Shown here: in pieces, positions 1 to 64,000 of the stretch
How the letters are laid out: each line of letters opens with the position of its first letter
Numbering within the stretch: position 1 is the first letter of the stretch
Origin: Phallusia mammillata
Lineage: Eukaryota
Length of the DNA stretch: 64,000 nt
Assembly (NCBI GenBank): GCA_965637545.1
Contig: OZ281494.1
Span: 30,814,001 to 30,878,000, forward strand
Direction: 5' to 3'
Position numbers and translations under genes: made by a program
The notes under the pieces: generated by a model
The model's database searches: none
What the model was told of the DNA's origin: nothing
Seen by the model: the letters and a program-made list of their open reading frames with translations, nothing else

Positions 1-248
1 CATGCTTTGTGACGTCAGTATCCTTTGTCATCGTGTAATGATTAGAACGTTGTTATATTGTCTGCAACTCTGCATGCTGCGTTTTTTTTGTCTGACTCTG
101 GCTTTAACAGATAAGAGACTTATGTTGGGGCCGTGAATCCTACTGACAGAACTGAAGCTTTCAGTGCACTTTAATTGACAGTTTTTTTTTTCAGAAAACA
201 TTTTAGTGTTGTTTTGGAAGCTGCTTAGTTGGTATTAAATTTTCAGCT

Positions 249-3200
249 ATGGGTCGCTCAACACTTACCGTAAGTTTTGCATGTTCTACGTCGGCCAAAC
301 AGTCTGGAATCTGTACACACTATTTAGGCATTTAAAACTTTGTTTTTTTGTGATTTGGTTTGGTCTTTGTAAATGTATGTGACTATGTGTGCTTTAATTT
401 TGCCTAGATATGGAGAATCGAGAAGTTCGAAATGGTCGAGATTCCTCGCACCCAGTATGGTTACTTTTTCAGTGGAGATTCCTACATTGTAATGAACAAG
501 AAGGAAGACTCCAAGGGAAACGCTACGTACGATCTGCATATGTGGATAGGTAAGATTGATTAAATTACAGCGTACCGGTTCTTAGCCCCAAGGGTCGTTC
601 AGCAGGGAGATCAATATATGCTTTGCAAGCCTGCCTACGTGCGTTGGCTGTAAGGACCTGCAAAAATAATCAAACCCACAGTTTTGGGACAGTGTTCAGT
701 GGCCGCCAAGGCACATTAGGTCGTGAAGTAAGTGTGTATACTATCAAGGATGTGGTAATAAGGTGAATTGCATGCTTGAGTACGTAAACACAAAACACGC
801 TATCGTTTTTGAGGTAAAATATATCCTATTTGCAGCTGTGCAAACTTCGGTTTCGTTTCATTTCCTGTTTAAACATTTTTCATGACTATTTAATGTTTGA
901 AGTTTTAGAACTATAGTCTTTCTTAAAGTAGTCCTCACGGATTAGTGCTTGCCCCATGGGAGATACGTTGCTATATTCGCCTATATGACAAACGAGTTCT
1001 AACAATTCCCATTGGAGTGACAAGGCACCAGCATGAACCTTGTTGATGTTTGATAGTGGGTGGAAAATACTAACGTACCAGGCCAGGCGCTGTTGATATT
1101 TTACACTAACTCTAAAGAAACTATGGAGTAAAACCAAACTTCTGATGTATCTTTCACCCGCAACACCTGTTTGTGTGAATTTTGATTTAGAATAGCTGTA
1201 ACGACATGTAATATGTCGTTTATAAGTTCCTATTTTAACTTCGAATCTTGTTTTGCGGTGAGGTTTAACTGCTGTAATAGCGTGTGATTTGCCACGGAGG
1301 CGTACAACTGACTATTAAATGTAAAATGTCCCGTTTGCATCGTATTAACAAGGCTCGTAAACCACATGATTTTTATTACCCTTATACATCTGCAGCATTT
1401 TGTATGTGTTAAATATGCGTTTGGTTATAACTTACAAGATATTAATAACAATACAAAGCCTTATGCGGATAAATTTCATGACGTCATGGCACTCAGTTCA
1501 CTGTTTCCGGTCGTCGTGTAGACTCCTTCCTTTTGTTTGTATTCATTACGTAGGAGGAAGGTTCCAGATCGGTTGGCTGCCCAATACAAATATATGATTG
1601 GCTTACCGGACAGGACATTACCTGTCACTGAATTATCACTTACTTGCAAGTTGAGACAGTAATGTTTTCAGCAACTTGCAGCTGAAAAGTCAAAAACGTT
1701 TCATGACATCAATATAAATCGTTTTTAAAAAATAAATTCATTTTGTGCAATATAGCTTTAATTTGCGTTTTTTGGGGAAATCGCTTAAAACCTGTATTTT
1801 AATAAAATTCCGGTGGTTTTTGGAAAGTGTCCATTGGACATTACCGATAAATTATTTTTAAACAAAATAGCTATGATTTGCGTTTTGGGGGTTATAGCTT
1901 AAAACATGTACTTTAATAAAAATGCCTGTATTGGCACGTCATTTGTAGCTTTTATGGCCGCTGTCTAAAAATAAAACTCTTTCGCTTCATGTACAATATG
2001 CAAATTAGTTGGCATTCGTTCAATGCTGCGCAGTGTTAGTGATCTTTAAGAGCACACAACCTAACTACACCAGGAAATGTCACTCCACTTAACAGTTGTG
2101 TTTCCAAAAGTCAAAGAGATATGTTGATACGTTTACCGACATTCACAACAGTACTACACAAAATACTCTCTCAGTCACTATTACCCCGTTTAATATCAAA
2201 TTTCGCAATGTCGACTAATTTTGCCCAGTGAATAACCAACATTCCTTTCCTTTGTTCATTGACTATAACTGTCGAATATTTGGCAATGGTGACAATAGTT
2301 TTGTTGACACGCTTTAATAATAAGATGAATACGTTTTGTTCAAGGCAATGACCTTAAGTTCCTGGTGAAACTTAACCGAGTATGTTTTCGACTTTCAGTT
2401 TTGACTTATCATCACCCGTTTGTGTGCACCATACATACAGAAACAGTGGGGTGGTTGTTTACCCTAACAGCCCATGTCAATACCTTTCAATTTATATTTC
2501 TTTTCTATCCAGCATATGTCGCTGACACATGTTTCGGTTGCCTTGTACACACAAAATTATGTATAGTAACCTAAATCACGTCTGTATTTTAGCGGAAGGC
2601 AGGGTTAGAAGCCTATCTACTGGTCGCAATTTAACCCTTAACATCGTTTGTGGTCTGGTAATGTTTGATTTTGAACCATAAATAGAAAAACTGTGGACTG
2701 TCGAAAAAAAATAATTCAACCCCCTATGTATTACGCAAAACTAAACAATAATATAAGATAGTGTGGTAAACCTGGTCCATGCGTATGCCGTTTGTGCATC
2801 TTTTACGATGGATTTTTGAATGATGCCCACCCATGTAATAATCTCTCAAACTGTAAACGTATCACATTGAAACCTTGACCCTTTTTGGAGCTGAACTGCG
2901 ATTGCAAACTATACTGTGTTGTAGGTGTGCGATTATTCGAGCTAGCTTTCCTCAGCATCGGTTAGGTTTGACGCAAATTACAATTGACCTTTTGTATCGA
3001 TTTTGCAACCGGGTCGTTTTAACCTTGACAGTTCTAAATATATAAGGCTTACTTCAGTGGCGCTTTCACACCTTTGACACAAAACCGTTGCACCACTGAA
3101 CTCTAAATTAAATTTACCTTTTGTAAAAAAATGTCATACTGCACCAGGCCTAGGCGATGTATACCGAATCAAGTCGGTCTACCAAACGTTATCACATGTG

Positions 3201-6200
3201 GCAAACCGCGGGCTAGATAGGGAACAGTCGTAAGTTTAAATCCCACCACAGGTTAGATTTTCCTATAGCCTTTGCCTTACCGCCTGTGGTTATACAGTTG
3301 AACTATACCAATCATACATGAATATCGTAAATCGCTTGTCTGCGTTAAACCTTTAGGCAGGGCTAATCCTAGGAATGAATATGTGTTGTTAGAAATAGAG
3401 CCAAATATGTGTAATGCATTTTATATTTTGTGGTTTTGCAGGCAAGGACAGCAGCCAGGACGAGTATGGAGCTTGTGCAATCCATGCCACTAAGTTGGAT
3501 GACAGTCTGGGTGGACTTCCAGTGCAACACAGGGAAACCCAAGGATACGAATCGGCCATGTTCTGTGGCTACTTTAAGCCTGCCATTAAATATCAGGTTT
3601 GTTTTCTTTCATTATCGTGTTTTAAAGGTTTGAGTAGCTACAAAACGACATGCATTAACGTTGCGCATGTTGTATCAAATGATCCCTCTTACGTTTCATG
3701 TGTATTCGCCTACACACAAGTCCCAAATAACGTTTGGCATCTTTAGATGTTCAGGCTAAGGTCACACATAGGCTTATGCCCACTGTATATGTTCTTTTTG
3801 CGCTTTATCTGTAGCACATACACTAAGCAAGTAGATAGCCATATTGTACCTATATACAAAAAATATGCCCAACATATATGCTATAAATGTTCTTTGTGCT
3901 CTCTGTTTGTGTGTAACACATACAACGTATGTCAGTGTTTGGCTGTCGATACAAAATGTATCAGAAATGCGTGGAATCGTCATCACTGCCTTAAACATAC
4001 GATAAAATATGCATGAGCGTTTGCTTCTGTGCCTGTATTCCCACACAGATCCTGGGAATCAGGTTAAGAACGGTGGAAGGTTCTCCGGTCATCCGCTTTA
4101 ATAATTAAACAATTTAAGGCTCAAGGCCATGCATTGTAATGAATAACGGCACCTGAACAGCATCAAATACACCAGCTTGTCCGAAAAATATGTTCTGCCA
4201 TAGGTTTTTAACATTTTATCAAAATTCCTGTGTTGGTACATACATAACATTGAACAACAAATGGCAGTATCCTTAATTTTTGTCGGACTGAATTTTTGTG
4301 CCAAATAAAGTACGCACGGCCAACAATACAGCAATGGTAGAACATCATTAACAACAAATACCTATTCCCATTGGCATTTTTAGACTTCCAAGTTTTGTTG
4401 TCCACACATGAAAAATTGCATTTGGGAGCTTGATGGTAGTTACTCTCGGCAGCGCAGTGTTAAAATCAGGGTTTAATTCGTCAACAGACCGGTAAGGGTA
4501 GTTGTTAGCAAACAAGTTTAAAGCCATAAAACGTGAACGAAGTCAAAATTACATGATGTGTGTTTGTATAAGCCGTAAGGGTAAGCGCTCAATAACATGA
4601 CTAAAAGATGGAAGGTCCCTTGTTAGAAGTTCAGAAAATAAATTGGTGTCCTTGTAAAGTGCATAACATTTAAAATAAGGTACCTGCAGCTAACAAGGCC
4701 CATTAAAAAACTATTGCGTATAACTGAAAAACCATTTAACCGTTCCAGGCCAAATTCGGCATGATTGTTGCAGAGGTTGATATTAAACATCCATTAAATT
4801 TTGAAGACGTTCGCAAGTTTTGTTTTTGTAAGATAACAGTTAAAAAAATTAAAACTTGGGCCTTAATACAAACCTATGTTGTTAATAAAGCCCAACATTT
4901 TCATGTTTTTAAAAATAGTCTAGAAACCAATCAAACTCATTTATACTTTGCTTCGGTCAAATAAAAGTTCAAACAAGCAACGTTATTAACTCATATTACA
5001 TATATACTGTTAACTAAGACATATAACTGTTAATCTGAAGGTACTAAAACAAAGAATAAACGACCCCTTGGCGTTTGATAACCAAAAATATTAAATGAAA
5101 GATTACTTCCACAAACATCTTATTCGGACTTTTTATCTCCCTAAGAAAGCAAAAAAGCAAATTTTGTGCATATCAGTCGTCTTTACTATAAAAGACACTT
5201 GAGAAAATGACAAAAAATCGTTGGGCCTTATTGCAAGCAATGGCTGACAAACAAAACCGTAATAAAATTTATTTCAAGTATTCTTTTTTCCAGATCGGAT
5301 AATGCTCCAATTAAACTAAAATGACCCCATTACTAATATGTCCTAATAAGTTTTCATTTCGACAACACAATCTTTTCATTTTTGTTACCAATTTTAACAA
5401 AAAATAATAAAAAGTCAAAAATAAACACTTCTTAATTTGGATTGGTCATGATAACAATTACATATAACTTTCAGGTCCAAAACTTTGTAAATCATTTTGA
5501 GTACAAATATATTTTAAAATTACATCAAAACGGAAGCATTTTTTCTGGCACATAAAAAAATATTAGCAGTGGGCCTTATTACCTTCCGGGCCTATATACC
5601 TTCAGGTACCTTACGAAGTATAGATAACTTCTACATTGGCCTACAATGTTAATAAAAAATGTTATGTATACAAACATTAGGTACATGAGTTGTCCTGCCA
5701 GACCAGTCATGATTTGTGCATTTAGTGATGGTTGGACAATCATATTTTCATAATTTGTGAAACACTTATGTTAAATGCACACGCAGACCAACCATCATAA
5801 ATAAATTTGCATGCCAGTCCGAAAAGGTGCATTATTTTAGGTTAAACCTTCAAACCTATGCACGCCCTAATTTTCTAGTTTAAGACTATTGTCCATTGTA
5901 TTCTAAAAACTCATACCATCATGCAGCACCATTGTTATTTTACTGGAATAGGTTTTAGATATGGCAGTTTCGTCATTTGTTGCTCTCTGACAAATCATCA
6001 TATCCAAGCCAATCGCATTTTTGCAGGAAGGGGGAGCGGCCACCGGATTTACTCACGTTGTTTCAAACGATATTGGCGACATCAAGCGACTAATGTGGGT
6101 CAGAGGTCGGCGTCAAGTACGAGCTGATATCGTCGAGATGAAGTGGTCCAATATTAACCAATCAGACACTTTCATTTTCGACATGGGCAAGGTAGGATTG

Positions 6201-9200
6201 ATTATGCTCTTCAGCGACATCTTGTGAATCGAATGTGTGTTTTGATCTAGTCTAGACTTTATGTTTTGGTTACACGAAACATGCGACTGGCTGTGAGCAA
6301 TAGTTTTAAATTAGTCAAAAAATCAAGCATTTTTAAAATCCAAGTCGCACATTTTTTGTTGTAACTTTTAGGATTATTAGAAAACAAATATTTTGTTTCC
6401 CAGGATATCTTTATCTGGAGTGGTCCGCTTGCAAACCGGTTCGAGAAGATGCAAGCTGTGATTGTTGCTAAGAGCATCCGGGATGATGAGAGAGCCGGAA
6501 GGGCGAAGTGCACCGAAATTCATGGTGATGCAAAGAAGGTGAGTTCCGTAATAATTTTGGTAAACAAAATCAAAAAGTGACTATGAAGTCTAAAACAAGT
6601 CTACTATGTATTATGTTCCAATAGCAGTTAATAAAACTACAAAATCTGCTTTGAAACGGGAATCGTCAGTTCAAGTAGTATTAAAGTTAACAGCGGTGTT
6701 TTACTGTTTCAAAATTTTCGATGCAACCTGTATTCTCTACTGTGGGTTAAGTGGTTGTTGCAACGATTTGATTTTCTGACAGCTGGAACAATTCCTGGGA
6801 AGATATCCAGGCCACATCACCAAAGGAGAACCAGAAACCAACCAGCGAACCTCGCAGAGCTCAGTCAAGAGCGGCAGAAACTGCAAGGTACCATCTGAAT
6901 AAACTTTCTCCTTTTACCGAATAATTTCTCGAAAATTATCTTTTCTGGACGTAGGTCGAAGGTAAGGTGATGGCGTTTGTCGTAATGTGAAAGTTACTAT
7001 AGTTTTCAACTAAAACATTACACCAGTTACGTAAACTATACACCAGATTTTAGTACGACACACCAGACGTCGGTAAAAGCTTCCACTATGTTCAGTCAAT
7101 ACAAAATTTATAGCCGCGTCGTTGATAAGTATTTACACGTGTACGTTGTAGTTTGTGTATTCGGCTCGGGTTTTCCTTCGCTCAATGAACACTGTAAATG
7201 TTTGTCTAGACACAGTGTACAACTCGTGAAATACAGAAATGATTTGATCAGAACGTGGCGCTGTATGGCCTCTACTTGACACCAATTCAGTTGGAAACGT
7301 TTATATTGTATTTCGCATGTTTACGTTACGCCAGTGGTTCTCAACATGAACAGGCCATTTACACGCACCAAACCAATGTACATTAATAAGCGACACAATA
7401 GTTAAGGCATTCTTAAAACGTTGCCTGTTCTTTTGTTGGATTGGTAGTTATGAATTACAGTATAGCACATCAAACGGTGTAGCCGGAAGTCTTTTCTCAT
7501 TTGTCGTATATTCTCGAGTTCAAAAAGCTAGGAAAACGCACGTTTGACACGCCTTGTAAGCACAGAACAACGCACCGAAGTCCCAGACGTTCTTGTGTTA
7601 TTTATTCTCAACCTAAATGCGCACGTTTATGGTTTGTTGTTCCCACGTCTTTTAAACACATAAAATCGGATATTCTACATTGGGAGCCGGTTTACTGTGT
7701 TTTCTGATGCCAAGCAGTTTCACTTTAAACAAAAGCGCCTTTGTCGGTTTAGGATTCGTTGCAAAGGCTAAATCAAAAAAGGAAAGCAATACACAATCCT
7801 TGCCAGTGGCACATAGAGCGCAAGTAATAGCGCAAGCCAACAAACATGTCGACAATTGCCACCTTCAACTGTAGGTTTTATCGTACACGTATGTCAACAC
7901 CTACGCACTTTTTTCCGTTCTGGTTGAGCAGTGTATTATTGCTGTTTTGGCAGAACGTATAACCTTTCGATACTGATGCCCCAGGGCCGGTTTTGCGTTG
8001 GTTTTGGTGTGTCACCTTTCGTATTAAAGTTCACCGGAATGATGCGTCAAACTGTTTTGTAAACTTGGTCGGTTTAACCTGTTGTGCGTGCGTGCGTAAG
8101 ATGAAATGTTGTTTCGATTTTGGTTGGGTACAAATACCGACTTTTACCTCGGCTAAAATGCCATTTTAACCTTTTACATGAAGTCACGTCTCATTAAAAT
8201 TCAACAATTTAGTGAACATGTTTCGGCAACTGGGTCAACCATTTATTGTCAAAAGTGCTAAAAGTGGATGTTATTGAAAATATATGTTTGTTTGCATAAG
8301 TTTACATGGCTCAAAAATGTTGCATGTACTGCTATTCATTAATTGAGTGCAAAACTGCAAAACTAAAAACAAATTTGTCATTGAAGTATTACACACCGCG
8401 TAGTCATCTCTAAAATGTTTTGGCAAGCATTGTAATCCGTAAAATATTGCTCTACAAGCCAGTCTATAATTTAACTTTTTAAACACATGACTTTTGACAA
8501 AACCCTTATTGTGTTTTCAGCTCTACCAGGTTTCTGATGACAGTGGCAAGGTCGTGACCACACTAATGTCTGACAGTCTACCGTTCAAACAGAGCATGCT
8601 GGATTCAGGCAACGTTTTCATCACGAGTAACCCCGACATGGGCCAAATTTACGTGTGGAAAGGTGTGTACAAATCGAGCTAAAACTAACACTCTATTTGA
8701 ATAAGACACTAAAGTCGCTTGCATATGCGAAATATGTTTGTTCCATACACGATGGTTAATTGATCTTATCCTGTAAATAAACGTTTCCAGTTTTGTGATA
8801 TGTAATAAGAAGGTGGAAATCGTTATAAATGGTAACAGAGTATAGAATGATTCCCAGAAATTTACTAGGATTTAATACTAACACATAAGATATTGCTGCC
8901 AAGCATAATATCAAGTTTATAGAGCTCTTCTGAGAAATGTGGGCTATTTTTATTCCGACGTTTTGACGTCCTACAGGTCGCCTTTGTCAGCGTACACTAA
9001 AAAATAACACTAAATAACAAAAATAACAGTTTTATTTATCCTGATGTAGGCGACCTGTATACGACGTCGAAACATTGGAATAAAAATACATTTGCCAGAA
9101 GAGCTCTATAAACTTCATTTCAAACACAGGCGTAAACTCACACAACAGACCCATAGTAAAACCATCTCTTCATTTTTAAGAATTGTTTTCTCGCAGGCAA

Positions 9201-12200
9201 AGAAGCTTCAAGCCAGGAACGCAGAGAGGCGTTTAAGATTGCTAATTCGTTCATCGAGCAAGAGGGACTCCCCCCGCATACGCGTATTACCGTCATGGCT
9301 CAGTACGCCGAGACCGCCGTCTTCAGGAACATGTTCGGCAGTAAGTTCACACTAGTTTCAAAGCAACCAAATTTTAAATAATTATTTAAGATGAACATGA
9401 ATTGATTCAGTATCACGCCTTCAATAAGGCTGGCGTACCATGATTCAATTTTAAAAATATTTTAATTTTGGGAAATGCTATACCACAATTGCCAGCAATT
9501 TTGCTTGCATAATCGCAAACGGTTAAGACAAACTGTTAAAGTCAAAGACAAGCCTCTAATATAAAATGATATGTGAAGTGCAGTTGTTTAAACACAAAAC
9601 TGTCATTTGTCATTTTAGTTGTATTAAATTTGGTAGCCTAATCTACTAACAGTAAACATCGGACAAAGTTGTAGTCAATTACGTCGCTTTACCGCAACAA
9701 AATTGAGTCCACAGCGTCCATACCTACTTTGGTCCTAGAACTTTGATTTGCTTTTTGGTTGTTCTTTCACGTCTGTAACAATTGGTTATTTAAAATTTCT
9801 GGACCAATACCATCTGTTGTATTAGATTGGCGTGATGAGGACATGCAGAAGGGACTGGGTGAAACTTGGTCCATTAACAAAATCGCTAAAGTGGCCAAAG
9901 TTGAGTTTGACGCAAGCACGCTTCACACCAAACCTGATCTCGCAGCTAAATATCAACTGCCCGACAACGGTAGTGGGGATGTTAAGGTGAGAAAAATCTA
10001 TTGAGTATACAGTTAAAACTGGTGATAGTTAATGTGTCACTGGAAACATTAGTAGATGTAAACTGATTTTCCATCTCTCAAAACATGGAAAAACTGGTTA
10101 AAATGTTTTTTAACTATACTGCACAAAATGATTACTGGATAAAATGGTTGTTTAACTATACATACTGGATAAAACGGTCACTGGTAAAAATGGTGACTGG
10201 ATAAAGTAGTTACTGGATACAATGGTTGTTATCTAAACTGGATGAAATGGTGTCTGGAAAAAAATGGTTGTTTATCTCTATTGAATAAAATGGTTTGTTT
10301 ATTATACTATTCTGAATAAAGTGGTTGTTCCTCTCTACGGGATAAATTGTAACTGAAAAAAATGGTCGTTTATTATACTGAACAAAAACGGTTACTGGAT
10401 AAATATACTGGATACAATCGTTAAATTCATTTTTCAGATCTGGCGCGTTGAAGGCAATTCCAAGGCAGCCGTTGATCGCAGCACTTATGGCCAGTTTTAC
10501 GGAGGCGACTGTTACATTATTCTTTACTCGTATCAACCGCGCGGCCGCCAAGAGTATCTCATCTACTATTGGATTGGTTCAAAGGCATCACCTGGCGAAG
10601 TGACTGCTCTCCCTATACTCACCATTGCAACTGACAATGATGAATGCAACGGCATGGCTACTCAGGTTTGATATTTGTTAAAGGGTGATAATTGTGCGCC
10701 ATTTTCAGTGCATCAAAGTACAGTTGTAATCGGTCTTAACTACAAACGGCCCGAAACCAGTTAAACCCGGATACCTTTTTAAAAAACGAATTGGCCCTGA
10801 CGTTTGTGAAATTGCAACACAAGTTATTTCGAGATTGAAGCCAAGTCTGTTTTATTTGAACTTAGAGCCCGAACCCGACTTACAACTTTGCAACCAATTG
10901 GTTTATTTTCCGCAAATGCTTATATGGGTAATAGTTAAATATGACCAACTGTTGCCATTATGGATACCGCTTTTAGTTATTTGAATAACAGAGTAACTTT
11001 GTCAAAAATTTGCTTCGGAACACAGTTTTACGCCAAGGTACTTAATAAACCGGCCCCTTAACATGAATCCAAAGCGGTATTAGATATACTTGGCTATATA
11101 ACAGTAAACCAGTGGTGAGATTTAATTTTTTTGTCAGCCGGTTCTATCACAAAAGTCATATTTTTCAGCCTGTTCTGTTACAAAAGTCTATTTTGACAGT
11201 AACCAGTAATGCTAACCGGTTCGCTGAACTTATAAAATTTCGTGAGACGGTTCTATAGAACCCTGGGAACCGGCTGAATCCCACTACTGGAGCGAACTAT
11301 TTCAAGTCTTTGCCCGACGTTTTAGCGCAATTTATCAAATAGTAAACGTTGTTTATCAGATTCGTGTAACACAAGGAAAGGAACCACCTCACTTGATGAT
11401 GTTATTCGGCGATTCACCAATGGTGATCTACCAAGGGGGGACTTCCCGGGATGGTGGACAGACGGAAGCCGGTGACACAAGGTAACCCCAAAATTGTGTT
11501 TTACCACCAACACAAGCAAACAATATACGCCCATATGACACACCGGTAACCTTTGGTAGCATTTGTTAATGGACATTAAGCAGCGGTGCAAAACAAATTG
11601 TCAGTCGGTTCTATCAAAAAAGTCATATTTCTCAGCTGTCTCTGTTACAAAAAGTCCATTGACAGTAACCAGTAATGCTAACCGGTTCGCTGATCTCATA
11701 ACATTTCGTGAGACGGTTCTATAGAACCGGTTCGAACCGGCTGAATCCCACCACTGTCAGTAAGCCATTATGGGCACAGCTACAGTTCAATCAATGGAAC
11801 AAATATTGTTTTAATAATTTTCCCCAAAATATTTTTTCACTGTTCAGCGGCGGTTGGTTACAATTACACTTTTTTTGAGAGATATATTTACATGATATTC
11901 GTACATAAAAAAGTGCATCTTAACTATTTACCCCAGTTGACCTATCAACTAACATTCTATTATAATACAACATATATTCAGGTTGTTCCACGTGAGGTCT
12001 GGATTCAACGGCAGATGTCGGGCAGTTGAGGTCGCCCCAGAGGCCCAGTCTCTGAATTCAAACGACGCTTTTCTGTTGATCACACCTGGATCCAACTATC
12101 TATGGGAGGGGCAAGGTAAAACTTTCGTAAATAAAAGTGCGAACTTAAATTTATCTTAGTAGCCCCTAAATACATAGCAAACACCTTTTATTGATGTTGT

Positions 12201-13943
12201 ATGGATAAATGTGCTTTTAGGACAGACCGCAATAAGAGAATGTTAACAGTATGATTACTTCTGTCAAAAACAGTACAAGGGTTGGCTGATCACCTACAGT
12301 CCTACAGTACTACACAGTACATGTCTCCAAAGCCCTATTGGATTGTAAACCATGCATTAATTAAAGTTAGCCTATATTGAAAGGTTATTGTTGCTTTTGA
12401 TGAGCCCTGTGTAATGTTCAAAATCTCCCTTCGTTGCAGGAGCATCTAGTGCTGAAAGAAAAGGTTGCTTCGAAGTTGCTAAGTTGCTCGGGGCGTCATC
12501 ACCCACAAGCCACGATGAGGGAAGCGAATCTGGAAACTTCTGGGCAGCTTTAGGTGGCAAAGGGGATTATGCGACTGACCCCCGTCCTGAGGTGGGTATC
12601 GCTGTGACTTTGGTTCAATGGTTCCCAAACTGTGGCACGCGAATACCTTTTACATTGTGTGCAAGCTTTCTTTAGATGACACGAGATCAAAATTATAAAA
12701 TTTACATGGCTTGGTTTCACTAATAATCTTCTTTCCTAGGTTGGGACACATTGTTTTTGTCCATTTTTTCCTTTTTCTATCTAACGCTGGTTTGTTTCAA
12801 CCGTTTGGTCATAAAAGAATGCTTAAAACATAATCAAAATGTACAGTTATGTTACTTCGTTTGTTTGTTTTCATTTTTATCATCGGTGGGCGGGCAACGC
12901 TTGAAAGCGTTATGCTCACAATGAGTTCGCCGTCGAGCTGTCTGTTTAGTTCAACCCATCGGGAACCACTTGGTTGGAGCAATGCCGCTTAAATTTCTTG
13001 CTCAGGGAAACACAAGCGACCGAGATAGGATTAGAATCAATGACCTTGTGATCACAAGTTAGTTATCCGAAGCTGATCCTCCTAAAGTTTGGCCCCGAAT
13101 GACCAAACGGTTTACCCACAGGTCTCCAAATCCTTAATTTTAATTGCAACTTAATACACAGAATGAGACGAAACCGCCACGTTTGTTTGAGTGCTCTGAT
13201 GCCACTGGTAACATTGTCGTGGAAGAGGTCGTTGGTGATTGGACCCAGGAAGATTTGACTGTTGACAACGTTATGCTGCTTGACGCATGGACTGTTCTTT
13301 ATGTGTGGATAGGTAATGTTATTCATGAGTTTTTGAAAGCTTGTAGCATTGCATACAAGTACAATAGAATAAACCTCGGTTAATCCGGATCTTTGCCCAG
13401 TTCGGACAAAACTCGAGGTATAAAGGATATTTAATGTGTGAAGACTTGAACTAATCGACATCAAATAATCCGGACCTTCGCCTAATTCATATATTTTTTG
13501 CTCCAAACCGGTTCGGATTTGCTGTACATACATTACTATTTGGTATTGGTTTGTCTGTTAATCTATTTCAAAAAGAAACTAGCGACGATTATATTTAACT
13601 GATTTAGTTTTCCCTAACTTAAATGTTCAATAATAAAAACAGGAAAGGATTCAAGTGATCAGGAAAAGGTCAAGGCAGTAGAAGAAGCTCAGGAATACTT
13701 GGAATCGGATCCCAGCGACCGTGACGGCTCGACTCCGATATACAAAATACATCAGGGCAAGGAACCGCTTTCATTCAAAGGCTTTTTCCAGGTACCTAAT
13801 TGGTGACATATAAAAAACTGTGAATGGGAATTTATAATATGATGTGTAGTCAGCGTAAACGGCCGCTGGTCAGTTTCTTAAATTAAGAGTGTTTTATCAG
13901 GCCTTTATTTTTTCAGGGTTGGGACCACGAGCTTTGGGCCTGA
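249..13943 (+). CDS. GSN: Gelsolin-family protein, six gelsolin domains, no headpiece, about 710 aa, 16 coding exons
   Basis: Exons 249-269, 408-549, 3442-3596, 6027-6191, 6404-6538, 6783-6887, 8521-8662, 9197-9340, 9826-9986, 10438-10665, 11360-11481, 11982-12115, 12440-12591, 13162-13312, 13643-13791, 13917-13943. All introns are GT-AG, phases are consistent, total 2133 nt. Motifs: [95 protein letters not shown]. The first 7-codon exon (MGRSTLT) is the least certain; orthology within the gelsolin/scinderin/villin family is not resolved. Confidence 0.93.
3199..3300 (+). mobile_element. Degenerate tRNA-derived SINE fragment
   Basis: gtcgtaagtttaaatcccaccacaggttagattt aligns with the B-box region of the copies at about 23570 and 55435. 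Confidence 0.45.
4090..4440 (-). mobile_element. Possible decayed Ty3/gypsy integrase fragment
   Basis: Frameshifted minus-strand peptides [26 protein letters not shown] and [16 protein letters not shown] resemble integrase core segments. Weak, by eye only. Confidence 0.3.
4678..5611. mobile_element. Non-autonomous TIR element flanked by TA
   Basis: Left TA|AGGTACCTGCAG..AAGGCCCA, right TGGGCCTTAT..TTCAGGTACCT|TA; internal GGGCCTTA repeats near 4858, 5223 and 5571. Confidence 0.55.
8913..9115. repeat. Imperfect inverted repeat made of two Penelope-like terminal fragments
   Basis: Arms about 8913-8990 and 9041-9115 are reverse complements (aagtttatagagctcttctg / cagaagagctctataaactt). Each arm contains a degenerate CTGAnGA..GAAAC core followed by AATAAA. 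Confidence 0.7.
10125..10420 (+). repeat. Degenerate minisatellite (unit about ACTGGATAAAATGGTT) in gelsolin intron 9
   Basis: More than 10 imperfect copies, ending shortly before the acceptor at 10437. Confidence 0.75.
11110..11289 (+). mobile_element. hAT-type MITE, copy 1
   Basis: Termini CAGTGGTGAGATT / GAATCCCACTACTG; body nearly identical to 11597-11756. Confidence 0.7.
11597..11756 (+). mobile_element. hAT-type MITE, copy 2 (left end missing)
   Basis: Direct-orientation copy of 11110-11289, ending GAATCCCACCACTG. Confidence 0.7.
12616..12971. mobile_element. Degenerate hAT MITE
   Basis: CAATGGTTCCCAAAC ... GGGAACCACTT termini; TSD unclear. Confidence 0.45.
12972..13062 (-). mobile_element. 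SINE fragment (B-box-like sequence plus deuterostome SINE core-like segment)
   Basis: Minus strand reads gattctaatcc..gcttgtgtttccctgagcaagaaatttaagcggcattgctcc. Confidence 0.4.
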
Positions 13944-14667
13944 AGAGTCAGGAAAGCCCAAACAAGTTGTACATACATACCCCCATCATGGCTTCTTCAT
14001 AGACAAGCTCGTGCAATTTTCGAATGCTAACCAGGCCTTTGAGAAGACGTACTTGAATGTTCCAGATATACCTTGTTTGAATTACAAAATGCAGTCTTAA
14101 CAAAACGTTTTTTGCACCTTATATAAAACATACTGCTGTGACTGTTGTTGTTTGTATGGAGCGAGCTTCCACAATACATTGGCCTGTCATGTCAAACTAT
14201 TTTAAGGAGCAAGTTTTCATTATTTCTCACTGTTTATGTCCAGTTAACAAGGGGTCATAAATGTGTACCAGGATTTTTCAGGTAAAGATGGTATAATGGC
14301 TTTAACATAGCAGAATGAAATATGATGGAAAAACATTAGGAATAAATACCATAGTAGTCATAGCATCTGTGTATTTTAAAATATATATATACATGTTAAA
14401 AGCCAATAAGACTTACAAAGTACTGCATATTACATACCGATTCAATATTGATTAGAATAAAAAAGTCTGCTATAATTTGAAAACTGCAATAAAATAAGGC
14501 AAGAAGTGGACAGAAACACTTTTACAGGAAAATAAAAAGGTAACATCTTAGAAACACATTATGAAAGAATTTTGATAAAGTTTTTGTGAGGTGGAACTCT
14601 TGATTTGGGGAAACTTTGCACCAAGGCTGATAAAATACTTTGTCCAATAGTCACAAACTGCATAAAG

Positions 14668-15807
14668 TCATAAGTATAGAATGTGGTGCTTTCCATTAGC
14701 ATTGTGTGTACTTGTTCCTTCTGGGCAGGTCCATTCATACCACATTTTAAGCTGTGGATATTTTACATCCAAAATTTGTTTACTTTTGACTTTCTCGCAT
14801 ATTCTTGAAATTGAAACTGTAACTGTTTGACAACTGGGTGTAAAATCATTAGTCAGTGGAAAAAAAGCAGACTCCCAAAAGTAGGTATTTTGTTTAGCAG
14901 TGGGTCTTGTATCTATGTACAATTCACCATACAGTTTGGCTCTAAAATACCCAGCCAGTCCTGTCCACGTAATGTCTTCAGTACCAGATTTTCTGTGAAA
15001 TATGACATTGTGTTTGGTATTGTCCAATCTTGAGGTACATGATGCAGTGTAGACATCAGCAATCTGGGTCAAAAAAGTTGTATCGCGAGGTAGCCCAAGA
15101 ACATGCAATTGCTCACTGGGATTTTCTTTGAAGTATTTTCCCAATGTTTTGGAATGAATAGCACAAATATATGTTGTATATGACTCTGGAATTGAGGTAC
15201 ACAAAGGTAAACCACTCTCTGAGTGCTTACCGAATAATTTAACACTTGCGGAAAGAATTTCTGCTACAAATTCATTGTCGCCAAAACTGCCAAAAAGTTC
15301 AGAAACAAACAAATCAACACATTTTGTTTTTGCAAGATTAGTTAGTTTTGAATCACAATGATTACTACTTATTGCACTTTCTATTTCTTTTACAGTTCTA
15401 ATGGCAATGGGTTCATGAATTACAACTTTTGAGTCACCATCAAATTTTTGTTTTAGTAAATTGTTGGCACATGTATTAACTTCCAAAACATGAACAGTAC
15501 CAGATATGTTAAACTCATTTAAGCACTCGTTACAAAAATCAACAAGTCTACCCCTTCCAGCACCTACGACCAATATGTTCAGGATATTTTTAGGGTCCCA
15601 TGATTTCAAACATAAGTGTATTGAAGTGTAGTACAAAAAGTACTTCGCTCTGTCCATCTCCATAGACTCGTATTCGATACCAAGCCAAGGCGGAAAAATA
15701 GGGTCTCGATTTTTTGTCGGTTGTAAAATCCCATTTCGATTTAACTCTGATGAATAGTCCGTCAAAAATAGCCTATGTGCTTCTTCTGTAAAAGCAGAGT
15801 AGTCCAT
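14668..15807 (-). CDS. Intronless PRMT5-like protein arginine methyltransferase (Rossmann and beta-barrel only, no N-terminal TIM barrel), 379 aa
   Basis: Single ORF with PRMT5 motifs: YESMEMDRAKY (cf. YEVFEKDPIKY), ILVVGAGRGRLV (motif I), VHVLEVN (post-I acid), DLFVSELFGSFGDNEF (double-E loop, 9-codon spacing), SIPESYT, GLAGYFRAKLY, YFWESAFFPL, WYEW, HNANGKHHIL. An in-frame stop lies 3 codons upstream of the ATG. Confidence 0.88.
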   Translation of the reverse strand: MDYSAFTEEAHRLFLTDYSSELNRNGILQPTKNRDPIFPPWLGIEYESMEMDRAKYFLYYTSIHLCLKSWDPKNILNILVVGAGRGRLVDFCNECLNEFNISGTVHVLEVNTCANNLLKQKFDGDSKVVIHEPIAIRTVKEIESAISSNHCDSKLTNLAKTKCVDLFVSELFGSFGDNEFVAEILSASVKLFGKHSESGLPLCTSIPESYTTYICAIHSKTLGKYFKENPSEQLHVLGLPRDTTFLTQIADVYTASCTSRLDNTKHNVIFHRKSGTEDITWTGLAGYFRAKLYGELYIDTRPTAKQNTYFWESAFFPLTNDFTPSCQTVTVSISRICEKVKSKQILDVKYPQLKMWYEWTCPEGTSTHNANGKHHILYL

Positions 15808-16190
15808 ACTCTTTTAATCATCCATACGTTTTCAGGCACGGCACTGTTATGCGGTAGTACTACTTTAAAGAATACTGCAATTATAAAACACAAATCAGAA
15901 AGTTTTCAGCGAAAACCCGGTGTATTTCCCTTCGGTGAAACATTTGACGTATACAGGTATTGCGAAACGTATACCATATTGTACCATAGGTGTTTAACCT
16001 TATTAGTAGCATATGCCTGCTAAATAAAATTTGCTAAAACCATTGCTGTCTTGATGTGTTTATACAAACAAAATTTAAACCTATTATTTAAAAAACGCTT
16101 GCTTACAACGGTTGATGCAACAATTGACCTTTAACCTTTGCTTTCTTCTTTCGACTTCAAGATGGCGAACATTGGTAAAAAATGAGGTTA
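15808..16190. promoter_or_regulatory. Putative bidirectional promoter between PRMT5-like (-) and RBM12 (+), including a probable RBM12 first exon
   Basis: Head-to-head arrangement. Pyrimidine run followed by CAAGATGGCG (YY1-like, 16158-16167). Candidate donors at 16175 and 16187; acceptor ttttttatag ends at 16720. Confidence 0.5.
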
Positions 16191-16748
16191 GCTGAAATGT
16201 TAAGTGAAACGTTTATGCACCTCTTTGGCAGTTAGATTTCAGATAGAAAATTAAGGTTATTTTGCGTTTCAACTTGTAACGACAATTGTAGAAAATAAGA
16301 CATGCAAACATCTGCAAAAACTGTACAAACATTTTGATTTTTCTGATAACTTTTTGTAATTTGTTTGTCTAACTTATCGTAAGTCGTAACCTGGGTAGGA
16401 GATGCGTTTTTTTTGTCAAGCTAGGGACTGCATTGCATCAATAATCAGAATAAACTAGAATTCCCAAGTATTTTCAATTTGAGTCATCTGATAAAGAGAA
16501 GTAAAACATGATTTGTTAATAATGATTAAATTTGCATGCAGATTTGTTGTCTTTGTCTGTCGCTTTTCAGCCAAATTTTAAAATAACCATTTCTTTAACT
16601 GTTTGTGTATATCTTTATTAGATCCTTTTTGACTTAAAGGAGTTTCTTTTACATAAGATTACAAATTTAAACTTTCCTAAAATTTTATGTAAGACTTTTT
16701 TAATGGCTATTTTTTTATAGCTTTCTTGGTTTGTTGCCTGTCAAAAAT

Positions 16749-19700
16749 ATGGCAACTGGTGTTGTAATTCGATTACGTAATTTGCCGCTTGTTGCTGGCA
16801 CAATTGATATTCGTCAATTTTTTGGTGGTCTTCGTATTCCTGATGGAGGTGTTCACATTATCGGTGGTGAAGAAGGTACAGCTTTTATATTATTTTCAAC
16901 TGATGAAGATGCACGACAGGCAATGATGCGCGATGGGCAGACTATAACAGGAATGCCTATCAAGTTGATGCTAAGCAGCCATTCAGAGATGAAAAGTGTT
17001 ATTGAGGACAGCCAAAGGGTTTGTGAAGAATTAAGAGGCCTCCGCCCACCAGAACCCCCTATTACTAACTTGTCCAGCCATTCATCAGCAGTTGGTAGAG
17101 CAGAATACCCACCACAACAACAAATCAGGCAATTTCATGCCAAACCTCCCAGTCCGGAGTTAATGCCTTCTTTGCCAACTGGCAATGATATGCATTTAGA
17201 AATAAAAGGGATGCCTTTTGATGTCGACGAGAGTGCAATAATGTACTTTTTTGCACCAATTCCCCTTATTGGCATAAGATTCATGGTCGATGAAGCTGGT
17301 AGACGAACTGGAGATGCTTTGGTAAAGTTTAAATCACCAATGGATCTTTATCAGGCAATGAAAAAAGACAGGACCTATTTTGGAAACAGGTATATTAAGT
17401 TGAATCCAATTGCAGATAGACAACCACAATTGCCACCAGCACCAATGTATGATCCACTGAGAGCAGTGGACAGAAAGCGCCCACTTTCACCATCTGAAGG
17501 CACCCCAAAACGCTCACGAGAGTTTTCGCCTTTACGCTCTGACAACTGTGTAGAAATTCGAGGTCTGCCATCCACTGCCAACTTTAAGTCTGTGGGTGAG
17601 TTTTTTACCAGACTAAGGTTTGCTGATGGGGGATTGTATGTAGAGACAGATGGAAAAGTTTGCAAAGGGCGGGCGTTTGTTGAATTTTTGGCCTATGCTG
17701 ATTTTAAAGAAGCTCTGTTAAAGGATGGTGACATGTTGAATGGAAAACAGGTCCGAGTAATCAGTTTGTCCAAGCAAAATATGTTGGAGCAAATCAGGAT
17801 TCACAAGAAACACATGAAGACCAAAAGAGAAGAGGAGTTTATGAGGGAAAAAGAGAAAAAGCTGCAAGAAAAAAAGATTAAAGAAGAACGAAAGCGAGAA
17901 CACCAGTTGAGGAAACAAAAGGAAATGGATGAATGGCTTAGAAGGCAACACCAAAAAGAAGAGGAGGAAAGAAAGAGAAGAGACATTGAAAAACAAATGC
18001 TTCTCAAGAGTATGGAGGACCAAAGAATGTATGATATTCACCACCAACAGCAACTTGAACAAAAAAGGCAGGCAGAGTTGCAGCACCTTGAAAACAGCAA
18101 GACGGACAGTAGTTCTTTAGCTGTACAAGCCACTATTAAAAAAGAAGAAACTGTTTCTGGTGCTGGTGAAATGGAAATAGAAGAAGTTGAGCAGACTTTA
18201 CCCACTACAAGTACTCCAGCATCAATGTCATTGCCACAACCACCAGTGTTTGGTGCATCTGGGGGCATTGTTGGTGCAGCAGCAATGCCATTTGTTGTCC
18301 CTGGAGCAGGCTTTCCATTACCGCCGATGCCACAAATACCTGGTGTTTTACCACCTTCTTTGCCACCTAACCTAAATCCTTCAGATTTTATGCCTCCAAA
18401 CATGGCAAATTTACCACCTCCACCTTTACCCACTGCTTCAGCCTTGCCACCACCTCCAACTCCACCCGTAATGGAGAATAAAGCAGATATTGCCACAACC
18501 ATCAATTCTGTGTCTGCCAGTGGAGAACCACCTAAACCAACTGAGTCTAAAGAAACCAATGGGGATGCTGTTGCTGCTGTTGAAGAAGTAAAAAATGAGT
18601 TGGAAGACTCTGTATATATCAGAATGGCCAATACACCTTTTCAAATAGCTGAAGATGACATAAAAAGATTTTTCAGTGATGTCAGTATTGCACCAAATGG
18701 AATCCAGTTTATAATGAAAAAGGGCATGCGTTCAGGGCATGTGTTTATTAAATGCACATCAGTAAATGATGCAAAACGTGCTGTTGTAAAGAATGATGAA
18801 CCCTTGTTAGGAAGAAATGTGCTCGTTCAAGCTTCAAACATGGACAAGTTTCAGGAAATATATTTTAGGCTCACAAAAGGAAATTATACACCAACATTTG
18901 ACAAAAGTAGTTCAGCACCAACTTTAGGGGACTCTGTAACTAAAAGAATTAAAAGTGACAATCTAACATGTATATGTGTGGGAAACCTACCATGGGACAC
19001 CAATGTTGGTGACATGTTTAATTTGTTTGGGGATTTAAAGATTATTAGAGAAAGCCTTGTTATTATGAGAGGCCTGGATCGAAAATGCACAGGTGAAGCA
19101 TACATGGAGCTTGACTCTGCCATGGAGTGTGTAAAAGCGGCAAACTTGCATAACATACTGGCAATCCGTGGAAACTCGATCAGAGTTCTTCCCCTGTCAA
19201 GGAATAACATGAGAAAAGACATAGAAAACCATGACAAAAGAATGAATGCCGAAATAACAAGGCACGTTTCAGACCCCCACCGCTCAATGGGCCCACCTCC
19301 TCGTGGTCCACCAAATCTTCCACCACCAAATGAAGCACAAATGTCTCGGATGCCTCCAATGTCAACCAGACCCGAGTCATCGCTACCACCATATCGTGAT
19401 GAACGAATGCATCATCCAAGGGATGGACCGCCAGGAATGCCCCCAAGGGATCTACCACCAATGTTTGGTCCAAGAGATATTCCGCCAGATGCTGGTCGTT
19501 ACCCACCAATACCTCTGCCACCAGGGTTGATGAAGGATGGCCTGCCGCCACCTCTTCCATTTGGTGATGGTAGAATGCCACCACCTGGCCACCCTGATTC
19601 TTTTATGCGCCCCCGGTCACCACCAACTCCAGAGGAACTGCTAAGACTTAGAGGCCCTGGTGGTCCACCATTTTATTTTTCTCCCCCTCCAGTAGGTGCT

Positions 19701-19991
19701 GGACCACCCCGCTTTCCTATGGGTGGACCACCATTGCCCCCGAACCCAGCCAAATTTGTCTCAGTTAAAATGGGAAATTTAAATTTTAAAGTTACTCAAG
19801 AGGACATAGTTGAGTTTTTTTGGAGTTTTGACCCGATACCTGACTCTGTGAGATTGATGTATAACAAATCAGGCAAACCCACAGGAGATGGATTAATATC
19901 ATTTCCAAATATTGATGCTGCTCGGGCTGCAATAGATCAACTTAAGGGCAAAAATCTGCGCCAACGCCCTATAAAGCTGTTTTTGCAGTAA
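16749..19991 (+). CDS. RBM12: RNA-binding motif protein 12 homolog, single coding exon, 1080 aa, six RRM-like domains, charged coiled coil and Pro-rich linkers
   Basis: N-terminus MATGVVIRLRNLPLVAGTIDIRQFFGGLRIPDGGVHIIGGEEGTAFILFSTDEDARQAMMR matches the RBM12/RBM12B N-terminal RRM. C-terminal RRM ends GKPTGDG..AARAAIDQLKGKNLRQRPIKLFLQ. ATG at 16749 in context aaaatATGG, downstream of the acceptor at 16720. Confidence 0.93.
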   Translation: MATGVVIRLRNLPLVAGTIDIRQFFGGLRIPDGGVHIIGGEEGTAFILFSTDEDARQAMMRDGQTITGMPIKLMLSSHSEMKSVIEDSQRVCEELRGLRPPEPPITNLSSHSSAVGRAEYPPQQQIRQFHAKPPSPELMPSLPTGNDMHLEIKGMPFDVDESAIMYFFAPIPLIGIRFMVDEAGRRTGDALVKFKSPMDLYQAMKKDRTYFGNRYIKLNPIADRQPQLPPAPMYDPLRAVDRKRPLSPSEGTPKRSREFSPLRSDNCVEIRGLPSTANFKSVGEFFTRLRFADGGLYVETDGKVCKGRAFVEFLAYADFKEALLKDGDMLNGKQVRVISLSKQNMLEQIRIHKKHMKTKREEEFMREKEKKLQEKKIKEERKREHQLRKQKEMDEWLRRQHQKEEEERKRRDIEKQMLLKSMEDQRMYDIHHQQQLEQKRQAELQHLENSKTDSSSLAVQATIKKEETVSGAGEMEIEEVEQTLPTTSTPASMSLPQPPVFGASGGIVGAAAMPFVVPGAGFPLPPMPQIPGVLPPSLPPNLNPSDFMPPNMANLPPPPLPTASALPPPPTPPVMENKADIATTINSVSASGEPPKPTESKETNGDAVAAVEEVKNELEDSVYIRMANTPFQIAEDDIKRFFSDVSIAPNGIQFIMKKGMRSGHVFIKCTSVNDAKRAVVKNDEPLLGRNVLVQASNMDKFQEIYFRLTKGNYTPTFDKSSSAPTLGDSVTKRIKSDNLTCICVGNLPWDTNVGDMFNLFGDLKIIRESLVIMRGLDRKCTGEAYMELDSAMECVKAANLHNILAIRGNSIRVLPLSRNNMRKDIENHDKRMNAEITRHVSDPHRSMGPPPRGPPNLPPPNEAQMSRMPPMSTRPESSLPPYRDERMHHPRDGPPGMPPRDLPPMFGPRDIPPDAGRYPPIPLPPGLMKDGLPPPLPFGDGRMPPPGHPDSFMRPRSPPTPEELLRLRGPGGPPFYFSPPPVGAGPPRFPMGGPPLPPNPAKFVSVKMGNLNFKVTQEDIVEFFWSFDPIPDSVRLMYNKSGKPTGDGLISFPNIDAARAAIDQLKGKNLRQRPIKLFLQ

Positions 19992-20221
19992 GCTCAAAGG
20001 TGGGAATTTAAATGGCTAACAACTTAACTGTTTTTTGTTGTTGTGTGCAAAATAGTGGAGTTGAATGAAGTGTGACTGTTTGGTGTATCTGGTGCTATTG
20101 TGTTTTGGGTGGTTTAATCAGTTGCAATAGTTTTGTAATCTATGATACATAAAATATGATTTGGGCCTAAATATAACTAGCTATTGAAATTGGATTGTTT
20201 AAGAAAAAATATTTGGCTGTT

Positions 20222-20238
20222 TGTGTGTGTGTGTGTGT
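20222..20238 (+). repeat. (TG)n microsatellite in the probable RBM12 3' UTR
   Basis: tgtgtgtgtgtgtgtgt. Confidence 0.85.
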
Positions 20239-23200
20239 ATGTTTACGATATGTGCTTGGTCAGATAATGTAGCTCATTTTCTGTTACTCAATTTTTTTAA
20301 CATACATAAACAATGTGTTTACATATATGTATTTGTAAAAAAGCATGCATTCCCTACAAAGCGTTTGTTTTGTGAACATTTGTTTATATAACTTGTTTTG
20401 TTAACTTTAGAAAGTAAATTGGGTAAATAAGATATATAATATCTACACTATAGTATAGATAGACACACTTTAGTATATATATGTTTTAGGCCATGTAAAA
20501 GTGAATTTTCTATGAAGAAGTGCCTAGATTTAAACAAATGTTTACTGCTGTAAATATCTAACAGGGATGGGCCAAGGCCAGCATTTTTACTTGGGAGGCT
20601 CTGTTTTTGACACATAAAAATATGGTATACTAGGTCTGGGAGAAAAGTGTTTGGCGATTATACATTTCAACTTATATACATTAAATTAAATTTTTTTCAT
20701 TGCTTAACATACTTTGCTTAGACTAAAGCTTATTTTGTTCAGGCACATAAGATCACTTTACAGTTCATTCAAGCCTTTATAATGTAATGTTTGGTGCCAA
20801 ATCAAGTTATGGCCCATCCCTGATAAAAAATCATATTTTTTCAAGGCCACACTTTGCCTAGACTTATTTTGTTTCGTTTCAATGCTTGCAGGGAAATAGT
20901 CAGTGTGATGTGAAACCTGACAACAGAGATACTGTCCACATGATTCAATCAAGCTCCAATCTGTTTTGTTGTTTAGTCTTTGCTGCAGTTTTGAAGCAAC
21001 TGTTCTGTTGTCAACAGTTTGCCAATTGTCAAATCTTGTACAGTTTTTGTTGTTGACATCACTCAATTTTCACTTGTTTATGTATATGTTATGTGCTATG
21101 TTTAATGTATCAATGGATTATGATACTTTAAAGGCCAGAAAAAATGTTTAATGATTTTACTTTAAAATCTGAAAAACTACAGCTTAAACTGTAGCTTAAG
21201 GCTGTTACAAATTATTTACATGAAGTAAAAAAATTGTGAGGACTTTCATTAAGATTTTTTGGAGGCTAAATTAGCACCCTTGCTACTCTTGTTAGGTGCT
21301 ACAATAATATGTTTTAGTAAATTTGAAAAGGCATGTTTTGCTTTGTATTTTGTTGCTATATACTACATGCTGAGCCAGCTTACTGTTAAAACTTGTTCAG
21401 ATTTGTTAATACTGTTTTGGGGTGTGCCAAAAAAGTTTAGGTTATATAAACTTGTATGAGGAAAAGTATATGTGTGCAGCCTGCACATTTTAAATGCTAA
21501 AATTAAAAAAGGAAGATTGGAATCAAAGCAACATACACATCCCTTATGTTTATAGTCTTGTTCTGTCTGACTACATGAAAACTTTTGTATTTTAGTTAAA
21601 TATTTTGCCACTGAGGTCAAATGTCTTAGTTATCCCATGGTTGGGATCATAAAGAATTGAGATTACCTTAAACCATTTGTTGTACTCATAAATACCACAA
21701 ATTATAAGCTTATTCCAACTTATTTGCATAGGGGAATCAGGGATTGCAAATCCAACCTTTTATGAAAATTATTGGTTAATCACCCAATTTGTGTAATAGC
21801 TGAAAAAAGCTTGACAAATTAGTCATGCCTTTAACAGATTTTGTCTGTGTTGTTAATTATGTAAAATGTATAATAATGTTCTGGCAGATGTAATGCCAAA
21901 CTGTTAATGACAGCTTAGTTATAAGTATGTGTGCAAGATAAGCTGCAATCTATTTAAGTTGGCAATACAATTTATACAACTACACAATCAACTCAAACAA
22001 GCATATTAGTTTTTTGATAAACCATGCATCTGTGCATGTTGAACGTTTACTTCTTGACTTAATATGAGTCAAATTCTGATTTGTTTCTGAACTTATTATG
22101 TTTATCACTTTTTTGTTGTGTTAAACAACATGGCTAAGCATGTTTTTTTTTGGAATGTTAGCAAACAGCAATGCTACTTCTGCAAAATCAAAATTGTTGA
22201 AGAAAACTGATGACAGCAGTTATTTTTAGCTGTGTACATAATGTTGATATTTTGTGCTATTATGTAACTATTGCCAACCTGCCAAGCACAGTAGATTGTG
22301 TCTTCTGTATAATAAACACCACTTTTGCTGCATATGCTGCCAAGACTTGCATCAGTGTATGGATCACTACTGTATGAAGCTTAGGTGCTGTTTTTATGTT
22401 TACAATGTATATCAGTACGAAGGGATGTTTATGTTCAACTGAGATGGTTGTGTTCGCCAAAGATTATTTTGCTTGCAAGAATTTTTGGAATATTATTTTG
22501 TAAATAATAATACATTAGCACAGAAACTATGTTACCGATATGACAAATCTGGTTAATTGGGCAATCCTTTAAATTGCATAGAGAAAAAAAGCTATTTGTT
22601 GAAGAAAAACTTCTGAAAAATGCATGACAAAGTGGTCATGTGACCAACAGGATTAGTCTGTACAAGTAAAAACAGTTTTGTTTGTTATGTAATAAGATAT
22701 ATGTGTCAAGTGTTGTGAAACCCCAAAACAGTTAGCTGGGTAGAACACTATTTAAATAAAGTGTTGCAGAAATGAAAAACCCAATACACAACAACAAAAA
22801 ATATAAGTGTTTTTAAGCAAAGGCTATGTAGGAAATCAATTGATGTTGTATAAACTAAATTAAGTGACGTTAGCGTTGGTTTTGGAATAGTTACTGTATC
22901 TGTGCAAAATTTTATACGAAAAAATTTACTGTTACCATTTATGAAAATTTAATGTTAAAACTACTTTTATCTCATTTTGAGTGTGTGGCGCATGCATTCA
23001 AGCAAAGCAATATATGTTAATTATCTACTTTTGTGTCTTGCGATACACAAGAAATAATGTGCCAGAGTTTATAAAACTACAAGCTTTTTGTATTAAAATT
23101 TCTTAGTTTTTCTAATTAGCACTTTTAAAGGCTAGCTATTAATAATTGTGTGTTTGATGATAAAGCCTTTGTCAAGGCGACAACAAACGAAGTCTTATTC

Positions 23201-23519
23201 CCAGGGGAAGGAATTTCTGCACAGGAAACGGTTGGATACACAAGCTTGTAGCATTTGTGGCCTTGATTAGCAAAGAACATTAAATTATGTTCAAATCATA
23301 AAAAATGCACGTATTCAAAAACAAAGCTGTTAGGGACTTGGGGTAGAAGTCTTAGTCTACATAAGCCTATATGTCAGCAAAAATGCTCGTTAAATAAGTT
23401 TTGCTTGATAAATTCGAAAGATCCAAAGGATAGTAACATTTCGTAATTCGCTTCGTAAATTTAAAAAAAAGGCGATAACCAAGGCAAGGCACCATGGGTA
23501 AATAAGGTTCGAACGCCTT

Positions 23520-23760
23520 ACATAATAGTTATAATATGACATAGCGCTAGTCTAAGAAGACTTCTGTCGAGGGTTCGAAATCTACCACAGGCTAGATTTT
23601 TTTCGTCTGTGCCTTGTCATGTGGCAGTGCTTGGAAGACAGGCTTGATTCGGTATGACGCTTTTAATGGGCCTGGCGCGCTATGTTTTTTGGATGAGTAT
23701 GCCGTGACCGCTAGTCTGCATGGACGCTCCAGGGAGGATGTGTTAAGTTTAGTTAAAGAG
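23520..23760 (+). mobile_element. tRNA-derived SINE
   Basis: B-box GGTTCGAAATC near 23573, then ccacaggctagattt..ggaagacaggcttgatt..tatgacgc, shared with the copy at 55430-55545. Confidence 0.6.
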
Positions 23761-25672
23761 GCAGAAAAGTCAGCTGTATGTATTAATTATTGATTTGTTG
23801 CTGTGATCAATTATATCCCAATGGGGGCGTTTACTGTTTGCAGCGTAGATTATGACAATTCTTGGAAACTTTCCGATAGGTTGGCGTGCCAAATCCATTG
23901 AATTTTGTTCGTTAAATGTTTTGGATTTTGTGCACTGTAGTAACTAACTACAGTTTGTATAGATTACAGCCACAGGTGTCAATTAAGAGGTGACCGGGGT
24001 GATATGTCTCCCCTGTTACAGCACAAGGTATTTAGGAGCAATCACGATTAAACTGGTGCATTTATTCAAAGTGAATTATTTGTCCGAACGTTATTTATCC
24101 TATTTTCCGCACAAATGTTTTATAAATTACCTTATTTACTCGATTGTGAGCTTTATGTTGAGGTGTTAAAAAAGAATGTAAGCCACATGCTGTGGTGCTA
24201 GATAACGCTGTTAAGTAATGCTATATTCTGCGTCAACTATTGTTGGTTAAAAATACGTATATAGCAGAACGTATATTGACGTATAATGTCTATACCTGAA
24301 AACAATTTTATACACAAATTAAATCAATTTGTGAAGAAAGGGAGTAGCGTTTGATTCTAATTAACCCTGCGGTTCACCCACACACCCCACGCGAAAAATG
24401 TCTACTGTTGTCGGTAGCAGTTGTATCACAGGGGTGAAAAAAATTCTTCCTATCCTTAACAGTAATCATTTTTTGATATGGCTGACCGACGAGCTGTTAG
24501 TCTAGTTATGGATCTTGTTTTTTTGTGCGGACGCATGTTTTTTTTTCTACTTTGTGAACAGGTTGTGTTCTTTTCTTGGGAAAGAAAGGTTTATACTTAA
24601 AATTCGCGCGTGTTTTAGATATCAACCTGAAGTTATGTACTACAACTTTTGACCTAAGTTGAACCCCACACCACAGTCAATTAAGAATGACGTAATTTTG
24701 TAAAGTACATGGCCCTATGACCCATGAGTTTGTTCGTATTAAAGCTGTTACTGTCGAAACTTTGCATTACTCGTTGTACATTTTTTAGGGGAGCTAGGTA
24801 GTGGTCGTGTTAAAATGAAAATGAGTTTCGATGTAGCATTTGTTTATGCGCGTGTCGCAATAACCTTTGTAAGTTTTATATGCTGTAAATTTTGTTTCTC
24901 AGCTTCCTCAGACAGGGGTTTGGTACAATGAAGGTTGTCTTTACAGGTTGGTCCCTGTTTCGCTACGTCACAAAATGGTAGAGTGATTTACTTGTCAAAA
25001 TGTGCCGCCTGGTAATTTTTCGAAGACAAGGAATTACTCTTCTCAGGTTCTGTTTTACCCAGAGCCGGAAAAGCTATTTATATCCGCTAAGCACTTCGGC
25101 GACTCACACAAAGATGACTTGTGCCTGAAGGGCCGGTGGGTGGCGACCGAACCGAACATCTGAAATTACAGTTGCATTGTAGCAGACGACACAATACCGT
25201 TAAAAATTCCGATTTGGCAATGCATTTAAATACTGAGACACCCTTTGGTGACTTTCCTTTTTTAATACTCAAAGTAACCCACATGCGAACTTTGCTAGAC
25301 CAGCCTAGTTTAACCGAACTCTAAGTGACACTTTTCGTTGACACGAATTTAACAGTTTAAATATATTGCTTTTGCGTATGTTACAAAAACATTTAGCCCA
25401 ACCGCTGATGCCATTTGACGTTCAATCGCCAAACTGCTGTGATAATTCCTATAACGAGAGGTGTGAAACTCAGGAACCACATGCAGCCTGTATTACCGGA
25501 AATTGAAGTAATTTGACGGATCATTTCAAATAAAAGTGACAGGAAGTAGTCTTGTATATGTTGGCGACACTTCTTGTTTGTTGTGTGGTTTAATGACACA
25601 ACGTAGATTTAGCAACGTATCTGGGTTACAAAGTAAACAATCTCCTAAAAAACATTTATTGATTCTATAGAG

Positions 25673-26445
25673 CAGTGGTTCCCAACCTTTTTGACCTCGC
25701 GGCACCTTATCAAAGAGATAAATAGTTTGCGGCACCCTGGCAAAATTGGATCAATTTTATGAGGTTTCTGTATTTCAAATAACTTTATGTAATAACACAG
25801 AATAAGTTGTACAGTATAGCACGCGTAAATAAATGTATCTATTCAAAAGTCAGTGTGAAATTTGGGCTTGGCTTCTTGCACAAAGTCCCTTAATATCTGG
25901 GTGCACATTCGATAAAGACACCCGCATTTCTTCTTCGACTATAAGTTGCCGTTGTCGTTTTTTTATGTTTGTCAATACGAAAAAGCCACTCACACATAGA
26001 ACCATTTGCACATTTGCTTTCAAACGTAGCCTACCTTAGTTGGCAAACAAAATTCGTACTAGTTTGTATTCTATCGCGATTTACAAATTGACAAATGTCT
26101 TCGTGGCCATTTATGGACCCGCCGCAGTTAAAGGGTTTATATCTTAGCCATTTCTCGATTAGCTATGCATCGTGCTATTAGCTATGTATAGATCGGTTAG
26201 CTATGTATCGTATTCCCATGCAAAAGTTTCCAACAATGTTATCATGATGAACCAAGCGAATCGCCGTCTAGTGTTAAATGAAATAAATGAGTGCTTAACA
26301 TTTATTACTGAAATTCGGCTAAAAATAAATAAATTCCGCACGGCACGGGTTAAAGTTAAAATAAAGAATGGGCCTCAGTAATGCAATGTTAATATCTCGC
26401 GGCACCCTTGAGCATTGCAATTGGCACCCCGGTTGGGAACCACTG
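25673..26445. mobile_element. hAT non-autonomous element, 773 bp
   Basis: TIR CAGTGGTTCCCAACC / GGTTGGGAACCACTG; 8-bp TSD CTATAGAG / CTATGGAG (7/8); subterminal GCGGCACC repeats. Confidence 0.88.
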
Positions 26446-28278
26446 CTATGGAGTTTAGGGTATTGTTTCCATAAAGTTAAAACTACATGTAACATAATGT
26501 TTTACTTCTTATTTGTTTTATTTTCCATGTTTGTTTTACGTTGAGATTGTAAAAGGGAGAAAAAATCTCTACTTTTTGTTTTGGCCCACAGGCTGCATGT
26601 TGAAGGCTACATTAGAAAGCTTGTTTCAAAGTCCATTGGTAATGTAGCCTAATTGTGATTGCATACCGATTGTTTTTTATTTAAAACTTGTTGAAAAGCT
26701 TAGGGGCATCAAATGTAGCTAAATGTGCATTCGAGGTACATCGAAAATAGATTTCCGATACGCCGCATAAGACGAGAGTGAAAGAAAGAAGGCAATCTGT
26801 CCGGTTCGCTGTAGGCATGCAAGAAAACGGTAAAAGCAGTGACAATGGCGCTACAGCACATTTTTTTTCAGTTTCTAAGCGTCATCAGCAAATAAACAAG
26901 TTAATCATGCAGATTTTCTAGCTGCATTTGATATGTCTCATATGTGCTAACTTATTCATACTTTGGCAATAATCTAAGTGATTTAAGAATTTGTTTAGTT
27001 TTGTACTTATCAAGTAATTAGCTATTTCGGTTCGTTTGCGCCGGTGGTACCATTACAAAGAGAGGTGTTTTAGGTATATTTTCGTGTGTCTCGGCGGTTT
27101 GTGTCTACGGACTTCTGTTGTGTAATATGAGATGGTAAATTTAAGGGTATAATGTAGTCTCTGCAGGTTTCATTTCTAATTACAGAAAAAGTGCTAAAGA
27201 CTGCATTTGACAATATTTTGTTTTGTTTTACAGGTGTAGGTTTGTAGAAATGGTTGTTAAATAATTAGGATACTGTATAAATCAACAATGACGTCAAAAT
27301 CAACAAAGGTGTATGTTTCTGGTGGTGGACTCAACTACGTCAATTACAAATAAAATGAAACAAAAATCAACTGTTCTGTGTTGTCAGTTTTCTTTTAGAT
27401 TAGCCTAATAGCCTCTGTCATACAATTTAGTTTACTTTTATTTCGAAAGCAGAAGAAATCCTGCACATATTTCAGTTTTATCAGAAAAGTGGTAATAAGA
27501 AACACTACACACGGATCTATTTATAAGTTTAATGATAAAACTAACGGCCTAAATTGACGTAAAAAGCGACATGCTTTATTGTTCAAACGTTTCGGCAAAT
27601 GCTCATGCCGCCATCAGTGATATGAAGGGCCACAGTTACACGTGTAGTAGCAATAAAATTAGCCTACTACTTGCCAAGAGGTGTATAAAACAAACATTTT
27701 TCAATGATTTATTGTCTGAACTTGTGGTTTAAAGTATATTACTGATACAATGTCGGAGAATGTTAGGAGGTTCGTAAGTGTTTAGTTGACTTCTATGGAT
27801 CAAAGTTATTTATTCAGATTCCATAGTTTCTTTCAAGTGGACTCTGTGAAAACCAAAGTTTATCTAAATGGAATAGAGTTTGCTGTTTGCAAAACGAAGT
27901 GTTCAGACCCGTGCAAGTTTTCGATTTCAAAACCACTTTGTTATTTATAGGTACTCTAGATATGTAGTCGACTGGATTACATTGAAGATCCTTAGCCTCT
28001 GGGCTGTTTTCACAAGCATACCCAAACCCAATGTATTGAAGCCAGTATCGCTTGTGGACGGTTGCTCAACTAGGCTTCTGGCTAAGCTCAGTGCATTGGA
28101 TGAACTAATTTAATTTGCTTCTGCGAGTCGCAATTGAATTGAACAACATAGTGCAGGTTTGTGGATGACGTCAAACATCAAATTAGTTTTTAAGTTTATT
28201 GCTTCATTTATGGCATTAGGAACTTTTCTAACATCGGATTGATCATATGGGTTCATTAAGAGTCACCACTGTTAACTA

Positions 28279-28642
28279 TAGTGATGGGACGATACCAGGT
28301 TTCAAAGCGAGTACCGATACCGAGTAGCCTACCACGTAAAAATACCTTCGATACCAAGTACGGAGTAGCCTACTTATGTATAGTGTTGTATATCACTGGC
28401 CAAATTATCTGCCATGGCCGGGATACAGGCGACTACAAACGCATGAAGAAAAATGCAATCTCCACACGATAGCAAAAAAATGTAACCTGGCGGATCTTTT
28501 TCCTGATTTTGTGCTGTCCGAAGCAATAATTGGCAAAAAGTCGCCCTTATTCTTATGGTGTATACTGGGGCCTTCGGTATCGAACGTTGGTATCGAAAAC
28601 TGAGGCAAAATATTTTGATACCGAGTACCCGTCACATCACTA
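28279..28642. mobile_element. hAT-like MITE, 364 bp
   Basis: TIR TAGTGATGGGACG / CGTCACATCACTA; CTGTTAAC on both flanks (2 extra nt on the left); multiple internal GATACC/GGTATC repeats. Confidence 0.8.
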
Positions 28643-29360
28643 CTGTTAACCTAACGAATTCGACACACCGAGCCATAGTTTTTAGGAAAATGTATTTGCG
28701 CATCGTACTAAGCACGGTATAAGCACAAGTTACGTAACGCTCTAACTAAAACACTTGCTAGTTATGAATCGATTGAATCGAACGGTTACAGAAAGAAGTG
28801 AAAACTTTTTTACAGTGTCTAGATCTGATTTGGACGAAATCCGAGTTGTGCAAAATAATTCAAACCTTCATTGTATTAAAATTTCTACTAGTCGACCATC
28901 ATATAATATTTTCTCTCTTCGTAATGAAAATGTAATGAATACAACCGTAGTTCATTACATTAAAAAACTTAAGGTGTGATGACAAAAAGTGCCACAGTAC
29001 GCAATTAAAACAGACGAGTCATACATTTTAAGGTGTAATTGGTGCCATGTAAAAATCGAGATTAAAAACAGGGTCCAATAACATGTACGTACAGGAACAC
29101 GTTTTCTACAACCAATTTGGTAACAAATACTAGTTTGATGTTGAACGGCACATACCAAACGGCAAGGGAGTAAAAAACTTTAAATTATTTTATTAACAGT
29201 ATATAAAAATGTGAAAAACTAGCAGCGGAACTAATCAATGGCAAATTATTTTTTTGTCATTTAATCTCAAAATTTGGATTTTGAAATAAAATAAATCCGA
29301 AAGCAAGATACTTGCACAGATGTGTACATAAAAATACATGTTACCCCTCATTTAAAAAAA

Positions 29361-32157
29361 TCACCAGGGCTTGGTTCTAGCCCTTTGGTTTCTTTGTGGT
29401 GAAATTTCTTCAACGTCATCATCCTCATCCTAAAAAAGAGAACCAATTGGCCTTATTTAGGTGATAGTTTTTCCAAGAATGAGTGTCACAGTGGTTTACA
29501 CCAGCAGTTTCCAAACTTATTTCTAATGCTAAGAATTTTTTTGGCTTGGAGGTTTTGAAAAAGACAATTACAAAAATCTTGTCCTCTAGCTAAAATAAAT
29601 TTTGATCCATTCTTCTTGGGCCACACCCACGTTAATTTGAATAATATACTACACATTTTATCAAAAAAAGTTTTCACTAGATTCTGCAGGCACTGTAGGC
29701 ATGGTGAGTAGATAAAAGATAGGACTACCATACTTTCATCACCAAAATTGAGGACACATTCTGTTTTATGCATTCTTCAAACTGCTAAATATAAAACAAT
29801 AACCTCGTCATCATCATCTTCTTCATCATCATCATATTCCTGTGAATCTTCCTCGCTGTCATATTCATCATCATCGTCTTCATCATCTTCTTGATCCCGT
29901 GATCTGGATGTGTGTCTGAAAATTGCATGTTGTGATTAAGCCAACTGATTGTGTTACCACATCGATTATGTGGCTTCACTGAGCTAATGTTTTTTCTAGC
30001 ATTGTTGCTTCCACAAGCAAAAATTTATTGCATCCCACACATGCAACTATTAGGTATATATCGTACAAGACAGCACAACATATTCATTTTTTAGTTGAGC
30101 TTATGAATAACTGTGTAAAAAATTGCTTTGATTTGTCTTGCACTTAAATTTGGCTTGTTATTATTGTCTGGTAAACTAGCTTATTTGTTAAGCAAAAATA
30201 TTACCAAATGCCAAGTTCATAAGTACAACTTACTGGTCTGACGGCTGAGCACTGTTTCTTGGTCTTGGTGTGGGTTCTAATTGCTGATTGGTTGCAGGTC
30301 TGTTTGCATCACCCAATGACATGTCAGCAGTTTGGTTTACCAAATCCATTCTGTTTTGCATGTTGGTAGTTGGCCTCAGTGTGTTACGGAACATCTAAAT
30401 TTGCAATTCATTATTTCCACTTATGAAGGTACTTGTTATGTCAAAGGAGAAAAGTTTTTTTGTGATGGAAAATTTACATATCGTAAAGGTTTTTACCGCA
30501 ATATGTTCCTCCTCTTGAATGTTCTGCATGCCATTGAAAGCTGCTGAATACTGCTCCAGTGCCTTTGCATGGAACAACATCTCAACTTTGATAAACTCCA
30601 TGAAGATTTTCTAAAGCATATATAAAGTAGACATTTAACTTCTTAACTGCAAAAATACTCCATATTTTGATACCCACAAATAAAATTTGGAGATTGAAAT
30701 TAAAAACATTAGCCACAAACTTAAAAATAGTCTTAACTAAAACACAACTATTTATGTACATAATAACAACATTAGATTGAATCATGCTGGTTTGTCATGA
30801 TACACTCAAACACATTTGGAGTCAGCAAATAATTGGCCGGCAACAACACTGTGATTATTGAATACATGTACATAGTTGTCATTTGTTTGACATTTCCCAC
30901 TTCTATAACAGCTACGATTAAACTTACTTTCAGATCTTGTATCTTCTTTGATTCAAACTTGTCAGCTGTCTCTTCCAGAACTCGTGTTGTTCTCTCAACA
31001 TCAACCATCCGTCTTTGCAACTCAGCCTCAGCTTGGGTCTTAAAATAAAATAAATTTGAATTTGCCTTTTTTGTAGGGGTTTAGGGGTCCACACATAAAA
31101 TCTTACCAGGGCATGTCTATCACCTCCTGATTTGTTACGGAGGGTCTCAACCTTGTCATGTTGCTTCATTTCCTCATTTCGTGTCTTAATTGATGATTTC
31201 AGGTTTGCCTAAGTAATTTAAAATGTTTAGTTATCCACTGTATATATTAACCCTTTATGTGCAGTAACTCAGAACAACAACAGTGGCCTTTACCTGGGTA
31301 TGCTTGCATTCTTTTCCATATGTTGTCAAAGGGTTGATTACTTTGTGCTCCAATCGCTGAATCTGTACAAAAGTACAAACTTTGTGCTTTATGCACACAA
31401 TTTGAATCTTTATTTGTTACCTGTGCATCGCGATAATCTTGAATTGCAGAAAGTCTTTCAGCGAAATGTGTCATACTTGTTTTCAGTGGCTCGGGTTCAG
31501 TCTTTGCATATTCCACACACAGCTGAACAAACATATGTACAGTTTATAAAACATTGTTGCAAACGTTTTAATCCTAAATGAGCAATGTCACATAAAAAAA
31601 ACACCATACAAATACTGATACCCCCATACCATGCGTAGACTTATTGTTACCGTGTTCCTTGGCGATTTGGGTTAGAAAAACTCTGTTGCAGAAAAAAATG
31701 TAGATATGATGTACACACCTTTGCCACATTGTCATATTTGTCTCTTAAGCGACCAGTCTTTCTGCATACAGAACCAAGTTCATTGCAAATCGAACCAAAG
31801 TGCTTGTCCACTTTCTTCACAGAGTCTTCTATAAAGCGAGTTTGATCCTCTCTGATTGAACATAATACAAATAAAAATTAATAATAAATGAATGCATATC
31901 AAACATAACATACACACTTAAAATGCAATGTATGATATATTGTGTGTTGATCCTACGATGAGCCAGTTGAGAGTTACAGAGAAATTTAAAGTATTTTCTT
32001 GTGTTGGTGTGTTTTCTACGATCAAGTGAAAAGCTTATATAACTCAACCATTTTGTTTTAGTTAAACCAGTTGAACTGTTTCAGTAACAAAATACAATGA
32101 ATCTAACACATACCGCGCCCTTGCTTCAGGAGACGCATGTCCTCTTCTAGATATCAT
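29361..32157 (-). CDS. FAM92: FAM92/CIBAR BAR-domain ciliary protein, about 338 aa, 10 exons, acidic C-tail
   Basis: Exons (-) 32114-32157, 31719-31851, 31421-31522, 31294-31362, 31107-31208, 30928-31038, 30497-30610, 30234-30394, 29804-29915, 29361-29429; total 1017 nt, phases consistent. Motifs KVDKHFGSIC..RKTGRLRDK, IQDYRDAQIQRLEHKVINPL, QAEAELQR, FIKVEMLFHAKALEQYSAAF match human FAM92A/CIBAR1. Confidence 0.92.
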
Positions 32158-32876
32158 TCTTTAGTACCTAAATCTTTGATTTTAAACTGTTTTGCCTTTA
32201 AAAAAATACGGTTAAGGTTATAGATTTAGTTGATGTTACTATTACGTAAACGCAATTCTATAATAAATAATGCAACAACTTTAATATGTCTGCACTATAG
32301 TGCTGTATACACATTACCGTATACAATTAATCTACATGAATGCTTTAAAGTTATTTAAGTGATTATTTTGGCTTTAAAGAAGAGATTTACCAAGAAAAAC
32401 ATTCAATTTTATTGCCTCGCAACAAAACATTTTTATTTTCGGCGTACCCTTGTTGCGCATGACTGAACATTATTCAAGCGTGTCTAACGGTGATTTTTAC
32501 GGTTGAATAAAATATTTTTTATAATTGATTGGGGTAATGTAGTTGCTTTATTTGTAGCATCGCATTAAAATTACTCAACTAAATTGTGTATTTTGAGTAA
32601 GTGATTCATCACTCGGGTATAAGTTTTATGACTGTAGTGAACTGCTACGCTAAACAGTTAAAAACGGGTACGGACACAGAAAACTTACTAGGCTACTGAC
32701 TAAACTTATGCTCCACGCCAAAAGATGCAAACCAAGCTGTTTTCAAGGGTCTATTGCATCCAAATATAAAGATAAACTGTTCAATCAAAAATAAACAGAA
32801 TCAAAACAAAAAAGAATTAAAGAAGGAGCAGCTGTTGCGTTGGTTGATATATCAAAAAAGGAAATTACATTTAGAT

Positions 32877-35438
32877 TTAGCGCCGTATGACAATCAAGTC
32901 GAATGGGTGTGGTCGCAACGTCACCAAGCTTTCTCCGTGCATGTCAATATTCTGTCCAGGTTTGAGTTGAAAGTTGAACCTCCGAAATAGTGCCACAGTT
33001 TGTATAAAATGCTCCATATTAGCTAACTGCTGACCGAGGCAACTTCTTGAACCAATACTGAACGGAATCACGTTCTGAGACTTGACAAACTGTCCATCGA
33101 CGTCCAGGTGTCGCTCAGGTCGAAAGAGATGAGGTTTTGGCCAAATGCTTGCGTTGTGGTGGACGGCCCAAATATTAGGTAGGACAATTGCACCCTTCTG
33201 TATCCGGTAGCCCATTAGAGATGCGTTTTCCGAAGCTACGTGTGGAACGGAGAGTGGTACGGGTGGCCGAATGCGCAGAACCTCCTGTAAACAACTGCAA
33301 TTTGCTGTTTTTGTTCGGCTAAAATTCCCACTTGATGAGAAAGAGAGAGGTTTTAAGGCGGAATGCTTTAATATTTGCACAATTGTTGGGGTATTGTTGA
33401 AAACAAATTATTAGTGTCACAGTAAACATACTACCGCTGCCCACAAGGTAATTATATGTACCGAAAATTTGCATTGAAACAAAATTTGGCTTTGTCAACA
33501 CTGCGTCCAAATCCATATTAAAACAGCATATGATTAGACCCAAAATTTAGTCTTGGAGTTTTTGAATTCAGTCGGCTTGACATTTAAACCTGTAAATTTA
33601 GCTTAAATATTTGGTAAATCTGACAAACCTGTAACACTGCTTTGACGTACGGCATTTTCTTGGACGTAGCCATTGTGGGAAGGCCGCTTTGTCCAATCAC
33701 AGAATCAATCTCTTTTTGTACTTTGAGCTGCACTTCCGGATACTGACACAGGAATAGGATTGTCCAGCAGATGGCGATAGAGGTGGTGTCCATAGCCGCC
33801 ATGAAAATGTCGCGAACCAGATGAATAAGCTGTTCTTCAGTAAAGGAGGTTGACTGTTCGGCATTGTTGTTGTTTTCTTGATTCTCATTGCTGTTGTTGT
33901 TATTGTTGTTATTGTTGGTTGACTGTTTCCCTGTGAACAAAAACTTTTTTGCCAGTCTATTCCTGTAGAAAAATACCGATGCTTTTTTGACACACTAACC
34001 TTTTTCCACTTTGTCCATCTCATCCAGAAAGCTGTCGATGAAGTCACGTGCCTCTGACGAAGCGTGGCGTGACGTAATGTGAGTGTCGAGCTCCTTTCGG
34101 ATCGAGTCATGTACAGAGTCACGAAGTCTAATACCTCTGGCGTGAACTTCATCGAACACCGGTAGATACTTCATGCGCGGCGCAAACATAATGACCCACG
34201 AGAGAACGGAGAACTTGTTCCGCTCCATCAGGGTATGCATTACTCTGCAAAATACAAGGATTAATCAGTAAAAAATACAAGCACTACTCCGGAAAATGAA
34301 ATTCAAACATTACTCTACAAGTCTACATAATACAAGGATTACTCAGCAAAACGTTCAAGAACTGCTATGAAAAAAATTATACCTTTGCTCAGCAAAACCC
34401 AAGAATTACTCTTGCAAGTACTATTGTGCAAAAAACTACAAGCATTACTCTGCAAACATAGATTTAGACGATTAATGATAATGAGCTGCATAAACTAAAC
34501 TTAAATGACGTAAAAGAGATTTAAAAACATGAGTAACTTTATTAAACCAAGCGTTATGAAGGAGAAATGGTTCAAAAGTATTCTTTTCAGACCACCAGAC
34601 AAGCATTGTACGAAAGTATAAACTTTTGACAGGTTTAATAAAGGGTCCTGTGTAGCTGTTTTGCAGTAGTTTAGTACTACAGTACCAAGATATTTTTCGA
34701 TAAACTTTCGTTTTCCACGAAAAGTGGTGGCACATACAACAAGCCTAAATATTTTCTGCGCCACAACTTAGTCAGGTACTGAACACAACCTAATGTTCAC
34801 CTGCAAATGGCTTCGCTGCTTTGTGATTTCTCGTGTCCGAACATAATTTGCGATACAACATCCGAAACTGTTTCCAGGACCATACGCTCGATGTTGAACG
34901 GCTCAGATCGCCCGTCGACACCACACAAGCTGTCCACGCGATCACACAACTCGTTAGCAATGTCAATCAATCGGGGCTCAAGGCTGCTGCGGCCCATGCC
35001 GAAATCTCGCAGTGTGTTGAGACCAAAGCGCCGCTGTTCGCGATGAAAATCCCCGCCGTTGATCAGGAGCATCCCGAGGTCCCCGTCGAAAACTGAGATG
35101 CAGTTCTGTAAGCGGTCACCAAAACTGCGCGACTTTGCAAAGGCTTCATTCATGGCTCCAACACTTCCAACTATTACCACGTCTTTAAGGCCGATCTTAA
35201 CTAAACATACGTCGCCGTATTTTCTACACCAACGAGTCATGGCTACTTCTGGGTGATTGCGCATGAACGGTATAACGCCGAGAAATGGAACACCACAAAA
35301 TCCCGGCGGACTGCCTTTGGGAGTTTGGTTCCACCAAAACCACACCACAGCGCAGAGAAGAATTCCTAATGCTACGGTGCTGCCGTAGGAGGAAACTGGC
35401 TCCAGGGAGGTAAGAAAAACCGAAGAGGCAGTCGACAT
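32877..35438 (-). CDS. Cytochrome P450, clan 2 (CYP2-like), copy A, about 530 aa, 4 coding exons
   Basis: Exons (-) 34801-35438, 34000-34244, 33629-33930, 32877-33284 (1593 nt). N-terminal TM plus PPG hinge, LRDFGMG, I-helix FMAAMDTTS, ExxR (EVLR), PERH, heme motif FSIGSRSCLG. Confidence 0.92.
34240..34455. repeat. Minisatellite (unit about ATTACTCTGCAAAATACAAG) in CYP-A intron 1, overlapping the acceptor
   Basis: Several degenerate copies; the first spans the intron/exon 2 junction at 34244/34245. Confidence 0.7.
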
Positions 35439-37364
35439 GATGGTTGATAAACAAAGTATAAATAAATAATGAAAAGAAAAGAAATCAAAATATATCTTTA
35501 GACCCTGAAAGAAGAAAATAATTAACACAAATTTAGATACATGTCAGTCTACAACAGTGGCTTAAAATTTACTAATTTACCTTCCAACACTAAGAAAATA
35601 CCCTACCTTCCTGCCAACTGCAACTAAGTGGACAAATCAACAACCCGTAAGTTACCAGTTGTTAAGGCCCGCACCCTCAAAGCAAACCAGTTTCGGTAAC
35701 CGCAACAAGGCCGACATTGAAGTGGTTTCAAATATTCGAAATATTTGCACTTTTTGTACATTACTCATTAACTTCCGGAAGGTCGGACGACGAACCACAC
35801 CTGATGATCATAAGTAAAGCAAACACTTTAAACCAAAGAGCATCAAATTGCGGCCTGCACGATTTGTTTCAAAACAATACCCTAATTAGGCCCGAAAGTT
35901 GGTGAAAGTCAGGCTTAAATCTAGTAGTTTTGTTGAAACTCAAAACTTTAGCCCGAATCTTACCAGAAAAAACTAAAAACTCTACTGCAAACAAATTTGC
36001 CTGTGTAATGAAACTACAATGTGGCAAGTTCTCTGAATTGAAAAGCTTTTGTTTTCTGCAACAAGGGAACTACCAGGTAAGCAAGACCTGAACTGCTATC
36101 AAGGCAGTGCGTTTCTTAGTTGTTAAATTCGCGTCGACAAGCGCTCTTGTTCAATCAAGCCAATTTGCGCCCGGCAATTTACACCTGCTGAAAACGCAGA
36201 AACTGCTGAAAACGCACACAAGTAAAATAATGATCCTTATTTACAACTGGTGTGCCATTCTGCCTTTCCTAATTATGTACAATCAAACAAGAAACTCTAA
36301 CAAATACATGAAACTGTTAAATTATCCATTTTTGAACATTGTTGTATCTTGATGATTCTGACTTGAGGCATCATAATGCGGTGTTGCATTGAAAATTTGC
36401 CCAAACTCGCCAAGTTTTAGGATCGATGGGTGACAAAGACATTTGATCATTGTACACTGACTTCAAAACGAATACCCGGTTCGCTTCGGTTTGGTTAACA
36501 TATAGCCTGAGCAAACAGCTGGGAATTTCCTACGAGTGAACGCAATTAAGTTTATTGTTTATTGCGACAAGCAAGTTCACGAGTGTCCTATGAACTTGAG
36601 TGTTGCACTCGTGACCGCCAACCTTAATTTCCAATCAGAAAACTTCTTAGAAATTGTTAATTGCTGCTGCGGGCAAAAGTAATCAATATAAAATTTTCCA
36701 GGAACACCCGGTGTGTAAATAGAAGCTTATGTGTGCTGCCCTAATGTTCAGAAGAGCGCTTTGCAAAGAATGTTCAGCGTTAGTACGTCAATGTGCAACA
36801 AACAAACTCTAAAAAGGTTCTGTGTTTGCAAACAAATGGTGTGAGACGGCTTTTTTCAAGGGTGTGAGTGACTTATGTAGTTTACTTGCTGTTCATTAAA
36901 CAACTTACTCTTACTTTGTCCCTTGAGTTTAAAAGTTTTTTATCCCCCCTAAAGTGAAATTTGTTACATAGTTTCTTCCGAAATTTGTTGCAACGTTTGC
37001 TCCCTAAATTTCAAAGGGATGTGTTAGCAGACAATGGTGTGAGACGGTTTTCTCAAGTTTGGGTGTCTCAAAACAATTTAATTGTGTGCTAACCACTAAA
37101 ACAAAAATTTGGTTTGAACAGAAGGTAGTGAGAAAGGGCGCAAAATACATTCGGAGACTCCCATATTGTTTTGCACCAGACACACCTACTTTTTGTACAA
37201 TGAGGCGTATCCTACTACAGCAAACCACGGCTATTGACGGCACGTTGTCTCCTAGTCTAAAGCCCAAAGCTCTTCTTCGGTTAGAGGTTACTCGAGCACC
37301 TAACCCACAGTAACCCCTGTTACTTGTGTTTTTGCTTTCGGGCGGTTTCGGCTCTCGAGCGCGC

Positions 37365-37381
37365 AGGTCAGGTCACGTGAC
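37365..37381. promoter_or_regulatory. Overlapping AGGTCA half-sites and palindromic GTCACGTGAC E-box upstream of CYP-B
   Basis: Sequence AGGTCAGGTCACGTGAC in a GC-richer patch; function inferred only. Confidence 0.35.
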
Positions 37382-37953
37382 AATTGTTGATCAAAAAAGT
37401 CTGAAGCGGTCGTTTCGGCTTTCTTAAAAGTCGACGCTCGTGGAATTACCCGCTGCAATCGGGTTTTGCTGCCACTAGGACGCTTTCAAATCTATAACAG
37501 ATATTGGGCTATTGTCATTGTGGAAAACAAATCCGTTTGGATTTGGATAGTTTACATTACATATTTTTTGAGGTATTGGTTTTTTTTAACGTACAAGGAA
37601 AAAGTGCTTAGGCGACATTTTAGGTGTTTTGTATTAAAGTTGACGTAGATAAGGCACAATAAAAAGGCAAAATATTGTAAAATTCTAAATATCGTTGAAG
37701 CTATATACGTAGCGTTTAAGAAAGAGTTTTTTTTGCCGCTACATTCGCCAATTGCACCTTGTTTGTCAGTATACTATATCTAAAGGTATCTTTCCGAGTT
37801 GAATAAATGTGCAATATGGAGTATCCTGATGATGTAGCTGCGTTTATTATGGTTGTAAAATACCCCTGCTGCTACTACGAGGCTAATTGTCACCAATATT
37901 GCTTTTTTGTTAATGTGACAGGATCTGTAAACAGTAACACACGCAAGACTACA

Positions 37954-40136
37954 ATGGCTATGGATTCTGAAACCTATTTTTCGTCTTTTGCAAAACCTTT
38001 TATTGACGCCACTATTCTGCTTTGTTTGATTGGCTACGTGGCTTGGCATTTGTGGAGCAAAAAGCACCCCGCTAGCCCCCCTGGCTCAAGGGGGCTACCA
38101 TTGCTAGGGTGCATCACCTCCCTGCGCGCGTACCCCGAAAGGGTGATGGCCAAGTGGAGTCAGAAGTACGGGCCCGTGTGTATGGTTAAAATGGGTTTGA
38201 TGGATGTTGTGATTTTGGGAAGCGTCGAAGCCGCAAACGAAGCTTTTGCAAAGTCCAGCAGTTTTGCCGACCGACCTTCCAACGCGGTGTCTCTTTTCTC
38301 GAGCAAGTACGGAGTTTTGTTTCTACAAAGCGGGAAATTTCATACCGAACAGCGGCGCTTCGGTCTCAACAAGCTTAGAGAGTTTGGCATGGGCAAACGT
38401 AAGCTGGAACCGACTTTAATTGAGATCTCAAACGAACTCTGTGATAGGTTAGACTCGATCTGTGATCAAAACGGCGGGGTTTCAGCTCCTATTGCAATGG
38501 AATATTTAATGTACGACACAATTTCGAATATCATTTCGCATATGGTGTTCGGCTATAAGGTCGCTGAGGAGAAGGAAGAATTCCAGAAAGTTCTCCGGGA
38601 AATGGTGGAGCCGAGCAAGCTCCACGTCCTCCATGCGATCATGTTCATTGCCCCGTTCCTGCAGCGCCTCCCAGTGTTTAATTACACGAGACGCAAGGAA
38701 GACTTGTTCCGCAACAAGCTTCACCGCTTGATGGCAGTGGAGATCGACGAGCACATTAGAACACGTGACCCTGGAAATCCACGTGACTTTGTCGATTGCT
38801 TCCTTGATGAGATGGAAAAAGCAGAACGACAACAGGCCAATGGTACGAGTGTCAATGATGTTGAAACTGTGAAAATACTCGAGCGAAGTTTCAAGGTTTT
38901 TGTAACAGATTCAGAATATATTAATGTAAATAAACTAAAACAGTGCTGAATTCCACAAGCTAAAAGATGTTTTATCCAACTTATAGGCTCATAGATTTAT
39001 CGTTGCATCTTAAATTTTATCAGCTATTTTAAGAATAAAAATATTAAAAAAACGCTCTTCCACAACATTTTCACTACTTCAGGATTGCCCTTTACGCCCT
39101 TATTTTGATGTTATTCGTTTACAATTACTCAAAGTCGTTATTTCTTATTACACAGAAAACAAAAGTAGACCTCAAAATGAGAATAACAACAGCATAAAGG
39201 AGGATGATCATGATGAATCATCTCATCAGGGTGAGTGGCGTCCTCTTTCTTCTTTTTCCCGCGATCAGTTGATCCACATCACTAAGGACCTATTCATGGC
39301 CGCCACGGATACCACATCCGTTACCACCCTGTGGATGATTACTTTCCTCTGTAAACATCCGGACATTCAAGATAAAGTCCAAAAGGAGTTAGAAAGCGTA
39401 TATGGGCAGAGTGGTATCATTACGATGCGGCTTATGGATAAGCTTCCTTACTTCAGAGCAACCCTGCAGGTACAGTTTTGAAACTAAAACCACTAGATCC
39501 TCTGCATTGTTATGCTTTTTTTGGTTTAAACATTAGGACTTTGTAAAGCCTATCTTGGTGCAATAGTTTTGGAATTTGCTAAAGAAAACAAAATTTGGCC
39601 TGTTTTTTTTATCCGAAGGTTTTTAGTGATCTATTGCAAGCACTTTTATGGACTATTTAATTTTCAGTAATGTATTGGTCGCTAATACCAATCTTAAAAA
39701 AAAACGTTGCACTATTTTGCTTCAGGAAATCACAAGGTGTCGCCCCGCTGTTCCACTGAGTCTTCCGCACATTGCATCCAAAACTGATTATCTGATGGGT
39801 TACCGAATTCCAAAAGGAACCACCTTGCTAACGAATCTATTCGGTATTCACCACGACCCCAAAATATGGCCTGAACCAGAACTTTTCAAGCCAGAGCGCC
39901 ACTTGGATGCTGCCGGTTGTTTTGTCAAGTCTCCCAACGTGATTCCGTTCAACGTCGGCACTCGTAGTTGTCTCGGTCAGCAGCTTGCCAAGATGCAGCT
40001 CTTCACGGTTTCTGCTACTCTTCTGCGCAAATTTCGCTTTGCACTGAAGGCTGGGGAAAATCCGGATATGAGAGGTGTCAGCATGGTCAGTTTGCGGCCC
40101 CCGGCCTGTGAAATGGTCATTTCAAAGCGTTTTTGA
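37954..40136 (+). CDS. Cytochrome P450, clan 2 (CYP2-like), copy B, about 537 aa, 3 coding exons
   Basis: Exons 37954-38842, 39156-39469, 39726-40136 (1614 nt). TM plus PPG hinge, LREFGMG, PRDFVDCFLDEM, FMAATDTTS, EITR, PERH, FNVGTRSCLG. The start Met (37954 vs 37960) is uncertain. Confidence 0.92.
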
Positions 40137-42845
40137 ATTTATCGTTCATTCAGCTTTTGTGTGAGTTGTGAGCGTTTGAAGATTGTGCGTTATTACATCC
40201 GAGTATATAGGCTGTGCCTTGATTAGTCATTGGAATCTGTTCGCAGGCTTGGTTTTAAGTTCCGTTTATTGGTAAAGCGAAACAAAGTTATTGCTTCGTG
40301 ATGATTTTTGTGAAGTTCATTTATTATTTCATCGCGCGATCCGTTAAATTATTTTGCTGTTTCTTGATTCTTTTTCTAGCTATTATCTGTTGCAGCGATT
40401 GTTTTCGTGTAGCATTTGTCAGCTAAACCCGTATTTGGGATAACTTAAGAAAATTGTCGAGTGTTATCTATGATGAATTGATCCACACTTGAAGTTATAA
40501 TGCTGTACGCCCTCTTTGTGGTCTTGCATACGCTACAATTTTAACATATATTTTATGCATTTTGCTGCAAAATGATTAAAAATGAAAAGTGTTGAATGCC
40601 TATACAATCGATTTTAAGATAATGCACGAGATTTGGCCAGTTTTTGCTAATTGGGTTTCGTTGCATTGAACAGAGAACTTTAACTGTAACCGATAAACTC
40701 GGGGTAAAGTATCACCTTTACCCGGGAGGCAAACAATAAGCCGTGAAGTTATTGGAACTCGGTAACTTTGCTGATATAGGTCGTTCAAATACATCAGGAT
40801 TACTGGAAATAATCTGGGCCATCAGCCAAGTGAACTTATGGTCTGAGCTTGATTCGATTGTCGAGCTTAATACTTTCACAAAGCAGTTTAAATTATTATA
40901 ATTGGATTTGAAAATGATTCATGTATATTCGAGGTAAAGAATGGTGCCTATATACAAAGGCACACAAAGCAAAATAACAATGACCATATATGGCCAAATA
41001 ATTGGAACAGCTTTTACCTATGATAGAAGGAGCGCGAAAAATGATTTTATCCTCAAAGCGGAAGTTAAAAATGGAACTAAACTTTACTTCGAATCTTACA
41101 ACAGGCTATTTATCTGCTTAACAACTCAGCAATTACTTGCATTGTAATGAAAGCTCTATTTAAAAACTTTACAATGCGCCTTTTTAACATGACTTTATCA
41201 GAGGTTACGTTAGGTCAGTTTCACTTCAACTTTTGGTCATTTGGCATCGCTTGTAGGAACAAAATGTTTGCTCACAGAGATATAAAACGGCAAGAGCAAA
41301 CAAGATGGGGAATGATGTAATGGTAATGTTCGGAATTCTGTTGACGCAAGTTGTTTGGCTTTGTATGCTTCCGGTCGAGTTAGAGAAGTGTGAAATAATT
41401 CTGATACTATAGTTGAATTGTTCCATATAAATCGACATGCTTATGTGGGATAAAAAAATTCAACAGAACTTTCAACAGTTTTTGGGGAAATTAAAATTGA
41501 CTTATCTGGTTTGGTTCTCGTTGTGTTCACAATGACTTGTACACATGCTAGCGACGAACTGTTAACAAGGTCGCAATGAACTTAATTGGACTTTATTTTC
41601 GCAACAGTTTCGTGGGACAAGTTTGGTACGAAAAACATGTCGATAAATTTGATCTTACACACTGCCTTTGCAGGGTAAACGTGAAAAATCAATTTGAGAA
41701 CCCAAGTGTGTTCTTCGGTAAAAAAAAACGGGTCGTTAAATTACTAGATTTCACTGATGATGCTTTTGCAAAATAGTTCAGACGAAATGGCAATAAAGGC
41801 TTATAGTCAAAGCCCGATTAGTTAGGAAACCAGATCACAGTAATATTGCATACTCGTCGCAGCTCCTGTAATATAATTTACTTCGCAGCTCTTGTGCATT
41901 GAATGGGCCCCAAGACACGGTCAATTGAAATGGCTATCTCATACCAATTTTTCTAGAAACGTCATAAAGTACAACTGTGTCCAAACGCAGAACTTTCAGA
42001 AAAAGAATTCAGCAGTTATTTGCTGAAACCGTATTGCTTGCTAAAGGGTAACCACAAACGCAAGCACTGATGGTAAATACCGCAATATGCTTTAATGCGT
42101 TTCGTAACCTTGTGTTGATTAACCGATTCCTGAAAGTTACGTGTGTTGTTTGAAAATCCGAAGGTCACTTTCTCGTTTTCAAGGCCGCAGCTGGTTTTTG
42201 CGAGAAAATTGCCGCAACTACTTTCGAAATATATGTCAAAGTGCAAGTGAATTGTGTGTATTGCAAAGGTTGTCAGAGATTGATAACGCTACGAACACAA
42301 TATATAAACCTAACGATTAAATTTAAATAAAAAATGTTAGCTGTTGTATGAATGCAACATTAAGGGTTTGGATTAAACGAACTGCAGCTAAAAACACTAA
42401 ACAAGGACCGTCCCATGGTAGATTCTTTATATTTCTCTTAGTAGAAGCCGTTGGTAAAGTTAAAACCAATATAGCCACCGACTATAGCAAAATGGTTGTG
42501 CACCCCTGCTTCAAAGTAAACCACTGTATGGTCCACAATGTGTATCAAGAGAGAAATGAGCGTTGTTATGCTATCTTGAAAATTGTCGTAAACATGTGAG
42601 CACAAAGTTTGGAGAAAATACGTCAAACTGATGCAACAAATCAACTCATCTCGTTTTTAGCTGAAATGAACAAGCGCAAGCAAGCATTAAAGCGCACAGA
42701 TGCGCCAAAATAGCAGAACGAATCATTCGCATTTCTATGCAACTAATTTCTTTAAAATTTCGAAACAACTGTGTGAAATAAAATCGTTTCTTTAAAGTGC
42801 GACCCACAGGCATGACACCATGACTCAGTACAACAGAACCGTGAC

Positions 42846-45800
42846 TCAGCAAATTTGACGCTGTCGGACGCGCTTTGCGTAGTTGTAGAAGAAGAGCGTA
42901 AAACGAGCGATCATGCCGACCGCACTGAGAGCCACCAGACACGCCGAGAGAATGGGATTCTGTCTTCCTACTGATCCGTACCAGTTGCGGATAAAAAGTC
43001 CACTGGTTGCGAAGAGAAGCGCCGGGAAGATGCTAAGCGTAAAGCGGCAGTAACGTTCGAAGACGAAGTTCTCCAGCATGAAGTAGACTATTACAGCCAC
43101 TATGAGGATGGAAAGCATGATGGTGCCTGAAGTTTCAGCGGAAATGAAACCTGCAAATAGAGATCTGGTAATTGTAGGTCTTGATGTGTGTTTAGAATCG
43201 TGCGTCCAGTATTATTTGCACTTTGTACTTATTAACTTTCTGAAGGCCGCACGTCCACACCTAATGATCGCAGTTTAAACAAGTACTACAAACAACTCTG
43301 TGTGTGAATAACTCTACAGAAAAAAATAGCCCCAATAAAAAGTTTCGACGCAAAAAGTTAGAATACTTCATTCCATTGAAATTTCATTTCATTTTACAGG
43401 CAGAATCAAATTGAAAAAAAATCTACTCATTAGTGTGCACAAAAATCTACAAAATGTATGTTTTTATGGGGGGAAGTCAATTTGAAGTTTTGTGTGCAGG
43501 AATTTTTCTCCCTTTATACCAGCGGTTCTCAACCAGTGGGCCATGGAAGCATTTTGATTGGGCCACAGACCAATCAAATAGAAAGCATTTTTTAAGAATT
43601 TTCATTTGTGTCACTACACTCAATTTTACAAGAATAATGGCTTGGGGAGGAATTGAGAAGGAATGTAAATTATTTTGAATTATTCTATTTACGGTATAAA
43701 GTTACTTTGAGTTTCTGCAACCCCGTATGTTTATGATGTAATAAACTACTTTGTGATTACAATAAAGCCAGATAATAGCAGAATATCAATTGTCCAATTA
43801 TTCGGTCATACCTGAAAGTGCTTGATTAAAGAAGGGAAAGTGCTGTTTTATGATTTTTCGCATTAACATATTTTGAACTTATTATGTGTTTGAAATATGT
43901 CCTGCAGTTTTTTTTGTTCTGAACCTACTTTATAGTTGTTTCTTTCTTTCATAAAAATTTACTGGGCCACAGAATTTTTGTGCAATGAAAGTGGGCCACG
44001 AAAGAAAAAAGGTTGAGAACCACTGTTTTATACCTTAGTTACTTTTCTTTATTCTTTGTTGTTTGCATTCGACAACTTTGTGCACTTACCCCTTTCGCGT
44101 GGAATCGTGACGCCAGGACTGTCGTAGTAAACGAGCACGACGTTAAGGTTAAGCAAAGTTGCAGCAGCAATCCAAGTTCCAAATATTCCAAGTCCGTTGT
44201 GAATAAGAATGCGGACCAGGTAGAGATTAACTGGAGAAAAACGAAAATACAAACTTAAAAATAAAAAAAACTTTGTTTGCAGCGATGGTACTTGTTTATA
44301 ATCAAAGATGTATTTAGGGAACTACTTAATGTATTTCATAATTAAATCGTTGATTAAACTGAATATAGGTTTTACATCTTAAGGTCAACACGTTGCCGAC
44401 AAAAAATGCTTGGGGGCCCGAAACTGCATCCCCAAAACAATCGACTGTGCCGGGTGTATGGCTTTCATTCAAATTACGTTAAACGACATAAAGGTTGTGC
44501 TGGGTTGCGGTTTACCTAATCAGTTTAAAAAACTAGAACTTTTGGCTTGTGCAAGTTTGCGGCCACTGCGGTTTTGTTGCGGGAAAAATGCGTCAACAAA
44601 CGGACATTTTGTTCCCATGGTCCGAACTGGCTGACCTTTAAAATGCAGAGCATAGCGCCGTCACGGCATAATTTTGTTGCGGTTAACAGAGGATTAGCCG
44701 GGGACCTTTTCTCCTTAACCAAACGCCCCAGTTAACCAATACTGACATTGCTCAGTGCTGTCATCTGGTGGATAGGTACCGTAGATCAGGGCTTCTCAAA
44801 CTGTGGGTCGCCACCCCAATTGGGGTCGCGTAATATAATTTTGGGGTCGCGAAACTTTATGGGTTATTATGTCACAATACAAGGTATACGTTCGTACATT
44901 TATTGTTTAAATATCATTCCCGTGTATCCAAACTGCTCTAAACACATTTTGCAGAACTTAAAAGAGTATTACCAGCCTAATAGTAGTCATATGCTCCAGA
45001 CTTTTTTATGTCTATTGTGTGCAAACAATGCGAAAAAACAGATACCACAAGCGACACAATAGATTATGACGTCATAAAAACTAAGGCTGTCAATCTGTGT
45101 ATCAAGTTAGTAATTAATTTGGGCTTTTTAGGCGCCATTAGATGGTATATATATCAAATATAAGTATTTCTTTACATCATATCTATCAAGGGGTCGCGTA
45201 GAAATTTATGTTCTAAAATGGGGTCGCAGAACAAGTAAGTTTGAGTAGCCCTGCCGTAGATGACACAGAGGTAAGGAATTAACTACATGAAGGTTTGAGA
45301 TTACCTTTCAAACTCTATAAGCCAATACTGAGCCCAATATCTTTATGTACGAAAACTGCGATTTGTGTAGTATTTTTGTTAAGGTACATACAGATTCGAA
45401 CCGGTCGAAAATCTTTACTGCTTTACGTAAAAATGGAAAAAATCTTTACTTAAAAAAGACTACATGTAAATATGCAAAACAGATCTGCATTTAATCTTTC
45501 GCGAAAATGTTCAAATGTTAGTTAATCTGTATGGAAAACACTTTGACTGGTTTATACCTTTATGTTGATGTTTGAGATAAGAAACTTCCTTTAGAATAGC
45601 TCGATATGACACCACTAGACAGGTTATCACGGCGACTGTGGAAGTAGCGAGCAAAACAAACGACAATTCGAATATTTCCCGGTCGAATGAGAAAAGCCAA
45701 CCGACGATGCAGGCGAATGCCAACATCCACGAGTAGAAGAAAGTCTAAATATGAAACAAGGTCTCGATTTATTGACATACAAAAGTGGCTAAGCGTCGTA

Positions 45801-47488
45801 TACAACTACAGAAGTCAAATTGTATTGCTATTAAATACCAATTCAGCAATTATTATGGACTTTATTAAGTCATACATAGCCTTTCGTTATCCTTTCAATT
45901 ATTTCCCTTTCGTGTTTTTTATACATGTATACATGTAGCTAAAATAGTCTTTAATGTTGTCGGCTTTTCTTTGCTCTTAATGTCGGAAACAAATCCACAT
46001 GACATTCTGCTTTAAGCCGCCCAAGGTTTGATACCAAACACACATACCTTATATAAGACAGGTTATATGTCATTACTTAAGAAAGTACTTACGTTAGGAA
46101 GAAGATATTCAGTCCGCAGAATCGGGTTCTTGGACGGTTTGACGCAAAGCGCAGTAAGCATGAAGCAAGCAGATATAAAGTTCCAGAAGTAGATGAGGGG
46201 CCATATAATGGAGAACACCCAACCGGCTGGCGTTATATCGATCGGGTATTTGTCACTTAACACTTCCATGTTGTGTTCGAAAAGTTCTGTGAAACAAACA
46301 AACAGATTAAGATCAAAAATGTTAAGCTGCCTTTTATTGGTTCGCTTCCGTGAAGTAGACACATATTGTTTTTGTCTGTGTTTTTTTTCTGTCTAAAGCT
46401 GGTTTGTTCGGGTGACCCAGCCGTTCGACCACAGGCCTCCAAAACGTTAAATTTTATGTGTTGTTTTTGTGTCCAGAGCATGTTTTTCTTATTTTGGACT
46501 GGGTCTACAAACATGCTTAACATAGATGACAAACACACCCTTTACGGAGGTCGCAGTGTTCTTTTAATTATGGCTAAATATTGACCGACTAAAAACAAAT
46601 TCCAGCGTCACGAATATATGATAAACACACATTGTTTAATGTACTCTAGCAACATTTATCGGCCAAGTTGACCTCATAGCGGGATTAAAGCAGTGGCCAC
46701 TAAAACGCAAAATGTACTGGAAAACGTGAAAAACCAACCAAAGGACATTCTCCTTTATATCAATTCGAACTTTGCAACTAAAAAGTCTCTAATATAACTT
46801 TTCCACCGAATTTTGCGTCATAGCAAGATTGTATCAGCGATATTAACACAGATAAAACTTGGCTCGTGGTGGTACTGTGTATTAGCGGTTTACGTATTGG
46901 GCGTAGACTACTTCTTATTTAATTGGAGTGTTTGATAAACTGTGGTTTTTGCTACACGTTTCACATGATGATTGCAGCTGTGCCGAGTTTACTGTACATT
47001 TCCTGCAAGATATTGCATACCACACGCAGTTTACCAATGCTACTACGAAAAATAAGTTTTTCTTTAAGTTTTTCTCGATGCTGTAATGGCTTGTACACAA
47101 ATTTAGGCGTGGAAATTAAAGCGTTAAAAAAATAATACGTTTTCACCATGATGACCTATAGTCAACGATACTCTTAAGTTCTTTCAAACATTCCAGTGTA
47201 GCCCATACCACATGTGTACATTGTGTAGCCATGGTCAAATTCCAGTACGAAAATACATAAGAACCGTTTGGCTTATACTTACTGCTATGTACAACGCTCA
47301 ATGCTTTTTGTACAGAAAATATACTTGCCTGGTGCCAAGAGTTTTACATTGGTTCCAAACGTGTTCACGCTAACAGGTATACTGTTGAGAAAGGCGAATA
47401 TCGGAGCACACACGAATATGATAAAGCCAAACAGAATAAGGAAAATCCGTACGACCACCGGGTCCACCTTAGACAACATGTTCACCAT
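42846..47488 (-). CDS. Uncharacterised multi-pass membrane protein related to the TspO/MBR-like tryptophan-rich sensory protein family, about 328 aa, 5 exons
   Basis: Exons (-) 47329-47488 (GC donor), 46093-46286, 45558-45744, 44090-44230, 42846-43150; total 987 nt, phases consistent. Motifs LSDKYPIDITPAGWVFSIIWPLIY, RILIHNGLGIFGTWIAAATLLNL, YFMLENFVFERY; several hydrophobic helices. Family assignment is from motif recollection. Confidence 0.8.
43520..44025. mobile_element. hAT MITE, 506 bp, in intron 4 of the membrane-protein gene
   Basis: TIR CAGCGGTTCTCAACC / GGTTGAGAACCACTG; TSD CTTTATAC / TTTTATAC. Confidence 0.85.
44787..45253. mobile_element. hAT MITE, 467 bp, in intron 3 of the membrane-protein gene
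   Basis: TIR CAGGGCTTCTCAAACT / AGTTTGAGTAGCCCTG; perfect 8-bp TSD CCGTAGAT; subterminal GGGGTCGC repeats. Confidence 0.9.
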
Positions 47489-49124
47489 TGCTCCTCTGAA
47501 TTATCTGGGTATATATCGACTTAGCGTTATACAACCCTGCAAAAAACATAGAATTTAAAGTTAAATGTGGCTAGGTATGAAAATACAATGTTGAATGACA
47601 CGCTCTCTTTACCTGCCCGACATACAGCCACCTCTGTAGATATTATTGTATATATTACGTTCCTACACAAAATATAATGTTTTGACATGTTGGTCGTTTC
47701 CTTCTCTTGCGTAAAGTCTATGAAATGTCTAATAACTAGACGTACGTTAGGCAAGCCTGTGCTGTGTTTTGCAGTTTATTTTGTTTGCCTAATGTCAATG
47801 CGACGCCATGCTCTCTAAATAAACACAAAAAGTGATACGTTGCAAGTGACAGAAGTTCAAAAATTTGATGATATAACACCATGGCACTTTGTAAGCCGCG
47901 GAAAACATTTCCTGCGGCCCGGAACCAACAAATTTTGTGGCCAAAATTATATTGCTGAACCGCACTTATCATATCAAAACTGAATTTAATTGCGCACCGG
48001 AGGCTGTCGCTACGACAACCACAGTTACGTCAAAACAGATGATTGAGCGAATCTATTGTGAAAGATACATTCACAATATTTGCTATACTGGTTCGACATT
48101 TTTTAACAAAAATTAAGCTTTTTTAGCTCTTGCTAAATACAGGAAACAAGCATAAGCATACTATGCTAAACTGCTTTGCACTTTCCTAATGCCGCTGCTA
48201 TTAGCACGACTGACTAAGATTCCTTCCCTTTACTGTCTATTCTGCACTTTCAGTTCATGAACATATATCTTCTTACTAAGTCCTAAATGTGAATTAGAAA
48301 ACCAATTATCACAAAAGTTAAAACTTTGCGGCGCAATTATGGACAAGAGAAAAAGGGTAACCGTCAAATCAACCCTCCGTATTACCACTATCAAACATAA
48401 TTTAGGTCGTTTATAAGACTTATTTGCATTAAAAATTGTACTTGGTCTTAGTTATACTTAATGGCCTAACACTAAAAAGTTCGTCAAAAAAGTTCGTCGT
48501 AACCACTCGGCGCAAGCAATTGTACAAAAAAGTCCGGTTTGAAAAACATAGCGCACATTCGGTATCTCAAATCACAACCCCAAACCAAAAAAATCGAATA
48601 TTGAAAATCACCCCTCACGCCCACTGTGATTTAAATCACAAGTCTTTGAATCAGATTCTTATCGGCCCTGTAAATGTGGTATTGATTGCATTGAACAGGG
48701 CCGGCGCAGTGCGGGTGCGGCTCACCTATTTTGGTCAAATACACTGTTTTTCCATTTCACTATGTCCATTTGTTGGTTGGAAGTCCTATTAGCAACATCT
48801 TAAAAACTTGGTTTGGCGCTTATGACTGAATTTGTGACTTCCTACGTGGGCACGCCTGCCATAACGACGCGGTTGTTATTTTAGCGCTAAAATCACACAA
48901 GAGCGCATGATGCATTGACGTGTATGTTTAATTCGTGTTGTTGATGTAGATACTTTGATGCGAAGTTGTACCGTGTATATACACCTTTTTAGCGTGATTG
49001 TATCCATTTTATCGCAAACCTTAAGAAAATTAGGGCAATAAAACAACCTCAGAAACAAGTTATTTGTTATTTAATTCTACTCCCAAATTGTGTTGCAAAT
49101 TTTAATTTTACCAAACATATGAGT

Positions 49125-49330
49125 TAGTAGCGAACTCAAATTTGTGACCGAACCCGAAATCCCAAAATCCGGCCAAACCAGATTATTTTTTACTACAAAG
49201 CCGGAATAAGGTCAGAAAACTGTTAAAACTGGGCCACGATTGCCCCCGAGCGTGAGGTCAGACCCGAATCAGGTATATTTATTTAAACCTTAGTCCAAAC
49301 CCGAAAGGCCTGGGCCGACACACAACTCTT
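49125..49330. mobile_element. Degenerate MITE family with ACCCGA/TCGGG subterminal repeats and an ACAACTCT end
   Basis: Similar ends near 10890, 53222 and 54798; no TSD pairs identified. Confidence 0.4.
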
Positions 49331-52300
49331 ATGCAACCTCCAATTTTGGTAAACTCAGAGGTGTTTAGCGCTGCTGATTATCTGCAATATGCAAAAACTT
49401 GGCCGTAAGCTGTTAATTGCTTCACACAGAATCGCGTGGGAAAATTTACACCTTCTTGGTTGTGGTAATGACTTGTTTAAAGTCACCTGACAAGATATTG
49501 TTTGCAGGCGGTTTTGTTAACATTTGCTCGAAAATCGTTTAACCACTAAAGCGCCAGGAAAGGTTTTAGTGTTGGCGGCGCAACAGTTGCTGATTGACAG
49601 AAATTGGTTCTAGAGATCGCTCAAATTCATGTCATAAGCTATAATCTGGCCACACCTATATTTCATCGATTTTCGACAAACAAATGTTTTTTTAGACAGA
49701 CTTTTTCCCTCTGGTGACAAAAAGGAAAATAACCCTTATTAGCGTCAAAACACAGCGACAGATTCAATGGTTTTCACACTGAATTTTCTTGATCTGATTT
49801 TGATGATCATGAGTTGTCGCAGTTGCTTTACTTAAAAGGAGATTTCAATAATAAGAAAAGATTTACTACCTGACTAGCGTATTGCGACTGCAAAAATGTC
49901 CCTTACTATTTCGTGAAACTTCTTCGGCAAAACCACATCTCATTACATTAGCAACTGCAACAGCAATGATCTTTAAAACTATTTTATAAATTAGCATTGA
50001 AATATCTTTACAAAACCGTTGACCAATGCAATCACTTTTCGCTGTCATTTCAACAACTTGTATCTTCAATATTTGTTCGAGTTCCAGCACAAAGCAATTT
50101 TCTACTGCGAAACCTGTACCACACCTTTATTAACTGCATCTTTCAAACTACGACATTCAGACATAAATACAATAAGTTTAACTTTTCGTCGTCTTCTCAG
50201 AAATCGGCAACATTTTCAAAATTGTCAGGTTTTCTAGTAACGTATTTCGCCGACTGCGAGAGCACGATGCCAGTTTGTTTGACCGCGAAACATACAAATA
50301 AACGCACCGGACAAACGGACGAACATTCTGAGACCCACGACATTCGTAATTGCCCTGGTTCCGCCACAGTAAAAATCATCAAAACTTCGATATAATCTGA
50401 ATTATACGCAGAATTTGATACATGCGCTCAACAATACATAACTTAAAGCTGGCAGAAATAGTATTTTACCCCAACGTTAGGAAACGTTAGGAACACTTTT
50501 ATGGTTAAAGCGTATTAAATAATAATAACAAGCCATTAAGATAGACTCAAAAATAGAACAACGTGTCGACAGCACTATTTTCAGATTTTCGGTAAATTGT
50601 AATAGATTGTTGAAAAGCTTCTTTCTGAAGGCCTAATTTCAGACACGATTACATAGTGTACGTCTCATTTTTACAATTGCTTTTTAATACTCGAACATCG
50701 TGGCGCCTTAACCTTTAATAATCTTTCTTCTACCCAGATCTGATTAAAGCCAAATGTTGCATAAGCTAAATCGACAAAACTTAGGTCTGAAGTCCTGCCT
50801 GATCGCAAATAATGTGAATAAAACCCATAATGCAATCTGAAAGCATATAACCCTTGTTTTCTAAGGTTCGAATGTGTTTTAATGTGGTTTTCTGCCTGCC
50901 ATGAAGGGGATTAAACGCTCAATGTTCAATTAGGTCGACATTATCTACCGACATGTCGTTTGACTAAGATACAGTTGATTGCAAGCGGGCTGGGAAACCG
51001 CCCTTTAAAAGTGAACGGTCATGGTTGAAATTCAAGATAACGGGGTGTCAAACATGTACTGAGTTTAAAAACAAGCTGTAAGAAATACCGAATCGTATAT
51101 TCACACAAATTTAAATGGCTTGCTAAGTGACTTATCTAGACCACATCTACGTTTCAAGAGAATGTTTTTTTTTCGTCAAAAAGCTTTACTATGATATATA
51201 CGCTTTTGAAAAGGTATTCATTATTGGGATTAGCCTTGAAGCTTTCATGCACACCTGCGATCACGGTACACTCACACATAAATTATAGTTTACTGTGCCT
51301 TTAGACGATTTATATAAAGTCAAGCATTTCCATGGCGCAAACTTTCTAAATTTTAAGCGCTTTTCTGAATGTCTTTCTTTCAGATCAATGTGGATATTCT
51401 TCCCAATACTCAATGAGTATACTGGCATCTTTTTTCCACAAAATCTAGCCGATTGACTATAGATTAAGTTATATTACTTCAATGTCAGTTTTGTTCTTAG
51501 TTAAGCTATTGTCCAAACCAACGGCTCCCAACGTTTATCGACAAATTACTTACTTAGCATTTTCAACCCATTTCCAATGGACTACATAGTAGATGCTAAA
51601 CCATACAAAGATTATTTAAAATTGTTTTTTTTTTAAATCAAATTTCTTCCCGGTTGAGAACCATTGGTCTAAACTGTAAGAAAAACTAAATAAAGACATA
51701 ACTAAGCATGATCAAATTTAGCTTAAGTCTTAAGTGTGAACTCAAAAAACAACTGCATTGCGCGTGCATTTGCATTTTACTGGTTCTAAGAAGAACGATA
51801 CTAAATTTAGGTAAAGGTTCCAATTTACCTCGCGACGCATGCAAAATCAATAAACGCAGTGGCGAAAAAATTGTCCCAATTTTGCTCAACGCAGGTGCTA
51901 CGACGGTCAGCGGGAGTCTCATCTGCAATTACGGCAGTCAGCGATTCAGACAGAGGTCACCAATTCGCCAATTCGTCGCCTTTCCAAACACGGCAAGGAG
52001 ATCGGCATCCACAGGCCTTGCACTTGTTTGTTTTGCGACAAATAGAATGTATTTCGTAATTTGACGGGAAAAACAAACTCACGGGTCCGTTTTGGAGTGA
52101 TGAAAATTTTCGGCCCTTGCCTTTTGGCAGCGCGGCTTCGAAGTTGGCTCGTACGCCAGAGCTGTTTTGGGAAACAAATTGCTCTTGTACTGTTTGTTTT
52201 TGTTGCACTCGCGTATTTACTCAGCAATTTGACATGGACCAATGTTACACTTGTAGCGTCAAAATCCATTGTGCGAAAATTTGTAGCAGTTTGTGATTGT

Positions 52301-53318
52301 AACGCATTTTGTATGTAATCAATTCGGACAAATTCTAAATTAATTAACACAAACCGTCGTGATTTTTAACATACCTGGTGAATTTTTAACCCGTAGTTAT
52401 CTTGTTTTAGAATTACGGCCGTTGGTTTCCGTAAGTATACCCATATACACCTCTGTACTTGTAGTTAGTTTATTTTTCTCGTAATTGAAACTTAAAGCTG
52501 GAATTTTATTAGAAGATATTTACGCATACTGTTTTCATTTTTTACGAATCTTTCTGCATGTTTTCGGATACTGACGATGCTGTAAAAGCGAAATATACAT
52601 ATAATTAAAACTAAAGGATGAACGACTAAATTTTTTGTGAACTTACATCCATAGTTTTACATTTAACTTTGTTTTCTTTGCAACTTGTCACAAGGTCAAT
52701 GTGAATTAAACTTAGCTTTAAAACAGGTTGAACTGTGACAAACGTTAGGAGAAACGCACCAGGTTAACTTACTGCGTCTGGAAAAACTAAATACAGTTAT
52801 AGTTGGGTTTTAATTATTTTAAAATTAGAAAACTTTCCAATTTAAAAAGGTGTTTTCATACGATTATAAGTGTTATGTCATAGACTACAAGAATCAGCCT
52901 GTGTAACTGGGTGGTGGCTGACGGATCTGTCTACACTTATCAAATATAGCATTGTCTGCTGCTCTTTTTTGAGTATATTTTGTATATTTCATACGATTAC
53001 ACTTTTTTACGGCTTCTTAAACCTAGGATTGGGTTGGACTTTTTTGTGCTCGAGTTTATGTTTGAATAAAACGGACTTTATTTGAAACTGACTTTACACT
53101 TAGCTTCGTTTGTGCTGCTATTGCATCACGTTTAGAGCGCTAACTAAAAAATCCGATTGGCTGTGGGTTTCGGGCTTGTACGTTCGGGTTCGGGCCATAA
53201 TTTCAGACCTGCTTACAACTCTAAATTGTACGTTTTGAGTGTGATGTCATAACAGACTACAAGAATCAGCCTCTGTAACAGGGTGGTGACCGACAGATCT
53301 GTCTTCGCTTGTCAAGTA

Positions 53319-53458
53319 TACAAAATATACTCATAAAGAGTGGCAGACGATCAGCGTCAGTGTGACGATGCCTTTATAGGCGAAATTAATATTTCTGTTG
53401 CAAATAAAACTTTACACTGACGCTGATCGTCTGCCACTCTTTATGAGTATATTTTGTA
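53319..53458. repeat. Perfect 45-bp inverted repeat with 50-nt spacer
   Basis: 53319-53363 is the exact reverse complement of 53414-53458. It lies in a block that also has a direct-repeat copy (about 52865-52950 vs 53240-53320). Confidence 0.92.
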
Positions 53459-54884
53459 CGTTTTGAAGTATTCTTTTTCGAAAACATTCTAAAGTCTCCC
53501 TGGTCCAATGCAACCTGTAGAACATCCGCAAGTGAACAACAATACTACACTGTGTCACATCTGTTAACACTGATATAATCGTCTACAAGTTGTCCCTAGA
53601 ACATTATTATATAGTTTTGTATTGATGTTGTAAGGGCCCAGGTATTTAACCTAGCAGATCTTTAGTTTCAAACATCAAGATAATTGGGGGCGTTTTTTTT
53701 ACCACATCACAGCAAAGGAATTCCTACAATTACGCGTATGCATGAAATGCTGATAAACAAACAATAATTAAACGTTTTCACCTGTTAACCATGGATAATC
53801 ATTTTTTTGTTTGTTTGCTTGTACACACCGTGGCCAATTTAGTACAATTTGTAAAACAATTCGACAGAATCAAAACGTTTTAAAAAATATACTTGAATAA
53901 CTTTTCGCAATAAAAAATTTCTAACTTTCTTACCCCTACAAAACATTTTTGGGTAGGTGTTTCTCGAAAGAATACTTTAATTGTCTGTTTATTATGGCTA
54001 GGGAAGTAATTTGGCCGTTACACGGTTAAAAATGTTGAACCTGTGTCAAGCACACCGATTGACGATATACTGAAATTGTAAACTTGTACTTCCACCTGTC
54101 AAGCGGTTTCCCTCCACTTGTCAAGCGGTTGCAGATTTTATCAATTTTATGTTTATCAACCTGTTAATAACATGCGGCTTTTACCGCAAGATCTATTGAT
54201 TCTCATCAAAAGATGGAGGACCGTTTAGCTGACGATGTAATATTCAACTCAACTTAACGAAAGTAGCTTTTTCAAGTCTGATGATTTGAGGTTACTATTC
54301 AAGATCTTGGTTTGGGTAAGGAGGTTGCTATATGGTATTGACTGTGAGCTTGCATAAGCTATTGAGATGTTGATTGGGGTTATAAAATAGGTGTAAAGTG
54401 TTAACTGATGAACAAGCGATTTACCAATGTTACAAAAAAAACAAAAACAAAAAAGGTTGCATATTTATGAAATTTGTTGTTAAACACGACTGAAGCTAAA
54501 CAAAATACTAATTATTTTTTAAGAACTTGTAATTTTGCTGACGTCTCGCCTACCAGAACGGTAACGTTTCTTTAAAGCAATGAAGTGAAATATTTGAAAA
54601 CACACCAGCGGAAACGCTTTTATATTGCTTGTTAAAAACAAGAGTAGTTGCCAGTTGGTCGCGTGTATAGGCTTAACTATAAAAAGCGGACAACTTTCGA
54701 GCCCAACAAGCTTTGTTAATAAAACATCGGGTCGTGGCCAGGTTTGGGATCTGTAATTTTGGGTTCGGGTCCCAATTTAACATCCATAACAACTCTGTTT
54801 AAACTTATGGCATAAGTTTTCACAACAAAAATTTGTTAAATTTCTGTTTTTTGAACATAGGGTAGGATAACCTCGCATTGAATA

Positions 54885-57800
54885 ATGTCAGATGAAGCAA
54901 TGAACAAGTTTATTGACGTGTGGGTTGATCCCGGACTGCAACTGGTTGATCCAGAACACCGAACCCACGTTAAAGAGTACAAGAAATTTATGGAAGAGAG
55001 ATTTTTCAAGTGGGGCAAGCAAAATGAAATCGACGGTTATTTCTTGAATCCTGGCATGGAACCTGGCACTGTTCGCTATGCTTACAATCAGCTAAAGTAC
55101 AAAAATGGCGACGTACTGGTTGTGACTTATCCAAAATCAGGTAGTTTGAAAGACTTTTTGTTCGTTTTCGAAGTTGGTAGCTAGTTTGTCTAACTTTTTG
55201 CGTGTCTGATTGGCATAAATCTGGGTGGAAAACAAAATCAGTTTGTCACTAAAATTGTAATACTCTGGGCTAGTGGTTCCCAACCGGGGAGAAATTCCAC
55301 CCAAGGGAGAAATTTTAAAACTTTAGGAAAGAATTTATCGTTTGTAAATCGACACGGAGTTCGGGCGTGAAGGCGCGAAGATTCGGTTTGATCAAATTAT
55401 AAAGCGCGAATTCTCGGAAAAACTCGTGTCAATGGTTCGAATCCCACCACGTACAGGCTCGATTTTCAAGCCTATGCTTTGCTATGGGGGAAGGTTTGGA
55501 GACCGGCTTGATTTGTTATGACGCAGTCATTGGGCCAAAGGCGTACTATGATTTATGAATAAGTAGGCCGTGGATCTTTGCATTACTCTGTTTTGCGCAG
55601 GTACGACTTGGGTGACTAGAATCGTGCAAAATATCCTCTACAGACACGATCTAAAGCTTCTAGAACTTGCCATCGGTGTATCACAGTTTTACTCGTATTT
55701 GGAATTTGGACCAGGTTTGTCGGGCTGTCATTTCGAACTTTGTCGGGTGTTGGCAAACGCAGAATTCAAACATATAGCAGAACTTTACTTAAATGTATCG
55801 CCAATTCCCTTCGATACTACATTACACCACTGAACTATGTTTTATCACTCTGTTGGTGCAATTTTGCAGTCGCATGATCTTCTTATGGCCGTTTTTATGT
55901 GTAGTTTGTTGAAGTGTGCCTTGTATGATATGCCATTATTCCGATGTTGAGGGCGTTTCGTATTGGACGTCGAAACGTCGGTTGTTTGCACTAACAACTG
56001 GAAAAGAAATATTTGTTTATGCCTGGCAGCAACAGCTTATTTATTACATTACTTCATTTTTTTGGGTCTATAGATCACGCATTTATTCACACTTTTGCAT
56101 TTTGTTTTGTACGCATTATAGTTTCGAAGTATGAAGTGATGGAAAACATCAAGTTGCCACGTAGATTTTTCGGCACTCACCTGCCCGAAGCACTCGTGAA
56201 CAGCAAGAAAGTCATGCAAAGTGGCGGCAAAGTAAGCAATCTTATTGTCTTATTGGATCAAATTTTTATGTTAAGTCAGTGTTTTTGTGTGGCAACTCAC
56301 CCAAAGGGAAGATAATAAGTTATGTACACTCTGAAATGATGAATGTACGTTTGTTTGTCTACTCCACATAGACAAATAAATGTATATTTTTATAAATGTC
56401 ACCAATATTAGATTTTTCTAGCTTACGCCTTGCCATATGGTGGTGAATACTTGGTCATCGGCTGATTTGGCGCCTTCGATGGGCCTGGGGTACTGTGATT
56501 TAAAAATGAGTGTGCTGTGATCGATGGTTTGCATAGACGCTTCAGGGCTGATCCCAGTTTGACTTTATGTTCATCTTATTGTGTGAATGTTTTTTTGAAA
56601 TAATGCAAATTTCTCTTCAACCACTTTTGCTTCCAACGATTTTACTTGAAACGACATAATTCCTTCTTAGATAATCTATGTGATGCGGAACCCCAAAGAC
56701 AGGGCAGTTTCCTGGTATAACTTTGTTCAGAGTTTGCCATACAGAAAACACAAATCGCTTGAAGATGTTTTTCCGAAGAACGAAAGTGATTTTCTGGACG
56801 TTTGTTTTTCCGGTTGGTAGGATTTAATGTGTAACTTAAGGGTGAATAAGCCTGCCAAAGAATTTGTTTGTTGTGAACACTTTCCTTGTGCAGTGATGAC
56901 AACAAAGTTCCCTATACCCATTGGAAACACAATGTAGTCACTAAATACACATTATCTGACTGCCTTATTTTTGTTTAAGATAATAAAATTGTTTAATGAA
57001 GAAAATACCGGCCCAAAGAGACTTATAAAGCCACATGCTTTATTAATCAAATATTTCGGCAAGTGCTTATGCCCGTCGTCTGTAATATCTTCATTTCTCT
57101 CATGAACCTATAGGTGTATAGTAACGTTTATTTGAAAATGCAATACGTTTGGCAAGCTACCGTTTGTAATCAATTTTATTGTAAACAGGAAAACAAAGGT
57201 CATTCGTAAAGGATGGCGAGGGCTACCTGGAGAGTTTAAGGGAGTGGTACAAACATAAAGACGATGAAAACTTTAAAGTTGTCGTGTTCGAGGAATTAAG
57301 AAAGGTATGTGCTTACTTTTTTGTCAACGAGCTAACCTTGTATGGCAATACATAACTGAAACGTTAAATTCGAAATAAAACAGCGCTCTTTAACCTAACC
57401 CAACCACAACAGTCACAGGGGTGCAAGGGCACTAAGTTATTAGTATAAGGCAAAAAAGCTGGTAAATGTAAGTAACTTACAGCGTGTGTATGATAATGTA
57501 CTGTATTGCCCTTTTAAAACGGTACTAGCTTAACGTTTTCCTTGTCTGTAACCGGCCTTTATTGTTACCACAAATACAAAGGTACATGGGGTAAGAGGTA
57601 AAAGAATTAAAGATTACTTGATTAAAAGACCTACAACTACGTCAGCGAAACCGGTTTGACGTCATACTGAAAGTTTTTAGTCGTTTTAGAATCCTATAAC
57701 AGTAATTCAAAACATTGCAACTTTCCTTGGTGAAAAACTGACCGACGAGGAACTGATGGATATTGTGGAGATGACTTCGTTTGCGGCGATGAAAAAACAG

Positions 57801-58019
57801 GCTGAATCATCGGGAACACAGCAGGAAGGTGGAATGCAAATTTTCAGAAAAGGTAATCTACTTTCCTGATAAACTCAAAATTTTATTAGCACTTATTTTC
57901 TGTGTTTAGGCAAAGCTGGAGCTTGGAAGGACCATCTGACTGTCGCACAGTCGGAACTTGTCGATCGCAAAGTAAAAGAAATACTTGGACACACAGACAT
58001 CAAGTTTACATATGATTAA
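54885..58019 (+). CDS. Cytosolic sulfotransferase (Sulfotransfer_1), copy 1, 336 aa, 7 exons
   Basis: Exons 54885-55140, 55601-55714, 56122-56231, 56671-56812, 57189-57304, 57690-57852, 57910-58019. PSB loop TYPKSGTTW, catalytic His GTHLP, 3'-PB motif RNPKDRAVSW, RKGKAGAWK. Confidence 0.93.
55370..55545 (+). mobile_element. tRNA-derived SINE in SULT1 intron 1
   Basis: B-box GGTTCGAATCC near 55435, followed by a body matching 23580-23670; a hAT left TIR (TAGTGGTTCCCAACC) lies just upstream at 55271. Confidence 0.6.
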
Positions 58020-58619
58020 CGTCAGCGAGTGTTTAACGTATTTGTTAAATTTTGTTAGACAATTTTTTGTGCATTTATAATTCTACGGCCGTCCTGTAAT
58101 CATTTGATCGACCGTGCAATGGTTGCAATCGTCTTGTGATTTTGAAAACTTGAAATTATTATCATATAGATAAGTATCTTTTGTTAGCGTTAGAAACTTG
58201 CCATGCTGTATACGTATTGTTTGAAGATTGTATAACGTAAACGGCATGTTACATTGTCATAAAATTTCATTTTGATGGTATTTGGGAATGGAAGATACAA
58301 AAATGCATATGCTTCTTAATAAGTTTCAAATTCTGTCATAATAGGTCAAAAAATAAATAAATTTTGTACATCTAAAACATAAAAATCTTAATTATATCGG
58401 AGTGCTGGTGTCAAATATGTTCGTATCCTTGATGGCAACAGACGGTCACAAAAAGTTTTAGTAAACTATTTACCATGTTAGATTTTTGGCCCACTTACTT
58501 ATACACAAGATGTAGTACTGTGTCAGTTGCGCTGACATTGCGATTATTTTGCAACGTTTCACTTTAAAGTGTCAGTAATAGGGCCTGCAAAAACACAAAT
58601 AAGTCGTGAGCGATACTTG

Positions 58620-58860
58620 CCAACCACCGTACATGCAGAAATAAAAAAAAAACTTTGAAGCACTGTTACCGGATTTACTGTTATCAAAAACAAAATAGTT
58701 TGCATTAAAATGTCTTGGGATCTTTTTGTTTTGTTTAATGTCATCACATTTCCCGCAAAATAGACTTTGCAAAATTTTGAAAAAGCTTTTGAAACAATCA
58801 GTTCTAATTGTTACAAATCCGAACTATGCTGTATTTTTGATTTCCAGCACAAAGCAATGA
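58620..58860. repeat. Duplicated block, paralogous to 63750-64000 and weakly to 49990-50100
   Basis: Colinear similarity over about 240 bp with the window end. Confidence 0.85.
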
Positions 58861-59797
58861 AAAAAAAATTGAAACATGGCCAAATTTGCGAGCCTTTGCG
58901 GCCGTAGTTCCCCTCCATGGTGTAATGCCTGTGCAACGTGAGAGGCCAAGGGGATCACGTGTTACAAATAATGCTTTTCCGTCGAAACTGAGCATTTTGT
59001 CAGTTTGGTAAAAGTTGTTAACTTTGCATATGCTTTACTCCGTGCCGGTATTTTTGAACGAAGCACAGCAATGTTTAATTTGAACGCAAATATTCACACT
59101 ATGTTTGCACCTCGTTATCAATGCTAATATGGTTGAAACTGCTAGGCCTACATGCATTTTCCTGTCACAAACGCGTGTTAGCAAACTTGTCGATCTAGGT
59201 TGGTATGGCTGTTTCTAAACCAATGACAGGCTAAAGGTTTATGTCAATAAGAACGGTTCTTGAAAAAGAAGCAGATTAATCAGAAACTTTGCTAAATGGC
59301 AAATAAAATTTATTGACCAATTGGATAGTAGCTACCGTGACAAGAAAGCTCAAGCAAGAAGTTCTTTCTCGACCCAAGTTTTATTGTCGATATTTATGCG
59401 TTGTTTTCATCATAAAATTAGGGTCAATTGGGTATTGGGTATCTGGTCGAATTTGAGTTTAGTTTATTTTTGTTTAGCGGGCTAGCTGGATGCGAACCTG
59501 AAATCCAACTTTGCTATGTGTTGATGTATGCATTCGCCCGGCTGTATTGAATAGCGTACAGTCGTAGCCTACATGTTATAACTCTTTCAGATTAAGCCCT
59601 GGCAAATCTTTTTTTTCTTCGGTAAATTATTTTGAAGCCTAATTCAGCAATTAACAACATAATCAGATTTGGAACGGAAAGTTAATTGTACTACAAAAGG
59701 TTTTAATTTTCAGTATATCAGGGACAACCTAACTGTTTTTAGTAACTGCAGGTTTGCGCAAATTTGGAAAGGCAATTGGTACTGGTTCCATTAGACA

Positions 59798-62700
59798 ATG
59801 TCGGAAGCAATTTGGGACTCATTCATAGAGACTATGTTAGCACCTGGTCTTGCCCTGGTTGATCCCGAACACAGAATTTATGAAGAGGAATACAGAAAAT
59901 TTCTTCTGAGAAATATAACCCACGGCGACCAGTTGAATGAGATTGATGGATATTATTTACTTCCTGGCTTTGAACCGGAAAGCGCAAGATACGCTTATGA
60001 TAATTTCGAATTTAAGCAAGGGGATGTGATTATTTCTACTTACCCCAAAACAGGTCAACACAGAAATAGATTAGTTGTGCTAAACAGCCTATTGCTTTAC
60101 GATTTGATGTCAAAGTTTATTCCAAAAAAATGTAATTATATGAGATCAAAAGAAAAATTAAATGTGTTTTATGGGCTAATTTGTATGTTCAAATATAAAA
60201 ATAATCTACGATTTCATTGCAAAATGTTGCTATGATTGGTCTAATGTTTAAGAGGTAAACGATTTTTGAAAAACGGTAAACTTTGTTTAACCTGATATTT
60301 CTGCAAATAACTTTTTTATTGAATTTTACTGGCGTGTTTAAACATTTAAACAAACGAAAGATAATTTTGTTTGTGCTTGGTGCAGGCACAACGTGGATGA
60401 CTGCCATTGTGCAAAATATTCTTTACATACGTGATCCAAAATTTCTGGAACAGGCCTCCAAGATTTCATTATTCTTTTCGTACATGGAATTCGGACCTGG
60501 TAACTTTTAAGAAATACGATTTTTTGATACCACAAAAGTTCAAATCAATTTCAAGCTTTTAGTTGTTCGATTCTGAGTAGTGTTTTATTGCTGAACTCAT
60601 CGGAAATTCTTCTTCCGCCTTAAGCACATGTGTTTTATCTGTTTTTTTTTACAAATAAAGTCGATTTCTATGTTGCATCAATGCCGTCCTAATTTATAGA
60701 ACCATTCATTGCTACTGTTCTACAGTTTCCAAATACCGGGTTACGGAAAACTTGAAGGTTCCAAGGCGATTTTTTGGTACGCATCTTCCCGAACCGCTAG
60801 TAAACACGAAGAAGATCCGAAAAAGTGGAGCCAAGGTACAACCCTACTTAAGTTATTTAAAAAAAGGGGGAGAAAAAGGCAAAACACGAAAATCCAAACA
60901 CTTGATTGCTAAAAACAGCAGTCGCCATTGATCACATTGTAGCAAGTTGGGTTGAACTTTTCGGTTTGGTTTAGGCTTCAGTTGAAATACAATGGGCTGG
61001 ATTGGGGCCTGATTTTAAGGCTGCATTTGTACCGTAATTTCACTAACTTTAGGGTCTAGTACGGGCTTTCAATAACATTACCCGTTCGGATTTGTATTTT
61101 TAGGCTTCACTTTCAATCCCGCTTACCGCTCTGATTATTCTTGTTCTGTAAGAAAACCAACGTTTTCATTTTAAACACTTGCAAAGCCCTTTAGTTCAGC
61201 AATTTTGGAAAATCAACGACACTATACCTCACAGCAGGCCTACATTTAGCTAATTTTCGATAGGTGGCGCAAATAGCACGAATACCTTTGAGACGGTATA
61301 GAACTTGGCCGAATGGCCTGGCGCGCTTGACTCATATACAGACATAAAAAACCTTGATCGGGATTCGTCCCGGGGAGTGTCCTGGGTTCGAACCCCGTGA
61401 AAAAAAAGAAAAGAAAAAAAACTCAAAACTTAACTCTAAAACTCAGAACCGGTATATCTCCAAAAAAGTTGACGGTTGAGGCTATTAGGGTTGGGGTAAG
61501 GTATTATCATTAAAAATTCTACAAAACTAACCTTAAAACTGAGTTTCAAAGAATATTTAAAATCATCCCCTCTTTGGCTGCTAAATAAATAATCCTGCAT
61601 TTGGAGACACCCATCGAAATTTAGCTAAATGTGGGTACGCCGTGAAGTATGTTGTTAGTGTCTCTACCAGCAATATCAACGTCGAAAGAAAATCTGCCTA
61701 AGCATGTTTATTAACAAACTTTCAATCTCATTTGAACTCCAAAATAACGCCCTAAAGTATTCGACTGATCAGCTTTATGAAAGCAAACAGATTTGAACAT
61801 ACTCCTAAGTTGATAGTCCCCTTCAGGTGATATATATGATGCGGAATCCGAAAGACCGTGCTGTTTCCTGGTACAACTTTGTGCAATCGCTTCCAATGTC
61901 GTCCCACAAGGCGTTGGAACCGATATTTCCCAAAGACATGCGCACATTTCTGGATGTTTGCTTTTCTGGTGAGTGTCAGATGTAATGTAGGTCACATACT
62001 CAAGTCAAACAAATGAAACATCAACGTATAACTTATGAGTTGACAAAAACCGCCTTTTACCCTGTAGTTGTGTTCAACCTGAAGCAAACTGTATTTTCTT
62101 ACATCAAAAGGTAAGTAACAATAAGGAGGAACACATTTTATGAATCACTATGGTTTAATAAGTTGTATTTGTTTTAATTGCACCTTGGTTGAAACATTTT
62201 AACTTGAAAAAGGGAAATGTTTTAGTTTTTTACAGGCTTGTAAGATTTAAGTGTAACTATGAAACACTTAGCATCTTCGCTGAATTAAAAATTGTTATTT
62301 TTTGATAATTCTACATGCCTTTTGGAAGGTGTAGTGAGCTTAAGAAAAGTTTACATCTTGCTTGTCTATAGGAAAGCAAAAATCGTTTGCTAAAGACGGG
62401 GAAGGCTACTTTGAATGTCTGAAAGAATGGTACAAGCACAACAGCGAGGAAAATTTCAGGATAGTGGTTTATGAAGAACTGAAAATGGTCTTTTGGTTTC
62501 GTATCGCCGACGTAACATATATAACAGCCACTAATTATCTGCTTATATGGTGTAGAATCCTCATGCGGAGATTAAAAAAATCGCGGACTTTCTTGACGAA
62601 AAACTTACTGATGAAGAAGTCAACAAGATTGTCGAAAATACTTCGTTTACTGCAATGAAACAACGTGCAGAAGCTGGTGGTACGCAGAGAAAAGGTGGAA

Positions 62701-62889
62701 TGCAGATGTTTCGGACAGGTTTTGATCTTGAGTTTGGCTTTTTGTCCTAATATATAATAAAGTATTGTTACTTAATTAGGTAACATCGGGGGATGGAAGA
62801 ATCATTTAACAGTTGCACAATCTGAACTTGTTGATCGAAAATTTAAAGAAGTTCTTGGCGACACTGACATTGAATTTATCTACGAATAG
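59798..62889 (+). CDS. Cytosolic sulfotransferase, copy 2, 336 aa, 7 exons
   Basis: Exons 59798-60053, 60386-60499, 60726-60835, 61827-61968, 62372-62487, 62556-62718, 62780-62889; exon lengths identical to copy 1 (256/114/110/142/116/163/110). Motifs TYPKTGTTW, GTHLP, RNPKDRAVSW, RTGNIGGWK. Confidence 0.93.
61300..61420 (+). mobile_element. Pseudo-tRNA / SINE head in SULT2 intron 3
   Basis: A-box-like TGGCCGAATGG, hairpin CGGGA-TTCG-TCCCG, B-box GGTTCGAACCC, A-rich tail; acceptor stem does not pair. Confidence 0.5.
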
Positions 62890-63749
62890 CTTTTGAATTA
62901 GTGTGGTTTAATTCCAAGTAGTAATTCCGGTTGTTGGGTCAACGCCTATCAGCTGGTTTTGGAATATACCCGATGAGCTAAATACGTTAACAATTGCCTA
63001 GCAGGTTTTGTGTGAAGAAGCGTAATAACTGTTATTACGCTTTTACTGTCACTGTGGACAACAGCAGTAGCTCTTGAATAGTTTTAGGGTGTCTCCGTGG
63101 CTAAAAAAACAATTTTTGAAGCATCCTATTTATATGTACAATGCAATAAGTAAGACTGTTTTACGTGAGAAATAAGATCAAGATTTGGTGCTATAGTCAT
63201 GAACACCCACTTTATATCATGAAACGCTAATTACCACAAAATGACCAATAAAAAATGATTAATCGGCACAGCATACCGTTTGAGAATTACTATGCTGCAG
63301 TATCAAATAAGCATCGAATAAAGTAAGCCGAAATTTTTATTCCGATCCTGGTTTTGTATTTCAACTGAACACAAGAAAAAAGTGTCATAACAAAAATATG
63401 GTTTATTTTATTCCGGTAAAATATGAAAAACAAACATCAGCAATAGAAACTATTTGAAAGAAATTAGTCCAGTAAGAATAACGTTGTACGCCAAAGTGAC
63501 GTCACCCTTCAACGTCAGCAGAATTGCTGTTTGGACAGGAACGCTCGGCTGAAAAAAAGAAAATCTTAATTTACTTGATTTTTGTTAGTTTACTTTCTGC
63601 ATTTCTTAACCTTTTCCATTAGTCAAACACGTCAATGCAATGTGTTTTGGAGGCAAAAACCAGTAATACAGAACAAAATAAAACAACTGGAACAAACATC
63701 AAAGTAACATATAAAGGATATTATTTGGGGTCTGTAAAACCGTAAGAAA

Positions 63750-64000
63750 AGTGCAAACCACCATACAAGCAGAAATGAAGGAAAAGCTTTGAATTACCAA
63801 TACCGGATTTACCGTAATCAAAAACAAAATAATTTGCATTAAAATATCTTGGGATCTTCTTGTTTTGTTTATGGTCATCTCATTTCCCGCAAAACAGACT
63901 TCGCAAAATTACAAAAAAGCTAATGAAACGGTCAGTTCTAACAGCTACAAATCCGATCCATACCATATTTTTAATTTCCAGCCCACAAAGCAATGAAAAA
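63750..64000. repeat. Second copy of the duplicated block, running off the window end
   Basis: Matches 58620-58860. Confidence 0.85.

What the first reader, a model, noticed from the sequence alone, without database searches (positions are those of the whole stretch)
14668..15807. Stand-alone PRMT5-like enzyme with a natural Phe327-to-Met specificity switch and no TIM barrel
Seen: YESMEMDRAKY aligns without gaps to human PRMT5 Y324-EVFEKDPIK-Y334, placing Met49 (codon 15661-15663) at F327. Both double-E-loop glutamates (15298-15300, 15271-15273) and GAGRG are intact. The FSW loop reads YFW, the DMR motif is replaced by an insert of about 20 aa, and the protein starts about 45 residues before this helix. 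Knowledge: F327 (C. elegans F379) enforces symmetric dimethylation; type I PRMTs have Met there, and the engineered F-to-M mutant makes both symmetric and asymmetric products; the TIM barrel binds MEP50 and substrate adaptors and supports oligomerisation. Inference: a lineage-specific, adaptor-independent methyltransferase with changed product or substrate specificity, possibly non-histone or small-molecule. The lack of introns suggests retroposition or horizontal acquisition.
Basis: partly seen in the sequence, partly recalled or inferred. Interest (0 to 1): 0.85.

Follow-up and report, generated by a model that had tools for sequence, protein, structure and literature searches.

The report
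Ancient barrel-less PRMT5 sister enzyme
This sea-squirt gene is an expressed, conserved member of an old and apparently unstudied sister family of the arginine methyltransferase PRMT5 that lacks PRMT5's partner-binding barrel and carries active-site residues more like those of the other main class of these enzymes, so it may make a different methyl mark.

Summary

The gene is not lineage-specific. Relatives with the same architecture occur in other ascidians (Ciona, Styela), Nematostella, a choanoflagellate and Amoebozoa (Acanthamoeba, Balamuthia, Mastigamoeba). In a tree they sit apart from all canonical PRMT5s, and a recent tunicate or animal duplication is rejected (p-AU below 1e-60). Lack of introns does not discriminate, because the canonical PRMT5 and the neighbouring gene are also intronless.

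Outside ascidians the family pairs Met/Leu with an HWE loop, the type I residue pair on a PRMT5 scaffold. Ascidians replaced the His. Product type is untested. I found no paper describing this clade.

The parts
14383..15894 (-). Extent of the mono-exonic mRNA as seen in transcriptome contigs (5' UTR up to 87 nt, 3' UTR about 145-285 nt)
   Evidence: X1 contig 14524..15894 (whole contig, 0 differences), X5 14383..15844, X4 14491..15876, X10 in three pieces. No joints and no loose ends. Zero depth in 13920-14287 and 15944-16679.
14668..15807 (-). Coding sequence, 379 aa plus stop
   Evidence: 100% identical to the UniRef entry 'Protein arginine N-methyltransferase 5-like', Phallusia mammillata.
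15673..15807 (-). Family-specific N-terminal segment (residues 1-45): a helix, then G.L.P[ST].N..P..PP. It takes the place of the PRMT5 TIM-to-Rossmann linker with its PLxxN motif.
   Evidence: Alignments. Model helix 3-25. Model residue 16 maps to human residue 295.
15238..15678 (-). Rossmann-fold catalytic domain (residues 44-190)
   Evidence: PF05185, E 4e-19; fold match.
15661..15663 (-). Met49 codon, at the position of human PRMT5 F327 and PRMT1 M48
   Evidence: Met in 11 of 13 ascidian sequences (Ile in P0011, Leu in P0012). Met/Leu/Ile/Val, never Phe, in the wider family.
15550..15564 (-). Motif I G82-A-G-R-G86 (SAM binding)
   Evidence: G82, G84 and G86 are invariant.
15325..15393 (-). 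Family-wide two-helix insert (residues about 139-161) after strand beta-4, where canonical PRMT5 has DMR followed by a short loop
   Evidence: Model helices 139-147 and 153-161. Spacing 87 against 70 residues.
15271..15300 (-). Double-E loop S-E170-LFGSFGDN-E179
   Evidence: E170, S174 and E179 are invariant.
14683..15183 (-). C-terminal beta-barrel (residues 209-375)
   Evidence: PF17286, E 3e-12.
14872..14883 (-). Y309-F310-W311-E312 loop, equivalent to PRMT5 F-S578-W-F and the type I T-H293-W loop
   Evidence: W and E are invariant in the family. Position 310 is His in all non-ascidian members and Phe/Tyr/Ser in ascidians.

Best explanation
The gene encodes the Phallusia ortholog of an old, uncharacterised sister clade of PRMT5. 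The protein has the PRMT5 Rossmann domain and beta-barrel. In place of the TIM barrel it has a short conserved N-terminal helix and linker, and it carries an extra two-helix insert. It is transcribed as a single-exon mRNA and evolves under purifying selection. Every residue needed to bind SAM and the substrate guanidinium is kept (motif I, the post-I Glu, K55, Y46/Y56, both double-E glutamates, W311), so it is most likely an active protein arginine methyltransferase (inferred). Without the TIM barrel it cannot dock MEP50 or the adaptors pICln, RIOK1 and COPR5 in the way PRMT5 does (inferred). The two positions that separate type I from type II chemistry are not of PRMT5 type. Position 49 is Met (the type I state). 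Position 310 is His in the wider family (the type I state) and Phe/Tyr/Ser in ascidians. I therefore expect a product spectrum not restricted to symmetric dimethylarginine, meaning MMA and/or ADMA, possibly mixed (inferred, untested). The clade predates animals. It is retained in Amoebozoa, choanoflagellates, cnidarians and ascidians and is not seen among named vertebrate, arthropod, fungal or plant proteins.
Against: No biochemical data exist. F327M PRMT5 still makes SDMA, and a canonical Entamoeba PRMT5 naturally has Ile at this position (PMC11721204), so residue 49 alone does not fix the product. Met is not invariant. Ascidians have lost the His, so their active site is neither type I nor type II. 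Support for the deep split is moderate, there is a single very long outgroup branch, and several rows have skewed composition. Most non-ascidian members come from unnamed assemblies, so the distribution and the claimed absences are incomplete. The oligomeric state is unknown: PRMTs act as dimers, PRMT5's dimer contact uses the TIM barrel, and the dimer test gave no answer. The RNA nature of the runs is inferred from coverage pattern, not from their records.
Confidence: 0.72

Rival explanations
1. It is functionally an ordinary type II enzyme. Despite Met49 it makes MMA and SDMA like PRMT5, and only the mode of substrate recruitment differs.
For: The overall fold and most active-site residues are of PRMT5 type: K55 = K333 and S174 = S439, not the type I Arg/Tyr. 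The F327M mutant keeps SDMA activity. Canonical PRMT5s with natural Met or Ile at this position exist.
Against: Phe is never seen at position 49 in about 49 family members, while it is near-universal in canonical PRMT5. The ancestral partner residue is His, as in type I enzymes. F580 is replaced by an invariant Glu.
Confidence: 0.2
2. It is a recent tunicate-specific derivative of PRMT5, a 5'-truncated retrocopy that diverged fast.
For: The gene is intronless in all ascidians checked. It begins just after the TIM barrel, as a 5'-truncated retrocopy would. Its branch is long.
Against: AU tests reject it (p 1e-76 and 3e-65). Non-tunicate proteins share the N-terminal segment, the insert, the non-Phe residue and the WE loop. 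The parental canonical gene is itself intronless, so intron absence does not discriminate.
Confidence: 0.02
3. The ascidian ancestor acquired the gene horizontally from a protist that carried this family.
For: The distribution is patchy and the gene is intronless. In the free tree the ascidian clade does not sit next to the Nematostella-type sequences.
Against: Grouping ascidians with the Nematostella-type animal sequences is not rejected (dlnL 15.6, p-AU 0.145). Local G+C (0.35) matches the flanks. Synteny with the RRM gene is shared by Phallusia and Ciona. Neighbouring native genes are also intronless.
Confidence: 0.08
4. It is a catalytically dead scaffold, or it methylates something other than protein arginine (a small molecule or another residue).
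For: The DMR adenine-contact motif is absent, the insert lies near the cofactor site, and the substrate-loop residues are altered. No dimer could be predicted.
Against: Motif I, the post-I Glu109, K55, both double-E glutamates and W311 are invariant across hundreds of millions of years. Pseudoenzymes usually lose these residues. The double-E loop is specific to guanidinium binding (established PRMT knowledge).
Confidence: 0.08

Closest known systems
PRMT5 / Hsl7 / Skb1 (type II protein arginine methyltransferase; Pfam PF17285 + PF05185 + PF17286)
   Different: There is no TIM barrel, so no MEP50 or adaptor docking site and no PRMT5-type dimer contact. Met replaces F327. [Y/F][H/F/S/Y]WE replaces FSWF. 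PLxxN and DMR are not conserved. There is an extra insert of about 17 aa. In the tree it forms a separate clade outside the canonical PRMT5s of all eukaryotic groups sampled.
Type I PRMTs (PRMT1, 3, 4, 6, 8)
   Same: Similar size (about 350-400 aa core with no large N-terminal domain required), Met at the PRMT1 M48 position and, in non-ascidian members, His before the loop Trp as in the THW loop.
Engineered PRMT5 F327M (C. elegans F379M) and PRMT1 M48F / M48F+H293S mutants
   Same: The family is a natural counterpart of the residue swaps shown to alter the ADMA/SDMA outcome (PMC6272650, PMC8619983).
   Different: Those are point mutants of canonical enzymes. Here the residues sit in a diverged scaffold with further changes (E312, the insert), so the outcome cannot be read off the mutants.

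Membership tests
PRMT5 (canonical type II, Hsl7/Skb1) | PRMT5 catalytic Rossmann domain with motif I and the double-E loop | tested here: met
   PF05185 at 69.5 bits against a cut-off of 22.9. GAGRG, E170 and E179 are present.
PRMT5 (canonical type II, Hsl7/Skb1) | PRMT5-type C-terminal beta-barrel | tested here: met
PRMT5 (canonical type II, Hsl7/Skb1) | N-terminal TIM barrel (PF17285) that binds MEP50 and adaptors | tested here: not met
   No PF17285 hit. The mRNA has no upstream exon. The only TIM barrel in the genome is at C4:14074863-14075609 in the canonical gene.
PRMT5 (canonical type II, Hsl7/Skb1) | Phe at the F327 position | tested here: not met
   Met49. Phe is found in none of the family members.
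PRMT5 (canonical type II, Hsl7/Skb1) | FSW loop and PLxxN motif | tested here: not met
   The loop reads YFWE and the linker reads PIFPP. The motifs are as defined in PMC11721204 and PMC12925635.
PRMT5 (canonical type II, Hsl7/Skb1) | Branches within the canonical PRMT5 clade | tested here: not met
   It falls in a separate clade. Forced union with tunicate or animal PRMT5 is rejected.
PRMT5 (canonical type II, Hsl7/Skb1) | Makes symmetric dimethylarginine | not testable with these tools
   This needs an in vitro assay with product analysis.
Type I PRMT | Met at the PRMT1 M48 position | tested here: met
   Met49. The equivalence F327 = M48 is stated in PMC6272650.
Type I PRMT | THW loop with the catalytic-site His | tested here: not met
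   Phallusia has F310. His is present in the non-ascidian members of the family.
Type I PRMT | Closest fold and sequence family is type I | tested here: not met
TIM-less PRMT5 sister clade (defined here) | Starts about 45 residues before the YE.xE.D..KY helix, with the conserved N-terminal helix and G.L.P..N..P..PP linker | tested here: met
TIM-less PRMT5 sister clade (defined here) | Non-aromatic residue at position 49, a W-E loop, and an insert of about 17 aa before the double-E strand | tested here: met

The most novel reading that the evidence does not exclude
This clade is a previously unrecognised, pre-metazoan lineage of protein arginine methyltransferases: a PRMT5-fold enzyme that works without a TIM barrel or MEP50 and, through its Met plus His-Trp-Glu active site, makes asymmetric dimethylarginine or only monomethylarginine. 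In ascidians the His was replaced, with coupled changes at position 49 (Met with Phe/Tyr; Ile/Leu with Ser), which would shift the product again. It would have been missed because vertebrates and the standard invertebrate, fungal and plant models lack it.
Probability: 0.3. Interest if true: 0.75.

Novelty: new variant of a known kind. Interest (0 to 1): 0.6.

Why it matters
PRMTs are usually counted as nine families, and PRMT5 is taken as the main symmetric dimethylase, dependent on its TIM barrel and MEP50. This would be a conserved sister lineage that lacks the barrel and naturally carries the residue states that mutagenesis links to the ADMA/SDMA choice. It offers a natural experiment on how product specificity and oligomerisation are encoded, and an arginine methyltransferase in tunicates and cnidarians with unknown substrates. 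Ciona and Phallusia are tractable embryological models, so function can be tested directly.

Tried and rejected
- Homodimer prediction gave no verdict. It is not evidence either way.
- dN/dS on near-identical allelic pairs (L008/L010, L011/L012) had too few differences (3 and 11 codons) to be informative. Diverged pairs were used instead, where dS is saturated in most comparisons, so omega values are rough.
- The listing of cluster members gave no organism names for the unnamed ascidian-like proteins.
- The ESM Atlas has no cluster of its own for the family. The nearest clusters are canonical PRMT5.
- Literature searches for a described TIM-less PRMT5 paralog found none. The protozoan PRMT5s reviewed (Plasmodium, Toxoplasma, Entamoeba) keep the TIM barrel. 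The library lacks most subscription-journal papers, so this is absence of evidence only.
- The sigma-70 promoter/terminator scan is meaningless for a eukaryote and was ignored.
- The search of earlier findings returned only this same first-stage note and an unrelated hammerhead note.
- I could not read model coordinates, so the distance between residues 49 and 310 was not measured.

Full report
**What is there.** The minus-strand ORF at 14668..15807 encodes 379 residues. An in-frame stop lies two codons upstream of the ATG. Pfam assigns the PRMT5 catalytic domain (PF05185, E 4e-19, residues 44-190) and the PRMT5 C-terminal barrel (PF17286, E 3e-12, residues 209-375), but not the PRMT5 TIM barrel. 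phmmer against PDB sequences finds human, Xenopus and C. elegans PRMT5. It aligns I44-EYESM49-EMDRAKY without gaps to QTYEVF327EKDPIKY.

**Organism and gene structure.** The protein is 100% identical to a UniRef entry from the ascidian Phallusia mammillata. Contigs from four independent studies were laid on 13000-18500, and they behave as transcriptomes:
- Depth is zero in both intergenic flanks (13920-14287 and 15944-16679).
- A neighbouring gene shows a GT..AG joint (13310 to 13641).
- The divergent RRM gene carries loose letters GATTCTATTTGAATA just before 16719. By my recollection of the Ciona spliced leader, this is the ascidian trans-spliced leader.

For the gene of interest, whole contigs lie colinear with the genome (14524..15894, 14383..15844, 14491..15876), with no joint and no loose end. 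So this is an expressed single-exon mRNA of about 1.4-1.5 kb with no upstream exon.

The genome holds a canonical PRMT5 on another contig. It is a single 648-aa ORF with YETFEKDPIKY, GAGRGPL, SELLGSFGDNE and FSWFP. That gene contains the only PRMT5 TIM barrel in the 240-Mb assembly. A third weak hit, L003, is a type I enzyme that looks like PRMT3.

**Not lineage-specific.** Proteins of about 380 aa with the same architecture occur in Ciona intestinalis, Styela clava and a dozen unnamed ascidian-like assemblies, at 36-64% identity. The Ciona gene is also a single exon and also lies next to a large RRM-protein gene.

A profile of the ascidian proteins was searched exhaustively against 1.84 billion representatives. 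It found an intermediate tier at 150-245 bits, above canonical PRMT5s (143 bits or less, matching only from profile position 35 at about residue 300 of the protein). Named members of this tier are:
- Balamuthia mandrillaris, Acanthamoeba castellanii and Mastigamoeba balamuthi (Amoebozoa);
- Helgoeca nana (choanoflagellate);
- Nematostella vectensis.

They share four features with the ascidian proteins:
- the N-terminal helix and linker;
- a non-aromatic residue at position 49;
- an insert of about 17 residues before the double-E strand (spacing 87 against 70);
- a Trp-Glu loop.

**Phylogeny.** The tree used IQ-TREE with LG+C20, 50 sequences, 370 columns and the genome's type I enzyme (L003) as outgroup.
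- Canonical PRMT5s from animals (including Phallusia), fungi, Amoebozoa, plants, green algae, oomycetes and others fall on one side (support 85/59).
- The short family falls on the other (82/72), across long internal branches.
- The ascidian clade is strongly supported (98/99).
- Forcing the ascidian clade to join the Phallusia canonical PRMT5 costs 154 log-likelihood units (p-AU 1e-76).
- Forcing it to join all animal canonical PRMT5s costs 153 units (p-AU 3e-65).
- Grouping the ascidians with the Nematostella-type sequences is not rejected (p-AU 0.145), so vertical descent with losses is compatible with the data.

The Nematostella gene has introns (2411 nt for a 1482-nt coding sequence). The ascidian lack of introns is therefore a loss on that line, and it is shared by the canonical PRMT5 and the neighbouring RRM gene. 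It is no sign of foreign origin. Caveats are a single very long outgroup branch, composition-skewed rows, and moderate support for the deep split.

**Selection.** Wherever dS can be computed, dN is far below it. For P0004 against P0005, dN is 0.285, dS 1.41 and omega 0.20; other pairs give 0.11-0.31 with saturated dS. Catalytic residues are invariant across the family.

**Active site.** PMC6272650 lists the residues that distinguish PRMT5 from type I enzymes: F327/K333/S439/S578 against M48/R54/Y148/H293. It also reports that F327M makes both ADMA and SDMA. PMC8619983 reports that PRMT1 M48F enables SDMA formation and that M48F+H293S makes SDMA predominant.

| Position (PRMT5 / type I) | This protein | Wider family |
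|---|---|---|
| F327 / M48 | M49 (type I state) | Met, Leu, Ile or Val; never Phe |
| K333 / R54 | K55 (PRMT5 state) | Lys, near-invariant (one exception in the table) |
| S439 / Y148 | S174 (PRMT5 state) | Ser, or Cys/Thr in some members |
| S578 / H293 | F310 (neither state) | His in every non-ascidian member; Phe, Tyr or Ser in ascidians |
| F580 / (Lys in THWKQ) | E312 | Glu, invariant |

The family thus began with the type I pair (Met plus His) on a PRMT5 scaffold, and ascidians later replaced the His. Within ascidians the two positions change together: Met goes with Phe/Tyr, and Ile/Leu goes with Ser. The sister sequences P0012 (Leu, Ser) and P0013 (Met, Phe) differ at both sites. This fits two residues that pack against each other, but I could not measure it in the model.

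The signal from residue 49 alone is limited. Three canonical, TIM-bearing PRMT5s carry Met naturally, and Entamoeba PRMT5 carries Ile.

**Mechanism proposed.**
- Shown: the architecture, the expression, the conservation and the residue states.
- Inferred: the protein is an active SAM-dependent arginine methyltransferase. It acts without MEP50 or the PRMT5 adaptors. Its product is not confined to SDMA.
- Unknown: substrates, oligomeric state and product type.

**Novelty.** The sequence is in databases under automatic names ('PRMT5-like', 'HSL7', 'methyltransferase, putative'). I found no paper that recognises or characterises the clade. The searchable library is incomplete, so this is not proof. 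I rate it a new variant of a known kind.

Noticed in passing
window 16731..19991 (+), trans-splice site at about 16719: A divergent neighbour encodes a 1086-aa multi-RRM, proline-rich protein in one uninterrupted ORF. Transcript contigs start at 16719 with the loose letters GATTCTATTTGAATA, which looks like the ascidian spliced leader. Ciona has an 1158-aa RRM protein next to its ortholog of the methyltransferase, so local synteny is conserved.
   Followed up: partly
L001 616..2562 (G000:C4, about 14.075 Mb): The canonical PRMT5 of Phallusia, TIM barrel included, is a single intronless ORF of about 640 aa. Several long genes here lack introns, which weakens intron absence as an argument for retroposition or transfer.
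   Followed up: partly
proteins P0076, P0093, P0122 (also P0137, P0165): A few full-length, TIM-bearing canonical PRMT5s from unnamed organisms naturally carry Met (or Leu/Ile) at the F327 position while keeping FSWF. The published Entamoeba invadens PRMT5 has Ile there.
   Followed up: no
window 13201..13792, and 13363..13489: A spliced transcript has a GT..AG intron at 13311-13640. Inside that intron, short stretches are matched by high-depth contigs that run on into unrelated sequence, as a dispersed repeat would.
   Followed up: no
P0031 (696 aa, unnamed; groups with the choanoflagellate-like members): One family member continues into a C-terminal region of about 290 residues that may be a further domain or a fused gene model. 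I did not scan it against Pfam.
   Followed up: no
P0302 (Acanthamoeba castellanii, 381 aa): The deposited model lacks the whole double-E loop stretch in the alignment, probably a mis-called intron rather than a real deletion.
   Followed up: no
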